Sequence record: MN850566.1 | Source of the DNA: Escherichia phage garuso | Reading direction: 5' to 3' (one strand) | DNA length: 64,000 bases | Shown here: positions 1 through 64,000 of the stretch, piece by piece | How positions within the stretch are numbered: the stretch's first letter is position 1 | Layout of the letters: each line of letters opens with the position of its first letter | Position numbers and translations under genes: made by a program | Notes under the pieces: model-generated | What the model was told of the DNA's origin: nothing | Seen by the model: only the letters and a program-made list of their open reading frames with translations | Database searches by the model: none

Positions 1-132
1 CATAATCACACAGTTGGCATTGGTGCTCACAGTCATACAGTTAGTGGTAACACTGGTGGTACAGGTTCTGGTTCAGCATTTAGTGTAACTAACCAGTTCT
101 ATAAGCTGATGGCTTGGGTAAGAACTGCTTAA
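1..132 (+). CDS. 3' end of a tail-fibre-like protein (partial CDS, C-terminal 43 codons)
   Basis: Frame 1 reads ...HNHTVGIGAHSHTVSGNTGGTGSGSAFSVTNQFYKLMAWVRTA then TAA at 130-132; HxH motifs resemble fibre tip domains. Confidence 0.4.
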   Translation, partial: HNHTVGIGAHSHTVSGNTGGTGSGSAFSVTNQFYKLMAWVRTA

Positions 133-211
133 TCCCTTATTGACTGATTGTTAAGATGGTGTTAATATTCTTTATGGGTATTCTCACCATCTTGGCTGAT
201 GAGGTGATTAA

Positions 212-406
212 ATGCCTACAATCCTAGCAATTCTCCTAAAAAATCTAGGTAGTTTCTTCTGGAAACTCATTTTATCCCTTCTAAGTGAATACATGATTGA
301 GAAAGTGTTCTTTAAGCTTGCAAGATACCTTGCGAGTAAAACAGACACACCTATTGATGATGAGTTCGTAGATAACTTAGAAAAAGCTTTTAAGGGGGAG
401 AAATAA
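212..406 (+). CDS. hypothetical small hydrophobic protein
   Basis: ORF track 64 aa, hydrophobic N-terminal half. Confidence 0.35.
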   Translation: MPTILAILLKNLGSFFWKLILSLLSEYMIEKVFFKLARYLASKTDTPIDDEFVDNLEKAFKGEK

Positions 407-772
407 ATGAAGTGGCTAGAGGAAGCTTTTAAAAATAATATTGGTGCAATTGTAGTTGGTATTTTTAGTGTTATTGGGATGTATACCACTATGCAAGTTT
501 CAAGTGGTAAGCAAGAAGTGTCTGTCACAACAAAGTTACAGCAGCTAGATAATTATTCCAAAAGTAACTATTCAGCTATTCGTGATTTACAGTCTGACAT
601 GAGACTGATTCAGCTAGGGATGGAGAACCAGAAAGTTCAGTTAGAGAATGTTAAGGGTGAAAACGCAAAACTTACTAAAACCCTTGATAAATTCTCTGAC
701 AGTGTGAATAATCTGGCTCAATCGGTATCAGCCCTCCAAGCTATTACTGAGAAGAATACAAAAGAACACTGA
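407..772 (+). CDS. hypothetical membrane-anchored coiled-coil protein
   Basis: 121 aa; N-terminal hydrophobic segment (IGAIVVGIFSVIGMY) then heptad-rich region; followed by terminator. Confidence 0.45.
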   Translation: MKWLEEAFKNNIGAIVVGIFSVIGMYTTMQVSSGKQEVSVTTKLQQLDNYSKSNYSAIRDLQSDMRLIQLGMENQKVQLENVKGENAKLTKTLDKFSDSVNNLAQSVSALQAITEKNTKEH

Positions 773-785
773 AAATAAAATTTTA

Positions 786-813
786 AGGCTCCTTTTTACG
801 GGAGCCTTTTTTG
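786..813 (+). terminator. rho-independent terminator
   Basis: AGGCTCC-8 nt loop-GGAGCCT followed by TTTTTT; sits between convergent genes. Confidence 0.6.
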
Positions 814-815
814 TT

Positions 816-1715
816 TTATTTACCTACTGATAAAGGTGCTTCAATCTTTCCTGCATGTTGGTAGTTACTAATTCCACCAATAAAGTCACTTGCAGTAAGA
901 TGTTTCAGGTCACTTAAAGTATTAAGTTGTAGACCAATCTCAAAAGTTGGTGCATGGAACTCTTCATTGTTCATCAGTTCATAAACCTGCTTCATATGAT
1001 TCTGATAAATCTGAGTATCTCCAAAGACACCTATCAAGTATCGTGGAGTATACCCAGTCATCTTGCAAAGAACTTCCAGAATAAAGCCATAGGATGCAAT
1101 GTTAAACGGAAGTCCTAAAAAGGTGTCTACAGAACGTTGATACCATTGTAAGTCAACTTCACCTTCGTTAGTGATATAAATCTGAAACAGGACATGACAA
1201 GGTGCTAAAGCCATTGAGTTTGCTGCAATATCTGCTGCATTCCAAGCATTAACAAGCATGTAGCGGTCTGTGATATCACCCTTCATCTTCGTTACTAAGG
1301 TATCTAATTGGTCTACAACACAACCATTATGACCTTCAAAGTTTCTCCACTGAACCCCGTAGATTCTCCCACCTGCATCTTCTAACCAATCCTGTTCAGA
1401 GGAATAGTTAGAGCTTAACCAACGTTTAAAATCATCTGACCAGATAGTCCAGCGTTCCCCATCATTTTCACCCCAAGTACGGTAACGGAGTTCGCCAAGT
1501 TTATTCTCACCATTCAGGAACCATAAAGCTTCCCCAATAACTTGCCGTGTAAACACCTGTTTAGATGTTAAGAGTGGGAAACCAGTACGCATATCAAAAC
1601 GAAACTGTGGTGGAGCAAATGCAGAGATAACATCCCCAGTTCGTGTAGTACGCAGTTCACCAACAGATAGAACATGGTTCAGGATATTTTTGTAACTCAA
1701 ATCAGCTTGTGACAT
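816..1715 (-). CDS. thyA: thymidylate synthase
   Basis: 299 aa; motifs ALAPCH and RSVDTFLGLPFNIASY typical of ThyA. Confidence 0.9.
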   Translation of the reverse strand: MSQADLSYKNILNHVLSVGELRTTRTGDVISAFAPPQFRFDMRTGFPLLTSKQVFTRQVIGEALWFLNGENKLGELRYRTWGENDGERWTIWSDDFKRWLSSNYSSEQDWLEDAGGRIYGVQWRNFEGHNGCVVDQLDTLVTKMKGDITDRYMLVNAWNAADIAANSMALAPCHVLFQIYITNEGEVDLQWYQRSVDTFLGLPFNIASYGFILEVLCKMTGYTPRYLIGVFGDTQIYQNHMKQVYELMNNEEFHAPTFEIGLQLNTLSDLKHLTASDFIGGISNYQHAGKIEAPLSVGK

Positions 1716-1716
1716 A

Positions 1717-2262
1717 TCAAAAGTGTCCTTTTACTTGTGGAACATAAATCTCAAAGGTTGCTTTACCATCATCTGAGGGTCTTGACTGCACCTTTGCAAA
1801 TACACGGTTATCATACAGTTTATCGAAGAAGTTTTCAAAAGGTAAATACACAGTGGCCTCTTCAGTGACTTTATGGAAAACTGTATGGAAAACTACACCA
1901 GCATACGGCAAAGCATCGACAAGAACACCTGCACCACCAATTACAAAGACATCTTCATCAATAGAGCTATCAAGATACTTCAAAAATGCTCCAAATGACT
2001 CTTTACTGGCTTTAGCATACATTACATCATCTTTGCCAAAGTCTATGCCTAAGTATGGTACAGAATTTGTTAAGATGAGGTTTGCACGTTCTGGTAAAGG
2101 TTTACTACCCAGAGTCTTAAAAGTCTCATTACCCATGACTACTAAGTTATTTTTAGTGAGTCTCTTAAACTCTTGCATGTCCTGTTTATGTCGAGGCCAC
2201 GGCATACCAGTTGGAGTACCAAATTCACCGTTTTCACCACTTGCAAATATTAGTTTAATCAT
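1717..2262 (-). CDS. folA: dihydrofolate reductase
   Basis: 181 aa; N-terminal MIKLIFA...GMPW and VVMGNETFKTLG motifs; adjacent to thyA. Confidence 0.8.
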   Translation of the reverse strand: MIKLIFASGENGEFGTPTGMPWPRHKQDMQEFKRLTKNNLVVMGNETFKTLGSKPLPERANLILTNSVPYLGIDFGKDDVMYAKASKESFGAFLKYLDSSIDEDVFVIGGAGVLVDALPYAGVVFHTVFHKVTEEATVYLPFENFFDKLYDNRVFAKVQSRPSDDGKATFEIYVPQVKGHF

Positions 2263-2519
2263 TTTGTAAACCCTTTCTTAATGAACCAGTTGATGACACT
2301 CTTCACAACTTTACTACGATGGTAGATAAAATGTGGAGAGGGTTGGTATGAACCATAAGCCCAGAAAGCGATAATTTCATTACACACTGTGCATCGGGTA
2401 CTTTCTTCAGCAATATGACCGTTGACTATTTCACTTACCTCACCTTGTAAGTCTGTACGCCCACAATGTGGACAACGGATAGGTGTTCCATCAGACTCAT
2501 AGCAGTGTTCAATTTTCAT
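2259..2519 (-). CDS. hypothetical zinc-ribbon protein
   Basis: 86 aa with CPHCG...CTVCN Cys pairs. Confidence 0.45.
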   Translation of the reverse strand: MKIEHCYESDGTPIRCPHCGRTDLQGEVSEIVNGHIAEESTRCTVCNEIIAFWAYGSYQPSPHFIYHRSKVVKSVINWFIKKGFTK

Positions 2520-3035
2520 CTATTTAACCTCAAAAACTGGTTCAAGAACCAATATAAAGTCTACACAGTCATCTTCTTCATCCAGAATACCATCAAAGTT
2601 CTTAGGTACAAAGTCGAAGAGACTCATAGAATATTGGTCAGAAGTAACCCTGATAGTGTTCCCTAGATTCTCTACAGTTAATATTGTACGGCTTTCTGTT
2701 ACCTCACTTAGAAGATTACTCACAAAGTCATCTAAGAAGTGTTTCATCAGTGACTTGAAGCCTTTAGGGTAATCTGTACCAGAGTATGTTTCAATCTGAG
2801 GAACAAGCTTAACATTTATACTAGTCTTTGTTAAGAACGTTTTAGAGAACATGCTATCAGGTAGCTTACAAACAGTCTTTCCAGTACCTTCATGTTCAAT
2901 CTCAACAAAACCAGCTTCGTCGCCACATGTAACTATTTTAAAAGATGCTTCATTCTCATACTGTGAAGCCATAAACTTTTTAAGCATCTCTTTAAGGAAG
3001 TCTGCATGAGCATCTTGTAAGAAGATATCAATCAT
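2520..3035 (-). CDS. hypothetical protein
   Basis: 171 aa ORF, tightly packed with neighbours. Confidence 0.5.
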   Translation of the reverse strand: MIDIFLQDAHADFLKEMLKKFMASQYENEASFKIVTCGDEAGFVEIEHEGTGKTVCKLPDSMFSKTFLTKTSINVKLVPQIETYSGTDYPKGFKSLMKHFLDDFVSNLLSEVTESRTILTVENLGNTIRVTSDQYSMSLFDFVPKNFDGILDEEDDCVDFILVLEPVFEVK

Positions 3036-3048
3036 AGTTAATCACCTA

Positions 3049-3408
3049 TTATGGGAACAAACACTTAATGTCATCGTTTTTGAAAACAAAACTTGTGTAA
3101 TTATGACCATCAACATCCAGCCAAACAGCCTGAACATCTACACCATCAAGATTCTGGTAAAGCTCTTTGATGAAGTGGTCTTTCACAATCTGACTGCTAG
3201 TTGTTTCCAGCTTAATGTTCGAGATTGCTGAACCTACAGCCATATAGCCCATGACACGTTTCTTCTCAGTATGCTTAATCTTACCATCTTTGTAAGCCAT
3301 AATGAGATTGGAAAGAATCTTTACACCATAATACTTTTCAAGGTGAGTAGGTACACCATAAAAGCCTAATGCGAAGTTTTCAGAGTGGATAATGTTTTCA
3401 CGTTTCAT
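3049..3408 (-). CDS. hypothetical protein
   Basis: 119 aa ORF. Confidence 0.5.
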   Translation of the reverse strand: MKRENIIHSENFALGFYGVPTHLEKYYGVKILSNLIMAYKDGKIKHTEKKRVMGYMAVGSAISNIKLETTSSQIVKDHFIKELYQNLDGVDVQAVWLDVDGHNYTSFVFKNDDIKCLFP

Positions 3409-3409
3409 A

Positions 3410-3739
3410 TTAGTCTGCCAACCTTAAATTGAAATTAACACCAAATTTTTCACATACTTCCAACATATACTCAAGTGAAACATTCCCAGTGAGGTGGATT
3501 ATGTTGGATACACGAGCTTGAGAGATACCACAAATTTTAGCAACTTGCTCTTGAGAAAGACCTCTGGATTTAATCTCTCTCTTAAAACGATGTGCAACGA
3601 AGTCTCTCATTTCGTCTACATCCATTGGACAAATATAACTCTCCATTTCAGCCTCTCTATCAGCCTCCCAATCATCTTGTGGGGCATAAGGGTCAAAAAC
3701 CTCATTCATCTTTCTTCTTCCGTTTGCGTGAAGTGTCAA
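3410..3739 (-). CDS. putative HTH DNA-binding protein
   Basis: 109 aa; C-terminal LSQEQVAKICGISQARVSNI resembles XRE/Cro-type helix-turn-helix. Confidence 0.5.
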   Translation of the reverse strand: MTLHANGRRKMNEVFDPYAPQDDWEADREAEMESYICPMDVDEMRDFVAHRFKREIKSRGLSQEQVAKICGISQARVSNIIHLTGNVSLEYMLEVCEKFGVNFNLRLAD

Positions 3740-3914
3740 TCAATGAATCTATGTTTGTAGCCCTAACCTTTTCACGTTCATCATTAAGATAATCGTCAAG
3801 AGCCTTTTCAATCTGTGAATCATCTTGACAGATGACTGTAAAGACTGTAAAGCCGTCTGTATCGTCAATTATCTTACCATAACCGCTTCTGGGATGTAAC
3901 TTTTTAAGAGCCAT
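3702..3914 (-). CDS. hypothetical protein
   Basis: 70 aa ORF. Confidence 0.35.
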   Translation of the reverse strand: MALKKLHPRSGYGKIIDDTDGFTVFTVICQDDSQIEKALDDYLNDEREKVRATNIDSLIDTSRKRKKKDE

Positions 3915-3915
3915 A

Positions 3916-4299
3916 TTAGATACCTGTGCAGCTTCTGTTTTCTAAGAAATACTCAACACCATACATAGCTTTTTGCATCAAATCTTCTTTAAACTGGATA
4001 CGATGGTTGAGCATAGCCTGTACATCAATATCATCATGGTGCTTCTCTTTAATATTTGCAGATTGCAGGAAATACTCTGCAAGAACGCGATACTGGTAGT
4101 CAGTTACCTTATCAGTCATCTCTGTCAAAGACTCTTCAGAGATTGGTTTAAGTAGCTCACCATTAGCTAGAGCAACACCTTTTACAATCTGGCAAGTATC
4201 CTCTGGAACACCTGATAAGTCCACATTTGGAAGTTCTGTTGCATTGACTGGTAAATTCATTGCCATAACCATTGCAGCAGCTAATAAAATCTTTTTCAT
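3916..4299 (-). CDS. hypothetical secreted protein
   Basis: 127 aa; signal-peptide-like N-terminus MKKILLAAAMVMAMNLPVNA. Confidence 0.5.
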   Translation of the reverse strand: MKKILLAAAMVMAMNLPVNATELPNVDLSGVPEDTCQIVKGVALANGELLKPISEESLTEMTDKVTDYQYRVLAEYFLQSANIKEKHHDDIDVQAMLNHRIQFKEDLMQKAMYGVEYFLENRSCTGI

Positions 4300-4543
4300 A
4301 ATGACCTCAAAGTTATATTAAATTTTGTATTACATTGAGTATAAAAATAAGCTATAACACCTGACTTGTCAACAGATTTTATAGCTTATTTGGCAGATTT
4401 TTTATAAGGCTACTGCCATCCTTCCATACCTTACCTTACCACACCTAACCATACCTAACCAAACTACACCATACAATACCTTGTTAAAAGACCCTCTTAA
4501 AGACCTTTTAAAAAGGAGCCTCCGAAGAGGCTACCTAGTCAAC
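4300..4543 (-). repeat. repeated intergenic module (terminator hairpin + pyrimidine-rich tract + promoter-like site), copy 1
   Basis: Shares GGCTACTGCCATCC...CCATACC and AAAGACCCTCTTAAAGACCTTTTAAAAAGG blocks with 5590-5900. Confidence 0.5.
4506..4532 (-). terminator. rho-independent terminator (minus strand)
   Basis: On minus strand AGCCTC-TTCG-GAGGCT followed by CCTTTTT; downstream of gene 4544-4984. Confidence 0.55.
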
Positions 4544-4984
4544 TTAGAAAGGTTTTCTACGTTGCTTATTAATGTTAGCTTTCATAGCAGCTAAATGGTT
4601 TTGCTGTTCAATCAGTCGTGAACGTTCTTGATGACTAAGTGCCATAGTATTCACATTCTCAATCGCTTGAGTAGCTTGCTTTAAAGCTCGACCAATCTTA
4701 CCAGACATTTTACGTTTTGCAATAGTTGCTTGATGCTTAGGCTCAACCACACGATAACCAACACCCATTGAAGCAACCAGATAAATCTTCTCTTCTTTAA
4801 GAAGCTTCTCAATAAACTTCTCAAGTCGGTTTAGACGTGTAAGCGCATAAGCCTTCATTTCATCTTCGTACTTAACAATGTCACCTTGATAAGTTGGCTT
4901 CACAATACCTAAGAAGGTATCCATCTCAGAGTGTGATACAGTGTCACCGTAACTAAACTTTGCTGCTAATGCTTTTGTATTCAT
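4544..4984 (-). CDS. hypothetical protein
   Basis: 146 aa ORF. Confidence 0.5.
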   Translation of the reverse strand: MNTKALAAKFSYGDTVSHSEMDTFLGIVKPTYQGDIVKYEDEMKAYALTRLNRLEKFIEKLLKEEKIYLVASMGVGYRVVEPKHQATIAKRKMSGKIGRALKQATQAIENVNTMALSHQERSRLIEQQNHLAAMKANINKQRRKPF

Positions 4985-4986
4985 AA

Positions 4987-5900
<914 letters not shown>

Positions 5901-6119
5901 GATGTTGGTGAGTACCCGTTGGTTTATGCTGCTCAGTATACTCACCAAATTTTCTATGTCAACAACTTTTTATAAAAAAGTTCTGATAGCTATATGTGTC
6001 ACGAAACAAAAGATTGTAAACAAGACACCCATTGCAAAAGATGTGTCCAAAAGCTTACTTGCAACGTATGACAATACAAAGACAACCAGTATAAACAGAA
6101 TGACTGTACTGAACATAGT

Positions 6120-7220
6120 TTATTCATAATCCCTAATAACTAGCCCTACAGGGAACTGTAAAGACCCCTTACGAGTCATCTTCTGGAACTGAACCGTTAA
6201 AGGTTTCCCGATAAACTCTTCAGGATGTTCAGCAAGATACTTCTTCTTCTCATGGGTAGTTTTCCATGAAACATCTACAAAGACATTAGGAAGAGTCTCT
6301 ACAACGAACTTGCCATGACCACGCTTATCGGTCTTTACACCAGTCACTTTAAACTCTTCAGTGTGCATCTTCTTGTGCTTAATCAAGAAGTATGAACGGT
6401 GACAACACTCATAGAATGAGTCTTCAGAGATTGAACGGTACATTGCACCTTCAAACTTAGCTTCAACCCACTTATCATGAGCTTCATCAAACTCTTCCCA
6501 AGAATTTACACGGATAGTCTGTACAGGAACAACTCTACAGGCATCCCCAAGCTCAACAATAGGTGAGTTATCAATAACTTCACGACGCTCAGGCCAAGAT
6601 TTTGAATTGTCACAGATATCATACCAGTAGAATTTAAGAAGGTGACGGTCTGGATTGTCAGCATTCTTAATCATAGATACAATATCTTCTAAGTCCCAAC
6701 CATGAGCATAAATCTCGCCATCAAAGTCTTCAACTTGCGGGTGTAATTTAAGCAGCAAAAGCAAATCTGGGATTAGTTCTGCTGGAACGTTGTAAACAGT
6801 ATTCTCACGAGAATAAGCCGTGAAACTAACTGAATCAGCATCTCTTGAAATTCTGCAACGTACACCATCAAGTTTTGGTTGAGCATCAGCAGGGAACTTC
6901 AGATACTTTGCATGACTAACCTTTGCAGCATCATGAGCAAGCTGTACACCTACTTTCTCAGTATTCTTTGCAGACTCTTTTGTGTAAGCGTAGCCTTTAC
7001 GGTCAACTTGCTTTTTATACTTAGCAGCAACTTCAAAGAGAGCTTGCTGTTCAGCGTTACGCTCATTCTTTTTACCGATGTTTTTCGGTTCTGCTGTGTA
7101 CTCTTCAAACATCATCTTGCCATTTTCTTTACCATAGGTTGTAATAACTTTGTCACCTACAGCAACGCATGACCAGACGTTGAAAGAGCCATCTTTATTT
7201 TGTTTGTATAGGATTGTCAT
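6120..7220 (-). CDS. ATP-dependent DNA ligase
   Basis: Nucleotidyltransferase motifs KLDGVR (motif I), DGEIY (III), EGAMYRS (IV), LIKHKK (V); start set at second Met of ORF 6120-7253. Confidence 0.8.
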   Translation of the reverse strand: MTILYKQNKDGSFNVWSCVAVGDKVITTYGKENGKMMFEEYTAEPKNIGKKNERNAEQQALFEVAAKYKKQVDRKGYAYTKESAKNTEKVGVQLAHDAAKVSHAKYLKFPADAQPKLDGVRCRISRDADSVSFTAYSRENTVYNVPAELIPDLLLLLKLHPQVEDFDGEIYAHGWDLEDIVSMIKNADNPDRHLLKFYWYDICDNSKSWPERREVIDNSPIVELGDACRVVPVQTIRVNSWEEFDEAHDKWVEAKFEGAMYRSISEDSFYECCHRSYFLIKHKKMHTEEFKVTGVKTDKRGHGKFVVETLPNVFVDVSWKTTHEKKKYLAEHPEEFIGKPLTVQFQKMTRKGSLQFPVGLVIRDYE

Positions 7221-7222
7221 TT

Positions 7223-7414
7223 TTATTCCTCTGAGTGATACCAAGTATTGCAAGCATTACATGCGTAAAGCTCTAAGTCATTTTTATCTGGTTTATGAAA
7301 ACAGTTTGCTCCGCAGTGGCAACGAAATGGCTTTCCACCAACTGTCAGGACGAAGGACTGAATCTTTCCATCAGGAGTCCGTACAGCATTTTTATGCTTA
7401 TCTTCTTTGTTCAT
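7223..7414 (-). CDS. hypothetical zinc-ribbon protein
   Basis: 63 aa with CHCG...CNACN. Confidence 0.4.
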   Translation of the reverse strand: MNKEDKHKNAVRTPDGKIQSFVLTVGGKPFRCHCGANCFHKPDKNDLELYACNACNTWYHSEE

Positions 7415-7433
7415 TTCCTCTTGCCACCAATTT

Positions 7434-7715
7434 CTACGTCAATAACTTGAACATCACCAGCAACATCAACTTATGAATGATGCTTTCCACAGTGTAAGTC
7501 CAACCATCAATGCGAACCAACTCACCTTCTCGTGGGACGATTGGGTTACGTTGAGCTACCGTTGTAGTAGAGTGAACAACATCATAACAATAGATATAGT
7601 TTACTAGGACTTCCATCGTGAAACCCTCACTCAATAACCGTAGTGTGTGATTGACCATTTTTGCCATAGCTATAAGATGTTGTTGTTTGGGAGTTTGGAC
7701 ATCTGACAACAACAA
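7434..7715 (-). CDS. hypothetical protein
   Basis: 93 aa ORF; 5' end overlaps next ORF so true start may be internal. Confidence 0.3.
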   Translation of the reverse strand: MLLSDVQTPKQQHLIAMAKMVNHTLRLLSEGFTMEVLVNYIYCYDVVHSTTTVAQRNPIVPREGELVRIDGWTYTVESIIHKLMLLVMFKLLT

Positions 7716-7863
7716 TATCTCTGCTTATAGCATCACCATGTAACTTGTATACTCTGCAATCTTGCATCTCTGGTGGGAGGCTGTAAGAAGCATTTTTATC
7801 TTCATAAGAAGGGTTGCAGCCAGATAGAAAAATAACACCAAGCGCAATTACTGATTTCCACAT
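7627..7863 (-). CDS. putative lipoprotein
   Basis: Lipobox VIFLSGC after hydrophobic stretch; start set at internal Met of ORF 7627-7887. Confidence 0.45.
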   Translation of the reverse strand: MWKSVIALGVIFLSGCNPSYEDKNASYSLPPEMQDCRVYKLHGDAISRDIVVVRCPNSQTTTSYSYGKNGQSHTTVIE

Positions 7864-8050
7864 AATACACCCCTGTTTACTGTTCACGATGCTCTACTTC
7901 TCTGTATGTACGTCGATAATGAATGATAAGTGGTGCTAATTCATTGCTTTTAACATTTGAGCGTAACAGTTGCCAGTCAAAACCTTTACCAACTCTTCCA
8001 TATAAATTAAAAAACTTAACTTTGCGTTTCATTTTCGGTATCTCCAATAT

Positions 8051-8278
8051 TCAGAGGTTAATATTAATACGTTCGCCCTTAAGGACTCCAGTACGGTCCC
8101 TTGCAATCTTACCATCAACAATAAGGATATGCGCAGACCTTAAAGAGTCATTATTAAAACCTTTTACGAACTTACTAGGCATCACTACAATAAGCATCTC
8201 CTGAATCAACTCTGGAGTATAGCAGTTATCATGAAGTTGTTGGATAACGTCTGCAAGTGTCATTTTTGATGTCTCCAA
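8051..8278 (-). CDS. hypothetical protein
   Basis: 75 aa ORF. Confidence 0.4.
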   Translation of the reverse strand: METSKMTLADVIQQLHDNCYTPELIQEMLIVVMPSKFVKGFNNDSLRSAHILIVDGKIARDRTGVLKGERININL

Positions 8279-8469
8279 TACTCAATGTCAATAAGTTCTT
8301 GTGCAATGCTTTTCAGATTACCTTTCAAGAAAACCTTCTCAGAACCTGAAAGAGATGAATTGTCAATTAACCTGTTCATTCTCTCAAACAACTTCTGCTT
8401 ACGGTTCTTGATAGTTTCCTTTGAAGCGCCTTTCATCATCGCTGCATGGGTTCTTCCACGATGGCTCAT
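8260..8469 (-). CDS. hypothetical protein
   Basis: 69 aa basic ORF. Confidence 0.4.
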   Translation of the reverse strand: MSHRGRTHAAMMKGASKETIKNRKQKLFERMNRLIDNSSLSGSEKVFLKGNLKSIAQELIDIEYWRHQK

Positions 8470-8520
8470 AAGTCCTCCTATACAAGATATTGTATAAGGT
8501 ACTCTTCCCTGAGCACCTTG

Positions 8521-9072
8521 TCAACTTAGTTTTGCAAACTCTCCGTGGAGTTTAATAGCAGCTTCACAGTAAGCTTTATGGGCTTCTTCAGGGGTGTCAA
8601 ACATACCAAGATGATAGTTTTTACCTTGTAAACGTATCATTGCTCGAAACCTTTTACTTATCTTCTGTACACCTTTTGGCAACCCAGATGGGGACTCTCT
8701 TGACCGATTGCAAGAGTTTTGTGAAGCTGTACAAACCCTTAAATTCAAGTACCTATTGTCCCAACCGTCCCCATTCTTATGGTCAACCTGTAAGGTTTTA
8801 TCAGGTAGATATCCATCCATATACAAGACAACTAAACGATTTGCTTGGTAACCCCTTCCATCAATCAGCAACTGAACTGACTTGTGTCCATCAGTATTTG
8901 TTCTGTAGTTTCCAGCCCTCTTACCTCCAAATCTAGAGTTAGAGTTTGCATTACCTTCTCTAAACTTCCAAGTAAAGACCCCTGTTTCGGGGTCGTAGTC
9001 CAATAGCTCCTTAAGACGAATTTCTGTAATCATTTCAACACCATCAATGTACCTCATACCAGCTCTTACCAA
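8521..9072 (-). CDS. HNH homing-endonuclease-like protein
   Basis: 183 aa; HNH core VDHKNGDGWDNRYLNLRVCTASQN; N-terminal LDYDPETGVFTWK shared with ORF 18923-19447; overlaps 3' end of polymerase exon 2. Confidence 0.7.
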   Translation of the reverse strand: MVRAGMRYIDGVEMITEIRLKELLDYDPETGVFTWKFREGNANSNSRFGGKRAGNYRTNTDGHKSVQLLIDGRGYQANRLVVLYMDGYLPDKTLQVDHKNGDGWDNRYLNLRVCTASQNSCNRSRESPSGLPKGVQKISKRFRAMIRLQGKNYHLGMFDTPEEAHKAYCEAAIKLHGEFAKLS

Positions 9073-9604
9073 CCTTACCTGTGCCAGTTACAAGCGTCTC
9101 ACTCTTCAAACCTAAATTCTTAGATGCCTGACCATACATCCAGTCAGTTATGGCTTTAACTTCTTGAGTCATACTTTCTGGGCATTCCCAACTGTTTTCA
9201 TCGTGGTATGCCAGCAAAAGCCTAGCACCGATTGCTGGTTTTCGTCCATTTAATTTTGTCAATCCTTCTTCACATGCTCTTCTACAAGCAAGGTTAATTG
9301 CCTCGTTCTGAATCTGGCTTTCCGAACCCATGAGCAAATAATTCAATAACTTATGTGGAGATTTACACCACAACCATGCACCTGCTACCTTTACAAAACC
9401 CCCTTTAGAGATTGCAGCAGTCTTACCAAACACCTCTTCAAGTGCCTTTTTAGTTGCTTTGTAGTCAGCTTCCAAGTCATCTAGCAGCTTCTTAATTTTA
9501 GGCAAACGAATAAAGTAAGTCTGTTTAGTCAGCGCACCTTCCTGAGTAGTTGCAGCCTTAATCGTCTTAGCAAACTTCTCATCACCTGCACCGAACAATA
9601 CATC
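9044..9604 (-). CDS. DNA polymerase (family A), 3' exon
   Basis: Begins inside motif B (LFGAGDEKFAK, cf. T7 YGAGDEK) and contains motif C region LLAYHDE; 5' boundary approximate. Confidence 0.75.
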   Translation of the reverse strand, partial: DVLFGAGDEKFAKTIKAATTQEGALTKQTYFIRLPKIKKLLDDLEADYKATKKALEEVFGKTAAISKGGFVKVAGAWLWCKSPHKLLNYLLMGSESQIQNEAINLACRRACEEGLTKLNGRKPAIGARLLLAYHDENSWECPESMTQEVKAITDWMYGQASKNLGLKSETLVTGTGKVGKSWYEVH

Positions 9605-9915
9605 TGGTCAATACACTCGCAAGGTGTACCAGTTCTCTTATGAACTTCTCCGCATTTCTACGGAGTGTCGGACTATATCACGTAGTAATAATACTACCGT
9701 TGCACTTGGGAATGGTCATTAGCTTACCACCCTACTCTACTCAGTTCATACATTAAGTATGCTTTTCGATAGTCTCTGAACGTTTCTCTGTTAGGAATCT
9801 CTATAGTTATGTTATTTGCTTTAGGAGTCCTAACAGAGACTTCGCTGCTGATTACCATATCTTTACAGACTTAGGCTTCCAGCAATTCACAACGTTTTAC
9901 ATGCGCCACTGACGC
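9599..9915 (-). other. group I intron interrupting the DNA polymerase gene (no internal ORF)
   Basis: Minus strand carries R element GTTCAGAGACTA (plus 9770-9781) and S element GATATAGTCC (plus 9670-9679) in correct order; intervening sequence has stops in all frames; exact splice sites not resolved. Confidence 0.65.
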
Positions 9916-12054
9916 ATAGATACCATTCTTAGCCTTCTTACGTCCTTTGCTAATCTCATGAAGAAGATTCTCATCCTGAGTAGCTCGACAAGTCAAGATG
10001 TCCTGCTCATCATTCAAGTTAAAGTAAATACTATTCAGTGTATGTGCATCAGTCCCTGAATAGACAACGTACAGGTCATTCTCAGAGTCATAGTGAAGGT
10101 ACTTATCAATCTCTGGGTTGAGATACTCATCGAAGTGTTTGCAGTAATAGCGTCCATCTTCTTGACGAGTAAACTCAATCTCTTCTTTACCTTGCGTTAC
10201 CGCTTTGGTGAACTCTTTATCACCCATAAAGTTACAAAGGAGAACTAGCTGGGCTGAGTTCATATCAACGGAGACTACGTTGGTTCCCTCTTCGCAAATC
10301 CACACCTCCCTCATAGGCGCTCCATAGACAGCAGCACCAGACGGTACGTTTACAATACCATATTGTGTCATACGTCCAGTTGAAGTGCCAAACACCATTG
10401 CACCAGCACTAAGGCGACCATCAGGACGAATCTGGTTCAACCAACCTTTTTCATCATCCTTTGAGTTCTCAATAGTTCTGCGTCGGTGCATCAAAGTATA
10501 GTACTTAGCAATCTTCTGTCCAAGCTCACCTTCAATCGTATCATAAGATGATTCAGTAAGTTTTGGTGAAGTACGGATTAAGCAAGGTTCAAGCAAATCT
10601 GTGTATTTCTTCACAGACCAGTTATGCTCGATGTACTGTACACCTTCATGTTCAACATAACTCAAACCACACCGCTCAACCATTTCCTGCCACTTAGGAT
10701 GCTTTGTAATCATCTTTTTATTGTCTTTGAAACGACAAACTTTGATAGGGCGACCATCTGAGTCTTTCTTGTAATTCCAGTCATCTGGAATCCAACCAAC
10801 TGATTTCAAGTAGTCTTTAACAACTGCTACCTGAGTCATACGAGAAACTTCAAACTCAATTGGTGTATATGGTGCATCAATCAAACCTGTGTAGCGACTT
10901 GACTCAAGTTCAAAGTGATTGACAACGTGACTGTTATAGTACTTCACAGTCTTGACTGTTTTTACTGGTTTCCAGTCTTTGCATTTTTTGCCAATCTTTG
11001 CATTCAACTCGTTGCAGATTGCACGAGCATCCTTCATCGCTACAAAACCCTCTTTGTACTCTTCACCAGTTACAGAGTTGGTTGGTGTATAGCAATTCCT
11101 TTTTTCAATGTTAAAAATCTTTGTAGTTGGCTTACCAAATGGTTTGATTTCATAAGTCTGCATCTCACCATTACGTACCTGCTGACGATACTTTGTCTTA
11201 GGGTACTTGGTAATTCTCTTCAGTCCATCTGCATGACCAAATGTTTCAACATACTCATTCCAAGCTTTTGCAAACTCTTCTCCAGTCACTTTACCTTTGG
11301 TCTTAATAGTTGGAGGTAGATGTGGTTCAACCTCTGAAGCAAGCTCATTAGTCAACTTGTCAAGTTCCTTTACATGGAACTCCATAAGCTCCTTATCAGC
11401 TTTCCAACCATTGATAGCTTGCTGGCTCATCCAGAAAGATGTCTCTTTAGCTCGCATGTAAGTCTCATAAGTGTCTATACCACACTTCTTAAGCTTGAGA
11501 TACTCGTTATCAAGTGCCCGTTTAGTTTTGGCATTAATACGGATATCTTCTACAACACGAGTGAAGATTTCTGCATTCCACACACCCCAATGTTCAATCT
11601 CTGGTTTACGGACACCGACACGAGCACCCCATGCAGCCAAACCATGAGCACCTTTATAACCCTTTGGGGTTGGCCTATCCATCCACTGAACACGAGACTG
11701 GATAAGAGAATCCTGAAAGAAATTACTCCACGGCTTACATTTTGGATTATCAAAGTTCCATAAATCAGGCGCAATGTGATTGAAAACCCACCAGTCATAG
11801 CCGAGACCATTATGGATGCAAAGACGTTTTGCCTTTAACGCAAATTCAACACCTTCACGTAAGCCGCCCTTGATGTACTTAGTGTACTTGTGACCGAGGA
11901 TAGGTTCATCTGTAAAGACCCATACAGGTGGCTCTTCATCATCAGATTTATAGTCTGCGAAAGCCATTACGTGCACTTTAGTGAACTCAAGGAGTAAACC
12001 ATCAGTTTCTGTATCACCAACCAAATGTAAGTTTTTAAAATCTACGTTTTCCAT
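9916..12054 (-). CDS. DNA polymerase (family A), 5' exon with 3'-5' exonuclease domain
   Basis: Exo I motif DTETDGL; motif A region DMNSAQL; ends in motif B ...RKKAKNGIY; start set at Met with GAGGGAG SD (ORF track 9871-12084). Confidence 0.8.
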
Positions 12055-12109
12055 TTTTACTCCCTCTAAAATCATTAACCTCATACATTACTGCAAAAAA
12101 TTATAAAAA

Positions 12110-12145
12110 GCAAGTTGACAATGCACTTGACAAGGTGTTAATCTT
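12110..12145 (+). promoter_or_regulatory. candidate promoter with tandem TTGACA boxes
   Basis: AGTTGACAATGCACTTGACAAGGTGTTAATC; near-identical block at 57650-57680; divergent intergenic region. Confidence 0.35.
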
Positions 12146-12311
12146 TGCGAAGTGGGTTTTTACTTAAAAGGTTACTTAACAGTTTAACTATACAGATACT
12201 TTAAAACTCTTAAAAGATTATTTAATAGCTTTTAAAAAGCTTTAAAGTATAACGTATAGAATACGTTAAGATAAAAGATTAAAACTTAATAGTTACTTAA
12301 AAGAGGCTTAC

Positions 12312-12734
12312 ATGCAGAAAATGTTTGTTCACCCAGACATAGCTGACTTTGTTAGAGCTTTGCAGAAGTTGGAAGAACTTGACATTGCTGCTCAACGGGA
12401 ATATGCTCACCATCACAGGAGAATGGTTGATATACAACATGAAATAGAGTTATCTGAAAACTATGAAGATGACTTAAAATGCTCTGTGTTTGAGCATATG
12501 AAAGATGTTGCTACAGCGAGACGTAAAGCTAAAGACACAGTTGCTTTACTAGACTCTCTTAAAAAGAGGTTGCAAAGTGGTACAGACCTGTGTAATCTAG
12601 CGTCACTGATTAACGATGTTGAAACTTCTTGGGATAGGCACTATTATCCACGTTCTGAAAAGACACTTGACTTTTCTTCATCCGAAAACTTAAAATGTTC
12701 TAGAAAGAAACTTAACCAACTGAGAGAGAAATAA
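12312..12734 (+). CDS. hypothetical protein
   Basis: 140 aa ORF, first gene of plus block. Confidence 0.5.
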   Translation: MQKMFVHPDIADFVRALQKLEELDIAAQREYAHHHRRMVDIQHEIELSENYEDDLKCSVFEHMKDVATARRKAKDTVALLDSLKKRLQSGTDLCNLASLINDVETSWDRHYYPRSEKTLDFSSSENLKCSRKKLNQLREK

Positions 12735-12735
12735 T

Positions 12736-13536
12736 ATGAATATCGATGTAGAAAAGATGCTTGAAGAAAAAGGTATTGACGAAGCATTTTTAATCAATGC
12801 CGTAGAAAGCATGGCTATGATTCTTCGTGGGAACAACTACACAGAACAGTTTATGCCTTCAAGCTATAACTTGCCTGAAGACAAGTCTGATAATGGTGCT
12901 TTTGCAGAACAGGTTAACATGATGTTGACAGACACTACACTTGCTTTAGCATCTATAGTCGTAGGTGTTGATGCTCTTGCAGAGTTCATTTTTAAGGAGA
13001 TGCAGAAAAATGACTATATCTCCCTTAACTCTGAAGAAAAGGACTTATTACTGTCATTAGGTAATAATGAGTTAATTTCCATGATAATTTCATCAACAAG
13101 TGCTGTTATGGCTGCTCTTGAGAAGCGAATGGGAGAGAAGCTGTCACGATATGAAAAACTTGATTGGGGGGTAGAAGAACTAAACCCACGAATCCAAGAA
13201 ATTATCCAGCAAACCAAAGATTCTTTGGAAGAAGCTGTTGAAAATGACTCTGTAGCTGATATAGAACCACTTCAGGTGAAAGTTGCACTGATGATTCCAG
13301 CTATCTCTACGATGATGAATATCGTTGCACTAATCCAACTTTCACAGATGATGGGTGTAAGTATTGAGTTCATTGAGGAGATGACTGGTGGCGTTAGTAT
13401 GCAAGCCATCAATGATGTTTTGGTGAACATTGGTGCTTCAATCATTGAAGAAAAACTACGCATTAACTTCGGTGATGATTTTGTGAAGCAAATCTCAGCT
13501 ATGGCTGAAAAAGAGTATGCTGACCAACTGCACTAA
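12736..13536 (+). CDS. hypothetical protein
   Basis: 266 aa acidic ORF. Confidence 0.5.
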   Translation: MNIDVEKMLEEKGIDEAFLINAVESMAMILRGNNYTEQFMPSSYNLPEDKSDNGAFAEQVNMMLTDTTLALASIVVGVDALAEFIFKEMQKNDYISLNSEEKDLLLSLGNNELISMIISSTSAVMAALEKRMGEKLSRYEKLDWGVEELNPRIQEIIQQTKDSLEEAVENDSVADIEPLQVKVALMIPAISTMMNIVALIQLSQMMGVSIEFIEEMTGGVSMQAINDVLVNIGASIIEEKLRINFGDDFVKQISAMAEKEYADQLH

Positions 13537-13564
13537 GTCTTTATAAATCTTACAAGCCTCCTTA

Positions 13565-13589
13565 GTTGGGGGCTTTTTAGTAATTAAGG
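13565..13589 (+). terminator. rho-independent terminator
   Basis: AGCCTCC-TTAGTT-GGGGGCT followed by TTTTT. Confidence 0.5.
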
Positions 13590-13597
13590 GAGATAAA

Positions 13598-14341
13598 ATG
13601 AGTAATATTATCGCATTTACTGGAAAGGCACGTTCTGGAAAAGACACCTCGTGTTCTATTGTGAAGAACATCTTAGAGGATGAGTACGGCTACAATGTTG
13701 CAGTAATGGCCTATGCAGACAACCTTAAACTATCTGCATCAAAGATATTTGACCTGACTTGGAATGACCTGTATGGTGAAACTAAAGAGACTCCACAGGT
13801 TTTTGATTTATCATATCCTGAATTGATGTTCAAAGTTACAGAAGCTATGGAGTTTACCTTCAAAGATGAACGTTACCATATGGATTTTAAGCTTATGTCA
13901 GAACTAACCGGACGATTAATCATGGAGCTTAAGAAGATTGCTAAACCGACTCTATTAACACGTCTAGGATTTAGCAACAAGTATAAATTCTCATCAAGAC
14001 AAATTCAACAGATTTGGGGTACTGAAGTCATCCGTAAAGTTATGGGTGACAAATTCTGGGCTAAAGACCTTGAAAAACGAATGGCTCGCTTCTTTGAATC
14101 TTGTTCACTTATGAATCAAGAGGGTGTTGTTTTAATCAGTGACTTAAGGTTTGACTCTGAAGCTGAGTGGCTGAGTAGATTTGCACACCAGACTATTGAA
14201 GTAAAAAGAGACAATGTGGACAAGGTTTCATCACATGTTTCAGAAAATGGAATTTCTACCAAATATGCGCGTGACATTATCCATAATAATGGTACTCTTG
14301 CAGACCTTGAAAGTAAGCTAAGAGCTATCCTGAAGATTTAA
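13598..14341 (+). CDS. deoxynucleoside monophosphate kinase
   Basis: N-terminal IIAFTGKARSGKDT matches T4 gp1 dNMP kinase P-loop FLSGVKRSGKDT. Confidence 0.7.
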   Translation: MSNIIAFTGKARSGKDTSCSIVKNILEDEYGYNVAVMAYADNLKLSASKIFDLTWNDLYGETKETPQVFDLSYPELMFKVTEAMEFTFKDERYHMDFKLMSELTGRLIMELKKIAKPTLLTRLGFSNKYKFSSRQIQQIWGTEVIRKVMGDKFWAKDLEKRMARFFESCSLMNQEGVVLISDLRFDSEAEWLSRFAHQTIEVKRDNVDKVSSHVSENGISTKYARDIIHNNGTLADLESKLRAILKI

Positions 14342-14349
14342 AAGAGAGA

Positions 14350-14550
14350 ATGAAGATGAGAGTAAAAGACAATTTTAAAGTTATTGACCACCGTTTAGTG
14401 GAACTCTCATCTCTTTCCAATGAGGTAATGATTGAACGTCTTAAGAGAGTTGAATCACGAAGGAAAGAGATTGCAGATGAAATTCATGAACTGGACAAGA
14501 TTGAAAATGGATTGAAGGCAGAACTACAACGAAGAGGTGCTAATGTCTAA
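14350..14550 (+). CDS. hypothetical protein
   Basis: 66 aa coiled-coil-like ORF. Confidence 0.4.
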   Translation: MKMRVKDNFKVIDHRLVELSSLSNEVMIERLKRVESRRKEIADEIHELDKIENGLKAELQRRGANV

Positions 14551-16528
14551 AGGTCGTAAATTGAAAGAGGCTGGTCAGTTTATTGGTCATTGTGCATGTC
14601 CACGTTGTGGTTCATCAGATGCTGGTTCAATCTATCATCATGACGATGATTCTTATTCGATGACTTGCTTTAGCTGTAACAAAGGTTTCCCAGAGTGGGA
14701 TTTTGATAAAGGACAAATCGTGAGCACTTATTCTACTGGTTCAGATAACAAAAACCGTACTTTCCGTGGAATGGATTTAGACGATGTAAAAGAAAACCTA
14801 GAAGCAATGGACTTGAAAGACAGGAAGATTCCTGCAAAAGTCCTTGAACGCTTAGGTATCAAGGTTGACATTGACAGTGACGGTGAAATTGATGCGCATT
14901 TCTATCCAACTTACAAACGTAATGAAGATGGTAAGCTAGAGCATGTTGGTTACCGTGTTCGTCACCGTTACCCAGAAGACCATCCAAAAGAGCACCTACG
15001 TGGTAAGCTAAAAGACTTTTCTGGTGGTGTTGGAGACATTAAAGGTGAACTGGCAATGTTCGGTTCATGGATTGCTCCAGAAGGTGGTAACCGTCTATTC
15101 ATCTGGGAAGGTGAGATGGAATGTGCGACAGCAATCTATATGACTTCTCTTGCGATTAAAGATAAGTCTCGTCGTAAGAATTACTGTCACGTATCTGTAC
15201 CATCAGGTGCAAACATTAAGTCTATCAAAGACAACTATCAGTACATCACATCATTTGATGAGATTTACTTGTGCTTTGATAACGATGAAGCAGGTGCTAA
15301 AGCCACTAAAGAGGCTGCTGGCATTCTCCCTATCGAGAAGGTTCGTTTATTCCAGTATCCAGAGGGTGTAAAAGACCTTAACGAATGGTGGACAAAGTTC
15401 TATAAAGAGAAAGATACAGTTCTTGAAGGGTTTAAGCAGCGTATATACAATGCACCCCGTTACTGCCCTGCTGGTATCAAGAACTTCGCAGATGGTTTTG
15501 AGGCAATGAAGAATCGTGGTCAGATTCCATTGATTCCTTTCCCAGAATCATTCGGAGATTTGAACAGACTGACTTATGGCGGTTATGGTTTAGGTGAGAT
15601 TACAACTCTGGCAGCACCCTCTTCAGTGGGTAAATCTGCATACACTCGTGAAATGATTTACACAGCTTGGAAAGAAACCGATTACAATATTGGTGTAATT
15701 CCTGTAGAAGATACCTATGAAGAGTTGATGGAGATGCTTTGTGCAATCCACCTTAGCAAGCAGATTTCTGAGATTCCTTATGACGAACGCGATTGGGATG
15801 AATTGAAGGAAGCACACGCAGAACTGTCTAAAGGTCGTCGTATCCACATCGTAGACCATCAAGGGGCAATTGACCAAGATAACTTGCTGGAGTTTGTTGA
15901 CTATCTTGTTAATAGCTTAGACTGTAAGATTATTATTCTTGACCCTATTACGTTGGCTCTGTCACGTTCAGATACGGATGAAGAGGAAGTTTTGTCTGAG
16001 CTATTGCGTCGTTGCAAACGCTACCAGTATGCACAAGTGAACGTCTGTCACGTTCGTAAGAGTGCAGGTGGTCAGAAGGCTAACTCTGAAGGTGGGGATA
16101 TCTCTGAAGAGGATATTAAAGGCTCTGGTGCGTATTTCCAGATTTCTATGAACAACATTCTGTTAATGCGTAACAAGGTTGACCCAGACCCTGTTAAGAA
16201 AAACTTGACAAAAATCAAGCTAACTAAATGTCGTCGTCACGGTAAGTCAACGGGTATTGCTGGTCATACTTGGTACAATCCAGATACAGGACGCCTCATC
16301 AAAGCATCTGGTTGCGGAGTTGACATTGATGGTGCAGCAGAAAATATTCGCCAACAGTTTGGTATTGGTGAAGCTGAAGACCATTACGATGACTCTTTGC
16401 CACATTATGAGGATGAAGTGTTTGACCGTGAGACTGGTGAAGTCTATACTGAAGAGCAGCGCCAAAGCTCAACGATTCCACCTGTATTAAGTGAGGATGC
16501 AGATGACTGCCCATTCGAAACTGAGTGA
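14537..16528 (+). CDS. bifunctional DNA primase-helicase (T7 gp4-like)
   Basis: N-terminal Cys4 zinc ribbon (CPRCG...CFSCN), TOPRIM-like FDNDEAG, C-terminal Walker A APSSVGKSA. Confidence 0.8.
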   Translation: MLMSKGRKLKEAGQFIGHCACPRCGSSDAGSIYHHDDDSYSMTCFSCNKGFPEWDFDKGQIVSTYSTGSDNKNRTFRGMDLDDVKENLEAMDLKDRKIPAKVLERLGIKVDIDSDGEIDAHFYPTYKRNEDGKLEHVGYRVRHRYPEDHPKEHLRGKLKDFSGGVGDIKGELAMFGSWIAPEGGNRLFIWEGEMECATAIYMTSLAIKDKSRRKNYCHVSVPSGANIKSIKDNYQYITSFDEIYLCFDNDEAGAKATKEAAGILPIEKVRLFQYPEGVKDLNEWWTKFYKEKDTVLEGFKQRIYNAPRYCPAGIKNFADGFEAMKNRGQIPLIPFPESFGDLNRLTYGGYGLGEITTLAAPSSVGKSAYTREMIYTAWKETDYNIGVIPVEDTYEELMEMLCAIHLSKQISEIPYDERDWDELKEAHAELSKGRRIHIVDHQGAIDQDNLLEFVDYLVNSLDCKIIILDPITLALSRSDTDEEEVLSELLRRCKRYQYAQVNVCHVRKSAGGQKANSEGGDISEEDIKGSGAYFQISMNNILLMRNKVDPDPVKKNLTKIKLTKCRRHGKSTGIAGHTWYNPDTGRLIKASGCGVDIDGAAENIRQQFGIGEAEDHYDDSLPHYEDEVFDRETGEVYTEEQRQSSTIPPVLSEDADDCPFETE

Positions 16529-16784
16529 TAGTTATAAAAGAGAGGGGTTCACACCCTTCTTTGAAGAAAAAAGTTTAAATAAATTTCAGGAAGAGTGTTT
16601 GACAAAGATTGATAGATTCTATAGAATGCTCCTCATGAAATGCGATGGAGAGGTTGAGATAAAAGAAGATTTTCACCAGAGCATGATTACAGTCATCATT
16701 GCGCTGCCTCAGCATAATATTAGTTGGCTGTTTATAATTAAAGAAAATGTGTTTGAATATCAAGTATATCGGAGAATATCATGA
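16491..16784 (+). CDS. hypothetical protein
   Basis: 97 aa ORF; start may be internal. Confidence 0.3.
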   Translation: MRMQMTAHSKLSDSYKREGFTPFFEEKSLNKFQEECLTKIDRFYRMLLMKCDGEVEIKEDFHQSMITVIIALPQHNISWLFIIKENVFEYQVYRRIS

Positions 16785-17002
16785 AACACTCTAAAGCATT
16801 TGAAAAAGTTTTTGGGGATTCCTTAAAAGCCACTGCTGGAAAACCAGCAAAATACTATGAAGAAAAACGTGTAAGAACTGGAAAAACTGCACGCAAAGCA
16901 GCTTCTAAAGATAAGCACAATTTCCAGTAATTAGTATTTGACAATAGGGTATCAACAAACTAGAATTGGTACTCTTCATAAATTGAGATAGAGGTTTAAA
17001 TA

Positions 17003-17860
17003 ATGTCTAAAGTTGTTAAAATGAAAGCTCCGGTAGAGAAGTACAACGGTACTGAACGTCAAACTCTGCGTTACCTGCTGAAAGATGTCTGGTTTTATTA
17101 CCTGAACACTTCACCACGTCCGGGGAAAGGTAAGTCTATTGATAAGAAATTCCCAGGCAAAGACTGTAACTACAGCGTATCAATTCTGGCAGAAGACGGT
17201 AACAAACTCTTTAAAGAGTTTACTAAGTCTAAGAAGAACCCAGAAGGTTGGGATAAAGTTACTACTGAAGCAGTTGATGCAGATGACTTCGAAGAGAAGT
17301 TTGGTTGTAAACCACCTTTTGAAGCAGACACTTACTACATCTTGAAAGTAAGTCGTGCAGCAGCTTATAAAGATGGTGCTGTATGGACAGCTAAACAGTC
17401 ATTCCCTGTAATGCTGATTGAAGAAGTAAATGGTAAGCGTGTAGCTGTTAAGCAGCCGATGAAGAAAATCAAAGCTCAAGCATCTGATAAACATGAAGAT
17501 GACAAGAACTATGATGTAATTCATCCAGATATCGCAGTTGGTAATGGTTCTTTTGGTAGTGTGATTCTTTCTACTCACTTCTACACTTTTGAGAACAATG
17601 TTCTGACAAAACCTATTCAGGAACAGTTTATCATTGATACTCTTGTACCTTACACTGGTGGTAACGGTGCTAATGGTGAACCTGAACTTGATGAAGATGA
17701 ACTGGCTATGCTTGGTCTTGATGGTGTTGAAGATAACGGTGAAATCACTGAAGAAGACGCAACAGACCATAAACCTTCGAATGCTTCTGATGATGGTGAT
17801 GATGAAGATTTGCCAGACCCAGATGACGAAGAAGATGAAGACTTCGATACAGAAGACTAA
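17003..17860 (+). CDS. putative single-stranded DNA-binding protein (gp2.5-like)
   Basis: 285 aa with strongly acidic C-terminal tail (DDGDDEDLPDPDDEEDEDFDTED) as in T7 gp2.5; position within replication module. Confidence 0.5.
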   Translation: MSKVVKMKAPVEKYNGTERQTLRYLLKDVWFYYLNTSPRPGKGKSIDKKFPGKDCNYSVSILAEDGNKLFKEFTKSKKNPEGWDKVTTEAVDADDFEEKFGCKPPFEADTYYILKVSRAAAYKDGAVWTAKQSFPVMLIEEVNGKRVAVKQPMKKIKAQASDKHEDDKNYDVIHPDIAVGNGSFGSVILSTHFYTFENNVLTKPIQEQFIIDTLVPYTGGNGANGEPELDEDELAMLGLDGVEDNGEITEEDATDHKPSNASDDGDDEDLPDPDDEEDEDFDTED

Positions 17861-17877
17861 TCTCTAAAAGTTACTTT

Positions 17878-17907
17878 AAAGCCCTGTACTTAGTATGGGG
17901 CTTTTTC
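17878..17907 (+). terminator. rho-independent terminator
   Basis: AAGCCC-loop-GGGCTT followed by TTTTT. Confidence 0.5.
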
Positions 17908-17922
17908 ATATGGAGAGCCATA

Positions 17923-18969
17923 ATGGAGAAGTACACATTAACAAAACTTCCCGATTCAGTTACACATGTTTTTATTGACTCTGATAGTATTGCCTATAAA
18001 GGTGCTTGTGTAGTTGAGAAAGCAAAATATAAATATGTCAATAAACTCACAGCAGAAGAATCTGAGCCATTTGATAATGCTAAAGATGCTGCAAGATGGT
18101 TAGCAGACCAGAGAATCCTTGTGGAAGAACTTGGCCTAGCATTTGATGAAGATGAATGGGAAAGACAGACTTGGAAAGAAGCTAAGAGTGAAAAAGAAGC
18201 TATCATGGCTACTCAACAGGTTCTTCAGGAATGGCTTAAGGTTGTTGGTAAAGAGAGAACTTGGGTAGGTTACTTAACAGAGAAAGGTGTGCATAAACAT
18301 AAAGACATTAAAGGTCTTGAGCACCAATATCAAGGTAACCGTAAAGATGCTGTCACACCAACACACTTAGTTGCTTGTCGTGAATATCTTCTGTCAAGAC
18401 CAGAGTTCAAACTCTTAAGGGGAGGCTTCGAAGCCGATTCAATCGTAATTGCTAAAGCTGAAAAGATGGGTAAGAAAGCTGCTCTTATGAGTATTGACAA
18501 AGACCTTCGACAAGCTGAAGGGACTTATTGTATTGATATGACTTATGAAAAATCACCACTAATCTTTATTGCTGACAATAATGTTGGTGATATCTGGGAT
18601 TGTCCTATCAAATCAAAACCAAAAGCTGCAAAAACAGTTGGTGTAGGTTTTAAATTCTTGTGTTATCAGGCTGTTGCTGGAGATAATGCAGACAACTACT
18701 TCGGCCTAAAAGGTGCTGGTAAAGTGGCTGTGATGAATGCTTTGGATGGTAAAGAGACTTACAAAGAGTGTCTTGATGCTATCTATGAACTCTATGCTAA
18801 AAAAGACTCTTATACCTACGTGTCATGGGATGGACAGACTGTTACAAAGACACCGTTAGAGTTAATGGAACAGCATTTCTTCCTAGCTTATCAAGAGCGA
18901 AATAAATCAGATATTTTTTCATTTGAAAAGTATGGTTGGACTCCAAATGTTGACTCAGCAGATACTTAA
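17923..18969 (+). CDS. 5'-3' exonuclease (T7 gp6 / T4 RNase H family)
   Basis: N-terminal VFIDSDSIA (cf. T4 RNase H LIDFSQIA), central SIDKD (cf. T7 gp6 SCDKD), H3TH-like GDNADNYFGLKGAGK. Confidence 0.6.
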   Translation: MEKYTLTKLPDSVTHVFIDSDSIAYKGACVVEKAKYKYVNKLTAEESEPFDNAKDAARWLADQRILVEELGLAFDEDEWERQTWKEAKSEKEAIMATQQVLQEWLKVVGKERTWVGYLTEKGVHKHKDIKGLEHQYQGNRKDAVTPTHLVACREYLLSRPEFKLLRGGFEADSIVIAKAEKMGKKAALMSIDKDLRQAEGTYCIDMTYEKSPLIFIADNNVGDIWDCPIKSKPKAAKTVGVGFKFLCYQAVAGDNADNYFGLKGAGKVAVMNALDGKETYKECLDAIYELYAKKDSYTYVSWDGQTVTKTPLELMEQHFFLAYQERNKSDIFSFEKYGWTPNVDSADT

Positions 18970-19447
18970 AGAATATCTACACTATGACCCCGAAACAGGG
19001 GTCTTTACGTGGATAAAGAAATCAGCTAAAAGAACAGTTATAGGTTCCATTGCAGGTACACCACATAAGCGAGGTTATATTAGGATAAAAATTAAAAGAA
19101 AACCCTATATGGCTCATGATTTAGCAATCCTGTACACAGACGGTTTCCTACCTAACAGAGTAGACCATCGAAACGGTATTACTAATGATAATCGGAGATT
19201 AAATCTAAGGGTTTGCACACAAGCTGAAAACTCTTGGAATAGAAGAACACACTCCAACAACACATCTGGAGTTAAGGGTGTATCTTTCTATAAGGCTAAC
19301 CAAAAATGGAAGGCCAGAGTTATGACACACGGAGTATCTCACTTTCTGGGGTATTTTGACAGTATTGAAGATGCCAAAGATGCAGTCACAAAGAAAAGAG
19401 AAGAACTACATAAAGAGTTTTCAAATCACGGAGAAGCTTATGAATGA
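18923..19447 (+). CDS. HNH homing-endonuclease-like protein
   Basis: 174 aa; HNH core VDHRNGITNDNRRLNLRVCTQAEN; paralog of 8521-9072. Confidence 0.7.
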   Translation: MKSMVGLQMLTQQILKEYLHYDPETGVFTWIKKSAKRTVIGSIAGTPHKRGYIRIKIKRKPYMAHDLAILYTDGFLPNRVDHRNGITNDNRRLNLRVCTQAENSWNRRTHSNNTSGVKGVSFYKANQKWKARVMTHGVSHFLGYFDSIEDAKDAVTKKREELHKEFSNHGEAYE

Positions 19448-19941
19448 AGATTAAAGGATTTGGCAATTGCCCTACCTACGGTCATTGGGTATCTTTATGT
19501 GGGGAAGTTGACCCCACTAAACATTTTGGCTTTGTCTATTTAGTACACTGTAAGAAGACTGGACAGTATTATATCGGAAAGAAACAGTTTAACAGTGTGA
19601 CCAAAAGAAAAGTTGCTGGGAAGACTCGGAAGAAGATAGTCACTAAGGAAAGTGATTGGATGACTTATGAGACTTCTTCTGAGTATATTAAAAAAGATAT
19701 TGAGAGTTTTGGAAAAGAATTTTTTGACTTTTACATTATTCAGACCTACTACACAAAAGGTGGCCTAGTCTATGGTGAAGCAAACCTTCAACATAAATTC
19801 GATGTAATGACAAAAAGGATTGACTCTAAGCTCAGACTCTTCTACAATGCCAATATTGCAGCAATTAAGTTTATCACTAAAGAAACTTATGAAGATGCTG
19901 AAAAAAGAATCCATAAGGTAATGAAAGCAAATTGTGCTTGA
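19444..19941 (+). CDS. GIY-YIG endonuclease-like protein
   Basis: FGFVYLVHCKKTGQYYIGKK fits GIY-(10 aa)-YIG motif. Confidence 0.55.
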   Translation: MKIKGFGNCPTYGHWVSLCGEVDPTKHFGFVYLVHCKKTGQYYIGKKQFNSVTKRKVAGKTRKKIVTKESDWMTYETSSEYIKKDIESFGKEFFDFYIIQTYYTKGGLVYGEANLQHKFDVMTKRIDSKLRLFYNANIAAIKFITKETYEDAEKRIHKVMKANCA

Positions 19942-19962
19942 TAACTATTGAGAGAGAATAAA

Positions 19963-20211
19963 ATGTTTAACAAAAGTAAAGCTGTGAGTCATGTAGCAAA
20001 AGTTGACAGCAAGATTGAAGAACTTGAGCGCATCCTTGCAAATGCTAGAGAGTCAATAATTAAAGAAGTTGAAGCTGTTGAGTCTCAAATGCAGCACCTA
20101 ATGCTTAAACGTCAAGAGCTACGTGAACATCTAGAATATATTGAAACACGAGAGCTAAAGGTTAACAAATATTTTAAGGAGTCCGAATGTTTAACTCAAG
20201 AGAATCAGTAA
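19963..20211 (+). CDS. hypothetical protein
   Basis: ORF track 19948-20211; ATG at 19963 has better SD. Confidence 0.4.
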   Translation: MFNKSKAVSHVAKVDSKIEELERILANARESIIKEVEAVESQMQHLMLKRQELREHLEYIETRELKVNKYFKESECLTQENQ

Positions 20212-20942
20212 AAAACTGGAACCTTCGTTGTGGAAACACTCAAAAGCAACCTTACAGTGATGAGTATTGGGAATCTTTAAAATCTCAATCTCTGTGTATG
20301 CTTGAAGAAGCAAAAGAGCTTGTAAAAGCAATTGAAGAGAAAGACCCCATTGAGACACTGGATGCTCAGGCAGATTTGCAATATGTTCTTGACGGCTTGA
20401 TTTATCTGTCACAACATGACCATAACGGTGCTATGAAAGCTGTTTGCCGTAATAATGACCTGAAGTACACAGATAACTATGAAGAAGCTTTAAAACGTCT
20501 TGCAGACATTGAAAAGCGTACTGGTCAAGAGTGTATTATCAGAATGTCAGTAGTTGATGGTAAAGAGTGGTATGCTATTGTTCGTGCAGCCGATGGGAAG
20601 ATTATGAAGCAATCAAATCTCCCTAAAGTACAGCTTGGTGAATACATTGTAGAACTTGAAAGCCAAGAACTTTTTGTGGTAGTATCTGAGACATGCGTTA
20701 TCTGCAAAGGTATTGTAGGTAGCTTAAAGGATTTGGGTGTAGATGGTTTTGTAGAAGTTAATCCAATTACCTCTAAAGCAGATAAAGACTTCTGTAAAGA
20801 GAACGGACTATGGATTGCAGATATTGTCTACTATGATGGTGAGCAGTTCCATGTAACCTCATACCCGAAACTGAATTATGATGCTAATAACCTGAAGTGC
20901 TGGTTAAAAGGGGTTGGTTATAATGGATTCACAGAACATTAA
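20187..20942 (+). CDS. hypothetical protein
   Basis: 251 aa ORF. Confidence 0.5.
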   Translation: MFNSRESVKNWNLRCGNTQKQPYSDEYWESLKSQSLCMLEEAKELVKAIEEKDPIETLDAQADLQYVLDGLIYLSQHDHNGAMKAVCRNNDLKYTDNYEEALKRLADIEKRTGQECIIRMSVVDGKEWYAIVRAADGKIMKQSNLPKVQLGEYIVELESQELFVVVSETCVICKGIVGSLKDLGVDGFVEVNPITSKADKDFCKENGLWIADIVYYDGEQFHVTSYPKLNYDANNLKCWLKGVGYNGFTEH

Positions 20943-21246
20943 TAAAGAGGGTGTGGCTCAGAAGAGCCACTTCTCAAACTACAATATTTCTATGACGGTG
21001 TTTATGAATGACCCGTTACTAGAAAAATATGGTGAGACTCCAGATACACTTCTGGACAATGAACAAGTTTTAAAAGCAGTCCTGTACAAATACGGTATTG
21101 ATATTGAGAAAGAGTATTCTTTTGAAATCTGCCAACACAGAAACACTTTTGGTAAAGTTGTGATGGCTCCACTCTTTATGGGCGTAGAAAGGACTGACTA
21201 TGGCTGGTTGTATCTGAAAAGAAACTTGGAGAAATACCGTGTCTAA
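20914..21246 (+). CDS. hypothetical protein
   Basis: 110 aa ORF. Confidence 0.45.
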   Translation: MVIMDSQNINKEGVAQKSHFSNYNISMTVFMNDPLLEKYGETPDTLLDNEQVLKAVLYKYGIDIEKEYSFEICQHRNTFGKVVMAPLFMGVERTDYGWLYLKRNLEKYRV

Positions 21247-21574
21247 AGCAAAAAAGCTATCTTATGATGACATTATCTCAGGTGCTAAGTTAGGTGTTGA
21301 TAGTATCGGACAAGATGTTAAGCACGGAGACACAGTCATGTACTGTGATGACCGAAGAGGTAGAAGTGCAATCTTGTTTGGAAGAATTGTTTGCAAGATG
21401 AGAGGTAATTACGTTGTTGCAGACATGGATGTGAACGTTACACAAAAACTTGAAACAATTATGGATGCTAGCGCACCATCATGGTTCCTAAATTGTATGC
21501 ACACCTCGTCAGTCACAAAAGTAAGTGATAAGTTTTACGATATGTGGCAGAATGAGCAAATTTTCAAGATTTAA
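21239..21574 (+). CDS. hypothetical protein
   Basis: 111 aa ORF. Confidence 0.45.
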   Translation: MSKAKKLSYDDIISGAKLGVDSIGQDVKHGDTVMYCDDRRGRSAILFGRIVCKMRGNYVVADMDVNVTQKLETIMDASAPSWFLNCMHTSSVTKVSDKFYDMWQNEQIFKI

Positions 21575-21579
21575 ACTAT

Positions 21580-21603
21580 GGAGCCTCTTCGGAGGCTCTT
21601 TTC
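21580..21603 (+). terminator. rho-independent terminator
   Basis: GGAGCCTC-TTCG-GAGGCTC followed by TTTT. Confidence 0.6.
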
Positions 21604-21620
21604 ATCTGTAGGATTCAAAA

Positions 21621-23855
21621 ATGATTAAGACAATTAAAAAATCAAACGGTACAGTAGTAAGCTTTGACCCAGAAAGACTGAATAAGTGGGCATCATGGGC
21701 AGATAAACGTGGGATTATCTGGTCAGAAGTCACTATGGAAGCCATGAAACGTGTCTATGAGGGTTGCACTACAAAAGAGATGCACCAAGCCATGATTGAT
21801 GTTTGTGTTGATAAACAAACTCAAGAGTACTCAGATATGGCTGGACGACTGCTTTTGGGTATTATCTACAAAGAAGCCTTTGGAGGCTTTACTAAGGTTC
21901 CTACGCTGGTTACCTTCGTTAAAAATATGGAGAGAGCAGGACTTTGGGAGAAGATGGATTATTCACAGGAAGAGCTTGAATACCTGCAAGGTTACATCGT
22001 ACACTCAAAAGATATCTCTTACGGTTATGCAGTCTTGAAACAGTTCAGAGACAAGTATGGTATCCGTGATATTAAAACAGGAAGACTTTTTGAGTCACCA
22101 CAATTTATGTTTATGGGTATGGCTATGAAAGCCTTTGAGAAGCAACCAAAGCACCGTAGACTGCAAGATGTTATCAAGCTGTACACTTACCTATCTGACC
22201 TGAAGATTAATGCTCCTACGCCTTATTTAAATGGTTTAAGAGCTACTAAATCAGGTTATGCGTCATGCTGTTTGATTAAGGCGAATGATACTGCTGAATC
22301 TCTAGGTATTGCTGCAAAGGTTGCCTATGACATGACCACAAAGCAAGCTGGTATTGGGATGCTGATGGAGACTCGCACTATTGGTGATGGCATCCGTCAA
22401 AATACTATTGAACACATGGGTAAGCTGCCTTATTATAAGCTTGTACGTTCATCTGTAGAGGCAAACAAACAGAAGAGTCGTGGTGGTTCAGCTAATAACT
22501 TCTACACTGCTCTAGACCCGCAGATTGAAGATTTACTGCGTTTGAAGCACCCTACAACGGTTCCTTCTAAACGTATTAATGAGATGGACTACTCATTCGG
22601 CACAAACGATTATTTCTGGCAGTGTGTTCAGTATGATACAGATTGGTTGCTATTCTCTTACAAAGATGCACCAAAACTCTATGACATGTTCTACACAGCA
22701 TCTGCTGATGAGTTTGCTATGGCAGTTGGTCACGCAGTACATTCAGGAGTTAAGCACAGACGAGTAAAGGCTCGTGAAATTGCTAAGCTGTTTATTCAAC
22801 AGCGTTATGCTACAGGTCGTGTGTATCCATTCTTCACTAACAATGCAAACACGCATACACCATTTAAAGAGTCATTGAAGATGTCAAATCTTTGTATGGA
22901 AATTGTGTTGCCAGTGTATGGTTTTGAGAAAGAGACAGACCTTTACAGAGATGATGCTGTGAAAGAGGATGGTGAGGTGGCTCTTTGCTTCCTAGCTAGT
23001 TTGGTTGCAGGGAGAATTTCAGAAGATGAATACGCTGACGTTGCTTATTATGCTCTTGCAATGGTTGACTCCGTTATTGACCTTATGGATTATCCGTATC
23101 CGTCGATGCGTAACCATGTTCAGAAGCGTCGTTCTGTTGGGATTGGCCTTACAAATGTGGCTCATTACCTTGCGAAGAACTACGTGAACTACTCTTCACG
23201 AGCAGGTAAAACGAAGCTTCATGAGCTTGCTGAAATGCACTCTTACTATCTGCATGAAGCCTCTCTGAGACTTGCTAAAGAGCGTGGTGTTCCAGAGTAC
23301 ATGAAGTTCACTAAGTATCCTGAAGGCTGGGTTCCTCCAAAGACAGCTAACAAGAAGATTGATGAAAAGCATGATGCAAAACTAAGATATGATTGGGATG
23401 ACTTAGCACAACGTATCAAAGAGAATGGTGGAATCCGAAACTCTGTATTAGAAGCTTACATGCCTAATGAGAGTTCTTCACTAGCAACTAATACGACAAA
23501 TGGCTTGTACCCAATTCGTGACTTTATTTTAACTAAAAAATCTGCAACTGGTAACGTACTGTTTATTGTTCCAGATTATGAAGAGTTGAAGTATGTTTAT
23601 GAAATTGCTTGGGATATTGACACCTTTGATATGATTGATTGTTATGCAATTGTTCAAAAGTTCACTGGTCAAGCTATTTCTTCAGACTTCTATGTTGACT
23701 ATGCAAAGTCTAAGAAGGTATCATTGGCTCAAGCTTTGAAGTACATGATTTATGCCAACTCAGTTGGTATGAAAACCATGTACTACCTTAACAGTCGCAT
23801 TGGTGTAGGTAAATCTGCACTGCAAGATGCTTATTGCGAGGGTTGTGGTGTTTAG
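21621..23855 (+). CDS. nrdA: ribonucleotide reductase class Ia, alpha subunit
   Basis: 744 aa; N-terminal ATP-cone-like region, size and neighbourhood (followed by nrdB and glutaredoxin). Confidence 0.85.
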   Translation: MIKTIKKSNGTVVSFDPERLNKWASWADKRGIIWSEVTMEAMKRVYEGCTTKEMHQAMIDVCVDKQTQEYSDMAGRLLLGIIYKEAFGGFTKVPTLVTFVKNMERAGLWEKMDYSQEELEYLQGYIVHSKDISYGYAVLKQFRDKYGIRDIKTGRLFESPQFMFMGMAMKAFEKQPKHRRLQDVIKLYTYLSDLKINAPTPYLNGLRATKSGYASCCLIKANDTAESLGIAAKVAYDMTTKQAGIGMLMETRTIGDGIRQNTIEHMGKLPYYKLVRSSVEANKQKSRGGSANNFYTALDPQIEDLLRLKHPTTVPSKRINEMDYSFGTNDYFWQCVQYDTDWLLFSYKDAPKLYDMFYTASADEFAMAVGHAVHSGVKHRRVKAREIAKLFIQQRYATGRVYPFFTNNANTHTPFKESLKMSNLCMEIVLPVYGFEKETDLYRDDAVKEDGEVALCFLASLVAGRISEDEYADVAYYALAMVDSVIDLMDYPYPSMRNHVQKRRSVGIGLTNVAHYLAKNYVNYSSRAGKTKLHELAEMHSYYLHEASLRLAKERGVPEYMKFTKYPEGWVPPKTANKKIDEKHDAKLRYDWDDLAQRIKENGGIRNSVLEAYMPNESSSLATNTTNGLYPIRDFILTKKSATGNVLFIVPDYEELKYVYEIAWDIDTFDMIDCYAIVQKFTGQAISSDFYVDYAKSKKVSLAQALKYMIYANSVGMKTMYYLNSRIGVGKSALQDAYCEGCGV

Positions 23856-23910
23856 TTTTAATAACTATGAGGGTCGTAAAAGACCCTCTAAAAATAACTT
23901 TGGAGAGACC

Positions 23911-24168
23911 ATGAAAGATTTAATAGAAAAACATGAGCGACCTATATACTTGCTCCACAAGCCTCGGAAAACGATGTACTATGTGAGTAGCACAGATATG
24001 ATGATAAAACAAAAGGATGACTCATGGGTTGCTGGTATCTCTTACATCTCCACAGTAGATGGTAAAATCTATGCAAGACCTTATGAGATGTTTAACAAAG
24101 AAAATTGGGAAGTTTTAGACAGAAAACAAGCCTCAGAAATGATAAAGAAAGGAGAAATCACACTATGA
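23911..24168 (+). CDS. hypothetical protein
   Basis: ORF track 23827-24168; start set at Met with GGAGAG SD; stop overlaps nrdB start (ATGA). Confidence 0.35.
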   Translation: MKDLIEKHERPIYLLHKPRKTMYYVSSTDMMIKQKDDSWVAGISYISTVDGKIYARPYEMFNKENWEVLDRKQASEMIKKGEITL

Positions 24169-25238
24169 TTAACCAGCACCCAATCTTTTTAGGTGGTGAG
24201 AGAAAAACTTTTGACTCACTCAATAAGCACTACCCAAAAATCTTTGAACTTTATAAACAACAAAAAGCACAAGATTGGTCAGAAGATGAGTTCCCTTTTG
24301 AACAATCACGTCTTGATTTTGAGAGTGTCCCAGCATCAATGTCAGGTGTAATGCTTGAGATTCTTAAGTGGCAATGGGAAGCAGACACTCAAGTTGCTAA
24401 GAGCTTGGCATTTGCCTTTGCACCTTTTATCTCTGATGACATATATGCAACTGCAATTATGAAGCAGTCTGAGATTGAAAACCTACATGCTCTTACTTAC
24501 TCAGAGATTGTAAGGCAATGTATTAAAAACCCTGAAACAATCTTAGATGAGATTAACCAGAATGTTGCTGTGCAAGACCGATTAAAAACTGTGAATCGTG
24601 TTCTTGAAGAATTATTGGATGAAGGGATAAACTACCGACTGAGTTATGTACGTGATTCACTTCTGGACAAAGACCCTTTACACTTCCATAAAGTGATTCT
24701 AAAAGGTCTGTTTGCAGTGACTGCACTTGAAGGTATATCTTTTATGGCATCCTTTGCATGTACCTTTGCACTTGATGCTCAAGATAAATTTCAGGGTATT
24801 GCTCAAGCTGTCCAGAAGATTATGCTTGACGAAATCCTTCACACTAAAATTGATATTGAAGTTTTAAAAGAAACTTTAAGAGATGATGAGTGGCAGAAAG
24901 CTTTTCAACAGATTCTTCCAGAGATTAAAGTAATCTTAGATGAAGTAGTTGAAAGTGAAGAGAAATGGTCGTATTATATCTTCTCCGAAGGACGTGCTGT
25001 AGTTGGCTTAAATACAAAGCTTCTTCATGAGTGGGTTTACTATAATGCTGCCCCACTGTATGATATGTTTGGCATTCCAAGAGATTTTGTAGCTCCCAAA
25101 GAACCACCTTTGAAGTACATGATTAAGAAGATGGAAATTGATAAAGAGCAGAATGCTAATCAGGAGCAACAGAACGGTGCGTACCTGTTGAATACTGTTG
25201 TAGATGATTTGAATAGTGGATTTTTAGAGGTTCCTTAA
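24165..25238 (+). CDS. nrdB: ribonucleotide reductase class Ia, beta subunit
   Basis: About 357 aa from ATG with AAAGGAG SD (ORF track starts 24105); follows nrdA. Confidence 0.8.
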   Translation: MINQHPIFLGGERKTFDSLNKHYPKIFELYKQQKAQDWSEDEFPFEQSRLDFESVPASMSGVMLEILKWQWEADTQVAKSLAFAFAPFISDDIYATAIMKQSEIENLHALTYSEIVRQCIKNPETILDEINQNVAVQDRLKTVNRVLEELLDEGINYRLSYVRDSLLDKDPLHFHKVILKGLFAVTALEGISFMASFACTFALDAQDKFQGIAQAVQKIMLDEILHTKIDIEVLKETLRDDEWQKAFQQILPEIKVILDEVVESEEKWSYYIFSEGRAVVGLNTKLLHEWVYYNAAPLYDMFGIPRDFVAPKEPPLKYMIKKMEIDKEQNANQEQQNGAYLLNTVVDDLNSGFLEVP

Positions 25239-25480
25239 TGACTTATATAATTTACTCCAAAACTGGATGCCCTCAGTGTGAGACTGCAAAGAATTTTGCA
25301 AAAGCTCGTGGTATTGACCATGTTGTGAGAATGTTAGGGCAGGATTATGAACTGTCAGACCTGATGGATATTGCACAGATGCCAGTTCGTCAGATGCCAT
25401 TCATCATGAAAACCGATGGACAAAACCTAAAACCTGTTGGGACGCTACAGAATTTTATGGCAGAGGTGAATAATGCTTAA
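25238..25480 (+). CDS. glutaredoxin-like protein
   Basis: 80 aa; CPQC active-site motif near N-terminus. Confidence 0.7.
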   Translation: MTYIIYSKTGCPQCETAKNFAKARGIDHVVRMLGQDYELSDLMDIAQMPVRQMPFIMKTDGQNLKPVGTLQNFMAEVNNA

Positions 25481-25679
25481 ACGCATTTGGGAAGGTTTGG
25501 TTGTTGATGCACCAGCTATTGTGATTGGTATGCTTATTGTTAACCTATTTACTGACTTTGAACAAGGTTCATTGTTTGGAGCCATGTTACTATGGGTTAT
25601 CTTCGAAATATTAGAGATACAGCTAGGCATCACTGAAAAACTAAGAGAAATCTTTGCGAAGTTTTCTAAAAAGATTTAA
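25473..25679 (+). CDS. hypothetical small membrane protein
   Basis: 68 aa hydrophobic ORF. Confidence 0.35.
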   Translation: MLKRIWEGLVVDAPAIVIGMLIVNLFTDFEQGSLFGAMLLWVIFEILEIQLGITEKLREIFAKFSKKI

Positions 25680-25686
25680 AATGAAA

Positions 25687-25709
25687 GGGTCTCTTCGGAG
25701 ACCTTTTTA
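25687..25709 (+). terminator. rho-independent terminator
   Basis: GGGTCTC-TTCG-GAGACC followed by TTTTT. Confidence 0.6.
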
Positions 25710-25727
25710 GCATGTAAAGGGGCAATA

Positions 25728-27872
25728 ATGAACAAAGTACAGATTATTAAAAAGAATGGCTCACTTGAAGAACCTGATATCAAAAAAGTTTTAGCAGCAG
25801 TCACAAAGTCAGCTAACAGAGTTGGTTATAAAGAGCTTCCACCAGATGTTACTCAAGCTCTTGAGTCAGCATTTATGAGGATTCTGGTAAAGTCCACTAA
25901 GCAGAATAATTTGCTAATTTCGGTAAATGATATTCACAGTATTGTTGAGGGTGCTTTGGCAGAAGTCAATCACGAGATTTATGAGTCTTACTCAACATAT
26001 AGAAATTACCGTAAAGAGGTTGCTCAAAATTGGGATGAGCTTTACCAAAAGACTAGAGATACACTCTTCTTAGGTGACCGTGAAAATGCTAACTTTGACA
26101 GCAGTTTAATTTCTACAAAAGGCTCAATTATTCGTGGTTACTTGACTAAAGAAATCTTTAAACAGTACCATTTAACACCAGAGGAACTTGAAGCCATTGA
26201 AAAAGGGTTTATCTACATCCATGATTTAAGAGACCTAATTTTTGGTGGTATCAACTGTTGCCTGTTTGACATCGGTAAAGTACTGAAAGGTGGCTTTGAA
26301 ATGTCTGGTATCGAATACTGTGAACCAAAGTCTGTGCTGTCAGCCTTACAGGTTATTGGCGATGTAGTTCTTTCAGCAACTGCACAGCAATTTGGTGGCT
26401 TTACTTTAGCAGAGATTGATAAGGTACTTGTACCGTATGCTAAAAAATCTTTAGTGTACCACTCAGAGAAAGCTGAAGAGTACGGAATACCTAAAGAGCA
26501 ACACTATAATTACGTAATGGAGCAATTACAGAATGAGTTAACACAAGGTTTCCAATCTCTTGAAATGAAACTTAACACTGTTCCTTGCAGTCGCGGTGAT
26601 TTTGCATTTACTACTCTGACATTTGGCCTGTTGGAACCAGATATGCACAATGAAGATAACCGTCTTCAGTTTATGATTACCAATACAATCCTTAATGTAA
26701 GGATGAACGGGCAAGGAAAAAGCAAAAAACCTGTTGTGTTTCCTAAACTTGTGTATATCTATGAAGAGACAAGACATAAACTTGATGTATGCCAAGCAAG
26801 GTTGTTTGAAAAAGCTATTGAGTGTTGCTCTAAAGCGATGTATCCAGATTTCTTAAGTGTATCTGGTCATGGTGCTGTAGCAGATGCTTTTAAGCGTTCT
26901 GGTAAGGTGATTTCACCGATGGGTTGCAGAGCTTTCTTATCTCCATATCTTAACGAGAATGGAGAAGAGTTCTATGTTGGTCGTGCTAACATTGGTGCTG
27001 TATCTTTGAACTTGCCAATGATTTACCAGTATTCTAAAGAGAATGGTTTAGATTTCTGGAAAGAGCTTGATAAGTACCTAGAGATGATTCGCAGCTTCCA
27101 CAAGAAACGCTACGAAATGATTGCTAACATGCCAGCAAGCTCTAACCCTCTTGCATTCACACAGGGTGGTCTGTACAAAGGGAATAAGAAACCTACTGAC
27201 AAGGTTGGCTGGGATATCGTGAAGTCCTTCACAGCTTCTTTTGGGGTTACTGCGCTTGATGAGCTATCTGTTCTTGCTGAAGGTAAACGACTCCATGAAG
27301 TTGGAAGCTGTAGTTTTGCATATGATGTTCTGGCATACATTAACATGAAAACTGAAGAGTTTAAGAACGAAGATGGCTTCTTGTATGCGGTATATGGCAC
27401 TCCAGCAGAATCACTTTGTGGAACTCAGTTAAAACAGTTCAGAGATATGTTTGGCGTTATTAAAGGTGTCTCTGACAAGGAATACTTTACAAACAGTTTC
27501 CATATGAATGTTGCAGCAGACATCTCACCATTTGAGAAGCAGGACTTAGAAGAGCCATTCTTCCATATCTGTAGAGGTGGTAGAATCCAGTATGTAAGGG
27601 TAGCTAACCCAGAAAACTTAACAGCACTTAAAAGTTGTATTACAAGAGGGATGTTGAAAGGTTTCTATCAGGGGCTTAACTTTGACTTAGCAATCTGTGA
27701 ACATTGTGGTAACAGACCAAAGGCTGATGTTGAAGAATGTGAGGTTTGCCATTCACATGATATCTCTGTGATTAACAGGGTGTGCGGGTACTTGTCATTC
27801 ACAAAAATTAAAGGTCAGTCTCGAATGAATGACGCTAAGATGGCAGAAATTAAGGATAGGGTTTCTATGTAA
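25728..27872 (+). CDS. nrdD: anaerobic ribonucleoside-triphosphate reductase
   Basis: 714 aa; C-terminal Cys4 cluster (CEHCGN...CEVCHS) and glycyl-radical motif RVCGYL. Confidence 0.85.
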   Translation: MNKVQIIKKNGSLEEPDIKKVLAAVTKSANRVGYKELPPDVTQALESAFMRILVKSTKQNNLLISVNDIHSIVEGALAEVNHEIYESYSTYRNYRKEVAQNWDELYQKTRDTLFLGDRENANFDSSLISTKGSIIRGYLTKEIFKQYHLTPEELEAIEKGFIYIHDLRDLIFGGINCCLFDIGKVLKGGFEMSGIEYCEPKSVLSALQVIGDVVLSATAQQFGGFTLAEIDKVLVPYAKKSLVYHSEKAEEYGIPKEQHYNYVMEQLQNELTQGFQSLEMKLNTVPCSRGDFAFTTLTFGLLEPDMHNEDNRLQFMITNTILNVRMNGQGKSKKPVVFPKLVYIYEETRHKLDVCQARLFEKAIECCSKAMYPDFLSVSGHGAVADAFKRSGKVISPMGCRAFLSPYLNENGEEFYVGRANIGAVSLNLPMIYQYSKENGLDFWKELDKYLEMIRSFHKKRYEMIANMPASSNPLAFTQGGLYKGNKKPTDKVGWDIVKSFTASFGVTALDELSVLAEGKRLHEVGSCSFAYDVLAYINMKTEEFKNEDGFLYAVYGTPAESLCGTQLKQFRDMFGVIKGVSDKEYFTNSFHMNVAADISPFEKQDLEEPFFHICRGGRIQYVRVANPENLTALKSCITRGMLKGFYQGLNFDLAICEHCGNRPKADVEECEVCHSHDISVINRVCGYLSFTKIKGQSRMNDAKMAEIKDRVSM

Positions 27873-27883
27873 AACTTGACAAG

Positions 27884-28270
27884 GTGGTGTGGGTCTTGAT
27901 AGGCTTACATCACCTTTTTATTTGGAGTTACATTATGGACTTGTGGCTTTATGTAGCAGTTTGTGGGATTGTATGTCTGATAATCTTATTTATTCTTGGA
28001 ATAATGCGATTTAGAGACATCATACAGTCAGATTTTTTGCCTGAGTTTACCATGATAGTTGGAGTTATTACACTTTGTGTCTTGGCTGTGTTCTATTCAT
28101 ACAAAACTGTGATATGGATGGAGGCAAACAATTGTGTAAAAACTCATCAGCATCGTGAGGTTACTCATTTTGTGAGTGTACTTAGTGGTAGCACCACTAT
28201 ACTTGTCCCACAAACTTCTGTAGAGTATCTTTACACATGTGATAATGGTAAAACTATATGGTGGAATTAA
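27884..28270 (+). CDS. hypothetical membrane protein
   Basis: 128 aa, multiple hydrophobic segments. Confidence 0.4.
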   Translation: MVWVLIGLHHLFIWSYIMDLWLYVAVCGIVCLIILFILGIMRFRDIIQSDFLPEFTMIVGVITLCVLAVFYSYKTVIWMEANNCVKTHQHREVTHFVSVLSGSTTILVPQTSVEYLYTCDNGKTIWWN

Positions 28271-28473
28271 CAATGACAACACTCTTAAAAGTATTGATAC
28301 CCATACTACATATAGCAGTCTTCTTTTTTGGTGTTAGTGTTATGGTATGGGGATTTTCAGACCCACAATGGAGTTTCTCATATCATGGTCAGATGGATTT
28401 ATGGTCATGCTTCAAACCATTTTTAGGGTTAGCTATAGCATTCAGTGCATTACCAACTAAGGTGAAATTATGA
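28258..28473 (+). CDS. hypothetical membrane protein
   Basis: 71 aa hydrophobic ORF. Confidence 0.35.
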   Translation: MVELTMTTLLKVLIPILHIAVFFFGVSVMVWGFSDPQWSFSYHGQMDLWSCFKPFLGLAIAFSALPTKVKL

Positions 28474-28865
28474 TTAAGTTGAACCAAAAACAGTTAGAGT
28501 GGATTAAAGATTATGCCTCAGAGTGTGGCTCTTGTGAAAAGAATCACGTAAGGTACTCAACATTCCATACGAACTTCACATTGTATATTGGTGACAATGT
28601 TCTAAGTGATTCTGTAGAAGATGGTGTAGTATTGCCTAATGAATTACTTGATAAACTAGCTGTAGTCTCTGGAACTTGGTCTGAAGAAGATGGTCACGAG
28701 CTGTCTGATGATGTTGTCTTCTACACCCTTGAAAACATCATGAACCCAGAGTACATTATGCTAATGACTTGCGCACAAGATTGTGTACCATTACAAAACT
28801 TCATTAAAGAGCACTGTGAAGAATTTATTACTAAACAGGTTCCTTGTCAGGTGGTATTTGAATGA
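28470..28865 (+). CDS. hypothetical protein
   Basis: 131 aa ORF. Confidence 0.45.
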   Translation: MIKLNQKQLEWIKDYASECGSCEKNHVRYSTFHTNFTLYIGDNVLSDSVEDGVVLPNELLDKLAVVSGTWSEEDGHELSDDVVFYTLENIMNPEYIMLMTCAQDCVPLQNFIKEHCEEFITKQVPCQVVFE

Positions 28866-29161
28866 GTAAAACAATTCGAAGAAAAGGTTTAAAGAACGTT
28901 CATGGACTTTATGAGTGGAGAAATGAGGTACGTAACAGAGAAAATGCTTCAGAGGTCTACTACCACTCTGATATGATGTCTAGAAAAGGTGGCTCTTACG
29001 ACTTCACAAGCCAGCCTTGTAGAGAGATTAAGAAGGCTACTAAACGTCTTACAAGAACACAAATAAGGCAGCTTTCTAAGACATCCTACTTAGATGAAGA
29101 CTTTGACATTGATAGCAAGTCTCCAAAGAAAGCTGCTCAGAGCACTTATATGTATTGGTGA
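28862..29161 (+). CDS. hypothetical protein
   Basis: 99 aa ORF. Confidence 0.45.
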   Translation: MSKTIRRKGLKNVHGLYEWRNEVRNRENASEVYYHSDMMSRKGGSYDFTSQPCREIKKATKRLTRTQIRQLSKTSYLDEDFDIDSKSPKKAAQSTYMYW

Positions 29162-29170
29162 GGTAACTAG

Positions 29171-29656
29171 ATGAATTACATGGAGATTCGACCATTTGAT
29201 ACAGCTAATGGTGAAGGGGTTCGTGTAAGCCTCTTCGTAGCTGGCTGTAAACATCACTGTGAAGGCTGCTTTAACAGGGAGTCTTGGAAGTTTAATGCTG
29301 GTAAAGTGTTCACTTATGCAAACCTCTACGGCATCATTAAGTTAATGGATGATGATGCTGTCAGTGGGCTGTCAATACTTGGTGGAGAACCTCTGGATGA
29401 TAGAAATATTCAAGAGGTTACCAACATATGCAAACGTATTAAAACCGTTTACCCAGAAAAATCTATCTGGCTCTGGACAGGTTTTCAGTTACACGAAAAA
29501 ATTCACCTAGATGTGATGAAATATGTTGACGTGGTGATTGATGGTAAGTATGATTCATCTAAACCAACAGTTAAACCATATCGTGGTTCTGATAACCAAA
29601 ACCTCTGGAGAAAAGAGTATGGATGGCAAGGCGATTGTCAATGGCGAGCAGAGTGA
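29171..29656 (+). CDS. nrdG: anaerobic RNR activating enzyme (radical SAM)
   Basis: 161 aa; CKHHCEGC (CxxxCxxC) radical-SAM cluster motif; downstream of nrdD. Confidence 0.8.
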   Translation: MNYMEIRPFDTANGEGVRVSLFVAGCKHHCEGCFNRESWKFNAGKVFTYANLYGIIKLMDDDAVSGLSILGGEPLDDRNIQEVTNICKRIKTVYPEKSIWLWTGFQLHEKIHLDVMKYVDVVIDGKYDSSKPTVKPYRGSDNQNLWRKEYGWQGDCQWRAE

Positions 29657-29894
29657 TTATTCTGGCAAATGGACTTACGACATCAACAAGTTAGATGCTT
29701 GGATGATTTATACGAGAGAAAAATTTGGTGCAAGTTCATTATGTGCTCTTGCAACGATGGTGAAGAACGTTACCTTTGACATTCATGACTCAGATAAGTT
29801 TGGAGACTTCTACAGGATTCAAAACATCAGAGAAGGCATGACTCCAATTGGTATCACTGAAGAAGAACTTCATAAGTTCTGTATTAAACTTTAA
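29619..29894 (+). CDS. hypothetical protein
   Basis: ORF track 29538-29894 overlaps nrdG; internal Met start assumed. Confidence 0.3.
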   Translation: MDGKAIVNGEQSDYSGKWTYDINKLDAWMIYTREKFGASSLCALATMVKNVTFDIHDSDKFGDFYRIQNIREGMTPIGITEEELHKFCIKL

Positions 29895-29908
29895 TGAGAG
29901 AGACTAAA

Positions 29909-30175
29909 ATGGGAATTTTAGGTAATATGAAAGCTGGCTTCTTGAAGGCACTGGCAAAAGCAGCAGCAATCATTTCTATGACTGGAAAGCAGGTTGGTGT
30001 AGATGCTTCAGCAGTTGCACAAGTTCTTACAAGCCAAATTGAACAGCAACCTTACATCTACGTAGGCCGTGGCAAAGGTGGTAAAAAACAAGCACATCGA
30101 CCAACTGGTGCAGCAGCAATTAAACGTGCAGCTAAAAAAGCTCGTAACCGTAAACGTAATAAGAAGGCTAAATAA
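29909..30175 (+). CDS. hypothetical basic protein
   Basis: Lys/Arg-rich C-terminus; start at ATG 29909. Confidence 0.4.
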   Translation: MGILGNMKAGFLKALAKAAAIISMTGKQVGVDASAVAQVLTSQIEQQPYIYVGRGKGGKKQAHRPTGAAAIKRAAKKARNRKRNKKAK

Positions 30176-30177
30176 TC

Positions 30178-30498
30178 ATGAGCAAAGTTTATAACACTCG
30201 CAAATTACAGATTTTCGTACTGTGCCAGTTTATGGCTAAAGAATACAACTTCTACTATTGCGGCACAGGTTTTATTAGCGACGATGATGGTTCATACCTA
30301 CCATTCAAAGAAGCTGTAAAACTCTTTAATGAAGAGAAAAGCTCTAAGAAAGATATTGAAAAGGTTAAGCTAACTTACAGTAAGAAAGATAAGAAGATTA
30401 TCTGCCTAGATAACTTTGTAAAAGTTACTGGAGAAGCAAAAGAGTTTATGGATGAGAGTGAGATTTCATTCACAAGCATCTTGAAAGTAGCTCAGTAA
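30178..30498 (+). CDS. hypothetical protein
   Basis: 106 aa ORF. Confidence 0.45.
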   Translation: MSKVYNTRKLQIFVLCQFMAKEYNFYYCGTGFISDDDGSYLPFKEAVKLFNEEKSSKKDIEKVKLTYSKKDKKIICLDNFVKVTGEAKEFMDESEISFTSILKVAQ

Positions 30499-30511
30499 AC
30501 AGATACTATAA

Positions 30512-30540
30512 GGGAACTGTAAAGGTTCCCTTTTTATTTT
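30512..30540 (+). terminator. rho-independent terminator
   Basis: GGGAAC-TGTAAAG-GTTCCC followed by TTTTTATTTT. Confidence 0.6.
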
Positions 30541-30549
30541 GGAGATGAT

Positions 30550-31065
30550 ATGTATCTGTCAAACCTAAAACGTTCTGCTGCAATGTCAGTGCTAAGACTC
30601 AGCTTTGAGGAACGTCAAGAGTTCATTGACTCCCACCAATACGACCCTTCTAACTCCAATCACATGATTCTCTGGAATCGTGGCAGTACTCGTGAAAGAG
30701 CACTATTCCGTTACTACCCGCATTACACCATAGATAACCTGTATGAATGTTTTGTTGTGAAGAACACCATTACAGTACTTAATAGACTTTGCAGATACAC
30801 AGGTAGTCAATCCTTCACATTAGGCCACCACAAACCTGTTACAAAGGGTGGTGAGCATCACTGTGCGAACTGGTTTATCCAAACTAAAGCTGATAACCAG
30901 AAGCAAGGAGATAGACTCCTAAGCATCCCTAAGATGACCTATGAAGAGCAAGAGAAATATATCAAAAATAATATGCCAGATGTGCTTGACAACAACTATA
31001 CAGATTTGGCAATATCTCTCCTGTTGAAGTTCGAGACAGTTTATAGGGCAACTTACAATGGCTAA
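30550..31065 (+). CDS. HNH nuclease family protein
   Basis: 171 aa; LGHHKPVTKGGEHHCANWFIQTKADNQKQ fits HNH motif. Confidence 0.5.
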   Translation: MYLSNLKRSAAMSVLRLSFEERQEFIDSHQYDPSNSNHMILWNRGSTRERALFRYYPHYTIDNLYECFVVKNTITVLNRLCRYTGSQSFTLGHHKPVTKGGEHHCANWFIQTKADNQKQGDRLLSIPKMTYEEQEKYIKNNMPDVLDNNYTDLAISLLLKFETVYRATYNG

Positions 31066-31336
31066 AGAGAAGTGGGAGATTTTACCATTAGTCAGTGAAG
31101 GCGGTAATGGTTGTGAAATGTACATGATACGTGGTCATGTTCCAGAACCAATTGCACTTGAGATGGTAAACAACTTTACAGATGGCTCTTACAAAGACTT
31201 AGGGGAGCCAAATATAAAGCAGCAATGGGTAAAGCCTGTACCAGACAGCACAGGTAACTGTAGTGTACTTTATCACGTTGTAGACCCTGCAAAATGCAAA
31301 TCTGCAATGGCAGTAACAAACGTAACTTTTGATTGA
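31058..31336 (+). CDS. hypothetical protein
   Basis: 92 aa ORF. Confidence 0.4.
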   Translation: MAKEKWEILPLVSEGGNGCEMYMIRGHVPEPIALEMVNNFTDGSYKDLGEPNIKQQWVKPVPDSTGNCSVLYHVVDPAKCKSAMAVTNVTFD

Positions 31337-31347
31337 GAGAGAAAACT

Positions 31348-32229
31348 ATGAAAACTGTTATTGAAGCCGTCGTCACCGCACAAGAGAAATTCTTCCACAC
31401 AGAAAAATTTAATATCATTCAATTCCCATCTGGAGAAATTGGTGGAAACTTCTCTGAAGATTTTGTTAAGTTTACTGAGCGTAATGCTGGTAAGATTGAT
31501 AATGTTATAATTACTGTACAGGGATATGACAAAGATACACTGTTTGCATTAGCTTTGGCTAAGGATGCCGTTGACAGTCTTGTTCCCCAGAAATCAGCGA
31601 TGAAAACCGTTGTTTTCGGGTTCTTACCAAATGCTCGATATGACCGCCACATGTTCAAAGGTGATGCAGCAGCACTGAAAGTCTTTGCCAACCTAGTTAA
31701 TGCAATGGGTTTTGATGCAGTATGTGCTCTTGACCCTCACAGTAATGTTGCAGAAAACTTATTTAAGTGCTTTCAAAGCATGAAGCAAAAAGATGTGGCA
31801 GTACACTTTGCAAGTGACCCACGCATTGATTTCTTGGTAGCCCCAGATGCAGGTGCAGCTAAGAAGACTGAAGATACCGCTAAAGAGGTGGATAAACCGT
31901 ATATCACAATGTCTAAGGTGCGCAATCTTAAGACTGGTGAAATTACTGGTATGCGAATCCTTGATGATGTTGATTTGACAGATAAAACTGTCATGATTCT
32001 GGATGATATTTGTGATGGAGGCCGAACCTTCGTAGAGGCAGCTAAACACCTACGTGAAGCAGGTGCAAAACGTGTGGAACTCTATGTAACTCATGGTATT
32101 TTCTCTAAAGGTGTTGAAAACTTACTTGACAACGGTATTGACCATATCTACACTACAAACACTTTAGGTGAAGCTAAAGACCGTGGCTTAACACATTACG
32201 CCCAAGTTACTGTAGCAACCATTGATTGA
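31348..32229 (+). CDS. ribose-phosphate pyrophosphokinase-like protein (PRTase fold)
   Basis: PRPP-binding-type motif ILDDICDGGRT; start at ATG 31348 with SD; adjacent to NAMPT. Confidence 0.6.
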   Translation: MKTVIEAVVTAQEKFFHTEKFNIIQFPSGEIGGNFSEDFVKFTERNAGKIDNVIITVQGYDKDTLFALALAKDAVDSLVPQKSAMKTVVFGFLPNARYDRHMFKGDAAALKVFANLVNAMGFDAVCALDPHSNVAENLFKCFQSMKQKDVAVHFASDPRIDFLVAPDAGAAKKTEDTAKEVDKPYITMSKVRNLKTGEITGMRILDDVDLTDKTVMILDDICDGGRTFVEAAKHLREAGAKRVELYVTHGIFSKGVENLLDNGIDHIYTTNTLGEAKDRGLTHYAQVTVATID

Positions 32230-32274
32230 AACTTTATAGGGGCTTGAAAGCCCCACTTTGAGAGAGATTAAAAG

Positions 32275-34056
32275 ATGACTAAATCACTTTACGCAGTACC
32301 AGCAGGTCTTAATGCAGATGCTTACAAGGCATCACATATATATCAGTATCCAGATGCTACGCAATATCTTATGTTGAACCTGACACCACGTAGTGATAAA
32401 TGGTTTAACAGCCCTTTGGCAATTGACGGTGTAGTGGCTTTTGGTATTCAACGTTTCGTTAAAGATTACTTGATAGACCACTGGAACGCCACTTTCTTTG
32501 AACGTGATAAAAAAGAAGCCATTGATGAAATCTTAGAAATCATGAATGGTGTTCTGGGTAAAGATGCTATCGGTCGAGAGCACTGGGAAGCACTTCACGA
32601 CTTAGGTTATCTACCAGTTGAAGTATACGCTGTAGAAGAAGGTACAGTTGTCCCTATGCGCGTCCCAATGATTGTCTTCCAGAACACTGTTTCAGGCTTC
32701 CATTGGGTAGCGGGGTATCTGGAAGATGCTTTCTCTGCTGAGATTTGGAAGGCTTGTACCATTGCAACTATTGCATTGCACTACAAACGTATCTGTAAGA
32801 AGTGGGCTGACCTTACTTGTGACAACGACTTGCATTTGCCTTATCAGTGCCATGACTTTGCTATGCGTGGTATGTCCGGCTTTACTGATGACGCATTTAA
32901 CGCTGTAGGCCACTTAACCAGCTTTAAAGGAACTGATAGCTTCCCTGCTGTGTATACGGCTAAACGAATCTATGGACAGTCCTACCCAATCTCTGATATT
33001 GGTAGCTCTGTACCAGCCACTGAGCACTCTGTAATGTGTGCAAACATTGCTTGGGAAGGTGGTAATGAGTTGATTGAAGAAGAAAGACGCTTTAAAGGTG
33101 AGTTACAAACCTTCCGTCGTTTCTTAACAGAAACTTACCCAACTGGTATTGCAAGTGTTGTTTCAGACACTTATAACTTCTGGAGAACTGTGTCAGAAAT
33201 TTTACCAGCACTTCGTAAAGAAATTATGGAACGTGATGGCAAACTGGTAATTCGTCCTGACTCTGGAGACCCTGTACATATTGTCACAGGTTATAAAGCA
33301 ATCCACTTAGAATGTGCTAAAAAGGCTTATTACGAGCACCTAAGCAAGCTGGAAGCCAGTGACACAATGTTGAATGCTGTTCTGAACATGAAGCTTGAAA
33401 ATATCAACTATGGTATTGCTGGATGGCTACTGTCAGAAGGCTACGAAATGGTTGTTGACAGAGAAGACTTTGAAGTTGCTGATACAGTGATGTTGAAAAA
33501 TGCTTATATGGTTGGTTCTGCAAACGTTGTAACACGTCCTGTAGCTGAGATTGATGGAGCTATTAAGACACTGTACAACATTTTTGGGGGAACTATTAAC
33601 TCTAAAGGGTTTAAGGTACTGGATGAGCATATCGGACTTATCTATGGTGACTCTATCACGCTGGAACGTGCAAACGAAATCCTGAAGCGTCTGTATGAAA
33701 TGGGGTTTGCAAGCTCTAACGTGGTGTTTGGTGTAGGCTCTTACACTTACCAGTACATGACTCGTGACACCTTTGCATTTGCTGTCAAAGCAACTCTTGC
33801 AAGCATTGGTGGCAAAGAGATTATGCTTGCAAAAGACCCTAAAACAGATAGTGGTGTTAAGAAATCTGCCTTTGGTGGTGTAGCGCCTATGTGGGATGGT
33901 GATAAGTTGAAAGCTGTAGATGGCTATGGAATACAGAGTTTTGCAGATGCACTTGAACACCCAGCTTGTGCTTTACGTTTAGTCTTTAGCGACTCTGAGC
34001 AGTTCGGTTATACAACTCTTGGTGATATTCGAAATAATATTGACAAGCAGCTTTAA
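32275..34056 (+). CDS. nicotinamide phosphoribosyltransferase (NAMPT/NadV-like)
   Basis: 593 aa; size and neighbourhood with PRPP-synthetase-like gene as in phage NAD salvage modules. Confidence 0.65.
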   Translation: MTKSLYAVPAGLNADAYKASHIYQYPDATQYLMLNLTPRSDKWFNSPLAIDGVVAFGIQRFVKDYLIDHWNATFFERDKKEAIDEILEIMNGVLGKDAIGREHWEALHDLGYLPVEVYAVEEGTVVPMRVPMIVFQNTVSGFHWVAGYLEDAFSAEIWKACTIATIALHYKRICKKWADLTCDNDLHLPYQCHDFAMRGMSGFTDDAFNAVGHLTSFKGTDSFPAVYTAKRIYGQSYPISDIGSSVPATEHSVMCANIAWEGGNELIEEERRFKGELQTFRRFLTETYPTGIASVVSDTYNFWRTVSEILPALRKEIMERDGKLVIRPDSGDPVHIVTGYKAIHLECAKKAYYEHLSKLEASDTMLNAVLNMKLENINYGIAGWLLSEGYEMVVDREDFEVADTVMLKNAYMVGSANVVTRPVAEIDGAIKTLYNIFGGTINSKGFKVLDEHIGLIYGDSITLERANEILKRLYEMGFASSNVVFGVGSYTYQYMTRDTFAFAVKATLASIGGKEIMLAKDPKTDSGVKKSAFGGVAPMWDGDKLKAVDGYGIQSFADALEHPACALRLVFSDSEQFGYTTLGDIRNNIDKQL

Positions 34057-34061
34057 AAGTA

Positions 34062-34083
34062 TATGATAAGAGGCTCCTACGGG
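34062..34083 (+). terminator. rho-independent terminator
   Basis: GGCTCC-TAC-GGGAGCC followed by TTTTT. Confidence 0.6.
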
Positions 34084-34109
34084 AGCCTTTTTAATTTCTG
34101 GAGAAAACT

Positions 34110-34445
34110 ATGAAAATCAAAGAGATGAACATCAACATTGTCTTAGAAGAACGTTGGGAGAACATTAAGAAACCTGAAGATGGTAAAAAGTTCCTTAACA
34201 AAATTTTAGTAGCAGCTAAAGAAGAACTGACTGGCAAGATTGCAGCAGCAATCACAATAAAAATCTGTGTAAAAGGTCTTCCACAACATCACCAATTTGC
34301 ACTTGACGAGTTTAAAGAAAGCTTCTACAATCCAAACAAACAGATGCTTGAAAGTAACTTTGCAGTGTCTACAAGTATCGTCCATGACAGAAGCTTTATC
34401 CTTTACAAGAATATGAGAGGTGAGTCATGCAAGCATATTGGATAG
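34110..34445 (+). CDS. hypothetical protein
   Basis: 111 aa ORF. Confidence 0.45.
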   Translation: MKIKEMNINIVLEERWENIKKPEDGKKFLNKILVAAKEELTGKIAAAITIKICVKGLPQHHQFALDEFKESFYNPNKQMLESNFAVSTSIVHDRSFILYKNMRGESCKHIG

Positions 34446-34604
34446 AAATTTTACTGTCACTTGGTAGTGTAGCAGTATTTGTTTACCTTCTTTGCAAGTA
34501 CTATGCAGAGCACAAGAAGTGTGATTACTGCAACGGGGAAGGGTACACAAGAGCAGGTTGTTGCCCTATTTGTGGTGGTTCTGGTAAAATGTTTAATAAG
34601 TAAT
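34428..34604 (+). CDS. hypothetical small membrane zinc-ribbon protein
   Basis: 58-codon ORF not in track (below cutoff): hydrophobic N-terminus then CDYCNG...CPICGG. Confidence 0.3.
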
Positions 34605-34631
34605 TTAACAGTAAACTAAGAGGAAAGTATT

Positions 34632-36998
34632 ATGCGCATGGTAAACGACCACGCAGAAGTGATTAAGAGTTCAACTTCTTTGGAGACATCTCAAGCACAG
34701 ATTACAATGACACCTGAAATGTTCAGCCTTTTGAGTTCAGGTGTATACACATTCAAAGAAAGGGCAGTGATTCGTGAACTGTCATGTAACGCAGTAGATG
34801 CTCAAAAAGAAGCTGGAAAAGAGAACATCCCATTCCATGTGCATTTACCTACTCGATTTGAGCCTTACTTTGAAGTCCGTGACTTTGGAACTGGTTTAAC
34901 CCATGACAAAGTAATGAGTTTGTATCTGAACTATGGGGCTTCTACGAAGAATGACTCCAATGATTACATTGGTGCAATGGGTATCGGCTCAAAATCCCCA
35001 TTTGCAATTGCTCAGTCATTCACAGTATCTAGCTATGTTGATGGTGTTGTTAATAAGTACTCTGTTTACCTTGAGAATGGTATCCCTCAAGTAACTAAGC
35101 TTACTACCAACCCAACAAATGAACCCAATGGTTTAGCTGTACGTGTGGCAGTTGCTGACCATCGTATTTCAAAGTTCTTTGAAGAGGCTGGTCACGTATA
35201 CTCATACTTTGCTGTAAAACCAGAAAGTAACATTGTGTATGATGATGTATTAGCAGATATGAATGTCATTGCCCGTGAAGAGGGTGTTTATGATGCTATG
35301 ATTCATAAGCAAAGCTGGCGTTCTAGTGGCAACAGGACAGAGTTTAATGTGGTGATGGGTAATATTGCCTACCCAGTGAACATGGAAGCATTACTTGGTG
35401 ATGATTTCTTCAAAGTCTTGCCAGAGTTTTTCCGTAGGAGCGTAGACCTTGTAAACATCTACATGCCTATTGGTTCAGTGGCTATTGCAGCTTCTCGTGA
35501 AGCATTGCAGATGAATGACACGACAAAAAATGTTATCATTGAGGCTACTAAAAAGATAACTGAAGCCATTACAAAGGATGTTATCAAGAAAGTTAACAAC
35601 CAACCTACACTCATGGATGCTGCACAGGCTTATGCTGAGTTACGTTTGAACTCACGAGAGATGTTTAATGCTGTGTGTCCAAAGCTAGAGTGGGGAGGCA
35701 TTAAGCTTGATTCTCTGGAAGAAGAATTACTAAACATTCGTCGTGGGATTATCTACGCAGAAGACGGCTCAGTCATTTATGAACGTGACGGTAAAGGTAA
35801 TATCAAGGTTGATAGGAACGGGAACAATATCCCTAAAGTGGATTATCTTTATAATCCAGTTGCTTATGTCAAGTTCAACTCTTTAGAGAGTAAGATTCGT
35901 GCAGCAGCACTTTCCTACACTCAAGAGGCAAGTATGTTCAATATCTTTGGTGCAATGCGTAAAAGCCAAATTGAACAGTTTTTGTTCGTGATTAATGACC
36001 GTCGTAATAAAAATGGCACTGAGAAGACTGTAGGCCGCAATCAGATTCTGCGTGGTGCATGTCGAGACTACGCTAGCGAGTCAAGCCTGTTCCACAGATA
36101 CAATGGTATTGTGTTTGTATTCTCGACTGAAAAAGAGTTAGATGATTTAATCAATCTACACAAGCTTGATAAAAGTTTGTTAAAGATTGTGAAGATGTCT
36201 GATAAGGAACACCATTATCAGCGTAAAGAAGCTGTGAGGGGTGTTGTAAAACTCTGGAAAGCTGTTCCATCAGAAACTAAAGCTTCATACACAGAGGTGT
36301 CAGAAGACCTAGATACAATTGAAGAACCCCAGCTTTATATCAAGGCAGTAGGCGACACAGTTGATGGTGAATGTTTTTGCTCATCCCCAGAAGATGTAGC
36401 TAAAACAATTGCTAATGTTATAGGAAAAACAGTCTATGTTTTCCGAAAAGCAAATTGGAAAAAGATACCAGAAGACTGGATTGAAGTAGATGAGAAGCTA
36501 TTGAATGACAGCTTAACTGATGTTCACTGGATTAATCATAACAGGTATATGACACGTATCTATATGAATGGTGTCCTTGACCTTACAAGTAGTTGGATTA
36601 TTGCCAGAAACTTTACGTTTAATAACAAGAAGATTTCTCGCGGGTATTGCTATTCACGAGATACAAACAAAACCATCTTCTTAGAAGGTAATGAGAATGC
36701 TGTTGAGGCAATGTTTGGTAAGATTCAGTATGTGGCTGCACCGTTTGCATACACTTACACTATCAGTGTTCTTCAGGATTTGAAGTCATGCCTTGACAAT
36801 GATACAAAACTGTACAAAAAGATTAAGAAAGCGGGTGACCGCATGGTTATCAAACTGACAAACTATCTTTCAAAAAGAAAACAAGAAAACTTCTTGCTTT
36901 CTCATTTAGATTGGAATAAAGTGTCACCCATCGAAGTGAGTAAGTTCTTAGGTTTTGATGTGAAGTGTGTTCCAGAAGGAACTACAATTTACGATTAA
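34632..36998 (+). CDS. GHKL-type (Hsp90/MutL-like) ATPase-domain protein
   Basis: N-terminal Bergerat-fold motifs RELSCNAVDA, DFGTGLT, GAMGIGSKSPF; 788 aa; remainder unassigned. Confidence 0.55.
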   Translation: MRMVNDHAEVIKSSTSLETSQAQITMTPEMFSLLSSGVYTFKERAVIRELSCNAVDAQKEAGKENIPFHVHLPTRFEPYFEVRDFGTGLTHDKVMSLYLNYGASTKNDSNDYIGAMGIGSKSPFAIAQSFTVSSYVDGVVNKYSVYLENGIPQVTKLTTNPTNEPNGLAVRVAVADHRISKFFEEAGHVYSYFAVKPESNIVYDDVLADMNVIAREEGVYDAMIHKQSWRSSGNRTEFNVVMGNIAYPVNMEALLGDDFFKVLPEFFRRSVDLVNIYMPIGSVAIAASREALQMNDTTKNVIIEATKKITEAITKDVIKKVNNQPTLMDAAQAYAELRLNSREMFNAVCPKLEWGGIKLDSLEEELLNIRRGIIYAEDGSVIYERDGKGNIKVDRNGNNIPKVDYLYNPVAYVKFNSLESKIRAAALSYTQEASMFNIFGAMRKSQIEQFLFVINDRRNKNGTEKTVGRNQILRGACRDYASESSLFHRYNGIVFVFSTEKELDDLINLHKLDKSLLKIVKMSDKEHHYQRKEAVRGVVKLWKAVPSETKASYTEVSEDLDTIEEPQLYIKAVGDTVDGECFCSSPEDVAKTIANVIGKTVYVFRKANWKKIPEDWIEVDEKLLNDSLTDVHWINHNRYMTRIYMNGVLDLTSSWIIARNFTFNNKKISRGYCYSRDTNKTIFLEGNENAVEAMFGKIQYVAAPFAYTYTISVLQDLKSCLDNDTKLYKKIKKAGDRMVIKLTNYLSKRKQENFLLSHLDWNKVSPIEVSKFLGFDVKCVPEGTTIYD

Positions 36999-37077
36999 AG
37001 TGTTTGACAAGGGGCTTCGAAGCCCCTTAGAATAGCCTTACAAAATGATTTATTAACTAACAAGAGAGAGTAATAAG

Positions 37078-38187
37078 ATGACTACTAAAACTAAAGCACA
37101 GATTGACGCAGAAATTTACGAACTGGTTAAAGAAGGTAAGCTGACTAAAACAGCTATTGCACAGAAGTTCAATACTTCAACCCGTTCAGTTGGTCGTGCT
37201 GTAGAGCGTCATGAAGCAACCTTAAAAGGTAAGAAAAAGGTAGCTTCTAAACCAGCTACGAAGACTTTGAAGCAAGTTGCTAAATCAGTTAAAAAGAAAG
37301 CTGACAAACCAGTTGAAAAGGTTGTTAAAGAGCCTGTACAGAAAGCTCCGGTAAATAAACTGCATGAAGCTATGCAGAATGGCAACCAGATTGAGTACAT
37401 GATTACTGGCGACTCTGTTATCATGACTTTCGGTGCAGATTCTGAAATCGTTGAATCTACCCATCCGAACTACAAAGAAATCGTGATGGCTGTTGTATCC
37501 GGTGAGTATAAGAAAGCTTTCGAACTGATGAACATTCGTAAGTCTATCGAAAACTTCACTCAGGGTGCTATCACCATCAAAGGTGACAAGTTATTCTACG
37601 GTGCTGTTGAGATGCGTTCTACTCTGGTTGACCGTATTCTTCACATGATGAAGACTGGAGATAAGGGTTTTGAACGCCTTGTGATGTTCTTCGAAAAACT
37701 GATGGAAAACCCATCTAAAGACTCTGTAGAACAACTTTGGGGATTCGTATCTCACCTTGATGTTGAAATTGATGAAGAAGGCTACATCATTGGTTGGAAG
37801 AAAGTCTCTACTCATGAAGGCAAGCTGGTTGACTCCCACACCTACAGAGTACCTAATGATTTGGGTAACATTGTAGAAATGCCACGTTGGATGGTTGATA
37901 ATAACCGTAACGTGACTTGCTCTCAGGGTCTTCACGTTGGTGCTTGGGATTATGTTCGTTGCTTCTCAGGTGATACAATCCTGAAGGTTCGTGTCCATCC
38001 ACGAGATGTTGTATCTGTTCCAACTGATTACAACGATATGAAGATGCGTTCGTCTCGTTATGAAGTTGCAGCAATCGTTGATAATCAACGTAAAGTGCTG
38101 AAAGAATGGGATGGCAAGACTGAAGCTTTGCATGTCATCGTTGGCACTGCTGGTGAACTAATCTCCCAACGTAAACGTGAAATCTAA
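37078..38187 (+). CDS. hypothetical protein with N-terminal HTH-like segment
   Basis: 369 aa; N-terminal LTKTAIAQKFNTSTRSVGRAVERH then Lys-rich linker. Confidence 0.45.
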   Translation: MTTKTKAQIDAEIYELVKEGKLTKTAIAQKFNTSTRSVGRAVERHEATLKGKKKVASKPATKTLKQVAKSVKKKADKPVEKVVKEPVQKAPVNKLHEAMQNGNQIEYMITGDSVIMTFGADSEIVESTHPNYKEIVMAVVSGEYKKAFELMNIRKSIENFTQGAITIKGDKLFYGAVEMRSTLVDRILHMMKTGDKGFERLVMFFEKLMENPSKDSVEQLWGFVSHLDVEIDEEGYIIGWKKVSTHEGKLVDSHTYRVPNDLGNIVEMPRWMVDNNRNVTCSQGLHVGAWDYVRCFSGDTILKVRVHPRDVVSVPTDYNDMKMRSSRYEVAAIVDNQRKVLKEWDGKTEALHVIVGTAGELISQRKREI

Positions 38188-38203
38188 TAAGTAATTTCTT
38201 AAA

Positions 38204-38228
38204 AGGCTGCTTCGGCGGCCTTTTTTAT
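38204..38228 (+). terminator. rho-independent terminator
   Basis: GGCTGC-TTCG-GCGGCC followed by TTTTTT. Confidence 0.55.
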
Positions 38229-38287
38229 TTGTATTTTGTGCAGAGTGCTGTATAATTGTTGTCACGATAAACTAAACAGGAGAACCA

Positions 38288-38836
38288 ATGAAGAAATTGA
38301 TTCTAGGTTTGTGCTTAATGTTTACAGCACACTTATCTTATGCAGTTGACTGCCCAGAGCTATCAATTAGCCAAAAAGTAAACATGTTAAAAGCTTACCA
38401 GTATGGTGAGAATAACATGGGTAAAGGTTGGGGTATCACTCTAGCTGCTATAGCCTTACAAGAGTCAGAGTTAGGTCTGAAGGTAGAGAATAAAAAGACA
38501 CATGATTATGGTATCTTCCAGAATCACTTGAAGACTGTTGTAAAGCGTAACAAAATTAGTCCTAATGTGGCTAAAAAGAAACTCTTAAAAGACTTTGACT
38601 ATGCTGCGAAGGAAACTCACAAAGAGCTTGAGTTTTGGACAAAGGTGCATGGTCAGCCAAAGTCAAAGAAGACTTTACAAAAAGTTTTAGCATCATATAA
38701 TGCTGGGTATTCGTACAAAATCCCTAAAGCTAAGAAATATTCTCAAGATGTCTATAACAACATGAAAGTCATTGCTCAATGTGAATTTGCAATAAACATT
38801 TCTAAGGTAAACCATGAAAAAATTAAAAAAGTCTGA
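38288..38836 (+). CDS. putative secreted lytic transglycosylase (SLT-like)
   Basis: Signal peptide MKKLILGLCLMFTAHLSYA; SLT-like motifs ALQESELG, YGIFQ, YNAGYSY. Confidence 0.5.
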   Translation: MKKLILGLCLMFTAHLSYAVDCPELSISQKVNMLKAYQYGENNMGKGWGITLAAIALQESELGLKVENKKTHDYGIFQNHLKTVVKRNKISPNVAKKKLLKDFDYAAKETHKELEFWTKVHGQPKSKKTLQKVLASYNAGYSYKIPKAKKYSQDVYNNMKVIAQCEFAINISKVNHEKIKKV

Positions 38837-39509
38837 TGAAGTACTGTGTCATGCTTACGACTTACATCCTCATGAGTTAGGTCTTGATTCCTGTGTATGG
38901 ACTCCAGAACAGTGTAGGGATTTTGAAGACACTGCAAGAGAAGTTGTATGTTCACTCGAAGAGTTCCACACATCAGAGCCAATTGTGAATGTTGTAGATA
39001 AAGAGACTGGACAAACTATAGGTGTAAGTCGTGATAGCTTAGTCATAGTCAATAAAGACCTTGTAGAAAAAGGTAACCTCATCTTAGCAGATATTGATGG
39101 TGTTCTTACAAATTTTAATCACGAAGATTGCTCAACGGAATTGACTGATGGGTCATTCTCACAGTACACTAATCTTCTTGACTCTGTAAGAGCAAAACCA
39201 ACGTATGTCTTTAGTATTATTGATGCAATTGCTAATCATGCTGCCGTTGGACTCTTGACAGCGAGAGGCGAATCTCAGAGAATACCTACTGAGATGTTTT
39301 TAAGGCATAACACAGAGCATGATTATATGCTTTTTATGCGTGGTTTTGGAACTAACTCTATAAGTGCAGAAAGTTTGAAAGTGAGGATGATTCAGTCTTG
39401 CATTCTGCCTTACTTTAATATAGTATGTTTTATAGAAGATACAGAGAAGAATGTGCAGAAGGTGAATAGAATCCTTCCACACATCAAAACCATGTTAGTT
39501 AAACATTGA
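38814..39509 (+). CDS. HAD-family phosphatase (possible 5'-deoxynucleotidase)
   Basis: HAD motif I LADIDGVL and downstream LLTARGE. Confidence 0.5.
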   Translation: MKKLKKSDEVLCHAYDLHPHELGLDSCVWTPEQCRDFEDTAREVVCSLEEFHTSEPIVNVVDKETGQTIGVSRDSLVIVNKDLVEKGNLILADIDGVLTNFNHEDCSTELTDGSFSQYTNLLDSVRAKPTYVFSIIDAIANHAAVGLLTARGESQRIPTEMFLRHNTEHDYMLFMRGFGTNSISAESLKVRMIQSCILPYFNIVCFIEDTEKNVQKVNRILPHIKTMLVKH

Positions 39510-39519
39510 GAGAAAACTT

Positions 39520-39984
39520 ATGAACAATATCATTACGGTAGCACTGGACGTTACGGCAAACAAATCTGAAGTAGTTCGTAACATTATCAAGAACAACTTT
39601 GAGGGTAAAATCTTTCGTGCTGTCAACGTAAAAGCAGACGGTAACATCAGAGAGTATCGTGCTCTTTTGAATGTTAAGAAACACGTCAAAGGTGCTGGTT
39701 CAACGACTGCACACAAAGAAAACCTGATGACTATCTATGATATGGGTATGGCTTCAGAGTTAGGTGCTGAAGGTATCGTTAAAGAAGGTGCTCCGTATCG
39801 CTCTTTCAATCTGGAAACTGCTCTCATGCTTTCCTTTACAAGTGGTTCTAAAACAACTACTTATCTCTTTACTGATGCTGCAACGGTATCTGCTATCAAG
39901 GATAACGCTATCAAAGCTGGGGTAGCTGCTGCTGCAAAAGCTTCTTCGATGGCTGCAAATGTCCTTGCTAAAGTCCTCGGTTAA
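39520..39984 (+). CDS. hypothetical protein
   Basis: 154 aa ORF. Confidence 0.5.
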   Translation: MNNIITVALDVTANKSEVVRNIIKNNFEGKIFRAVNVKADGNIREYRALLNVKKHVKGAGSTTAHKENLMTIYDMGMASELGAEGIVKEGAPYRSFNLETALMLSFTSGSKTTTYLFTDAATVSAIKDNAIKAGVAAAAKASSMAANVLAKVLG

Positions 39985-39996
39985 GGTTAAGATACA

Positions 39997-40019
39997 GGCT
40001 CCTTCGGGAGCCTTTTTCA
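39997..40019 (+). terminator. rho-independent terminator
   Basis: GGCTCC-TTCG-GGAGCC followed by TTTTT. Confidence 0.6.
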
Positions 40020-40036
40020 TTTCAGGAGATTGTTAA

Positions 40037-40384
40037 ATGACATTTAAAGAGTTCTGTCAAGCTACTTTCATAATTGTTTTCTTAGTTGGGGCAGGTGTCT
40101 GGGGAGGATACTCTTACAGAGACTATCAAGTTGCTGAAACTGAGCTAAACAATCAAAAGCTCATAAGTGTTGCTAAAGATGCTTATCAGGAAGGATTAGT
40201 AACATTGAGCACCAATTACAAAAATGATTTGAAGGATGTGCTTGCTAAGAATAAGCATACAAAAGAGGTACTAACATATGAAAAAACTAAGCCAGAGTTT
40301 TATAATGTTTGTGTTACTGATAACTATGTCAGGGTGTTCAACGAACAAAGTGAGCAGTACATTCAAAAACTCCCAAGTAAGTGA
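40037..40384 (+). CDS. putative i-spanin-like protein (N-terminal TM)
   Basis: 115 aa; N-terminal TM FIIVFLVGAGVWGG then helical periplasmic part; overlaps lipoprotein ORF in another frame. Confidence 0.35.
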   Translation: MTFKEFCQATFIIVFLVGAGVWGGYSYRDYQVAETELNNQKLISVAKDAYQEGLVTLSTNYKNDLKDVLAKNKHTKEVLTYEKTKPEFYNVCVTDNYVRVFNEQSEQYIQKLPSK

Positions 40385-40547
40385 GAGTGATAAGTACACT
40401 CAAGAAGAATCACGGTATATCATCAAAGGCAACACAGGCAGTGATGTAGCAGCAGCCCTTGAGTTCTATCGTGACGGCTTTTACCAGTGCACAATCAAAG
40501 CTAACAACCTTATTGACATGATTTTATTAGGGAATAAGCAGCAATGA
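40278..40547 (+). CDS. putative o-spanin-like lipoprotein
   Basis: Lipobox LITMSGC; embedded/overlapping arrangement typical of Rz/Rz1. Confidence 0.35.
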   Translation: MKKLSQSFIMFVLLITMSGCSTNKVSSTFKNSQVSESDKYTQEESRYIIKGNTGSDVAAALEFYRDGFYQCTIKANNLIDMILLGNKQQ

Positions 40548-40813
40548 CAGAGAATGAAGATACTTTCTATGTAGAAGGTTACTTACTGTTACCACGACCA
40601 AAAGAAACTTATATGCGAATTGACTTCATACCAACCATTATGGATAATGTGATGTGTCATATCTTTATGCAAGGTGTCACAGCACAGCTTAAGCATGTCG
40701 GTAAAGACTGCAAAATAAAGGTTGACACTCATCCAGAAATCAAAGAGAATCACTACACATGGTTCTTACCAGACTCTAAAGAAATCTTAGCAGTTCTCAA
40801 AACGAGGAAGTAA
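40544..40813 (+). CDS. hypothetical protein
   Basis: 89 aa ORF. Confidence 0.45.
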   Translation: MTENEDTFYVEGYLLLPRPKETYMRIDFIPTIMDNVMCHIFMQGVTAQLKHVGKDCKIKVDTHPEIKENHYTWFLPDSKEILAVLKTRK

Positions 40814-40815
40814 CT

Positions 40816-41142
40816 ATGCAGATTAATGGAAGAGACTTTGTAGCCGTTTACTACGAGAAAGGTAAAGAGGTTGGTGTAGCACAAGTAACTTATGGCAATG
40901 GTAAGTGGCTGTATGGAACAATCGCAGTAGTAGGAACAAGAAGTGATACAAAAACTTTTAAAGATTGTGTTGACCTTCTTGAAGAATCCATCCACAATCA
41001 TTGGTGTCTGATATGGATGACTGACAATGAAGTGATGGAACGTTTCAAAAAGATTGATATCAACATAGACAGCATTGAGCATGTTGACTTGTATGAACTG
41101 ACTGAGAAGGTAAATTATGAAAGTAATTCTAGCCAGAGATAA
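40816..41142 (+). CDS. hypothetical protein
   Basis: 108 aa ORF. Confidence 0.45.
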   Translation: MQINGRDFVAVYYEKGKEVGVAQVTYGNGKWLYGTIAVVGTRSDTKTFKDCVDLLEESIHNHWCLIWMTDNEVMERFKKIDINIDSIEHVDLYELTEKVNYESNSSQR

Positions 41143-41344
41143 AAAGACACGGAAAATTATCCGGTCAGCAGTATTTATTGGAAGAAATGAAGTGATTCCT
41201 TTTACAGCAAATGATGTGATAGTCTACAGGAAAAAATTAGCATTCAGTTATTGCTTACGTGGCTTTATCTCCCAGCCATTAGAAGATTTTAAAAATCGTT
41301 GTGGTAAAGGCATCATCATTCAAGAGGCAATTATTCATGGCTGA
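41117..41344 (+). CDS. hypothetical protein
   Basis: 75 aa ORF. Confidence 0.4.
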   Translation: MKVILARDKKTRKIIRSAVFIGRNEVIPFTANDVIVYRKKLAFSYCLRGFISQPLEDFKNRCGKGIIIQEAIIHG

Positions 41345-41537
41345 CTTCTGCAAAGACTGTGCTATCGAGATGTTTGGACGTGATACAGGTGATTTAAAAG
41401 GTCTTATCACTGAAGATGACTTTAAAGCTGGCTATGCAATGCCAGTAATCTGTGAAGGTTGTGGGTGCATCTGGGTAGACCATGAGGGGCAACGTGTAAA
41501 ACCTTCAGAAGATAAAGAATCTTGGGAGAGATGTTAA
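41337..41537 (+). CDS. hypothetical Cys-rich protein
   Basis: CKDC...CEGCGC; start at internal Met of ORF 41301-41537. Confidence 0.4.
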   Translation: MADFCKDCAIEMFGRDTGDLKGLITEDDFKAGYAMPVICEGCGCIWVDHEGQRVKPSEDKESWERC

Positions 41538-42323
41538 ATGGGTATTGTAAAAATCATCAATGGTGATATCTTTGCTGCATTTGATAAAGGTAAGTTTGAC
41601 ATCATTGGTCATGGTTGTAACTGTATGAACCTAATGGGTGCAGGTATCGCTGATAAGATTTCTAAACTTTACCCAAAAGCATATGAGACCGATACAGAAG
41701 TTTATCTATATGCAGGCGGTATAGGCCACAAACCCTGTGAAAATTTACTAGGTAACTTCTCTGTAGCACGTTTAAAACAAGGCCGTATAGCTAACCTTTA
41801 CACTCAGCTTAAGACTGGTAAAGATGCCCGATACAGTGCTTTAGAGTCATCTTTGAAACAGCTTAACAGATACTGTGAAGTCAATCAGTTGAAGAAAGTC
41901 GGGTTACCTATGATTGGTGCAGGTATCGGTGGGCTAGACGCTCAAGCCGTCACAGTTATCATTAATCAGGTGATGAAGAGTGTAGATGTGTATCTGTATG
42001 TCTATGAAGGAGAGATGTACCACAAGTTACGCTCAGGTTGGAAGAACTACTGTGAACCAGAATACTTTGCAGGTGTAGTAACGTTCACAGACAATACAGT
42101 TACCCTCTTCAGACGAAGAAAAGGTAAGATACATCAAAGTAACCCTCCGGTTGAAAAGATGTCTCTAAGTAACGCTCTAGTTACCCACCTGTCGAAGAGC
42201 AATCACAGGATTGCAGTAACATTTGGTAGTGATGCAGACACTTATATCTATGCAAGAACTGATGAGGGTATCGAGACAGTTTTCTCTTCGCCAGAAGTTA
42301 CCTTCTTAGACGCAAAGAACTAA
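41538..42323 (+). CDS. macro-domain protein (putative ADP-ribose binding/hydrolase)
   Basis: N-terminal IVKIINGDIFAAFDKGKFDIIGHGCNCMNLMGAGIADKI and PMIGAGIGGLD fit macro-domain glycine-rich motifs. Confidence 0.55.
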   Translation: MGIVKIINGDIFAAFDKGKFDIIGHGCNCMNLMGAGIADKISKLYPKAYETDTEVYLYAGGIGHKPCENLLGNFSVARLKQGRIANLYTQLKTGKDARYSALESSLKQLNRYCEVNQLKKVGLPMIGAGIGGLDAQAVTVIINQVMKSVDVYLYVYEGEMYHKLRSGWKNYCEPEYFAGVVTFTDNTVTLFRRRKGKIHQSNPPVEKMSLSNALVTHLSKSNHRIAVTFGSDADTYIYARTDEGIETVFSSPEVTFLDAKN

Positions 42324-42389
42324 GAAACTCTGTAGAGTATTCACAATAAACTAAGCCTTTCTTATCTGGTAAATTTTTCAGGTAAGGAG

Positions 42390-42600
42390 GGCTTTTTCAT
42401 TTCAGAATTGTGCAGGTATATTTCTATAGAGAAATCTGTAGAGGAAATTTTGAACTCCAAAGAGAAAATTCATTTTCAAACTGTGCAGGTAATCTCCAAA
42501 GGGTTTTTTCATTTTCAAAACGTGCAGAGAAAAATCAGGTCGGGCAAGAAAAATCATTTTAGAATTGTGCAGGTAGGTGGGTGCAGGTGGGGATGTCGCC
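42390..42600 (+). repeat. array of four or five direct repeats TTTCATTTTCA(A/G)AA(C/T)TGTGCAGGTA (iteron-like)
   Basis: Copies near 42395, 42466, 42504, 42553 (last followed by GGTGGGTGCAGGTGG) in a 490 bp ORF-free region. Confidence 0.55.
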
Positions 42601-42752
42601 ATTTCTCACAAGGCTACCACATCTGGAAATAAAAGTCAACAGAAAAATTTGTAGCGGATTGAAAAATAATTCTTGATTGTAGTTCTGTTTTGTGGTAGTC
42701 GCGCGCACCCGTTTCATTACAATCTTTGCAAAAAATATTTTTAAAATTCCTA

Positions 42753-42781
42753 TTGACTCTTTGAGTATGGTTATCTAATAT
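42753..42781 (+). promoter_or_regulatory. sigma70-like promoter TTGACT-17-TAATAT
   Basis: Consensus-like -35/-10 upstream of first cassette gene. Confidence 0.5.
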
Positions 42782-42831
42782 TTGCATCAGACGGGCAATC
42801 AAGCCCACTTCCTAAACTGGAGATTCAAAAA

Positions 42832-43020
42832 ATGGCATCAAGAAAGATTAAAGTTGGCGATGAGATTAACATCAAGCACGAACACTCTTACAAAATGCTA
42901 ACTATACGCTCTTATAAGGTTTATCAGGTGGAAGCTATCCACAAAGATAACACTTTTTCCTTAAAAGGTTATAGCGAACGTTTCCCTGCTGAACTCTTTG
43001 AGAAATGGAGCGCGAAATAA
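42832..43020 (+). CDS. small early protein (cassette gene 1)
   Basis: Preceded by conserved CCTAAACTGGAGATTCAAAAAATG leader. Confidence 0.5.
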   Translation: MASRKIKVGDEINIKHEHSYKMLTIRSYKVYQVEAIHKDNTFSLKGYSERFPAELFEKWSAK

Positions 43021-43226
43021 TGCTTTACAGTCGTAAATTGATGGTTACAACTAACGTTAACACAAAGGTAAAACGTTTTTACATGCAAATTTGTGGCGTA
43101 TGGTCTAGAATATCAGAGGCTGACTATTGCAACTATGTAGAAACAGCTATAAACTCTAATTGCTACCTTACAAGAAATACTAAGAATTTTACAAGGCAAA
43201 CAGTGATTTACTATTACGATAAATAA
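43020..43226 (+). CDS. small early protein (cassette gene 2)
   Basis: ORF track 43005-43226; ATG 43020 has GGAG upstream. Confidence 0.4.
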   Translation: MLYSRKLMVTTNVNTKVKRFYMQICGVWSRISEADYCNYVETAINSNCYLTRNTKNFTRQTVIYYYDK

Positions 43227-43228
43227 AA

Positions 43229-43313
43229 AGTACTTTACATGGGGCTTAAAAGTCTGTAGAGTAAGCCCCAGATAAAGAGCTTTACCAACAACCTTAAACT
43301 AGGAGATTCAAAA
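43229..43313 (+). repeat. promoter/stem-loop cassette type A, copy 1
   Basis: TTTACA-17-TAGAGT around hairpin GGGGCTTA/TAAGCCCC, then AGATAAAGAGCTTTACC...TAAACTAGGAGATTCAAAAATG. Confidence 0.6.
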
Positions 43314-43697
43314 ATGGCTTATCGTGCACCGAAATTCATCAACAAAGACAACTTTCGCAAAGTACTGGAGAAGTCACTTGATGAGAATTTTAAAGGCAAC
43401 ATTATTGTTGTTCACTCGTTTAATTTCAAGTATGATATCAACGGGAATAAAATCAACCATTACACGGCGACAATGCTAGATGGTACTCTTTCAAGTGAAA
43501 AAGCCATTTTACATGCACTTGCTGGACGTGGTAAAAACCTGATAAAATGCGATAAGAGACGTTATCAGGGTGGCGCATATGGTTATGATGATGCTGTTTA
43601 TCATCTTGAAAATATGGGCTATAAAGTAGAAAAAGCTGGGGTATCGCAAATCATCGGGAGCGATGGTTATGTAACAATCTTCAAAATTAACGAATAA
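43314..43697 (+). CDS. small early protein (cassette gene 3)
   Basis: 127 aa ORF directly after cassette A1. Confidence 0.5.
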   Translation: MAYRAPKFINKDNFRKVLEKSLDENFKGNIIVVHSFNFKYDINGNKINHYTATMLDGTLSSEKAILHALAGRGKNLIKCDKRRYQGGAYGYDDAVYHLENMGYKVEKAGVSQIIGSDGYVTIFKINE

Positions 43698-43698
43698 A

Positions 43699-43783
43699 GT
43701 ACTTTACAAGGGGCTTATAGTTCGATAAAGTAAGCCCCAGATAAAGAGCTTTACCACTAAATCCTAAATTGGAGAACTTAAAA
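43699..43783 (+). repeat. promoter/stem-loop cassette type A, copy 2
   Basis: TTTACA-17-TAAAGT with hairpin GGGGCTTA/TAAGCCCC; conserved leader. Confidence 0.6.
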
Positions 43784-44041
43784 ATGGCTATTATCAAAAA
43801 CGTTGTAATTACCGCAAAGACTCGTGATGACGCTCGTATCATGGCTAAAAAGTTATGCGGAAAAGTGGTTGACAACGGAAAACAATCTGCTGTAAGGTGG
43901 GGCGTGAAGGTTGATAAACAGTTAACTTTAAAACGCAGTTCAAACAACCTTTTTAAAGGTGTAAAAACACTCGGTAAAGTGAACGTGTTCACTAAACAAG
44001 GTTACAAAATGCACTTATCTTTAACTGGCAATTTAATCTGA
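43784..44041 (+). CDS. small early protein (cassette gene 4)
   Basis: ATG 43784 after conserved SD GGAGA (ORF track 43769 starts at TTG). Confidence 0.5.
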   Translation: MAIIKNVVITAKTRDDARIMAKKLCGKVVDNGKQSAVRWGVKVDKQLTLKRSSNNLFKGVKTLGKVNVFTKQGYKMHLSLTGNLI

Positions 44042-44045
44042 TAAA

Positions 44046-44129
44046 GTACTTTACATGGGGTTTAAAAGTTGATATCTTAAGCCCCAGATAAAGAGCTTTA
44101 CCACTAAATCCTAAACTGGAGATTCAAAA
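44046..44129 (+). repeat. promoter/stem-loop cassette type A, copy 3
   Basis: TTTACA-17-TATCTT, hairpin GGGGTTTA/TTAAGCCCC, conserved leader. Confidence 0.6.
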
Positions 44130-44642
44130 ATGAAAACTGTAGACGCTACTTTTGAAGTTGTAAAAGAAAAATTCACCATTATCTATGAAGCGGTAAATTG
44201 CTACGAAGCAAGCCATAACCTTGATAATTGGAAGTTTACAGATGACCATCAAGGCGGCGTGACTGTTAAAAATCCTAACTATCAGCATAATGCATTTAAA
44301 TATGCAATCCCTTTGCATTACAGCCTTAAACAGCTTTCAAGTGACTATGCAAAACAAGGCCGGGAAAATCCATCAAAAGAGGCTTACATCAGCTTACAAA
44401 AAGAACTAGAAAGAGATTTAGAAGCTTCAGAGTATAACATTGCCGCGAAAGTTGTAGATGCAAACGGTAAAACGGTTTTAGACAGCTTTTATATTGGTTA
44501 CGCTTTCGATTGGTGCTATAGTGACGGTGAGGATTTAGAAGATAGACTAAAAGAAGAGGTGAACAATTCAGACGCAGAAACTGAAGTATTAGAACGTTTG
44601 GAATCGTTGAAAGACTCAGTGATGAATATCTTTAAGAACTAA
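44130..44642 (+). CDS. small early protein (cassette gene 5)
   Basis: 170 aa ORF after cassette A3. Confidence 0.5.
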   Translation: MKTVDATFEVVKEKFTIIYEAVNCYEASHNLDNWKFTDDHQGGVTVKNPNYQHNAFKYAIPLHYSLKQLSSDYAKQGRENPSKEAYISLQKELERDLEASEYNIAAKVVDANGKTVLDSFYIGYAFDWCYSDGEDLEDRLKEEVNNSDAETEVLERLESLKDSVMNIFKN

Positions 44643-44648
44643 ATAGAT

Positions 44649-44734
44649 TTCTTTACACGGGGTTATCAAGCTGGTAAGATAGCCCCAGATAAAGAGATTT
44701 ATCAAATAAAGCCCTTAAACTAGGAGATTCTAAA
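44649..44734 (+). repeat. promoter/stem-loop cassette type A, copy 4 (divergent)
   Basis: TTTACA-17-TAAGAT, hairpin GGGGTTAT/ATAGCCCC (compensatory change vs other copies). Confidence 0.55.
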
Positions 44735-45031
44735 ATGAAATTATCAAATCAAGTGCGTGAAAATCTGAGCAAATTACTCAACAAAATTGATTTTATCGAG
44801 ACATCAAGAAATAATCATGATGTTATGGAATGGTTGCACGGCAAAATAAAAGGCCGTCGCGTAGTGATTTGCTTATGGAATAGTTGCAGGGAGTATAAAA
44901 AACCTGTATTGCAAGTAAATATTTATGATGATACTTTTAAAAGTCCAGTAAAGTCTAAAAGTGACTTATTAGAATCTTATGAGATAACTGTAAGTGGCAA
45001 AGTATCACGTAAAGAGGAAACACCATGTTAA
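44735..45031 (+). CDS. small early protein (cassette gene 6)
   Basis: 98 aa ORF. Confidence 0.5.
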   Translation: MKLSNQVRENLSKLLNKIDFIETSRNNHDVMEWLHGKIKGRRVVICLWNSCREYKKPVLQVNIYDDTFKSPVKSKSDLLESYEITVSGKVSRKEETPC

Positions 45032-45357
45032 TGACTGGTATCACTGCAATCATTGCCATTTTCGCGCTATATAAGGCATATAAAGCCTATAATCTAGCAA
45101 ATAAGGCAATCACGCAACAGGTTAGCAATAACCTTGTAGAAAGCTTTCTAGGACGTCTCAGTGATGAGCAAATAAAGCGGCTAGAGATGAGCTTCAGATA
45201 TAAAGCCAAAACCTATCAGATAAGTGACATCTTCAAAGATGATTTTCAGTTAGTTGATGATTATAATTCTCTGATAAATGCTTTAAACATCAGTGACTTG
45301 AAAGACTATCATGCTGTAATTGTTCAAGAGTTGAGCAAACGAAAACAAAATTCTTGA
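45025..45357 (+). CDS. small early membrane protein (cassette gene 7)
   Basis: 110 aa, N-terminal hydrophobic segment; start overlaps previous stop. Confidence 0.45.
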   Translation: MLMTGITAIIAIFALYKAYKAYNLANKAITQQVSNNLVESFLGRLSDEQIKRLEMSFRYKAKTYQISDIFKDDFQLVDDYNSLINALNISDLKDYHAVIVQELSKRKQNS

Positions 45358-45445
45358 CACTGGTTTTTAGATAGATTAAATTACACATCAACGGGGAGGG
45401 AATGACCTTCCCCACTAAATAAAGTCCTAAACTGGAGATTCTAAA
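45354..45445 (+). repeat. promoter/stem-loop cassette type B, copy 1
   Basis: TTGACA-17-TAAATT, then hairpin GGGGAGGG-AATGA-CCTTCCCC, then ACTAAATAAAGTCCTAAACTGGAGATTCTAAAATG. Confidence 0.6.
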
Positions 45446-45718
45446 ATGTATACTACTAACAACGGTCGCACTTTAAATGTCACACTACGTCACTATGTAG
45501 ATGGTGTCATGCACTTTGAAGACTTACAAGCTGAACAACATATCTTAGATTGGCAAGTCGCAGGACTCCAAAAAACTGCTACCGGATACGGTAAAAAGAT
45601 TCCAACCAGTTGGAAAGTACACTATGAAGGCCGTTTGCGCAGAATTTATCAGGATGTGCAAAGCAATAGTGCATCGAGTTACATTATAGTAAAAGGTAAA
45701 AAACTGCATTTAGTGTAA
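45446..45718 (+). CDS. small early protein (cassette gene 8)
   Basis: 90 aa ORF. Confidence 0.5.
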   Translation: MYTTNNGRTLNVTLRHYVDGVMHFEDLQAEQHILDWQVAGLQKTATGYGKKIPTSWKVHYEGRLRRIYQDVQSNSASSYIIVKGKKLHLV

Positions 45719-45719
45719 A

Positions 45720-45803
45720 GTACTTTACAGGGGGCTTATAGTTCGATAAAGTAAGCCCCAGATAAAGAGCTTTACCACTCAATCCTAAATTGGAGATTCT
45801 AAA
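45720..45803 (+). repeat. promoter/stem-loop cassette type A, copy 5
   Basis: Near-identical to copy 2. Confidence 0.6.
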
Positions 45804-46208
45804 ATGGCTATTAATAACCGTGAATTATCAATCTTAAAAGCACGCTTGACCGTTAATCGAATCAATATCATGACGTCATCAGCGCCTGATGAAACATTGC
45901 ACAACATTATCGGAAAGATTCAAAGCGTTATCTTAGACGTTGAAAACGTAAAAAGTTCATTGGCTGACGTTGCAGCAGGTATCACGCTAGACGGTGCGCA
46001 ATATGAAATGGCTGACATGTTAGGCAAATCGAAGGTAATGAATAAAGAGCTTGATTTAAAAATGTTTCGATTTGCCGTGAAAGTATGGTTATCTGTCGAG
46101 TATGACGCTAATTTTGCAATCGCTGATTTCTTTGCCACTTGGTTACAACGTAATTTGACAAATCATGATTTTCGTGATGTCTGTGATGCAATTTATGCAG
46201 AACTCTAA
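45804..46208 (+). CDS. small early protein (cassette gene 9)
   Basis: 134 aa ORF. Confidence 0.5.
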   Translation: MAINNRELSILKARLTVNRINIMTSSAPDETLHNIIGKIQSVILDVENVKSSLADVAAGITLDGAQYEMADMLGKSKVMNKELDLKMFRFAVKVWLSVEYDANFAIADFFATWLQRNLTNHDFRDVCDAIYAEL

Positions 46209-46216
46209 AAATTTTG

Positions 46217-46309
46217 TTGACACTGGTTTTTAGATAGATTAAATTACACATCAACGGGGAGGGAATGACCTTCCCCACTAAATAAAGTCCTAAACTGGAG
46301 ATTCTAAAA
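46217..46309 (+). repeat. promoter/stem-loop cassette type B, copy 2
   Basis: Near-identical to 45354-45445 over about 90 nt. Confidence 0.6.
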
Positions 46310-46513
46310 ATGGCTATTATTAACGGCTTAACCATTGAAACTACACACATCAAAGATATTAAAGTTGGTGATATAGTCCTTTCCCACGGCGTAGAAAAAA
46401 CTGTCACTGCAAAGGATATCAAAGAGGATTCTTTCATGGGTAGGACTCTCTTCGGTGATTCTTATTGCTTAGGTTATCTTGCAGTTTTAAAAGTTGTCAA
46501 AAATAACAAATAA
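46310..46513 (+). CDS. small early protein (cassette gene 10)
   Basis: 67 aa ORF. Confidence 0.45.
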   Translation: MAIINGLTIETTHIKDIKVGDIVLSHGVEKTVTAKDIKEDSFMGRTLFGDSYCLGYLAVLKVVKNNK

Positions 46514-46514
46514 A

Positions 46515-46599
46515 GTACTTTACAGGGGGCTTGGAAGTTGATATCTTAAGCCCCAGATAAAGAGCTTTACCACTAAATCCTAAACTGGAGATTCAAAAA
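46515..46599 (+). repeat. promoter/stem-loop cassette type A, copy 6
   Basis: TTTACA-17-TATCTT with hairpin GGGGCTT.../...AAGCCCC. Confidence 0.6.
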
Positions 46600-47142
46600 A
46601 TGAAATGCTTTCACGGTACTACTCAAGAAAACTTTATCAACCTGATTAATAATGGTGATAAGCCATCAGGTGCATGGAATTGTTCGGATATGGATGGCAA
46701 TTTTTACGTATACCCAGAAAATAAAATCTATGGTGACGATGAGGAAGAGATAGTATCCGAAGGTATTCAACAGGCGTTAGGAAATGCCACTATCACGGCA
46801 GCTTTCCAGATGAAAACCCAAAACATTGTTATCTTGGAACTTGATATTCCAGAGGACGAATTAAATGATGATTATTCTTGTGATAATATGTCTGGCGTAG
46901 CAAGTTTTACAGAATACTTCGATTTAAATTGGATTAAAAAGGTTTACGTAACCGAGTTTAATGCGATGTTTTCGCCTTTTTGTCTTCCTTCATTGGATAA
47001 CCCAAATTTAAACTATCTTGATGAGTCTCTGGAGCTTCTTGCTAAAAGCGTTCAACAGTCGGACAGTATTCAGGTTTTTTGTGACATCATGGATACACTG
47101 GCAGGAAACATCGCAGAAGAGGATTTAAAGAGCTTTTTTTAA
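46600..47142 (+). CDS. small early protein (cassette gene 11)
   Basis: 180 aa acidic ORF. Confidence 0.5.
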   Translation: MKCFHGTTQENFINLINNGDKPSGAWNCSDMDGNFYVYPENKIYGDDEEEIVSEGIQQALGNATITAAFQMKTQNIVILELDIPEDELNDDYSCDNMSGVASFTEYFDLNWIKKVYVTEFNAMFSPFCLPSLDNPNLNYLDESLELLAKSVQQSDSIQVFCDIMDTLAGNIAEEDLKSFF

Positions 47143-47173
47143 AAACCTATGCAATCACCTTATAAACACTAAT

Positions 47174-47196
47174 CAGCCCCTTGTAGGGGCTTTTAG
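47174..47196 (+). terminator. rho-independent terminator
   Basis: CAGCCCC-TTGTA-GGGGCT followed by TTTT. Confidence 0.5.
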
Positions 47197-47208
47197 GGGG
47201 CTTAAATC

Positions 47209-47442
47209 ATGCTTACAACCGTTTACCTCATCCTTTCCATCTGTAATGGTCATTCATGCGATTTTAAAGGGCTTGAAGAGTTTACAGGAAGTAAAGAAAA
47301 TGCTATTCAAGTTTGCCAGATAGCACGGCAAGACTATCCCGCAAGTGATGATATACAATGCTACTTTAAGACAGAAGATAAAGACGGCATCTATTTTGAC
47401 AGCGTTGACGGTCAATATGAAATTATCATTGAAAAAGACTAG
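47209..47442 (+). CDS. small early protein (cassette gene 12)
   Basis: 77 aa ORF. Confidence 0.45.
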   Translation: MLTTVYLILSICNGHSCDFKGLEEFTGSKENAIQVCQIARQDYPASDDIQCYFKTEDKDGIYFDSVDGQYEIIIEKD

Positions 47443-47457
47443 ACAAGCCTGATAAAA

Positions 47458-47532
47458 GTCTGTAAATTGTCAATCAACGGGGAGGGAATGACCTTCCCCA
47501 CTAAATGAAGTCCTAAACTGGAGATTCTAAAA
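47458..47532 (+). repeat. promoter/stem-loop cassette type B, copy 3
   Basis: GTCTGTAAATTGTCAATCAACGGGGAGGGAATGACCTTCCCCACTAAAT... conserved leader. Confidence 0.55.
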
Positions 47533-47874
47533 ATGGCTTATGTAACCGTAATTACCGATAAAGCTGGCGCATCTTGGTCAACTCAGGTTAGTGATAAGAT
47601 GTCGCCTATGCAGTGCCTAAAATACTTTGAACAGTGGAACAAAGGCGAGGACACAAGCCCCTTTCACGTAATGCAGATTATTCATGTAGACAATGAAGGG
47701 AAGAAAACAACTCTGAATAGTGAGTACTACGCAAGCCGTTTTGAAACGAGAAGTAAAGCAATGAAGCTCTTACGTGAGGCCGGATATGGTCACATTGCCG
47801 CGATAATCTGGGATGACCTTCTAAAAAGTCAACGTATCAGCTATGTAAAGCCTGAAAAAATATTCATCAGTTAA
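47533..47874 (+). CDS. small early protein (cassette gene 13)
   Basis: 113 aa ORF. Confidence 0.5.
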   Translation: MAYVTVITDKAGASWSTQVSDKMSPMQCLKYFEQWNKGEDTSPFHVMQIIHVDNEGKKTTLNSEYYASRFETRSKAMKLLREAGYGHIAAIIWDDLLKSQRISYVKPEKIFIS

Positions 47875-48035
47875 TCAATAACTTACAAAAAACTTTTAAA
47901 AAAGTGTTGACAATACCCCTTGACATTGGTAACTTTGTTCGAGGGGGTTTATCTAAAAGGGATTCACTTAAAAGATTCTTTATAGATAAGCTTAAAAATT
48001 GCTTGCAATCAGCTATCAAAACAAGTAAATTACTA

Positions 48036-48093
48036 ATCAACGGGAGGGATGACCTTCCCCACTAAATAAAATCCTTAAACTAGGAGAGTCAAA
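48036..48093 (+). repeat. promoter/stem-loop cassette type B, copy 4 (degenerate)
   Basis: TCAACGGGAGGGATGACCTTCCCCACTAAATAAAATCC...GGAGAGTCAAAATG. Confidence 0.5.
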
Positions 48094-48624
48094 ATGAACA
48101 AGTTTAAAGCTATCAACTTCATTCGTTCAAATGCTGTAATGTCAAAACCTGTAAAAGACACATACGAATTTCGCTGCAATGGGGTACACTTTGCAACCAT
48201 CACTAAGTCAGAAAACGGGGCTTATTACATTCATCGCCGTAATGTTTCTACTGTTGTAGTCTCTCACTTTATGCAAGCTGTAGCGGAATTATTACCGTTA
48301 TTCTTAGAGATTTACTTAGATGAGTGCAAAAACGTTCGTAACCACGTTAAAAACCTTTTAAACGGTTATAAAATGGCTTATGAACGTTCTATCAAGTCCT
48401 TAAACAAGTTTTATAAAGCCCCTGTAAATACTGTTTCAATGGCTTACAGTGTAAGCGGTGAGTTGGTTAGTCTCTTCGAAGTGGAAGAAATCGAACTATA
48501 TAACTCACGTCCTAGCGGTTACTCTAAGACACTAGGAGAGGGCTTATCTTTCAATATCAAGAACTTAGAAAAAACTTTAAAAGATATTGAAAAAGATATT
48601 GACGAGACAATCAAAAGTCTGTAA
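48094..48624 (+). CDS. small early protein (cassette gene 14)
   Basis: 176 aa ORF. Confidence 0.5.
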   Translation: MNKFKAINFIRSNAVMSKPVKDTYEFRCNGVHFATITKSENGAYYIHRRNVSTVVVSHFMQAVAELLPLFLEIYLDECKNVRNHVKNLLNGYKMAYERSIKSLNKFYKAPVNTVSMAYSVSGELVSLFEVEEIELYNSRPSGYSKTLGEGLSFNIKNLEKTLKDIEKDIDETIKSL

Positions 48625-48703
48625 ATTGTCAATCAACGGGGAGGGAATGACCTTCCCCACTAAATAAAACCCTTAATCAACTTCCTAAACTGGAGATTCT
48701 AAA
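48617..48703 (+). repeat. promoter/stem-loop cassette type B, copy 5
   Basis: Same GTCTGTAAATTGTCAATCAACGGGGAGGGAATGACCTTCCCC block as copy 3. Confidence 0.55.
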
Positions 48704-48952
48704 ATGGCTACTATCCGCGCAACTGTTAACGAATTCGGCTTCTACTCTCTGGACGTTAAATTTGACCTTGTAGGTACTGATAACACCTTTGAAATGGTGA
48801 AAGGCCTTATCAGCCAGACCATCAGTGACTACAACCCCTCTGATGAATTCTGGAAAGAAACAAAACAGGAAGTTCTCAAAGAGGGTTATACATACCACTA
48901 CTGGGGTGAAAAAATTGTCTCCCTGTACTACGACAAAAAAGGCACTAACTAA
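48704..48952 (+). CDS. small early protein (cassette gene 15)
   Basis: 82 aa ORF; last gene of plus block. Confidence 0.5.
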   Translation: MATIRATVNEFGFYSLDVKFDLVGTDNTFEMVKGLISQTISDYNPSDEFWKETKQEVLKEGYTYHYWGEKIVSLYYDKKGTN

Positions 48953-48990
48953 ACGCCGCAACGGGGCTAAATAGCCCCAGATACCTTTAC

Positions 48991-49017
48991 AGCCCCTTTC
49001 CCATAGGGGCTTTTTTA
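48991..49017 (+). terminator. rho-independent terminator ending the plus-strand block
   Basis: AGCCCCT-TTCCCAT-AGGGGCT followed by TTTTTT. Confidence 0.6.
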
Positions 49018-49019
49018 CG

Positions 49020-50550
49020 TCTTATCAAATCCCTTATACAACCCTTTCCCTTTCCTTTCCAGAATCTTATCAGACCTTAAAAAGCAATAACTCTATAGTC
49101 TACTCTATAGCCTTTTATCAAATCAACTTAAATATAAGCCCATAACCCGAAAGGGAAGGGCAACCGTTTAAACGCTCTATAAAGCTCTATAACAGCCTTA
49201 TCAACCTAACTTAAGGGATTGCATTAACTCACCCTAAAAAGCCCTTTATAAAGCTTCCCAGAGACTTAAAAGAATCTTATAAGGGTGTAAGCTTTATCAT
49301 CTCGTTAGCTATCTTGTGAACTACTAAACAAGCCCCTTGATAGTAACTGAAAAGTATGTTATAGGGGCTTTAAAGTTACTTTGAAGTAGCTTAAAAGTTA
49401 CGTAAATGCTAGCCCCCTTAACATTTTCTTAACAATTTCTTAACAATCCCTACATAGTTATGCTTTTAAGACACTTGTTAGCAACTTGTTAGCCCCTTGT
49501 TAAATCTCTGTTAAGACCACGTAAAAGCCTTGTAAGAACCTTTGACATAGCCTTAAAAGCTCCTGTAAAGCCCTATAAAGAGCTATCTGTACAGTTGGGG
49601 GGTAAATACTAGGAAGAGACTTAAAAGGGGTTATACAGAGCTATACAGAGCTTTTAAGAGGTATGTTTAAAGAATCACTAAGAAAGGAAAGGGAACGATA
49701 AGAAAAGAGTAGTGACCATGTTAATAGCTTGTTAAAAAGATTAAACACTTGTTAGAGACTTGTTAATTATCTTAACAAAATAACTCTTAACATTTAACTA
49801 CTTAGCTCTTGTTAGTCATCTGTTAAGATTCTGTAAAGCCTATTCAGCACTTGTTAAGAAACTGTTACACCCTTGTTAGTTCTGTTAAGAAACTGTTAAG
49901 ACCTTTGAAGAGTTGTTAAGAAGATGTGAGAACTGTTAAGAGATTGTTAAGGATATTTTAAAATTTTGCAAAGTACTTGTAAGGGAGCTGTTAAGGGCTA
50001 CCAAGCAGATATACATCCTAGACAGATATTTTTCAGTTCCTTCAAAGACCCTAAAAAATGACTTGATAGTCCTATTTTATAAAAATTTTAAAATTCTGAA
50101 TAATTACCTATACAGTCTTTTAAAAATACAGGTAGAAACAGGCTTATAAGATACCTTGTTAGTACCGTGTTAGACCTTGTGAGATAAGGTCTGTAAAGAT
50201 ATTCCTGTTAAGTTTGTTAAAACAGTCTATATAGAGGCTTAGTAATACCTAGTGAACACCTATAGAGGGTATCATAGCTAACCTAGAGATTAAGAGGTGT
50301 ATAGGAGCTTCTAAGAGGGTATAGAGAGATGGTTAAGGTGATTGTATAGGTTGTTTAGAAGGCTTGTTAGAAGAGTGTTTAGAAGGGCTATACAGAGGGG
50401 CTATTAAGACCACTAGATAGTTACTAAGATACTATATAGTACTATATAACTATATAGAGAGTAAGATTAAGAAGGTTGTTAAGAAGGATGTTAAGAAGGA
50501 TAGATATTTTATTCACATATGATGGTGACCCAGAGGTTGGGACAACCGAT
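49020..50550. repeat. ORF-free region with more than 20 TGTTA(A/G) repeats phased at about 11 bp
   Basis: e.g. CTTGTTAGCAA-CTTGTTAGCCC-CTTGTTAAATC-TCTGTTAAGAC near 49470-49515 and TGTTAAGAAACTGTTACACCCTTGTTAGTTCTGTTAAGAAACTGTTAAGA near 49850-49900; no ORF of 60 aa or more on either strand. Confidence 0.7.
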
Positions 50551-50551
50551 G

Positions 50552-50584
50552 AAATTTTATAAAAATTAAAAAGCCCCCAACTAA
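50552..50584 (-). terminator. rho-independent terminator ending the minus-strand block
   Basis: Minus strand AGCCTCC-TTAGTT-GGGGGCT followed by TTTTTAATTTTT. Confidence 0.5.
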
Positions 50585-50602
50585 GGAGGCTCTTAAGATA
50601 TT

Positions 50603-51196
50603 TTAAATCAGTGTTTCCAGAACTGTCTTCAGTGATGACTTGGTTGTCTGATAAAAATGAGTAAATCCATTGTTGTTATCAAACACCTGCATCATGATAT
50701 CATCTCCCTTGATTGGGTATACTCGGATATCATAGTGGAACCCATTAAAGACAGCAGAACCATTACAGAATGCACTAAAGTCATCCACTGAGATATACTC
50801 TTCATGACCTGTGATTTTTATGCAAACACCTTTACTCGGTCTCTTAGGGTTGATATCCTCCATCACAGACATACTCTGTCCACCAAGAGATATCATAGTG
50901 ACCACTTTACGGTTCTTCTGTCTAAAGTACATCTTAACTTTCTGTAAAGTGTCTTCATAGAACGGATAAGACTTCTCTACAAAGATGCCTTCTAATGGCT
51001 CTTTGCCGTTTACAATACCTCTGGTATGACGTACTGAGAAGATAAGTTGCTCTAGTATGTCAAGGCTTTCTTCGGAGAGTGCTTCCCGAATATCATTCCA
51101 GTCAAGGACTAGGTAGTTGCCTTCAACTTCTTTTAAGTTATCTTTTTTCATATCTATCACACCATTATCGTAAAACTTGGTAATCTGGGGCTGCAA
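50603..51196 (-). CDS. hypothetical protein
   Basis: 197 aa ORF. Confidence 0.5.
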   Translation of the reverse strand: MQPQITKFYDNGVIDMKKDNLKEVEGNYLVLDWNDIREALSEESLDILEQLIFSVRHTRGIVNGKEPLEGIFVEKSYPFYEDTLQKVKMYFRQKNRKVVTMISLGGQSMSVMEDINPKRPSKGVCIKITGHEEYISVDDFSAFCNGSAVFNGFHYDIRVYPIKGDDIMMQVFDNNNGFTHFYQTTKSSLKTVLETLI

Positions 51197-51629
51197 ACTT
51201 GTTGTCTTTGTTTTTAATGAGGTCTTCTTTTGTTACAAAGAATGTAAGCCCACATAAGTGTGTATAGTGGCTACCATACTCAAATACTTTAAGTAAGTAT
51301 TCGCCATCATCATAAACATGCTCTACTACACCTTTTGCAACAATCTTCCCAGTCTTGAAGTCTTTAAGAGGGTATACGTTACCAACTTTAGGGACTGTTT
51401 TCATCTCAGGTTCTTTTAGTTTCTCACCAACTTCTACATCACCTAGTAAGTGAGAACTTTCAAAAGCTACATATTGCATATAAGCTTCTGAGCATTCCCA
51501 GATAAAGCAATGTACAAGAGCCTTAGCAGCATGTCTTGAACAATTCAACTTATCACAAATCTCTTTGTACATTTCATCTTTAGTTGAGTTGTCAAGCATT
51601 GCTTTTTGAACAACTTCTTTAATTTTCAT
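51165..51629 (-). CDS. hypothetical protein
   Basis: 154 aa ORF. Confidence 0.5.
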   Translation of the reverse strand: MKIKEVVQKAMLDNSTKDEMYKEICDKLNCSRHAAKALVHCFIWECSEAYMQYVAFESSHLLGDVEVGEKLKEPEMKTVPKVGNVYPLKDFKTGKIVAKGVVEHVYDDGEYLLKVFEYGSHYTHLCGLTFFVTKEDLIKNKDNKFAAPDYQVLR

Positions 51630-51682
51630 TTCGCTACCTTCTAAGTTTCTACAAAGGGGCTATCAAGTAGCCCCTCAAGTTA

Positions 51683-51907
51683 CTACTCAGACTTTTCAGT
51701 CTTCTTATCGGATTTCTTACTAGTCTTCTTCTCAGCTTTCTGTTCAGGTTCCTTCTCAGAAGTTGCCTTGATAACCATATCAAGAAGCTCTGATAAATCA
51801 CTCTTCAGCAAAGTAACAGGCTGCTCGTTGTAGAAGTTTTTGTCAAGATAAATTTTGAACTCTTCAATAGATGGAAATCCAAAAATTGGTACAGGTGTCT
51901 TAATCAT
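51683..51907 (-). CDS. hypothetical protein
   Basis: 74 aa, Lys/Glu-rich C-terminus. Confidence 0.4.
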   Translation of the reverse strand: MIKTPVPIFGFPSIEEFKIYLDKNFYNEQPVTLLKSDLSELLDMVIKATSEKEPEQKAEKKTSKKSDKKTEKSE

Positions 51908-51983
51908 TACTTAGTCTCTCCATAGGCATCTTTTAAGATTGCCTTGTTAATCATTTCAGCGATTGCAAAACGAACACATACAG

Positions 51984-52517
51984 CTATAATTGTAGGTTGC
52001 ATTCTTTACTTACCTCTTCAAGTTTAACCTCAGAGTCCTTAAGTCGTTTCTTATGAACTCTGAACCTTATTAGTGAGACGATAATACCAGCTAAAGGAAC
52101 AGCATACAAGTACCAGATATCATGTATCTTTGTAGTAATCTGTGTAATGGTCAAATCTTGAGCTATGCAGCTAATTGCTGATACTGCCAGTAGCATTGCT
52201 AAGAAGAACGCCAGTACCATAACAATACTTAGGCAACCTCTGGCATGGTGTTCATGCTTAATACACTTATTCTTTTCGTCAACAACTCTGTTGTAGTCAT
52301 TTGCAAAGTCTCTGTAGAAAGCTTTCAGGTATTCTTGAGTGTAGCCTTCAAAGCAACCTGTACCATACCAATAATCACCACCAAAATGTGCTATGATACC
52401 AACCTCTCCATTTGGTTTCGTCACTCTTAAAGAAGTATGATGGCAAGTATCCTGAAAATCTATCTTGTATCTTTCTTCGTAAATCATTTTCCAACCCCTC
52501 TCAATCGTTTGTTCCAC
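51984..52517 (-). CDS. hypothetical membrane protein
   Basis: 177 aa with two hydrophobic segments. Confidence 0.45.
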   Translation of the reverse strand: MEQTIERGWKMIYEERYKIDFQDTCHHTSLRVTKPNGEVGIIAHFGGDYWYGTGCFEGYTQEYLKAFYRDFANDYNRVVDEKNKCIKHEHHARGCLSIVMVLAFFLAMLLAVSAISCIAQDLTITQITTKIHDIWYLYAVPLAGIIVSLIRFRVHKKRLKDSEVKLEEVSKECNLQL

Positions 52518-52702
52518 TCAAGGTCAACAAGTCTTTGCAGGACTTTCCCTCTAGGTGTTACGCCTTTTAAATCTGCATCATAGCAACGGTAAAAGTCACC
52601 TTCAGCGTGCTTACCATAGCATTTTCTGATATTCTGGCTTCTACGATACTGTTCTAACAGGGAAAGTTTGTAGTAATCTTCAACTGTAGTTAACTTTTTC
52701 AT
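52484..52702 (-). CDS. hypothetical protein
   Basis: 72 aa ORF. Confidence 0.4.
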   Translation of the reverse strand: MKKLTTVEDYYKLSLLEQYRRSQNIRKCYGKHAEGDFYRCYDADLKGVTPRGKVLQRLVDLEWNKRLRGVGK

Positions 52703-52785
52703 TCTTTTACCATGTCTCTTATCTAGAAACTAAAAAGGGAACTACCTCTCGATAGCTCCCATCATAATCAGTTTTGTATACTCGG

Positions 52786-53367
52786 TCAAGAGTATTTTTT
52801 AGGCAGTAATGCACTGCGCTTGTTACTCTCTTCACTCAATAGTGCGATAAAATCATCACTTTTACCTTTCCACGGGCTGAATGAAGGGATATGTTCACGG
52901 ATAGCCTCGATAACCGTCTTAAGTGCTGTGTTCTTCATCCACCAATCAGAATCTGCTGATGCTATCACGTAGTATCCACCGTCATCAGTTAAAATTGGCT
53001 CTGAAATACATGGTGAAATCAAAGTGGTGATGATTGAACCATTGTTCATGTAATATGTGCGCTTAATAACCTTTTCAAGAAGCTTGTGAAGGTCACCAAA
53101 CAGTGTTACAAGTTCTTTGTGGTCGATGTCTTTTTCTAGGTTTGCTCGGTACTTCAATAGTGCAGCGTCAACCTCTCTGTCATTAAACTTGAAATATTGA
53201 ACTTCATCAACAAGGCAAACACTGATGTTGTTAACATTCATAGTCAGCTTGCAAACTTTTGCAGGAGAGTTGATGCTTGGTTGAAAAAGTGCAACACACC
53301 CTTCAATATTTCCAAAGTGTTGTACAAGTGTTACTTGTGGAATGATATCCTGTTGCTCTTCGGACAT
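52786..53367 (-). CDS. hypothetical protein
   Basis: 193 aa ORF. Confidence 0.5.
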   Translation of the reverse strand: MSEEQQDIIPQVTLVQHFGNIEGCVALFQPSINSPAKVCKLTMNVNNISVCLVDEVQYFKFNDREVDAALLKYRANLEKDIDHKELVTLFGDLHKLLEKVIKRTYYMNNGSIITTLISPCISEPILTDDGGYYVIASADSDWWMKNTALKTVIEAIREHIPSFSPWKGKSDDFIALLSEESNKRSALLPKKYS

Positions 53368-53711
53368 TACAGTTTCCTCATTAAATACTTTTTAAGTTGT
53401 GTGTTAGGTTTCTCAAAAACTTCTATAGAAGATATCTTGACAGCTTCACCACGCATACCTGTATGTTTGAATATATAATACTCTAACATCCCTATGTACT
53501 TTGCTGGTAAGTCATGTTTGACATACACCGTCACAGAATCTTCAAATTCAACGACCTTTGTACCATCTTTGTAGTTAAACTCTTTAGGATGGTTGTAGTT
53601 GTCTATGTCATACATTAAAAAGAGTCTTTTACGTTGTAAGTCAAGCTTATTTGTTAAAGACTCTTTGATATCTGAGAAGTTTTTGTACACTGTGACATGG
53701 AGCTTACTCAT
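53367..53711 (-). CDS. hypothetical protein
   Basis: 114 aa ORF. Confidence 0.45.
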   Translation of the reverse strand: MSKLHVTVYKNFSDIKESLTNKLDLQRKRLFLMYDIDNYNHPKEFNYKDGTKVVEFEDSVTVYVKHDLPAKYIGMLEYYIFKHTGMRGEAVKISSIEVFEKPNTQLKKYLMRKL

Positions 53712-53997
53712 CGTTAAACTCTCTGACGAAGAAATAGTTGACTTTGTTATTACCTACCATAAGGTCAAAGCAGGTATTCTCAAAAGGTTTGTTGTAGGCA
53801 TCATATGAAACATATGGGTCAGCTACTTGCTTAGTGCTTAACTTCTTACTTGATGGGTTTAAGAGGCCACCATACAGCTTCTTGATAGACTCTTCTACAA
53901 CAGACCAGATGATTTCGTCAGTAATTTCTTCGTACAGGTCAAGTTCACGCTCTAGTGAGAAGTCACAAATAGGGAAAATAACCTGTACTTTACTCAT
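53704..53997 (-). CDS. hypothetical protein
   Basis: 97 aa ORF. Confidence 0.45.
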   Translation of the reverse strand: MSKVQVIFPICDFSLERELDLYEEITDEIIWSVVEESIKKLYGGLLNPSSKKLSTKQVADPYVSYDAYNKPFENTCFDLMVGNNKVNYFFVREFNDE

Positions 53998-54392
53998 TAG
54001 CGAATGACCTGTGTTACCTGAATAGCTTCAGTTACTGACAAATCACCAACCGTTTCTTCTTTGACGAAGGTGAAGGTAAGTTCAACAGGCTCTTGTTCTT
54101 CCTGCTCAACCGGAATACCGTTAAGCTCATCAAAGATTGATTGAGTTGTCCAGTCTTCTCCACCATCTGGGTAGTGGATTGCGTAAAGTGGAAACTCTAA
54201 ATTATACCAAGCAAAAACAGGGCAACCATCTGCATCATCTCGACATCTGTGGAGACATGTGTTTGTACCTTCAAAATGCAAATGGAGATTACCATTCTTC
54301 TCAAATAGAAGAGCATCTTGCAGGTCTAGTTCCTCATTTTCGCTGTAACGGCTGACATCAACCTTAACATGGATATGACTGTTATTATTCAT
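53997..54392 (-). CDS. hypothetical protein
   Basis: 131 aa ORF. Confidence 0.45.
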   Translation of the reverse strand: MNNNSHIHVKVDVSRYSENEELDLQDALLFEKNGNLHLHFEGTNTCLHRCRDDADGCPVFAWYNLEFPLYAIHYPDGGEDWTTQSIFDELNGIPVEQEEQEPVELTFTFVKEETVGDLSVTEAIQVTQVIR

Positions 54393-54783
54393 AAAAACCT
54401 CTCTCTGCTTGTTCGATTTTTGCTCTTAAAATTTCGCAATGTTGTAAATGGTAGTTAGCTTCTTGTTCATGTGTTGCTAACTGCCTTTCAAGAACAGTTT
54501 TATAATAACCTGCAAGTTGCTCTTTTGTCAACGGGTGTTCTGAAATAATATCGAGTCCACTTTCGCCAAGAGGGTTGAATTGTCCATGCTCATTGACATT
54601 GTAAGTCTCAAACTTGAACAGGCCATTGTTCACAGACTCAATAGGTGACAGTTCAACAAGCTCTACAGTAAACCGTGTATATACCTTGTCACCTCTTGAA
54701 ACCACATTGTTCCCGACAATGCGTACAAGCGAGCCATTACGAGTGTACTTAAAAGTTCCAAAGTCGCTAGCCCAAAGCTTCAT
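54385..54783 (-). CDS. hypothetical protein
   Basis: 132 aa ORF. Confidence 0.45.
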   Translation of the reverse strand: MKLWASDFGTFKYTRNGSLVRIVGNNVVSRGDKVYTRFTVELVELSPIESVNNGLFKFETYNVNEHGQFNPLGESGLDIISEHPLTKEQLAGYYKTVLERQLATHEQEANYHLQHCEILRAKIEQAERGFYE

Positions 54784-54801
54784 AGTTTTCTCCTTAGAAA
54801 A

Positions 54802-54826
54802 TAAAAAAGGCTCCCGAAGGAGCCTA
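54802..54826 (-). terminator. rho-independent terminator
   Basis: Minus strand AGGCTCC-TTCG-GGAGCCT followed by TTTTTTATTTT. Confidence 0.6.
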
Positions 54827-54834
54827 TGAAGATA

Positions 54835-55299
54835 TTACTTTGGATATACACTGTCAAGATAAATGTCAGCTTCCATTCTACGTCTGTTTTTCAGGCCGTT
54901 TGAAGTGACCTTCTTACCTTTCACTGTAACCTTGTTCCACCACTGCATAGCTTCTGCACAACCTACCTTATTACCAGCATTGTGGCGCTTGATAAATGTA
55001 GAATCCTGCATAGCTGTGATGCCGATGTTGTATGTTTCACTTACAAGTGCATCAAACTCGTTCTGAGAAGTTGGAACCTTGATGGCTTTGTTCACTGCTG
55101 CAACGAACTTTTCAACATCTGCAAGAAGATACTGTTCAGCTTGTTCAGCGGTAATCTTCATACCCATCTTAACAGGCTTCCCACCAATACGAATTGTCCC
55201 ATACCCGATTGTAGGGATTCCGGCAGAGTCTTCGTAAGCCTCTAACTTCAGACCTTCGAAGAACTTAATAGCATCTAAACCTTTTCTTGAGAGTTGCAT
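54835..55299 (-). CDS. endolysin, GH24 lysozyme
   Basis: 154 aa; GLKLEAYEDSAGIPTIGYGT matches catalytic region of phage lysozymes (T4 E / lambdoid family). Confidence 0.8.
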   Translation of the reverse strand: MQLSRKGLDAIKFFEGLKLEAYEDSAGIPTIGYGTIRIGGKPVKMGMKITAEQAEQYLLADVEKFVAAVNKAIKVPTSQNEFDALVSETYNIGITAMQDSTFIKRHNAGNKVGCAEAMQWWNKVTVKGKKVTSNGLKNRRRMEADIYLDSVYPK

Positions 55300-56183
55300 T
55301 ATGCCTCCCCTGCTGGATTAACTGTAACTGTTGCTGCATTAGATGTTACAGAGCCACCTGCGCCAGTAACTACACAGGTGTAGCTTCCTGAATCAGCAGC
55401 GGTTGCACCTTCTTTGGTGTAGGTTGCAGTAGTTGCATCGAGGATGTCTTCCTCATCTTTCTTCCACTGATAACCTGTTGCACCTGTTGCCACAACATTC
55501 AACGTTAAGGTCTCACCTTCATTGATTTCTTGATTGGTTGGCTGTTGAGTGATGACAGGAAGTGCATTCACAGTCACTGTTGCTGCATCTGAGGTAACAC
55601 TTGTTCCACCCTCTCCAGATACAACACAAGTGTATGAACCAGCATCAGAAGGTGCTACTGACTGTTTTGTGTAAGTTGCAGAATTGGCACTAGGGATGTC
55701 CTCACCATCCTTCTTCCACTGATATCCAGTGGCGTTAGTTGCTAGAATGCTTAGAGTAAGTGTGCCACCCTCATTGACTGTTTGACCTGTCGGTTGCTGA
55801 GTAATTGCTGGTGGCTTAATAGCATCCTTCAACTTAGCATTCAACATTGAGAACGGCTTAACTCTTGCCAACCATTCACAGTAAATTGTGTCAACATCTT
55901 TACCATTGATGATTGCATACTGCAAATCCATGAAGAAATCAGCAGTTCTCATCTGTGCACCAACACTGTAAAGCAATTCATCACTAAATGGAACTTTGTA
56001 GTCTGGTTTGTAGTCAAACTTCTCAACTTCTGCAATATCAGCTTCAGGCCAATATGAACTATAGGTAAGTGGTAAAATAGCCTCTTGATATGTTCTAAAA
56101 TCATACCTCTTACCAGCCTTTACATTTGCAATGAAACCCTTCACAAACTCTTTGAAGTCTGGGTAAGTCTTTGCTTTAATCAT
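55299..56183 (-). CDS. protein with two tandem Ig-like domains fused to a conserved N-terminal domain
   Basis: C-terminal duplicated about 90 aa units (QQPTGQTVNEGGTLTL...GSYTCVV / QQPTNQEINEGETLTL...GSYTCVV); N-terminal 125 aa paralogous to 56180-56551. Confidence 0.55.
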   Translation of the reverse strand: MIKAKTYPDFKEFVKGFIANVKAGKRYDFRTYQEAILPLTYSSYWPEADIAEVEKFDYKPDYKVPFSDELLYSVGAQMRTADFFMDLQYAIINGKDVDTIYCEWLARVKPFSMLNAKLKDAIKPPAITQQPTGQTVNEGGTLTLSILATNATGYQWKKDGEDIPSANSATYTKQSVAPSDAGSYTCVVSGEGGTSVTSDAATVTVNALPVITQQPTNQEINEGETLTLNVVATGATGYQWKKDEEDILDATTATYTKEGATAADSGSYTCVVTGAGGSVTSNAATVTVNPAGEA

Positions 56184-56551
56184 TTCTTTTTAGCCTCTAA
56201 ATGTGCGTTTAGTCTAAAATAACCTTTGTGATGCGGAGATACATCACCAACAACAATACCTTTAACCTTATAGCCTTTACCAATTACATACTGGATATCC
56301 ATAAGGAATCTTCCAAGTCCAACAATATGGAACATTGGATATAATAGGTTCTCAGAATCTGGAATATTGATTTCAGGTTTGTAGGTACGCTGTTCGATTG
56401 TTGGTGTAATATCTTCTTCAGGCCATTTGCTGAGTCTCCATGTCAAAGGTGTTGGGATAACATCATTAAGGTTGTACCTTTCACCATTTTGCACGGAATT
56501 GATATAGGATTGTAGGAAGCAATAAAAGTCTTTTGCACTCTTAGCTTTCAT
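56180..56551 (-). CDS. hypothetical protein, paralog of N-terminal domain of 55299-56183
   Basis: MKAKSAKDFYCFLQSYINSVQNGERYNL vs MIKAKTYPDFKEFVKGFIANVKAGKRYDF and later FLMDIQYVI vs FFMDLQYAI. Confidence 0.5.
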   Translation of the reverse strand: MKAKSAKDFYCFLQSYINSVQNGERYNLNDVIPTPLTWRLSKWPEEDITPTIEQRTYKPEINIPDSENLLYPMFHIVGLGRFLMDIQYVIGKGYKVKGIVVGDVSPHHKGYFRLNAHLEAKKK

Positions 56552-56598
56552 TAAATATCCTTATAAATAGTTAAAGGGGCATCAGCCCCTATTCACAC

Positions 56599-57189
56599 TT
56601 AAGCTTTGGTCTTAAGTAGGTTCTTAAGTTTTTTAAGATTCATACTCTCATCAAACTTAAAACCAAATCCATTGACATAATCAATGAACTCGGATTTCTT
56701 ACTGAGTGACAATGCGTAGCTCATATCAAAGTTCTTACTTGTTTCTGCGTCTGGGCTAGAGTTTACATCAAATGAAATTTCTGTAGGCTCTTGCTTACTT
56801 TTTCTCATATTATCAATCAACAAACATGTATAGTTTGCTGGATAGAAGTTTACACTACCATCAACGTAGCTGTACTTATTATTATGGATAAGGTTGGAAA
56901 ATACCTTAAGGAATGTTTCTGAGTCGTGGCAAACAAGTTTGAATTGGCTGCTCTCTCCAAGCGCAACTAATGAGTACGGACTTTCACTATCAAAGTCATA
57001 ATTTAGATTCGATGCCGTCACTGTTACACGCATCAAGTTATTAGCAATAGTCTTCTGTTTAAAAGAATTTTGAACATAGTGAAGACCTCTATCACACTGA
57101 TTGACTAGCTCTTTAAGCAGGTCATTTGCATATGGCGAATTAATTGATACAGAGCCATCACTATTGTAATTAAAACTTACTGTTAACAT
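56599..57189 (-). CDS. hypothetical protein
   Basis: 196 aa ORF. Confidence 0.5.
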   Translation of the reverse strand: MLTVSFNYNSDGSVSINSPYANDLLKELVNQCDRGLHYVQNSFKQKTIANNLMRVTVTASNLNYDFDSESPYSLVALGESSQFKLVCHDSETFLKVFSNLIHNNKYSYVDGSVNFYPANYTCLLIDNMRKSKQEPTEISFDVNSSPDAETSKNFDMSYALSLSKKSEFIDYVNGFGFKFDESMNLKKLKNLLKTKA

Positions 57190-57416
57190 TTTTCAGTTCT
57201 CCTGCGATTTATAATTTTGCTGCAATAGAGAAACGAAGTAAACTCACTGGAAGAAACCACTAAGTGTTGTTCACTAGATTGAGCCATTGCCCTGAAATAC
57301 ATTCCAGTCAAAGCATCATAGTGACTATTCTTTCCAATTGAGGTTATATAGCCATGACTCTTTGCAGTTTGATATAAATCTATAATATCTGCGATTTCTA
57401 ATTGGGAACTACACAT
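57183..57416 (-). CDS. hypothetical protein
   Basis: 77 aa ORF. Confidence 0.4.
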   Translation of the reverse strand: MCSSQLEIADIIDLYQTAKSHGYITSIGKNSHYDALTGMYFRAMAQSSEQHLVVSSSEFTSFLYCSKIINRRRTEKC

Positions 57417-57580
57417 AGATAATCCTCTTGTCTTCTGTAATTTTGAAAGAACAGGTACAGACCAATTTCAGAGGATGAATAGTAGATTAATTCTACCCTT
57501 TTTGATTCCTTACAGTGATTGGTATTCTTACCTTTCTTCGGTTTATTTGATTTTCTCATTAAGTCTCCTTTGTAGAACAA
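57398..57580 (-). CDS. hypothetical basic protein
   Basis: 60 aa ORF, first gene of minus block. Confidence 0.3.
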   Translation of the reverse strand: MFYKGDLMRKSNKPKKGKNTNHCKESKRVELIYYSSSEIGLYLFFQNYRRQEDYLCVVPN

Positions 57581-57649
57581 GGCAGACCTACAGCTTTAAG
57601 TAAGATGGTACAGTAATCCATACAACAAGTCAAGAACTATTGCAAGTTA

Positions 57650-57690
57650 AAAAAGTTGTTGACAAAGTACTTGACAAGGTGTAGGCTTAT
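57650..57690 (+). promoter_or_regulatory. candidate promoter with tandem TTGACA boxes
   Basis: GTTGACAAAGTACTTGACAAGGTGTAGGCTTATAAATAC; shares TTGACA-N-ACTTGACAAGGTG with 12110-12145. Confidence 0.35.
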
Positions 57691-57808
57691 AAATACTTAG
57701 AAGATAACTTAAAAGGTTCCTCTAAAAAGGCTATTTAAACAGATATCTTTCTGGATATCTATCTTTTATCTTAAAAGCCTTTTAAGAGGTCTTATAAGAG
57801 GCATACCA

Positions 57809-58180
57809 ATGAAAAACAGAACAAACAAAGGCCAGTTTAAAAAAGGCCAATCTGGAAACCCATCTGGAAGACCAAAAGGCTCTCGTAACAAAAGCTCACT
57901 TGTAAAAGCTCAACTGACCATTGATAATTCTGCTGAGTTTGCTGCAAAACTGTTTGAGGCGATTGTTACAAGGGACGCTGCTAAGCTTGCAGAGTTCGGG
58001 TTAAACACAGACGACGTAACCATCAAGAGTATGATTGAGGTCGGTAAAACCATCTTTACTCACTCAGCAGGTGAGATGAAAGCACTTGCAGCAGATACTA
58101 AGAAAACCCCTGATAATGGTGGTCAGCCACAGACAGATAACAAACCAACGTTCTCTGCTGTAGCGACTCTCAAAAAATAA
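57809..58180 (+). CDS. hypothetical protein with GNPSGRPKG motif
   Basis: 123 aa; N-terminal KKGQSGNPSGRPKGSRNK basic motif. Confidence 0.45.
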   Translation: MKNRTNKGQFKKGQSGNPSGRPKGSRNKSSLVKAQLTIDNSAEFAAKLFEAIVTRDAAKLAEFGLNTDDVTIKSMIEVGKTIFTHSAGEMKALAADTKKTPDNGGQPQTDNKPTFSAVATLKK

Positions 58181-58192
58181 TTTTAAAAGGTG

Positions 58193-58222
58193 TTGACAGA
58201 CTCTACAAAGTTGCTCTAAAGT
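58193..58222 (+). promoter_or_regulatory. sigma70-like promoter TTGACA-18-TAAAGT
   Basis: Upstream of 58262 gene. Confidence 0.45.
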
Positions 58223-58261
58223 CTGTCACATCAAACAACAAATGAGAGAAGAGAGTAAAAT

Positions 58262-64000: not shown

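Follow-up and report, generated by a model that had tools for sequence, protein, structure and literature searches.

A predicted 591-bp direct terminal repeat with helically phased TGTTA(A/G) sites at the genome ends of a Felix O1-like phage

Introduction

The window, a stretch of 64,000 nucleotides of phage DNA, contains a gene-free region of 1.65 kb (48953-50602) that is, judged by homology to the record ends of related phages, a concatemer junction composed of a right-end flank, one copy of a short direct terminal repeat (DTR), and a left-end flank. Comparison with these relatives shows that positions 49412-50002 correspond to a DTR of 591 bp, a copy of which is predicted at each end of the packaged DNA. 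About 25 TGTTA(A/G) sites make up a platform in this repeat; their local spacing is 11 bp, and over about 500 bp they keep in step with a period of about 10.4 bp, which places them on one face of the helix. The explanation that we consider highly probable is a DTR junction whose phased motif platform serves in the handling of the genome ends. The DTR of this group of phages is already known; the phased arrays, which resemble the binding sites of the host regulator ArcA, appear to be undescribed.

In most Felix O1-like genomes that have been deposited, the assembly is circularly permuted and this region is left blank or carries spurious annotations of small ORFs. With its true ends placed at 49412 and 50002, the genome would have a defined start, gene order, and real length, the last including one additional copy of the DTR. 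The anatomy of the junction also provides a concrete, mutable substrate for understanding how a DTR phage other than T7 defines and duplicates its ends, the key features being mirror-image modules at the cut sites, an array on one helix face with a 10.4-bp period, and the gain and loss of whole units in evolution. The region is not discussed in the Felix O1 genome paper, and the available portion of the PhageMaP study of the related phage Bas63, which was aimed at genes, reports nothing for it.

Genomic context

The source phage is a Felixounavirus, a Felix O1-like myophage. Escherichia phage warpig matches the region with 94.5% identity, and coverage of 80% or more is reached by 204 phage records, all of them Ounavirinae among the matches listed. 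An ORF-free stretch of about 1.6 kb had been described in the original prediction, and the sole ORFs between 48975 and 50603 are indeed short, at 35 aa (49641-49748, minus strand) and 31 aa (49966-50061, plus strand). The convergent terminators proposed for its borders were also found, each as a hairpin followed by a T-run. The intrinsic terminator of the last plus-strand gene, which ends at 48952, is located at 48991-49017 on the plus strand and consists of the hairpin AGCCCCTTTCCCATAGGGGCT (48991-49011) followed by TTTTTT; that of the first minus-strand gene (50603-51196) is located at 50569-50594 on the minus strand and consists of the hairpin AAGAGCCTCCTTAGTTGGGGGCTTTT followed by a T-run. 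Both are annotated as terminators in the records of ASO1A and Mordin as well. The flanking gene blocks are transcribed towards the genome ends, and transcription halts at the two terminators. The TerL gene (Bas63 223-1824) lies outside the 64-kb window.

A long stretch with no sizeable ORF could encode a long non-coding RNA or a set of small RNAs, or its sequence could have no specific function, as the remnant of a decayed gene or a neutral minisatellite; we consider all of this very improbable. Weak sigma-70-like hexamers are present in the region, but their number (11, compared with 6.3±2.4 in shuffles) is not significantly enriched, and such sites appear because TTAACA resembles TTGACA. The minus strand of the DTR folds slightly better than shuffled sequence (z = -2.1), which is explained by the inverted arrays at the termini of the repeat, and the plus strand gave z = -1.2. 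Rfam matches were well below the gathering score (best E=0.23 and 0.4), and both neighbouring operons end at the borders of the region. Conservation falls on the motif and not on stems, and it exceeds that of the neighbouring genes, which rules out neutral decay.

Predicted physical ends of the genome

The placement of the ends was derived from four independent GenBank records with repeats at their ends, the coordinates of which were mapped onto window positions 49412 and 50002. D4, NBEco005, Pr103Blw, and ECP2307 carry exact direct repeats of 581, 651, 581, and 592 bp, respectively, at both ends of their records. The first bases (GCCCCCTTAACA) and the last bases (TGTTAAGGGCTACC) of the repeat are identical in all four, and the termini are thus, judged from the records of these relatives, probably fixed, sequence-defined, and non-permuted. 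The Pr103Blw record itself annotates 1..581 as 'short direct terminal repeat region', in agreement with the PhageTerm result of 'DTR, two 581-bp terminal repeats' for this phage (PMC8303462). D4 was likewise assigned a DTR by PhageTerm (PMC11737134), and PhageTerm reports of a DTR in relatives are found in three publications in all (PMC8303462, PMC11737134, PMC8928762). One Kolesnikvirus has a DTR of 439 bp that PhageTerm classed as 'DTR, similar to T7', and the record of Erwinia phage Hena2 begins at the homologous left end. A 64-bp overlap between the ends of the KMM2 record was considered as a DTR and rejected as an assembly artefact.

Organization of the terminal repeat and its flanks

The right-end flank (48953-49411) is non-coding, contains no ORF, and in virion DNA would adjoin the inner side of the right-end DTR copy. 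Its own short repeats are CTTATCA, CTCTATAG/CTCTATAA, and CTTAAAAG, and 51% of its columns are invariant across 11 genomes from at least four genera, including the blocks CAATAACTCTATAG and CTTAAAAGAATCTTATAAGG. The left-end flank (50003-50602) is similarly non-coding and without an ORF, and would lie just inside the left-end copy. Its columns are 60% invariant, with an AT-rich invariant block at 50072-50088, and its repeats include a TGTTAG pair at 50157 and 50168, CTATATAG at 50226-50237 and 50430-50458, and 12-bp repeats, TTAAGAAGGATG, at 50467-50501.

Between the flanks is the 591-bp DTR (49412-50002), assigned by its homology to the repeats at record ends. Its left-terminal module (49418-49445, minus strand) consists of three TGTTAA units, read as TTAACA on the plus strand, with 11-bp spacing; it begins 6 bp from the left terminus, is kept in 8-11 of the 11 genomes, and has a homologous triplet at nt 6-45 of Hena2. 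Array A follows at 49476-49514 on the plus strand, with four TGTTAR sites at an exact spacing of 11 bp, three of which are present in all 11 genomes, and it continues as the degenerate units TGTAAG at 49531 and TGTAAA at 49564. The centre of the DTR is free of TGTTA and contains a tandem duplication of TATACAGAGC at 49631-49652 (plus strand; Tandem Repeats Finder, period 10, 100% match) that belongs to the CTATAYAG class. CTATAYAG itself occurs six times on the plus strand and three times on the minus strand of the region, compared with twice elsewhere.

Array B (49719-49792) contains plus-strand TGTTAR sites at 49719, 49730, 49750, and 49761 as well as minus-strand copies at 49772 and 49787, and its invariant blocks are TGTTAAAAAG, CTTGTTAATTATCT, and TAACAAAATAAC. 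Array C (49810-49950, plus strand) has about 12 TGTTAR-type units at spacings of 9-31 bp; Tandem Repeats Finder reports periods of 10 and 31, the latter being a 31-bp super-period, and each site is present in 9-11 of the 11 genomes. The right-terminal module and its junction with unique DNA, positioned from the record ends, occupy 49978-50015 on the plus strand, where TGTAAG and TGTTAAG are 11 bp apart and the TGTTAA core of the last motif ends 8 bp from the terminus. The longest block that is invariant in the 11 genomes, AGGGCTACC|AAGCAGATATACA, is 22 nt long (49994-50015) and spans the predicted right cut site.

The two terminal modules, each of two to three units, are mirrored, as seen when the left end (TAGCCCCCTTAACA) is compared with the reverse complement of the right end (GGTAGCCCTTAACA), and an inverted repeat (49418-49455 with 49924-49961) is 79% complementary. 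The symmetry is imperfect, since the motif is 6 nt away from the terminus on the left and 8 nt on the right, and there are two extra C on the left. Besides TGTTA, further conserved motifs are found in the DTR centre, which spans about 150 bp, and in both flanks.

Motif density and helical phasing

The strict motif YTGTTARR, of which more than 20 copies had been claimed, occurs 19 times in 48960-50602 (16 on the plus strand and three on the minus strand). The count is therefore slightly lower than stated; the enrichment of TGTTAR and the 11-bp spacing are real. The TGTTAR core occurs 30 times in the same interval (25 plus, five minus), compared with 3.4±1.9 and a maximum of 10 in 1000 dinucleotide shuffles, and its density is about 18/kb on both strands together, compared with about 0.8/kb on each strand of the remaining 62 kb. 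Spacings of 10-12 bp between adjacent plus-strand sites were observed 10 times (0.009 in shuffles), and TGTTA-N6-TGTTA pairs 13 times in the region and once in the other 62 kb.

Pairwise distances between motifs cluster at 11, 20-22, 31, 42, 51-53, 62, and 73 bp. The 4-mer autocorrelation of 49412-50002 peaks at lag 11 (0.10, compared with a mean of 0.014); the right-end flank (48953-49411) also peaks at lag 11, and the left-end flank (50003-50602) at lag 12. For the 19 plus-strand TGTTA sites of the DTR, the Rayleigh R is 0.73-0.74 at a period of 10.15-10.4 bp, a degree of coherence reached by 0.1% of random placements when any period from 8 to 14 is allowed. In 13 genomes the phasing is retained (R=0.72-0.83, best period 10.15-10.5 bp) despite DTR lengths from 560 to 651 bp. 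The helical phasing and the placement on one DNA face that were originally suggested are thus supported by both the autocorrelation and the Rayleigh coherence, and shuffled sequence matched neither the density nor the phasing.

Conservation among genera

Columns within the motif are 93% identical in other genera, compared with 71% for columns outside it, and most sites are retained in 9-11 of the 11 genomes. The alignments show purifying selection that is, as estimated from column identity, stronger on the motif than on the spacers. In Mooglevirus and Suspvirus the non-coding region can be aligned, while most of the flanking genes can be aligned only in pieces or cannot be aligned. Between genera the core motif is constant and the motifs of the flanks vary. 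Conservation across at least four genera upholds the earlier view of the region as a conserved, functional, non-coding element.

Three roles had been suggested for such an element, and only the generic one, a site of nucleoprotein assembly, holds. A partition site is implausible because the phage is virulent with no annotated ParA or ParB and because the repeats are direct, not palindromes of the parS type; ParA and ParB are not annotated in the related phage Bas63, and the flanking proteins do not match a Pfam family.

The proposed replication origin is without support. In its specific form this proposal holds that the region is, or contains, an iteron-type origin in which the TGTTAR sites are iterons and the AT-rich stretches 49952-49973 and 50072-50088 act as the unwinding element, which we judge improbable. 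Phased direct repeats beside invariant AT-rich blocks (GATATTTTAA/ATTTTGCAAAG; CTATTTTATAAAAATTT) form the classical layout of an origin, and a packaging site would account for them just as well. Beside the terminal repeats of T7 are the accessory promoters phiOL (405) and phiOR (39229), which are secondary origins, and a similar array of CTGTTAAT in IMG/VR is followed by a DnaA box (L055/L059). Here, however, DnaA boxes with at most one mismatch are as frequent in the region as elsewhere (3.0/kb in both), the exact IHF consensus is absent from the region, and 68 phage proteins yielded no initiator or Rep-like match in Pfam, which is weak evidence. The region coincides with the maximum of the cumulative GC skew (about 2.6), and the minimum falls at a divergent junction near window position 12,000, although this argument is weak because in phages the skew reflects transcription. 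The arrays match the DTR and its boundaries exactly, an arrangement that an origin does not need.

Candidate binding proteins

The protein that would bind the arrays could be a phage protein with no annotation, either the small terminase or another, or it could be phosphorylated host ArcA (ArcA~P). A first set of nine phage proteins, comprising the seven flanking proteins, an annotated regulator, and a small ORF upstream of TerL, gave no function in Pfam or NCBIfam, and in PHROGs all nine are 'unknown' except the Cro/C1-type HTH regulator, which is encoded far from the region. Another 59 hypothetical proteins of Bas63 produced no Trans_reg_C or wHTH match in Pfam. A phage-encoded winged helix of the OmpR/PhoB type was rejected as the binder, as none of the proteins scanned had such a Pfam match. 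Of the 68 proteins compared with Pfam, only one Cro/C1-type HTH protein and one DUF5681 protein were recovered, and neither a small terminase nor another protein with site-specific binding was recognised. The sole lead is the DUF5681 protein, which is 123 aa long, has a GRPKG motif, is encoded at window positions 57809-58180, and has neither a PHROG function nor a relative in the PDB.

The host candidate, ArcA~P, recognizes direct repeats of TGTTA that are 11 bp apart from centre to centre, and most of its sites comprise three to five repeats at 11 or 22 bp (PMC3798270, PMC4173790); unphosphorylated ArcA did not bind at concentrations up to 1 µM (PMC4173790). The candidate repeats in the phage occur as runs of three to four at 11 bp, with additional spacings of 20-22 and 31 bp. 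A set of 115 E. coli ArcA boxes (Table S3) was used to build a position weight matrix (PWM). At a cut-off of 9 bits or more this matrix found 20 sites in the 1.65-kb region, compared with 3.0±1.8 in shuffles; at 15 bits or more it found eight there and two in the remaining 62 kb. None of the 115 chromosomal boxes (maximum 21.5) scores as high as the two boxes at the left terminus, which reach 22.7 and 22.5 bits. High scores are conserved in five genera, with 17-24 bits at the terminus in Mooglevirus, Suspvirus, pEC-M719, and the Erwinia Kolesnikvirus Hena2, and in the whole Bas63 genome 13 sites reach 15 bits or more, nine of them within its DTR. The ends of T7, used as a negative control, reach a maximum of 11.6 bits.

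On this basis the arrays may be high-affinity ArcA~P sites, with host ArcA~P either recruited as an architectural or capping factor or titrated, a possibility that we consider rather unlikely. It addresses which protein binds and does not conflict with the DTR explanation. Apart from the recognition format, the matrix enrichment, and the contrast with T7, it is favoured by the degenerate copies TGTAAG, TGTGAG, and TGTTAC, which are also present in chromosomal ArcA boxes; by the constancy of the core motif between genera; and by the failure to find a phage wHTH or Trans_reg_C protein among the 68 scanned. The phage also encodes the anaerobic reductase NrdDG, and Bas63 is reported to have no RecBCD inhibitor.

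Several observations weigh against ArcA~P. Felix O1-like phages are usually grown aerobically, when little ArcA is phosphorylated, and because the unphosphorylated protein remains unbound, a role of ArcA cannot be essential. The phage motif (TGTTAAGA) has a conserved G at +6 and A at +7 that are not part of the consensus of the 115 ArcA boxes (TTGTTAATAAAATGTTAA). Around 25 sites phased over 500 bp far exceed known ArcA operators, which have at most five repeats. The promoter context is also absent: overlap with a sigma-70 promoter that ArcA would repress was not found, and no gene starts in the region. Literature linking arcA to Felix O1 was not found. Furthermore, 11-bp arrays containing TGTTA are frequent in unrelated viral contigs, and therefore the format is generic; a search of IMG/VR for four TGTTA at 11 bp returned at least 120 loci, which are mostly pure 11-bp tandem repeats from hosts that are unknown.

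A stronger version of the ArcA~P reading, which we regard as about equally unlikely, is that the DTR could hold ArcA~P boxes at a higher density than any other known cluster, on which a host regulator would coat, cap, or synapse the ends or be titrated. Three-repeat sites scoring above any on the E. coli chromosome would then lie 6-8 bp from each end, ArcA would be present when the DNA enters the cell, and soaking up ArcA~P would lift the repression of respiratory metabolism. Recruitment or titration of ArcA~P would couple anaerobiosis to the protection of the ends, to the processing of concatemers, or to the metabolism of the host. Were the match functional, a virulent phage would be exploiting a two-component regulator of its host at its own chromosome ends. 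This would be a new kind of coupling between phage and host, in which the way the ends are handled depends on the redox state of the host in the gut, and it would bear on the use of Felix O1-type phages for Salmonella and E. coli typing and for biocontrol in the anaerobic gut.

Proposed mechanism of end formation

Under the DTR explanation, which does not depend on the identity of the binder, the sites would bind a protein that oligomerises head to tail through direct-repeat recognition of the OmpR/PhoB style, and the resulting nucleoprotein complex would mark both boundaries of the DTR. The two mirror-image sites could then both receive their staggered cuts from the terminase through one strand-specific activity, and the repeat would be duplicated as strand displacement copies the 591 bp, as in the classical T7-type model. 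The complex may in addition cap or synapse the ends.

Comparison with known systems

Phage T5 has an 'injection stop signal', a gene-free stretch rich in repeats and palindromes within its terminal repeat that is thought to bind protein. The T5 repeat is about 10 kb long and coding, and the stretch is tied to the two-step transfer of T5 DNA and contains DnaA boxes. The phage described here shares with T5 a long, gene-free, repeat-rich stretch and differs in that its DnaA boxes are not enriched; we know of no two-step injection in Felix O1-like phages. The ArcA~P operators of E. coli, such as those of icdA, astC, and acs, share the TGTTA core and the 11-bp direct repeats, and PWM scores in the phage are equal to or above those of the best chromosomal sites. 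The operators, however, are located at promoters and have two to five repeats, whereas the predicted sites in the phage number 25-30 repeats at DNA ends and have an additional conserved 'GA' after TGTTAA.

Further parallels in packaging are the TGATCA/G hexamers of P1 pac, the R-sites of lambda cosB, and the pacL and pacR boxes of SPP1, which are terminase recognition sites. At such sites an oligomeric packaging protein reads multiple motifs of 6-7 bp on either side of the position that is cleaved. The phage junction likewise has copies of a motif around a predicted cut, but it has about 30 sites, many more than in those systems, and two predicted cuts 591 bp apart instead of one.

The plan of T7, SRR-TR-SRL, resembles the predicted flank-DTR-flank layout, and T7 too has a unit-length linear genome with a fixed, non-permuted terminal repeat. 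In the SRL of T7 (NC_001604) CCTAAAG occurs about eight times with a 13-bp period (peak at lag 13), and it occurs three times inside the TR; both phages therefore have arrays of short direct repeats at about one helical turn in a non-coding junction. To our knowledge the function of the SRL and SRR arrays has not been established. The phage described here is a myovirus unrelated to T7, and the array motifs are unrelated in sequence, making the resemblance one of analogy and not homology. The T7 repeat is 160 bp long compared with 591 bp here, the motif here is TGTTAAG, and the phage has no early promoters at the end, its genes being transcribed towards the ends. Unlike in T7, the arrays fill both the repeat and its flanks, with long-range phasing at 10.4 bp and mirror-image modules at the boundaries.

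The gene-free region and its borders

Between the stop codons of the last plus strand gene (48952) and the first minus strand gene (50603) lies a region, 48953-50602, in which the longest open reading frame on either strand is 35 aa. Intrinsic terminator hairpins close the neighboring operons at its borders, the left at 48991-49011 on the plus strand and the right at 50594-50569 on the minus strand, so the original prediction of an ORF-free region between convergent terminators holds. In all annotated relatives the region is gene-free or bears only automatic 'repeat_region', terminator or evidently spurious 30-aa CDS features, and it goes unmentioned in the original Felix O1 genome paper, which does list other repeats. 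Arbitrary opening points or spurious 30-40-aa CDS calls over the region are common among deposited Ounavirinae genomes (e.g. pEC-M719-6WT.1). A non-coding RNA is disfavored, as no Rfam match came near threshold and folding z-scores were -1.2 and -2.1, the latter because of terminal inverted arrays.

Upstream of the region, self-matches revealed repeated intergenic elements of ~60-70 bp between small plus strand genes (~47460-47540, ~47990-48110 and ~48620-48680), the counterparts of 57-bp repeats described in the Felix O1 paper. Their hairpin, GGGGCTTA…TAAGCCCC, has a loop containing CTTAAAAG/CTGTAAAG, and they are probably terminator or promoter cassettes. Across the 64-kb window GATC is absent, against ~234 occurrences expected under a trinucleotide Markov model, and CCGG (16 observed vs 38 expected), CATG (214 vs 305) and CTAG (99 vs 143) are also depleted, which suggests strong selection against Dam/MboI-type sites.

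Genome ends inside the region

Matches to the region were found in 256 phage records, most closely in Escherichia phage warpig (94.5%), and at 91.5% in Salmonella phage Felix O1 (12315-13927 of AF320576). Among the matches listed, those covering most of the region belong to Felixounavirus, Mooglevirus and Suspvirus, and those to Erwinia Kolesnikvirus are short. Several GenBank records start or stop inside the region at one shared query position. Both ends were fetched for four such records, each of which carries an exact direct repeat at its two ends: 581 bp in vB_EcoM_D4 (PP886228), 651 bp in NBEco005 (MN994499), 581 bp in vB_EcoM-Pr103Blw (MW481326) and 592 bp in ECP2307 (PP461118). All four start with 5'-GCCCCCTTAACATTTTCTT and end with TGTTAAGGGCTACC-3', mapping to window positions 49412 and 50002. 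In the Pr103Blw record, 1..581 carries the annotation 'short direct terminal repeat region', and the accompanying paper used PhageTerm to assign direct terminal repeat (DTR) packaging with two 581-bp repeats (PMC8303462); the PhageTerm call for D4 was also DTR (PMC11737134). Repeats of 439 bp, 'similar to phage T7', were reported for a Hafnia Kolesnikvirus (PMC8928762), and Erwinia Felix O1-like phages have been called short-DTR (PMC11984208). The record of Erwinia phage Hena2 begins at the homologous left end (CCACTTTTACATTTCGTTAACAAC) and has its right-boundary homologue near nt 438, in agreement with the published 439 bp.

Placed by homology to the four concordant records and by the literature, 49412-50002 is identified as the DTR, and the region as holding the physical genome ends. 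From the same record ends and PhageTerm reports, we read the window as a collapsed assembly with a single DTR copy. In the layout predicted from homology, unique non-coding DNA adjoins the right end (48953-49411) and the left end (50003-50602). The record of Citrobacter phage BSwM KMM2 (OP902295) stops inside the DTR; its ends overlap by 64 bp, which was rejected as a true terminal repeat and attributed to assembly. PhageTerm notes and one GenBank annotation had already recorded a DTR in Felix O1-like phages, and the region that first appeared a mystery is therefore largely explained: it is a T7-type DTR junction with repeat arrays. Undescribed in the literature searched are the internal anatomy of the DTR with its mirror-image terminal modules, the ~25 selected sites held in 10.4-bp phase across the entire repeat, the genus-specific flank arrays, and the sites' apparent status, by PWM, as super-consensus ArcA boxes.

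Repeat arrays and their phasing

The TGTTAR core occurs 25 times on the plus strand and five times on the minus strand of 48960-50602, where 3.4±1.9 would be expected by chance (1000 dinucleotide shuffles); its density in the remaining 62 kb is ~0.8 per kb per strand. The predicted repeat is thus real, although its strict form, YTGTTARR, numbers 19 copies, slightly fewer than the 'more than 20' first claimed. Adjacent spacings of 10-12 bp were observed 10 times as compared with 0.009 in shuffles, so the shuffled controls reproduce neither density nor spacing. Pairwise distances cluster at 11, 20-22, 31, 42, 51-53, 62 and 73 bp, and of 14 TGTTA-N6-TGTTA pairs across the 64 kb, 13 fall in the region; the repeats form a local array, not a dispersed operator. 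The 19 plus strand TGTTA sites within the DTR are coherent at a period of 10.15-10.4 bp over ~510 bp (Rayleigh R = 0.73-0.74, p ~0.001). The sites therefore lie on one face of the helix, as predicted, both locally and at long range.

A left-terminal module of three TTAACA (TGTTAA on the minus strand) at 49418, 49429 and 49440 starts 6 bp from the left terminus. Array A (49476-49514, plus strand) consists of four units at exact 11-bp spacing and then degenerates to TGTAAG and TGTAAA units. The center of the DTR, ~150 bp without TGTTA, contains a G-run, two copies of TATACAGAGC and a purine-rich tract. Two minus strand copies follow array B (49719-49766), and array C (49810-49950) has ~12 units with a 31-bp super-period. 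The right-terminal module comprises TGTAAG at 49978 and TGTTAAG at 49989, which leaves 8 bp between the final TGTTAA core and the right terminus. Left and right boundaries mirror each other: the left reads TAGCCCCCTTAACA-N5-CTTAACA and the right end, in reverse complement, GGTAGCCCTTAACA-N5-CTTACAA. A 38-nt inverted repeat (79% complementary, 49418-49455 / 49924-49961) was reported by the repeat finder as the same mirror feature. Nearly all units of the internal arrays share one orientation. The suggestion of a partition site fares poorly, given a virulent phage without annotated par genes and sites that are direct repeats.

Conservation and selection

Eleven genomes of Felixounavirus, Mooglevirus, Suspvirus and the unclassified pEC-M719 were aligned. 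Within the DTR, identity to the window in other genera is 93% in TGTTAR columns versus 71% in non-motif columns, and most single sites are kept in 9-11 of the 11 genomes. The longest invariant block, AGGGCTACC followed by AAGCAGATATACA (49994-50015), spans the right terminus. The two flanks match the DTR in conservation (51-60% invariant columns), and in inter-genus BLAST the non-coding region and its adjoining genes on each side form a continuous alignment, whereas the remaining flanking sequence aligns in fragments or not at all. Phasing of ~10.4 bp is kept in 13 of 13 phage genomes (Escherichia, Salmonella, Shigella and Citrobacter) with DTRs of 560 to 651 bp, and the one indel inspected, in warpig, is a loss of exactly one 11-bp unit. 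The first 438 nt of Hena2 hold the same TGTTAAG arrays, but its right-end flank (record 83681-84251) carries another array, YTTCTAAR at 11-bp spacing (e.g. CTTCTAAACAGTCTTCTAAACCG, CCTTCTAAGTCTCTTCTAAGAGC); flank motifs therefore vary between genera while the DTR motif is constant. The TGTTA arrays are under selection, and neutral decay of the region is excluded by this pattern.

Invariant AT-rich blocks adjoin the arrays, a layout that would suit a replication origin, which the region had also been suggested to be, and a packaging site equally well. However, DnaA boxes are no denser inside the region than outside (3.0/kb in both), exact IHF sites are absent from it, and a Pfam scan of 68 phage proteins found no initiator. 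The region also sits at the cumulative GC-skew maximum, a weak argument because skew in phages follows transcription. In view of the AT-rich blocks we still allow an origin here a low probability.

Candidate binding proteins

Nine proteins (seven flanking the region, the annotated regulator and a small ORF upstream of the large terminase, TerL) had no recognizable function except for the Cro/C1-type HTH regulator, which is encoded far from the region. Among 59 further hypothetical proteins of the closely related phage Bas63, neither a Trans_reg_C nor a winged-helix protein turned up in a Pfam scan, and that genome has no annotated small terminase. The sole, loose candidate is a 123-aa protein (57809-58180, plus strand) that matches Pfam DUF5681 and has a KGQSGNPSGRPKG motif; its N-terminal motif KGQSGNPSGRPKGSRNK resembles an AT-hook (GRP), and it could possibly be DNA-binding or small-terminase-like. 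Its gene is the first of a plus strand block running via the tRNA cluster towards the large terminase; the protein is without an assigned PHROG function or a relative in the PDB.

Because motif and spacing recall ArcA sites, this host response regulator was tested as a binder. Sites of phosphorylated ArcA (ArcA~P) are TGTTA direct repeats 11 bp apart, center to center, most with 3-5 repeats at 11 or 22 bp (PMC3798270, PMC4173790). A PWM built from 115 E. coli ArcA boxes (Table S3, Park et al. 2013) found 20 sites of at least 9 bits and eight of at least 15 bits in the region, whereas in the other 62 kb two sites reach 15 bits. One of these two is a three-repeat site at 137-165 (TTGACTGATTGTTAAGATGGTGTTAA, 15.1 bits), whose Bas63 counterpart (23053-23081, 15.1-16.7 bits) is intergenic, just downstream of a tail-fibre gene. 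The pattern recurs in four other genera, the Erwinia phage included; in the 87 kb of Bas63, 13 sites reach 15 bits and nine of these fall in the DTR, and T7 ends are negative (maximum 11.6 bits).

The two overlapping boxes at the left terminus, at 22.7 and 22.5 bits, exceed all 115 chromosomal boxes (maximum 21.5, mean 15.7). By these scores ArcA~P should bind the DTR arrays. That such binding is their selected function, with the host regulator acting at phage ends, is a more doubtful proposition: these phages grow aerobically, their motif has an extra conserved 'GA' after TGTTAA, 25-site arrays far exceed ArcA operators, TGTTA-containing 11-bp arrays are common in unrelated viral contigs, and the literature searched holds no link between arcA and Felix O1. 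We regard it as unlikely.

The IMG/VR contigs with such arrays include L055/L059 and L031/L134/L087/L128. In one array family, which resembles an origin, a DnaA box (TGTGGATAA) comes after six copies of CTGTTAAT; another has AATGTTAAGCCAATGTTAAGAAATTGTTA in common in a non-coding stretch.

Proposed mechanism and comparison with T7

The arrays of the DTR junction lie on one helical face and, in mirror orientation, adjoin both termini. Direct repeats spaced by one turn of the helix would fit head-to-tail oligomers of the OmpR/PhoB type or DNA wrapped around an oligomeric protein. In the classical T7-type model, which requires staggered cuts, nicks would fall in the top strand at the left boundary and in the bottom strand at the right one, and displacement synthesis over the repeat would give each daughter a full DTR. 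Mirror modules at both boundaries would allow one strand-specific cutting activity to make both cuts, and the internal arrays, nearly all of one orientation, could serve as a directional platform for assembly or initiation, or bring repeats into synapsis.

To our knowledge there is no agreed function for the repeat arrays at the T7 junction. The 160-bp terminal repeat of T7 (NC_001604, checked here) has three copies of CCTAAAG inside it, and in the adjoining SRL the motif recurs ~8 times with a period of 13 bp. A DTR junction bearing repeat arrays is therefore a known kind.

What the first reader, a model, noticed from the sequence alone, without database searches (positions are those of the whole stretch)
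55299..56551. Tandem paralogs, one extended by two Ig-like domains, next to the endolysin gene
ORF 56180-56551 (123 aa) is homologous to the first 125 aa of ORF 55299-56183, which then continues into two about 90 aa tandem repeats with Ig-like sequence character (Thr/Ser-rich, conserved GSYTCVV). Ig-like domains in phages are usually on virion surface proteins, so finding one in a non-structural block beside the lysozyme is unexpected.
Basis: seen in the sequence. Interest (0 to 1): 0.45.

Follow-up and report, generated by a model that had tools for sequence, protein, structure and literature searches.

The report
Hoc-like capsid decoration gene plus twin
The Ig-domain gene beside the lysozyme is the already-solved Hoc-like capsid decoration protein of Felix O1-type phages, so it is a virion surface protein after all. 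The only open point is its conserved upstream twin, which keeps the capsid-binding domain, has no Ig domains and has no known role.

Summary

- **Source.** The window is a Felixounavirus genome, 99.8% identical to Escherichia phage bumzen.
- **The 294-aa protein.** ORF 56183-55299 (minus strand) is the ortholog of Bas63 Hex-Dec (PDB 9NCF chain S, E 6e-248), Sf14 gp20 (9C2D) and Felix O1 gp36. It is a monomeric, Hoc-like decoration protein. [quoted passage not shown]
- **Evidence in relatives.** Orthologs were found in virions by mass spectrometry and cryo-EM. Published work had already noted that the gene lies far from the structural module. "Tail protein" is a mis-annotation.
- **The 123-aa protein.** ORF 56551-56180 is a full-length CapBD without Ig domains (38% identity, E 9e-17). 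Its predicted fold matches only 9NCF_S and 9C2D_S.
- **What I add on the twin.**
  - The two structure papers, searched by keyword, do not mention it.
  - It is intact in 232 of 252 related phage records and under purifying selection (dN/dS 0.09-0.18).
  - In Felix O1 (gp37) it is transcribed late, yet it is absent from the published virion protein lists.
  - It lacks the two Arg anchors of Hex-Dec.
  - It is deleted in 19 natural isolates and fused into Hex-Dec in one.
- **Verdict.** The twin's role is unknown. Overall interest is low to moderate.

The parts
56180..56551 (-). 123-aa Ig-less paralog. It is a complete capsid-binding domain (CapBD) with no display domain, orthologous to Felix O1 gp37, bas63_0125 and Sf16_gp26. 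PHROG family phrog_4463, 'unknown function'.
   Evidence: searches (E 6e-12 to residues 3-117 of 9ncf_S; AF2 model pLDDT 65, pTM 0.68; Foldseek hits only 9ncf_S and 9c2d_S, TM 0.64-0.66; dN/dS 0.09-0.18; intact in 232 phage records), 88/89.
55299..56183 (-). 294-aa Hex-Dec / gp20-type Hoc-like capsid hexamer decoration protein. GenBank annotates it as 'putative tail protein'.
   Evidence: (9ncf_S E 5.8e-248; 9c2d_S E 7.4e-165); literature.
55818..56183 (-). CapBD of Hex-Dec (aa 1-122). It retains Arg79 and Arg107, the residues that salt-bridge to major capsid protein Asp221 in Sf14.
55563..55814 (-). Ig-like (I-set) domain 1, aa 124-207.
55314..55562 (-). Ig-like (I-set) domain 2, aa 208-290. 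It is most similar to the last (fourth) Ig domain of Bas63 Hex-Dec.
   Evidence: (second alignment: query 125-292 against 9ncf_S 292-458).
54835..55299 (-). Endolysin (GH24 phage lysozyme). Its ATG overlaps the Hex-Dec stop codon (TAATG).
56180..56183 (-). ATGA overlap: the stop codon of the paralog overlaps the start codon of Hex-Dec. This arrangement is typical of translationally coupled genes; coupling itself was not tested.
   Evidence: read directly from the sequence.
56565..56590 (-). GC-rich hairpin (AGGGGC-TGAT-GCCCCT) followed by a T-rich tail, between the upstream 196-aa ORF and the paralog. The same sequence is listed as a rho-independent terminator in Felix O1.
   Evidence: sequence; PMC3185647 Table 2, 'ggggctgatgcccctttaactatttat'.
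54798..54825 (-). Intrinsic terminator-like hairpin plus T-run directly after the endolysin gene. It closes the three-gene unit.

Best explanation
**Shown.** The 294-aa ORF is the Felixounavirus hexamer decoration protein, called Hex-Dec in Bas63, gp20 in Sf14 and gp36 in Felix O1.

**From the two cryo-EM papers.** Its N-terminal 118-122 residues form a small capsid-binding domain. That domain sits as a monomer in the centre of the 60 pentamer-adjacent hexamers of the T=9 capsid. It is anchored partly by Arg79 and Arg107 to Asp221 of the major capsid protein. The C-terminal I-set Ig domains (two here, 1-4 in relatives) project outward as a flexible fibre, as in T4 Hoc.

**Inferred by analogy with Hoc.** The fibre mediates weak adhesion to surfaces, mucus or cells. 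One genetic screen suggests it is dispensable on most hosts.

**Gene arrangement.** The gene lies with the endolysin in a short unit bounded by two terminator-like hairpins, apart from the structural module.

**The 123-aa ORF (shown).** It is an ancient tandem duplicate of the capsid-binding domain alone.

**Its role (inferred).** It is a functional late protein that keeps the fold but has diverged on the surface that Hex-Dec uses to grip the capsid. My best guess, at about 35-40%, is that it still binds capsid-protein hexamers without displaying anything, either transiently during head assembly or at low copy number. Otherwise it has taken on an unrelated role.
For: **Identity of Hex-Dec**
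- full-length matches to 9ncf_S and 9c2d_S.
- 99.8% DNA identity to phage bumzen, and 249 related records.
- cryo-EM descriptions, the Arg79/Arg107 to Asp221 contacts, and 1-4 Ig domains.
- Felix O1 gp36 in the virion proteome.
- R79 and R107 are present in all 10 aligned Hex-Dec rows, the window's included.
- Ig fold.

**Operon anatomy**
-, plus Felix O1 Table 2.

**The paralog**
- Homology.
- Fold.
- Purifying selection. dN/dS is 0.09-0.18, against 0.04-0.05 for the CapBD of Hex-Dec.
- Conservation: intact in 232 of 252 records.
- Age: the paralog, Hex-Dec, lysozyme order is kept in a divergent 87-kb metagenomic relative. Paralogs form a clade with 100% bootstrap that includes that relative, so the duplication predates that split.
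- Timing: genes 36 and 37 of Felix O1 are both maximally transcribed late, at 60 min, together with morphogenesis genes (PMC3185647 Table 3).
- Divergence at the anchors: all 19 paralogs have Gly at the R79 column and 18 of 19 have Gln or His at the R107 column. Thirty columns are fixed differently in the two families.
Against: **Against capsid binding by the paralog**
- Felix O1 gp37 is not among the 17 virion proteins reported, although a 9.7-kDa protein was detected.
- Bas63 encodes the paralog as bas63_0125, yet the cryo-EM study reports no density on the remaining hexamers and does not list it among its virion gene products.
- The two Arg anchors are lost.

**Against an important role**
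- Nineteen natural isolates carry an internally deleted remnant.

**Limits on the Hex-Dec part**
- No capsid gene lies in this window.
- Binding was not tested for this particular phage.
- The adhesive role of the Ig fibre is an analogy with Hoc plus one preprint observation: Bas63 gp124 is more needed on E. coli S17-1 than on three other hosts.
Confidence: 0.85

Rival explanations
1. The Ig-domain protein is a non-structural, intracellular or lysis-associated protein, as its position beside the endolysin suggested to the first reader.
For: The gene sits in a block of non-structural and unknown genes. Its stop codon overlaps the endolysin start codon.
Against: Orthologs are built into capsid models 9NCF and 9C2D. 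They were also detected in purified virions by mass spectrometry. The gene is transcribed late, with the morphogenesis genes, whereas the lysin peaks earlier at 25 min.
Confidence: 0.02
2. It is a tail protein, as annotated in GenBank and PHROG phrog_3995, and originally as 'HK97 major tail subunit' in Felix O1.
For: Annotations. PHROG 'major tail protein' families match it.
Against: The tail-family matches cover only the Ig region, residues about 96-208. Ig domains are shared promiscuously among tail, head and fibre proteins. Cryo-EM places the protein on capsid hexamers, and the Bas63 authors state explicitly that 'tail protein' is a mis-annotation.
Confidence: 0.02
3. The 123-aa paralog caps the 20 hexamers on the icosahedral three-fold axes, which Hex-Dec cannot bind. 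The two paralogs would then divide the two hexamer classes of the T=9 shell between them.
For: It has a complete CapBD fold and is expressed late. The Sf14 paper attributes Hex-Dec's exclusion from three-fold hexamers to displaced Asp221 side chains facing Arg79 and Arg107. Those are exactly the positions changed and then fixed in the paralog.
Against: Both cryo-EM studies report no density at those hexamers. The paralog is absent from the Felix O1 virion list. Nineteen isolates do without it.
Confidence: 0.12
4. The paralog is a blank competitor for the same 60 sites and tunes how many Ig fibres a capsid carries.
For: It has the same fold, sits in the same overlapping gene unit immediately upstream of Hex-Dec, and has the same late timing.
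Against: The Hex-Dec domain was resolved with 'strong local density' and side-chain detail at these sites, so Hex-Dec predominates there. The paralog has lost both anchoring arginines.
Confidence: 0.1
5. The paralog no longer binds capsids. It has a new, non-virion function, or acts on Hex-Dec itself, for example as a folding or assembly partner.
For: It is not reported in virions. It evolves 2-3 times faster at non-synonymous sites than the Hex-Dec domain yet remains constrained. Thirty positions are fixed differently between the two families.
Against: There is no positive evidence for any other partner. The conserved core and the overall fold say nothing either way.
Confidence: 0.4
6. The paralog is a decaying, functionless duplicate.
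For: It is lost by internal deletion in 19 records and merged into Hex-Dec in one.
Against: It is an intact 122-124-aa reading frame in 232 records from two genera and in a distant metagenomic lineage. dN/dS is 0.09-0.18 at dS up to about 1. It has its own ribosome-binding site and is transcribed late.
Confidence: 0.05

Closest known systems
Bas63 Hex-Dec (bas63_0124; PDB 9NCF chain S) and Sf14 gp20 (PDB 9C2D/9C3A chain S); Felix O1 gp36
   Same: Orthologs of the window's 294-aa protein. The N-terminal capsid-binding domain is the same (98% identical to the closest relatives), the Arg79/Arg107 anchors are the same, the Ig domains are I-set type, and the gene order (paralog, Hex-Dec, endolysin) is the same.
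   Different: Only the Ig copy number differs: two here, four in Bas63, three in Sf14, one in many relatives. The window form corresponds to Bas63's first and last Ig domains.
[quoted passage not shown]
   Same: It works alike: a dispensable monomer at hexamer centres with a string of Ig-like domains pointing outward. PHROG 'Hoc-like head decoration' families match the Ig region.
   Different: The domain order is reversed, since Hoc binds the capsid through its C terminus. According to the Bas63 authors, the capsid-binding domain is larger, topologically distinct, pseudo-two-fold symmetric and shares minimal sequence. In my searches the Hoc-like families matched only residues about 120-292. 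This is an analog, not a family member. I know of no Ig-less twin gene described for T4 hoc (from my own knowledge, not tested).
T5 pb10 decoration protein (PDB 5LXK, 8ZVI)
   Same: The capsid-binding domain is N-terminal, followed by a C-terminal Ig-like domain. The Ig domain matches at E about 2e-12.
   Different: The match is confined to the Ig domain (query 129-207). There is no detectable similarity in the capsid-binding part.
Other Ounavirinae CapBD proteins: Erwinia phage phiEa104 BIG2-domain protein and metagenomic relatives P0101-P0105
   Same: They share the N-terminal CapBD (profile E-values 1e-10 to 1e-4; Foldseek). In the L007-L009 lineage the gene again sits next to the lysozyme, with the DUF5681 and DUF2828 genes diverging upstream.
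   Different: The display module is swapped: Big_2, a single Ig domain, or a Lys/Ser-rich tail. Only one CapBD gene was found in those loci, with no Ig-less twin.

Membership tests
Ounavirinae Hex-Dec / gp20 hexamer decoration protein (tested on the 294-aa ORF) | N-terminal capsid-binding domain homologous to the solved chains 9NCF_S and 9C2D_S | tested here: met
   phmmer E 5.8e-248 and 7.4e-165, aligned over residues 1-290.
Ounavirinae Hex-Dec / gp20 hexamer decoration protein (tested on the 294-aa ORF) | One to four C-terminal Ig-like domains following the CapBD | tested here: met
   Two I-set/Ig_3 domains. AF2 pLDDT 90-97 in this region. Foldseek match to Robo2 Ig2-3, E 3.5e-15.
Ounavirinae Hex-Dec / gp20 hexamer decoration protein (tested on the 294-aa ORF) | Arg79 and Arg107, the residues that contact major capsid protein Asp221 in Sf14 | tested here: met
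   Both residues are present in the window protein and in all 10 aligned Hex-Dec sequences.
Ounavirinae Hex-Dec / gp20 hexamer decoration protein (tested on the 294-aa ORF) | Physically bound at the centre of pentamer-adjacent hexamers of the virion | not testable with these tools
   Shown for orthologs by cryo-EM and virion mass spectrometry. Inferred for this phage from the high sequence identity.
Hex-Dec CapBD family (tested on the 123-aa ORF) | Sequence homology across the whole capsid-binding domain | tested here: met
   BLASTP E 9e-17. E 6e-12 to residues 3-117 of 9ncf_S. 26 invariant columns. Cross-hit to phrog_3995 at 4e-15.
Hex-Dec CapBD family (tested on the 123-aa ORF) | Same three-dimensional fold as the solved CapBD | tested here: met
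   The AF2 model is of moderate quality (pLDDT 65, pTM 0.68). Its only significant PDB matches are 9ncf_S and 9c2d_S, TM 0.64-0.66, probability 1.00.
Hex-Dec CapBD family (tested on the 123-aa ORF) | Conserved Arg79/Arg107 capsid anchors | tested here: not met
   Gly in 19 of 19 paralogs at the R79 column. Gln or His in 18 of 19 at the R107 column.
Hex-Dec CapBD family (tested on the 123-aa ORF) | Carries a displayed C-terminal module (Ig, Big_2 or other) | tested here: not met
   The protein ends at the position where the Ig linker begins in Hex-Dec.
Hex-Dec CapBD family (tested on the 123-aa ORF) | Present in the virion | not testable with these tools
   The literature is negative so far. 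Felix O1 gp37 is not in the virion list and the paralog is not among the Bas63 cryo-EM gene products.
T4 Hoc family | Homologous capsid-binding domain, located at the C terminus | tested here: not met
   Hoc-like PHROG families match only the Ig region, residues 120-292. The domain order is reversed and the fold differs, according to the Bas63 authors.
Phage tail protein (database annotation) | A tail-specific domain outside the promiscuous Ig repeats | tested here: not met
   All tail-family matches are confined to the Ig repeats. The N-terminal domain matches only capsid-bound chains.

The most novel reading that the evidence does not exclude
The Ig-less twin is a second, so far unseen capsid-associated protein. 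In this reading it is a paralogous plug specialised for the hexamer class that Hex-Dec cannot occupy: the 20 three-fold hexamers, or hexamers of the unexpanded procapsid. A T=9 phage would then use a duplicated binding domain to tell its two hexamer environments apart. The plug could have been missed because icosahedral averaging blurs a 14-kDa monomer sitting on a three-fold axis, and because stringent proteomic cut-offs exclude low-copy proteins.
Probability: 0.12. Interest if true: 0.6.

Novelty: new member of a known kind. Interest (0 to 1): 0.3.

Why it matters
**The main feature.** It matters little, because it is a textbook case of a known protein. The useful outcome is a corrected annotation, capsid decoration rather than tail. 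It also shows that the rule 'phage Ig domains sit on virion surfaces' holds here too.

**The twin gene.** It is a small but real loose end.
- It is conserved and late-expressed, and it copies only the capsid-docking module.
- Hoc-like proteins are used as display platforms, so a natural competitor or partner for the docking site would be practically relevant.
- It could show how a monomer distinguishes nearly identical hexamers.
- The natural deletion and fusion alleles give ready-made material for testing this.

Tried and rejected
- **Tandem Repeats Finder on the DNA.** It did not detect the 252-nt Ig repeat. The repeats are 70% identical as protein but too diverged as DNA, so this says nothing against them.
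- **The repeat finder.** One call failed because I gave the minus strand. I did not repeat it.
- **Net charge and pI.** I compared paralog and Hex-Dec domains across five lineages and found no consistent difference. I dropped this as a functional clue.
- **Virion proteomics for the paralog.**
  - The VpaE1 list of 22 proteins is in a figure that is not held.
  - The wV8 paper covers only the tail fibre.
  - The Sf14 supplement has no protein table.
  - The Bas63 and PhageMaP supplements are not held.
  - Only the Felix O1 table was usable.
- **PhageMaP main text.** It gives no fitness value for Bas63 gene 125.
- **Neighbour-joining bootstrap.** Support for the Hex-Dec clade was low (30%), and the single-copy outgroups are not resolved. 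Only the monophyly of the paralog clade (100%) is used.
- **Accession guess.** My guess for Bas63 (MZ501111) turned out to be Bas51. The right record, MZ501086, was found by a protein search.
- **Lysis-related role for the pair.** I considered this because of the adjacency to the endolysin and rejected it. The linkage reflects a shared short transcription unit. Genes 36 and 37 peak late, while the lysin peaks at 25 min.
Full report
**1. What is there**

On the minus strand three ORFs abut:
- a 123-aa ORF at 56551-56180;
- a 294-aa ORF at 56183-55299;
- a 154-aa ORF at 55299-54835.

The first stop codon overlaps the second start codon (ATGA). The second stop overlaps the third start (TAATG). 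Each gene has a Shine-Dalgarno-like sequence.

A GC-rich hairpin (AGGGGC-TGAT-GCCCCT) precedes the trio. A canonical hairpin plus T-run at 54825-54808 follows it. The third ORF is a GH24 phage lysozyme (PF00959, 6.7e-41).

**2.

- **Paralogy.** The 123-aa protein aligns with the first 100 residues of the 294-aa protein at 38% identity, E = 9e-17. In an alignment of 19 homologs of the short protein and 10 of the long one, 26 columns are invariant, spread over residues 8-118. The short protein ends exactly where the Ig linker of the long one begins.
- **Ig repeats.** The C-terminal part of the long protein is two 84-aa repeats, 70% identical to each other (E = 1e-38). Pfam calls them Ig_3, Ig_2 and I-set, with E-values from 3.5e-23 to 3.4e-16.
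- **Fold.** An AlphaFold2 model has pLDDT 90-97 over this region. Its best structural match is the tandem Ig domains 2-3 of Robo2, E = 3.5e-15.

Neither is met.

**3. Where the window comes from**

The region is 99.8% identical to Escherichia phage bumzen, and 249 Felix O1-type phage records match it. In these records the long ORF is usually annotated 'putative tail protein' and the short one 'hypothetical protein'.

The rest of the window encodes thymidylate synthase, DNA ligase, primase-helicase, aerobic and anaerobic ribonucleotide reductases, a NAMPT-type enzyme and many genes of unknown function. So the gene pair does lie outside the structural module.

**4. What the long protein is**

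- **Solved relatives.** A sequence search of the PDB gives two near-full-length matches. One is 9NCF chain S, 'Immunoglobulin-like domain protein' of phage Bas63 (E 5.8e-248). The other is 9C2D/9C3A chain S of Shigella phage Sf14 (E 7.4e-165).
- **Published description** (PMC12609058 and PMC11821841). The protein is called Hex-Dec or gp20.
  - It is a monomer whose N-terminal capsid-binding domain sits in the centre of the pentamer-adjacent hexamers of a T=9 capsid.
  - It is anchored partly by Arg79 and Arg107 to Asp221 of the capsid protein.
  - It carries 1-4 unresolved Ig-like domains, like T4 Hoc but with reversed domain order and an unrelated binding domain.
- **Anchors here.** The window protein keeps both arginines.
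- **Virion detection.** Sf14 gp20 was detected in virions by mass spectrometry. The Felix O1 ortholog gp36 (31.6 kDa) was detected at 44% coverage as long ago as 2010. [quoted passage not shown]
- **Annotation.** The Bas63 authors say explicitly that 'tail protein' is a mis-annotation.
- **Essentiality.** A genome-wide knockout preprint reports that Bas63 gp124 was more needed on E. coli S17-1 than on the three other hosts tested (PMC11482910).

This is a virion surface protein whose gene simply lies elsewhere.

**5. Ig copy number**

The window has two Ig domains. Relatives have one (many 210-aa forms), three (377 aa; Sf14, 372 aa) or four (Bas63, 460 aa).

The window's second Ig domain aligns best with the last domain of Bas63. 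That fits in-frame gain or loss of internal repeats. This variation is already described.

**6. The short protein: what seems not to have been described**

- **Literature.** Neither structure paper contains the words 'paralog' or 'duplicat'. Searches for Hex-Dec or Hoc-like Felixounavirus papers found nothing else.
- **Fold.** The short protein is a full CapBD. Its AlphaFold2 model is of moderate confidence (pLDDT 65, pTM 0.68). It matches only 9ncf_S and 9c2d_S in the PDB (TM 0.64-0.66, probability 1.00). Among viral models it matches its own orthologs, Hex-Dec proteins and a BIG2-domain protein of Erwinia phage phiEa104.
- **Family size.** A profile search over 1.84 billion representative proteins found only 12 representatives.

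**7. Evolution of the pair**

- **Prevalence.** An intact 122-124-aa paralog is present in 232 of 252 matching phage records, covering Felixounavirus and Mooglevirus. That includes Bas63 (bas63_0125, 85% identical) and the Sf14 species (Sf16_gp26).
- **A divergent relative keeps the trio.** An 87-kb metagenomic relative has the same order of paralog, Hex-Dec and lysozyme.
- **Age of the duplication.** Paralogs form a clade with 100% bootstrap that includes the divergent relative. The duplication therefore predates that split.
- **More distant relatives.** They have a single CapBD gene carrying a different display module: Big_2, one Ig domain, or a Lys/Ser-rich tail. In one lineage that gene again sits next to the lysozyme.
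- **Selection.** Pairwise dN/dS for the paralog is 0.09-0.18. It is 0.04-0.05 for the Hex-Dec CapBD and 0.04-0.10 for the lysin. Non-synonymous divergence is 2-3 times higher in the paralog. It is a constrained but faster-evolving gene.

**8. Clues to the paralog's function**

For some role in head morphogenesis:
- Felix O1 RT-PCR data place genes 36 and 37 together among the genes maximally expressed late, at 60 min. The portal, sheath-region and fibre genes are in the same class. The lysin (35) and gene 38 peak at 25 min.
- The hairpin upstream of the paralog is listed as a terminator in the same paper.

Against stable capsid binding:
- gp37 is not among the 17 Felix O1 virion proteins.
- Bas63 cryo-EM found no density on the other hexamers.
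- The anchoring arginines are replaced by Gly in 19 of 19 paralogs and by Gln or His in 18 of 19. Thirty columns are fixed differently in the two families.

Natural variants:
- Nineteen records from several lineages carry only a roughly 190-nt internally deleted remnant. They include fKMPT1, fBSPA4, REP5-12, Tf, SP116, mio, Z31, P54 and two CECAV phages. The gene is therefore dispensable for propagation.
- One phage, SP3_SHan-2021, has a single chimeric gene. Paralog residues 1-49 are joined at the shared WPE-DI motif to the rest of Hex-Dec. This allele is unique in the collection. It looks like unequal recombination between the twins, and it shows that the N-terminal third is interchangeable at least to the extent of giving a viable phage.

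**9. Most likely mechanism**

- **Shown by orthology and published structures.** The long protein docks as a monomer on 60 hexamers and displays Ig domains.
- **Inferred by analogy.** The Ig fibre mediates weak adhesion.
- **The short protein.** I rank the possibilities as follows:
  - a non-virion or Hex-Dec-directed role, about 0.4;
  - a blank competitor for Hex-Dec sites, about 0.1;
  - a transient procapsid binder, which makes up most of the remaining probability;
  - a decaying duplicate, about 0.05.

  Taken together, 'still binds capsid hexamers in some way' is about 35-40%. None of this is demonstrated.

**10. Comparison and novelty**

- **The long protein.** It is a member of the Hex-Dec/gp20 family, and every defining feature I could test is met. 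It is a functional analog of T4 Hoc and T5 pb10, not a member of those families. Only the Ig domains are similar.
- **The short protein.** It is an uncharacterised, Ig-less member of the same CapBD family. It fails two family features: the Arg anchors and a display module.

Overall the finding is already explained, with one modest undescribed detail. I score interest at 0.3.

Noticed in passing
window 58262-59677 (+) and 59843-63383 (+): A 471-aa DUF2828/DUF7788 protein, which a preprint describes as Ro60-like, is followed directly by an array of 18 tRNA genes. The same preprint reports that the Bas63 homolog gp130 counters the 'ppl' defence system, and it speculates that some of these 'tRNAs' are Y-RNA-like partners.
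   Followed up: partly
L013 2501-3379 (Salmonella phage SP3_SHan-2021, MW296865): A single chimeric gene replaces the pair. Residues 1-49 come from the Ig-less paralog and are fused at the WPE-DI motif to Hex-Dec. This looks like unequal recombination between the tandem paralogs and is unique among the phage records.
   Followed up: yes
L012 2306-2497 (Escherichia phage fKMPT1) and 18 other records: The paralog is reduced to a roughly 190-nt internally deleted remnant in 19 records, which differ from one another by up to about 7% in this stretch. The allele is therefore an established natural one, not a one-off.
   Followed up: yes
L011 2498-3070 (Shigella phage Z31, MN655999): Hex-Dec is split into a 134-aa CapBD-only ORF and a 55-aa fragment, and the paralog is also deleted. 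This could be a real truncation or a sequencing frameshift.
   Followed up: partly
GU169904.1 143190-143558 ('Staphylococcus phage SA1', 147 kb): This record carries a copy of the 123-aa paralog that is 100% identical, next to a 'putative tail protein'. The record appears to contain Felixounavirus DNA, so it may be a chimeric or contaminated assembly.
   Followed up: no
L007 6001-6462; L004 869-1489; L005 2179-2868: Distant relatives carry the same capsid-binding domain fused to other display modules: a Lys/Ser-rich disordered tail, a Big_2 domain, or a single Ig domain. In the L007 lineage the gene is again next to the lysozyme, with the DUF5681 and DUF2828 genes diverging upstream.
   Followed up: partly
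window 53997-54392 (-): The orthologous gene in phage bumzen (bumzen_116) is annotated 'D-alanyl-D-alanine carboxypeptidase'. The protein matches only a PHROG family of unknown function, so the name is probably a propagated annotation.
   Followed up: no
window 56599-57189 (-): A conserved 196-aa ORF of unknown function (phrog_4034) sits upstream of the trio in every relative examined. Its counterpart in the distant L007 lineage has a faint Phage_Inh_N hit.
   Followed up: no
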